IMG/VR virus record: IMGVR_UViG_2541047429_000025
DNA: 9,558 bases
From: a virus
Taxonomy: Duplodnaviria > Heunggongvirae > Uroviricota > Caudoviricetes
Direction: 5' to 3' (one strand)
Made by a program: the position numbers and the translations under genes
The notes under the pieces: generated by a model
Databases searched by the model: none
The model's input: the letters and a program-made list of their open reading frames with translations, nothing else
What the model was told of the DNA's origin: nothing
In this document: positions 1 to 9,558 of the stretch, in pieces
Numbering within the stretch: position 1 is the stretch's first letter
How the letters are laid out: every line of letters begins with the position of its first letter

Positions 1-6159: not shown

Positions 6160-6906
6160 ATGAAAAACATTGCGGCAGCCGGGGTTCTTGAACGTATTCG
6201 CAGACTTGCACCACAGGCGTCGGTTCCACCGTACCGGACGGTGGAGGAGTGGCGGGAATGGCAACTTGCTGAAGGACGAAAACGCAGCGAGGAGATTAAC
6301 CGCCAGAATCACCAGTTGCGGGTGGAAAAAATCCTGAATCGTTCGGGCATCCAGCCTCTGCACAGCAAATGCTCGTTTGCGAATTATCAGGTGCAGAACG
6401 ACGGGCAAAAATACGCGCTGAGCCAGGCCAAATCCATAGCTGACGAACTGATGACCGGGTGCACGAATTTTGTGTTCAGCGGTAAAACCGGCACCGGGAA
6501 AAATCACCTTGCAGCGGCGATGGGTAACCGGCTGATGGCGAAGGGGCGCAGCGTGATTATCGTCACCGTGTCTGATGTCATGAGCGTGTTGCATGACAGC
6601 TACGACAACGGCAAATCCGGGGAAAAATTTTTACAGGAGCTTTGCAGTGTTGATTTGCTGGTCCTGGATGAAATAGGCGTTCAGCGGGAGACGAAAAACG
6701 AGCAGGTGGTATTACACCAGATAATTGATCGCCGGACAGCATCACTGTGCAGTGTCGGGATGTTAACAAACCTGAATCATGCCGCAATGAGTACACTTCT
6801 TGGTGAGAGGATTATGGACCGCATGACCATGAACGGTGGTCGATGGGTGACGTTTAACTGGGATAGCTGGCGTCCAAATGTCAGCAATATGAGGGTTGTG
6901 AAGTAA
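6160..6906 (+). CDS. DnaC-like replicative helicase loader, AAA+ ATPase (248 aa)
   Basis: ORF-track ORF with Walker A FSGKTGTGKNHLAAA and Walker B LLVLDEIG; GGGGG 9 nt upstream; starts 6 nt after the initiator stop. Family corresponds to DnaC/IstB-type loaders (YdaV position in Rac). Confidence 0.9.
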   Translation: MKNIAAAGVLERIRRLAPQASVPPYRTVEEWREWQLAEGRKRSEEINRQNHQLRVEKILNRSGIQPLHSKCSFANYQVQNDGQKYALSQAKSIADELMTGCTNFVFSGKTGTGKNHLAAAMGNRLMAKGRSVIIVTVSDVMSVLHDSYDNGKSGEKFLQELCSVDLLVLDEIGVQRETKNEQVVLHQIIDRRTASLCSVGMLTNLNHAAMSTLLGERIMDRMTMNGGRWVTFNWDSWRPNVSNMRVVK

Positions 6907-6927
6907 TTTTGTCCGGAGGAAATTTTA

Positions 6928-7698
6928 ATGGAAACCGTATCTGACGCACTGAAAGCACTGAAAAAAGCCTCTTCACATGTGGTGGCAGCTCGCCTTGGAA
7001 TCAGTCGTGAAGAGGCTGTCAACGAGCTGTGGGAACTCAAAATAAATGGCGTCGTTGATAAAACTGGTCACACCTGGTTTCTGGCTGGCGAAGGTGAATC
7101 CCGGGTAACCGAAGAGCGGCCAGTAAAATCTGAAGCACAGGATATGCTGACCGGGGAGGTCGAACAAAAAGTTACCGCAGACATGATGATTGAGTTTATC
7201 GGTCAGGATGGGGCTAAAACGTGTGAGGAACTGGCGGGTAAGTTCGGTGTCAGTACTCGCAAGGTTGCTTCCACGCTGGCGGTGGTAACCGCAACGGGGC
7301 GGCTGGCACGCGTTAATCAGAACGGTAAATTTCGTTACTGCATGCCGGGCGATAATTTACCAGCAGAGCCGAAAGCCGCGCTGGTAACGGAAAGTGATGG
7401 TAAGGCCTTTCCTCAGCCAGCAGGTGCTGCGTTACCAGTCCGGGAAGCCGCAACACAGGAAGAAATTAAAACAGAAACTGTGGCGGACATTGTGCAGCCG
7501 TTGCCATCGTTTACCGAAACGCAAGCAGATGAGCTGATTTTTCCGTCCCTTCGCAGGGCAAACCTGGCGCTGCGCAGGGCGAAAAGTGATGTTCAGAAGT
7601 GGGAGCGAGTCTGCGCCGCGCTGCGGGAGCTGAACAAGCACCGGGATATTGTTCGACAGATTACTGATTCTTCCCGCCGTGTTGTATCGGAAAAGTGA
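6928..7698 (+). CDS. hypothetical protein with two HTH-like segments (256 aa)
   Basis: ORF-track ORF; GGAGGA 8 nt upstream. Segments VVAARLGISREEAVNELWEL and CEELAGKFGVSTRKVASTLAVV look like tandem HTH/winged-helix units; acidic central region; basic C-terminal helix. Confidence 0.7.
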   Translation: METVSDALKALKKASSHVVAARLGISREEAVNELWELKINGVVDKTGHTWFLAGEGESRVTEERPVKSEAQDMLTGEVEQKVTADMMIEFIGQDGAKTCEELAGKFGVSTRKVASTLAVVTATGRLARVNQNGKFRYCMPGDNLPAEPKAALVTESDGKAFPQPAGAALPVREAATQEEIKTETVADIVQPLPSFTETQADELIFPSLRRANLALRRAKSDVQKWERVCAALRELNKHRDIVRQITDSSRRVVSEK

Positions 7699-7713
7699 TA
7701 GCCGGAGGCGCTT

Positions 7714-8109
7714 ATGGCGAAACCTTTTACACACGAACAGCGTGAAGAACTGAAGGCCCGAATTATCGGGCTGGTACGCAAAAATGAACGCATGACGATA
7801 TCACAACTGGAGAGAGCGACGGGAGCAGGCTGGCATTCAGTCAGACGTTGCCTTGTGGATGTACTGGCTTGTGGCGATTTATACATGCCCGGTAAATACG
7901 GTGTTTTTACATCAGAACAGGTGTATCGCGTATGGCGTAAGGCAGCGGAGAAAGCAACCGACCAGACATTGATTCGAAAGTTACCAGACGGAGAAATACG
8001 CCGCTACGACAGACAACAGAACATAATCTGTGGCGAGTGCCGGAAGAGTGAAGTTATGCTGCGTGTACTGGCGTTCTATCAGGGCAATTTTCAGGAGGCG
8101 GTACTGTGA
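7714..8109 (+). CDS. hypothetical protein with N-terminal HTH-like segment and CGEC motif (131 aa)
   Basis: ORF-track ORF; GGAGG 5 nt upstream of ATG 7714; MTISQLERATGAGWHSVRRCL resembles an HTH; single C-terminal CGEC. Confidence 0.7.
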   Translation: MAKPFTHEQREELKARIIGLVRKNERMTISQLERATGAGWHSVRRCLVDVLACGDLYMPGKYGVFTSEQVYRVWRKAAEKATDQTLIRKLPDGEIRRYDRQQNIICGECRKSEVMLRVLAFYQGNFQEAVL

Positions 8110-8165
8110 GTGAATTAGCTATCAGGCTTCAATTGTCGCTGGCATTCGCATCAAAGGAGAATGAG

Positions 8166-8750
8166 ATGACCACTTTTACAAAAGAGCAGTTAATCAGTCA
8201 TGTTAGTGAAAATGTAAAGGCGATGAAATTTGCAGTAAAACAGACAGCATTCAAAAATTCTCTCGAGGCAATTGAGTTGGATTTAGCACTGGCCCTTGTT
8301 GCTCAGGCTTCGCTGGAAGCAGAGCCCGTGCTTTATATGAATCGATTTACCGGAAAGACATTCTCACTGGAAGAGCAACCCGGTGCTGATAAGGAACCGG
8401 AAATATACGTGCCGCTATATGCTGCCCCGCCAGACAGCGCCGCCATGCTTCAGGCTGGAAACTTTCGGGAAAAAAAGGGTTCGTCAACCAATAATTTTCG
8501 GGAAATCTCGGAAACGTCAACCAACTATCCGGTAACTCTGGATGATTGGATAAGCTGTAGTGAGCGAATGCCGGATGATGGTCAGCACGTAATTATTTTA
8601 TGTGATGGCGCATTCGTTCTTTATGCGCAATATCGAGACGGTGAGTTTTTTGATGTAGTCCGTAATGGTGATGAATTTTTCGAAACACAGAGCCGCAATG
8701 TAACCGACTGGATGCCGCTACCAGAACCGCCGCAGGAGGTGCGCCAATGA
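8166..8750 (+). CDS. hypothetical protein with DUF551-like C-terminal domain (194 aa)
   Basis: Internal ATG 8166 of ORF 8106..8750 with AAGGAGA 5 nt upstream (the GTG at 8106 overlapping the previous stop is the alternative). The C-terminal WISCSERMPDDGQHVIIL...WMPLPEPP resembles the small domain I recall as DUF551 in lambdoid early-region proteins. Confidence 0.7.
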   Translation: MTTFTKEQLISHVSENVKAMKFAVKQTAFKNSLEAIELDLALALVAQASLEAEPVLYMNRFTGKTFSLEEQPGADKEPEIYVPLYAAPPDSAAMLQAGNFREKKGSSTNNFREISETSTNYPVTLDDWISCSERMPDDGQHVIILCDGAFVLYAQYRDGEFFDVVRNGDEFFETQSRNVTDWMPLPEPPQEVRQ

Positions 8751-8830
8751 TCTGGCCTGAAGCCTTTGCAATTACAGGCGTTGCTATAGCTATTGATTTT
8801 TTAGTATATGTTATTTGTCGGTGGGGGTAA
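8747..8830 (+). CDS. tiny hydrophobic ORF (27 aa), speculative
   Basis: ATG 8747 overlaps the stop of the preceding gene (ATGA); MIWPEAFAITGVAIAIDFLVYVICRWG is a single predicted TM helix. No independent RBS; could be chance. Confidence 0.3.
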   Translation: MIWPEAFAITGVAIAIDFLVYVICRWG

Positions 8831-8865
8831 AAACGTTCGCCGGGATTCACACCAAAGGAGGGAAT

Positions 8866-8970
8866 ATGTCGGATGATATTTCACTGGCAATGGAAGGTGC
8901 GCTGGCTGTTATTGCTGTTGTGGGCGTTTACTGCCTGGTTGTGTTTTTGATGGATCGACTAGGGAACTGA
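8866..8970 (+). CDS. small membrane peptide (34 aa)
   Basis: AGGAGG 4 nt upstream of ATG 8866; MSDDISLAMEGALAVIAVVGVYCLVVFLMDRLGN has one TM helix and charged termini. Below the ORF-track cutoff. Confidence 0.45.
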   Translation: MSDDISLAMEGALAVIAVVGVYCLVVFLMDRLGN

Positions 8971-8979
8971 ATTCATTAC

Positions 8980-8999
8980 GATATGGGAATTCCCATATC
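8980..8999. repeat. perfect 20-bp palindrome GATATGGGAATTCCCATATC
   Basis: Exactly self-complementary, centred on GAATTC, 10 nt after the stop of the 34-aa ORF and just upstream of the hok-type locus. Confidence 0.8.
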
Positions 9000-9089
9000 G
9001 GGTAAAAACGGTTTGCGGTAAAGCGAGAGTTAAGTAGAATTGCTGCGGGTGCTTGAGGCTGTCTGCCTCGGGCATGCCACCGTAAGGTA

Positions 9090-9157
9090 GACAGAGAAAA
9101 GCCCCAGTTAACATTACGCGTCCTGCAAGACGCCTAACATTAATCTGAGGCCAATTT
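9090..9157 (-). ncRNA. possible Sok-like antisense RNA (position approximate)
   Basis: Inferred from hok/sok architecture. On the minus strand, TTGCCT (plus 9187..9192) and TAACCT (plus 9164..9169) are spaced 17 nt apart and would start an antisense transcript across the mok start region. No convincing terminator found; boundaries are guesses. Confidence 0.25.
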
Positions 9158-9158
9158 C

Positions 9159-9371
9159 ATGCTAGACACATGTAGGTTAGCCTCTTACGCGCCAAAAGGC
9201 AAGGAGAAGCAGGCTATGAAGCAGCAAAAGGCGATGTTAATCGCCCTGATCGTCATCTGTATTACCGTCATAGTGACGGCACTGGTAACGAGGAAAGACC
9301 TCTGCGAGGTACGAATCCGAACCGGCCAGACGGAGGTCGCTGTCTTCACAGCTTACGAACCTGAGGAGTAA
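9159..9371 (+). CDS. Mok-like N-terminally extended frame of the hok gene (70 aa)
   Basis: ORF-track ORF starting upstream of and in frame with the hok-type toxin; corresponds to the modulation-of-killing frame of chromosomal hok loci. Whether it is translated cannot be told from sequence. Confidence 0.45.
   Translation: MLDTCRLASYAPKGKEKQAMKQQKAMLIALIVICITVIVTALVTRKDLCEVRIRTGQTEVAVFTAYEPEE
9216..9371 (+). CDS. hokD: Hok/Gef-family type I toxin (51 aa), HokD/RelF-like
   Basis: MKQQKAMLIALIVICITVIVTALVTRKDLCEVRIRTGQTEVAVFTAYEPEE carries the Hok/Gef signature (TM helix, LxTRKxLCE, GxxEVAxFxAYE). Symbol is from recalled similarity to HokD/RelF and Gef, and from Qin-like context. Confidence 0.85.
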   Translation: MKQQKAMLIALIVICITVIVTALVTRKDLCEVRIRTGQTEVAVFTAYEPEE

Positions 9372-9439
9372 GAGACCTGGCGGGGGAGAAATCCCTCGCC
9401 ACCTCTGATGAATCAGGCATCCTCAACGCACCCGCACTT

Positions 9440-9467
9440 AACCCGCTTCGGCGGGTTTTGTTTTTTT
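9440..9467 (+). terminator. intrinsic terminator of the hok transcript
   Basis: AACCCGC-uucg-GCGGGUU hairpin followed by UUGUUUUUUU. Confidence 0.7.
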
Positions 9468-9558
9468 CCTGGCATTCTGGTTTTACAATTCGCACGCCAG
9501 CCTGAACAACTGGCACCTGCTGCGCCAGCAGAGACAACCGATGGCGCACGATACCAAA

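Follow-up and report, generated by a model that had tools for sequence, protein, structure and literature searches.

The window analysed here is a stretch of 9,558 nucleotides from a Caudoviricetes virus (IMG/VR record IMGVR_UViG_2541047429_000025). It is the early region of a lambdoid prophage, with a gene order that starts at an exonuclease gene, dicB, DicF and a RelE/ParE–RelB pair, and continues through repressor/cro-type regulators, YdaT, the replication genes, DUF1627 and DUF977 to hokD. The best O157 match covers 87% of the 9.6-kb window, the surrounding prophage being a mosaic. Past the end of the window, the matched O157 prophage encodes DUF968 and RusA, and Sakai Sp6 also carries the antiterminator Q gene. 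The hokD site is the nin region of a lambdoid prophage, with replication genes on one side and the DUF968, RusA and Q genes on the other. The RelE/ParE-type toxin gene of the window lies at 2624–2911 on the minus strand; kinship with K-12 RelE, which would have linked it to the relB-relE-hokD arrangement of the Qin prophage, was considered and rejected, as the two proteins show no similarity.

Positions 9013–9467 hold a full hok/mok/sok type I toxin–antitoxin locus, the features of which are listed in Table 1. Reading of the sequence from 8700 to 9558 showed that all the coordinates given in a first-pass annotation of this DNA were correct.

Table 1. Features of the hok/mok/sok locus, with positions numbered from the first nucleotide of the window.
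Feature	Position	Strand	Basis or remarks
hok/mok promoter, −35 (TTGCGG)	9013..9018	+	Read directly; identical in 933W hokW
hok/mok promoter, −10 (TAGAAT)	9035..9040	+	Read directly; 16-nt spacer from −35
Predicted full-length mok-hok mRNA, 421 nt	9047..9467	+	Rfam model position 1, GGG start, terminator
tac (translational activator element; pairs in turn with a local partner, fbi or ucb)	9047..9058	+	GGGTGCTTGAGG; folds, covariation
3' arm of the nascent-transcript metastable hairpin	9065..9075	+	Pairs with tac nt 3–13
ucb (anti-Shine–Dalgarno, AAGCCCC)	9099..9105	+	Transcript nt 53–59; fold series, conservation
Putative Sok antisense RNA, ~71 nt	9097..9167	-	15-nt free 5' tail, long hairpin, GGGGCUUUU 3' end
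mok Shine–Dalgarno (GAGG)	9147..9150	+	8 nt before the mok ATG; invariant in 39 loci
Sok-target hairpin of the shortened mRNA	9147..9184	+	mok Shine–Dalgarno on dcb CCUC (9181–9184); fold series
mok ORF, 70 aa, N-terminal extension of hok in frame	9159..9371	+	ORF list
sok promoter (−35 TTGCCT, 9202–9197; −10 TAACCT, 9179–9174)	9174..9202	-	17-nt spacer; minus-strand reading
hok Shine–Dalgarno (GGAG)	9203..9206	+	Read directly; CAAGGAG conserved in alignment
hok toxin ORF, 51 aa, HokD-type	9216..9371	+	Pfam HOK_GEF; annotated hokD in RefSeq O157 genomes
G+C-rich 10-bp hairpin with GAAA loop, 3' UTR	9378..9401	+	In all predicted folds; conserved, with compensatory changes
fbi (fold-back inhibitory element; pairs with tac)	9421..9433	+	CCTCAACGCACCC; folds, covariation
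Intrinsic terminator (7-bp stem, GCTT-type loop, T-run)	9440..9467	+	Terminator scan; stem 9440–9457

The toxin matches Pfam profile PF01848 (HOK_GEF) at 83.2 bits, against a cut-off of 22, with all 42 profile positions covered. The hok ATG lies 19 codons into mok and in the same frame, so the earlier description of mok as an in-frame extension of the toxin is borne out by the list of open reading frames. This is the arrangement of the annotated mokC/hokC and mokW/hokW genes, and the mok product is 90% identical to annotated MokW. The hok Shine–Dalgarno sequence lies next to, and in part over, the complement of the sok −35 element. The codon for Tyr47 of Hok sits in a TadA TACG motif.

A consensus scan of 8900–9558 on both strands, using a threshold of 9/12, reported no sigma-70 sites. 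Both promoters were missed because they score below this threshold: the hok/mok promoter fits the consensus at 8/12 positions (3/6 in its −35 element), and the weaker sok promoter at 7/12. The evidence for them, therefore, comes from their conserved positions and from homology to sokW. A −10-like hexamer was found 6–7 nt ahead of the G start in 30/30 related loci inspected, and the promoter proposed at first pass, TTGCGG and TAGAAT with a 16-nt spacer, holds at its original position, with its spacing to the G start conserved. The 5' end of the mRNA, G9047, is model position 1 of a match to the Rfam family RF01794, and the GGG start is invariant in 39 homologues.

A putative cis-encoded antisense gene, sok, spans the translation-initiation region of mok and is convergent with mok-hok. 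The 71-nt minus-strand RNA annotated as sokW in 933W and VT2-Sakai maps gap-free to window positions 9167 to 9097, and K-12 sokC starts 8 nt inside mokC, a position equivalent to the start of sok in the window. The −10 element lies 6 nt from G9167. The position of the sok promoter is conserved in all 39 loci, and its −10 element is identical to that of sokW, the promoter of which was found to be functional by mutation (PMC8621323). The predicted Sok RNA folds at −31.3 kcal/mol (z = −5.4), its hairpin being of the terminator kind and followed by a U-tail. An antisense RNA had previously been expected from 9090–9160, though not securely located; an antisense gene can indeed be recognised by sequence, at a position corrected to approximately 9097–9167 on the minus strand.

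The 5' end of the transcript had also been described as complementary, with one bulge, to a segment just before the terminator. This is exact: tac and fbi pair over 6 + 6 bp (GGGUGC/GCACCC and UUGAGG/CCUCAA), with one bulged C at 9427. The minimum free energy (MFE) structure of 9047–9467, at −175.3 kcal/mol (z = −7.9 compared to shuffles), contains exactly this helix. A chance match in a G+C-rich 3' UTR, without any role, is an explanation to which we give next to no credence, even though the 12-bp complementarity alone is only moderately unlikely (13 out of 2,000 dinucleotide shuffles of the 3' UTR pair at least as well with the 5' 14-mer). An inverted-repeat finder did not report the tac/fbi pairing either, because the bulge splits the helix into 6 + 6 nt. 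Given the modest shuffle result, the case for tac/fbi has to be made from related loci, through conservation and compensatory change.

A protein-seeded scan with a single Hok query, in one genome per species, retrieved 60 loci, nearly all of which have a tac-like 12-mer 145–220 nt upstream of hok. Where the tac start could be recognised, the intact loci analysed all had a matching fbi in the same position, shortly before the 3' end. The covariation alignment contained 39 loci from Escherichia, Kluyvera, Photorhabdus, Pantoea, Erwinia, Citrobacter and relatives. Three loci were excluded because IS186/IS421 or other sequence replaces their 3' ends: L008 and L009, which are plasmid loci of the Hok family, and L030, a K-12-like hokC locus. 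Across the 39 loci, tac and fbi are 91% paired, compared to 32–55% when the 3' partner is slid, and compensatory changes occur at tac positions 4, 11 and 12. The GGGUGC/GCACCC helix of Escherichia-type loci becomes GGGCGC/GCGCCC in Photorhabdus and Pantoea, while GAGG/CCUC, at the end of the second helix, becomes GAGA/UCUC in Kluyvera and Photorhabdus and GAAG/CUUC in Citrobacter. The second helix has no bulge in Photorhabdus, and MAFFT shifts these loci by one column, which lowers the pair counts in columns 7–12; their tac and fbi are fully complementary in per-sequence duplexes. The 5'–3' complementarity is, thus, conserved in related loci with compensatory changes, and this covariation, together with the use of the pairing in the full-length MFE fold, refutes a chance match. 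It makes tac/fbi a clean case of a reading from raw sequence confirmed through covariation.

The other helices of the locus are similarly constrained. The tac/ucb helix is invariant and 100% paired in the 39 loci. In the metastable hairpin, 97% of cells are paired and three pairs have changed on both sides. The helix between ucb and the mok Shine–Dalgarno sequence is 86% paired, with flanking pairs that are AU in 30 loci and GC in 8, and GC in 20 and AU in 9, respectively. The four closing pairs of the Sok-target hairpin are standard in 39/39 loci, being identical in 38–39/39 and G–U in the rest. Position 4 of tac is involved in three of these structures: with fbi (pair 4–405) it forms UA in 27 loci and CG in 9, with its partner in the metastable hairpin UA in 27 and CG in 10, and in the tac/ucb helix it is the bulged base. 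A pattern of 'coupled covariation' was reportedly described in the hok family by Gultyaev, Franch and Gerdes in 1997, and a position that covaries with two partners and is bulged in a third helix is what we take to be covariation of this type.

In the hok RNA of plasmid R1, the nascent transcript is blocked by a metastable 5' hairpin; once the RNA is full-length, the tac/fbi pairing holds it closed and the mok Shine–Dalgarno sequence is sequestered by ucb; after 3' trimming, the RNA adopts a form with tac/ucb and mok-SD/dcb pairings, in which mok and hok are translatable and Sok can bind (PMC9841398). The predicted folding of the window transcript reproduces this published pathway state by state. 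A 30-nt nascent RNA folds at −18.8 kcal/mol (z = −5.0), with tac nt 3–12 on nt 20–29; in a 114-nt intermediate, which ends at 9160, the 5' hairpin persists and the mok Shine–Dalgarno sequence sits on ucb. In folds of nested 3' truncations, RNAs with a 3' end at 9433 or beyond form tac/fbi plus mok-SD/ucb, whereas those ending from 9221 to 9420 form tac/ucb, nearly always together with mok-SD/dcb. In the fold series, ucb thus pairs with the mok Shine–Dalgarno sequence as long as the RNA is full-length and with tac after shortening. An RNA ending at 9424–9428 still closes its 5' end onto a nearby 3' segment, so the switch depends on where trimming stops and would require trimming to at least ~9420. 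By analogy with R1 (PMC9841398), the hairpin at 9378–9401 is the probable protective 3' stem-loop of the processed mRNA and the point at which trimming would stop. The RF01794 match extends over 9047–9221 on the plus strand, scoring 113.3 bits against a gathering score of 59 and covering model positions 1–157 of 157. Although the family is named 'sok', it recognises the leader of the sense-strand hok mRNA in its tac/ucb form.

The locus itself is ordinary and already known, being annotated as hokD in hundreds of genomes. The hokD loci of Sakai prophage Sp6 and other O157:H7 lambdoid prophages are 99.4% identical to the window over 481 nt. Three differences separate Sp6 hokD from the window: a base in the spacer of the sok promoter, a synonymous Ile codon and the length of the T-run. 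Sp6 ('prophage Sp6; lambda-like phage') shares the nin-region position, and its mok frame, ECs_1520, is annotated as 'regulatory protein MokC', while the RefSeq name of the O157 toxin is 'type I toxin-antitoxin system toxin HokD'. The mokW/hokW/sokW loci of the Stx2 phages 933W and VT2-Sakai (Sp5) are 90.8% identical at the DNA level over 434 nt, with the same promoter, tac, ucb and fbi, an in-frame 70-aa Mok and a 71-nt Sok. At the start of the Sok 5' tail, ~7 out of 18 nt are different, as is the corresponding target around the mok start, and the C-terminus of Hok reads TAYEPEE in the window compared to VDYESEK in hokW. Moreover, 933W diverges after fbi and lacks the terminator hairpin of the window, and hokW is found near the right end of the phage genome, whereas the window locus is in the nin region.

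More distant relatives share the same organisation. The family paradigm, hok/sok (parB) of plasmid R1, has the same elements, predicted folding pathway and Rfam family as the window. The toxins bear only a distant resemblance, HokW sharing 44% identity with R1 Hok (PMC8621323), and R1 hok/sok resides on a plasmid rather than a prophage. The tac element starts with GGGUGC in the window and with GGCGC in plasmid-type loci such as L008, and the Sok hairpin of the window holds an insertion of ~16–20 nt relative to the R1 type. K-12 hokC/mokC/sokC (gef) shows the in-frame mok/hok pair, the sok start inside mok described above, an identical tac and the same organisation. It differs in its Hok, which is 84% identical, in a short Sok hairpin and in being chromosomal and not prophage-borne; downstream, it is disrupted by IS186, which replaces its fbi.

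The comparison with K-12 hokD (relF, in the cryptic prophage Qin) bears on whether the window locus could be a decayed relic of the same kind, that is, a toxin ORF without regulation of its own, expressed, if at all, by transcripts reading through from the genes next to it. Such a reading might be prompted by the 98% identity of its Hok to K-12 HokD (50/51 residues) and by RefSeq/PGAP, which marks only the hokD CDS at this locus and leaves mok and sok unmarked. The two loci have the toxin ORF, fbi and the terminator in common. However, alignment shows that homology to K-12 hokD starts ~14 nt before the hok ATG, directly after the relE sequence, so that K-12 hokD is without the promoter, tac, ucb, the Sok target, the mok start and the sok gene. 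The window retains the whole leader with all of them upstream of hok, and neither an IS insertion nor a frame disruption was found at its locus, unlike in the IS186/IS421-flanked copies elsewhere. A relic is, thus, very improbable and is refuted by the sequence. It is K-12 hokD, reported to be inactive (PMC5630033), that is the truncated relic, and the window holds the intact form. The module is an intact type I toxin–antitoxin system of the hokD/hokW lineage, carried by a lambda-like prophage of O157-type Escherichia coli.

The first-pass annotation had held that this is an autonomously regulated locus rather than a passenger toxin gene. That view is supported, because the toxin, the in-frame mok, the RNA helices, the Rfam leader match and the convergent antisense gene are all present; every defining structural element is there and is evolutionarily constrained. 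Interpreted structurally, from sequence and predicted folds, the locus is very probably a complete, autonomously regulated hok/mok/sok module.

Its operation can be proposed from these elements, with 3' processing, translational coupling, RNase III decay and toxicity taken from the work on R1 and hokW and, hence, assumed by analogy. Transcription of both RNAs, trimming of the mRNA at its 3' end and cleavage of the duplex by RNase III are known in R1 (PMC9841398) and, in part, in hokW (PMC8621323). The weak promoter at 9013–9040 would produce the 421-nt mok-hok mRNA, whose 5' tac would be held by the local hairpin during synthesis. Once the RNA is complete, tac would pair with fbi and ucb would cover the mok ribosome-binding site, giving a molecule that is stable, untranslatable and unbound by Sok. 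Slow 3' trimming back towards the hairpin at 9378–9401 would then remove fbi, tac would switch to ucb, and the mok ribosome-binding site would enter the Sok-target hairpin, making mok and the coupled hok translatable. Normally, the ~71-nt Sok (9167 to 9097, minus strand) would block this step by pairing through its free 5' tail, and the duplex would be destroyed. If Sok synthesis stopped, the stored mRNA would yield the membrane toxin Hok.

Whether such a module is ever set in motion is a separate matter. A related locus is present in 4,719 out of 5,426 complete E. coli genomes, with a median of 2 such places in each genome and a maximum of 10. The window locus could be structurally intact and physiologically silent, conserved as a selfish or neutral passenger and never activated, whether because Sok is always in excess, because paralogous Sok RNAs cross-protect or because toxin potency requires RNA editing. 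We consider this unlikely, though by no means negligible. The same conclusion has been drawn for chromosomal hok loci of E. coli: according to the passages of bioRxiv 10.1101/2025.08.07.668861 that cite this work, neither post-segregational killing nor activation by rifampicin was seen with hokA/B/C. Up to 10 related loci in one genome could buffer one another, and the sequence context of the Tyr47 codon suggests that full toxicity may need A-to-I editing. Against silence stand the RNA structures, which are under purifying and compensatory selection across genera, and the Sok-tail/target segment of the window copy, whose median of one copy per genome argues against blanket cross-protection. 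The hokW/sokW relative, moreover, is active: it was shown by experiment to be a functional type I toxin–antitoxin system with a 71-nt sokW, HokW being toxic and sokW neutralising it, partly via RNase III and Hfq (PMC8621323). Under mitomycin C, sokW disappears and HokW is induced, a response that depends on RecA; deletion of the hokW/sokW locus halves phage release (PMC8621323).

The term 'post-segregational killing', as applied to this locus, is a label of family type and not a demonstrated role. The only prophage copy to have been studied, hokW, contributes to lysis once the prophage is induced (PMC8621323), and hok genes are approximately four-fold enriched in prophages (bioRxiv 10.1101/2025.08.07.668861). 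By analogy, the role in the prophage is likely to be help with lysis on induction and/or prophage stabilisation.

A more specific version of such a role can be drawn from the orientation of the genes. The locus is co-oriented with the early rightward (pR-type) transcript, and the sok promoter points head-on against that transcript. Prophage induction could, in principle, activate Hok directly, making the locus an induction-coupled lysis or abortive timer private to its prophage, a proposal that we regard as rather improbable. Antiterminated read-through would occlude the convergent sok promoter, and the 5'- and 3'-extended hok RNAs would escape the tac/fbi lock. Privacy would come from the paralogue-specific 5' tail of Sok, which in this variant occurs at a median of one copy per genome, against up to 10 coexisting hok loci. 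The proposal would fit the report from Sp5 that sokW is lost and HokW gained in a RecA-dependent way (PMC8621323).

As a discovery, the locus has little value: the literature already covers the family, the pathway by which its RNA folds and its occurrence in lambdoid prophages, and near-identical copies are annotated. What it offers is a correction of annotation, with mok, sok and the regulatory RNA elements intact where RefSeq/PGAP marks a single CDS, and a view of the form that the truncated K-12 hokD had before its decay. Upstream of the locus, the inverted-repeat finder also reported a 22-bp palindrome, which is unrelated to tac/fbi and is likewise present in Sakai Sp6.

The most variable stretch of the hok mRNA leader among paralogues is 9140-9182, the region of the Sok 5' tail and the mok start. 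Its exact window variant was found in 1,874 genomes, which hold it at a median of 1 place and a maximum of 3; by comparison, the median for the whole hok locus is 2 places per genome, with a maximum of 10. Furthermore, paralogues within one genome, such as the related loci L015 and L025, differ mainly in this region. This variability, together with the low per-genome copy number of the variant, suggests that Sok recognition is copy-specific. Care is needed when annotating the antisense RNA: Rfam family RF01794 carries the name 'sok antitoxin (CssrC)', yet its match (9047-9221) is to the hok mRNA leader in sense orientation and not to the strand encoding Sok. Reading the strand off this match would, therefore, mis-annotate Sok.

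Within the toxin gene, the Tyr47 codon of hok (TAC) is followed by G, forming a TACG motif at 9354-9357. TACG is the TadA editing motif, and Tyr to Cys recoding has been reported for hokC, hokD and hokE mRNAs (PMC5630033). The surrounding TTACGAA was invariant in the aligned hok loci (39 out of 39), and UACGAA also occurs a second time, across hok codons Val32 and Arg33 (motif at 9310-9313).

Several related hok loci (L009, L013, L030 and L003, the latter being K-12 hokC) are broken at the same place by IS186/IS421-family elements, directly 3' of the 3' UTR hairpin and 5' of fbi. The recurrence suggests that this site is a hot spot for insertions, by which fbi is lost. Near-identical copies of the E. 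coli-type hokD were also retrieved from very short contigs or from records under unrelated taxa, namely Acinetobacter idrijaensis (L032), Xanthomonas pisi (L039), a Candidatus Scatousia MAG (L073) and Actinobacillus phage vB_Apl-pPE4 (H66). In these four cases, contamination or a wrong assignment of the record is probable, and not a genuine host.

Further features lie upstream of hok and elsewhere in the window (see table). A perfect palindrome, where none is expected by chance, follows the stop codon of a small ORF and precedes the hok -35 element. Among the fetched hok loci, it was seen in Sakai Sp6 only, and it might serve as a binding site for a protein or form a hairpin at the end of a transcript. 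Neither of the two small ORFs just 5' of the hok locus had a Pfam or NCBIfam match; the 34-aa one is the counterpart of ECs_5710, an annotated hypothetical protein in Sakai.

Features of the window outside the hok locus
Feature	Position	Strand	Remark
dicB-type ORF	338-529	-	beside DicF match
DicF small RNA	900-951	-	full-length match at 76.9 bits against a gathering score of 48
RelE/ParE-family toxin and RelB-family antitoxin pair	2624-3102	-	from annotation of a 99.6%-identical O157 prophage
Very small ORF, 27 aa	8747-8830	+	hydrophobic, membrane-helix-like
Very small ORF, 34 aa	8866-8970	+	hydrophobic, membrane-helix-like
Perfect 22-bp palindrome	8979-9000		CGATATGGGAA/TTCCCATATCG; centre is an EcoRI site

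The RelE/ParE-RelB pair flanks the immunity region, and a search for similarity between its toxin and K-12 RelE found none. Given this pair besides the hok locus, the 9.6-kb window holds two toxin-antitoxin modules plus DicF/DicB, the latter in the side-by-side arrangement typical of Qin-like lambdoid prophages.
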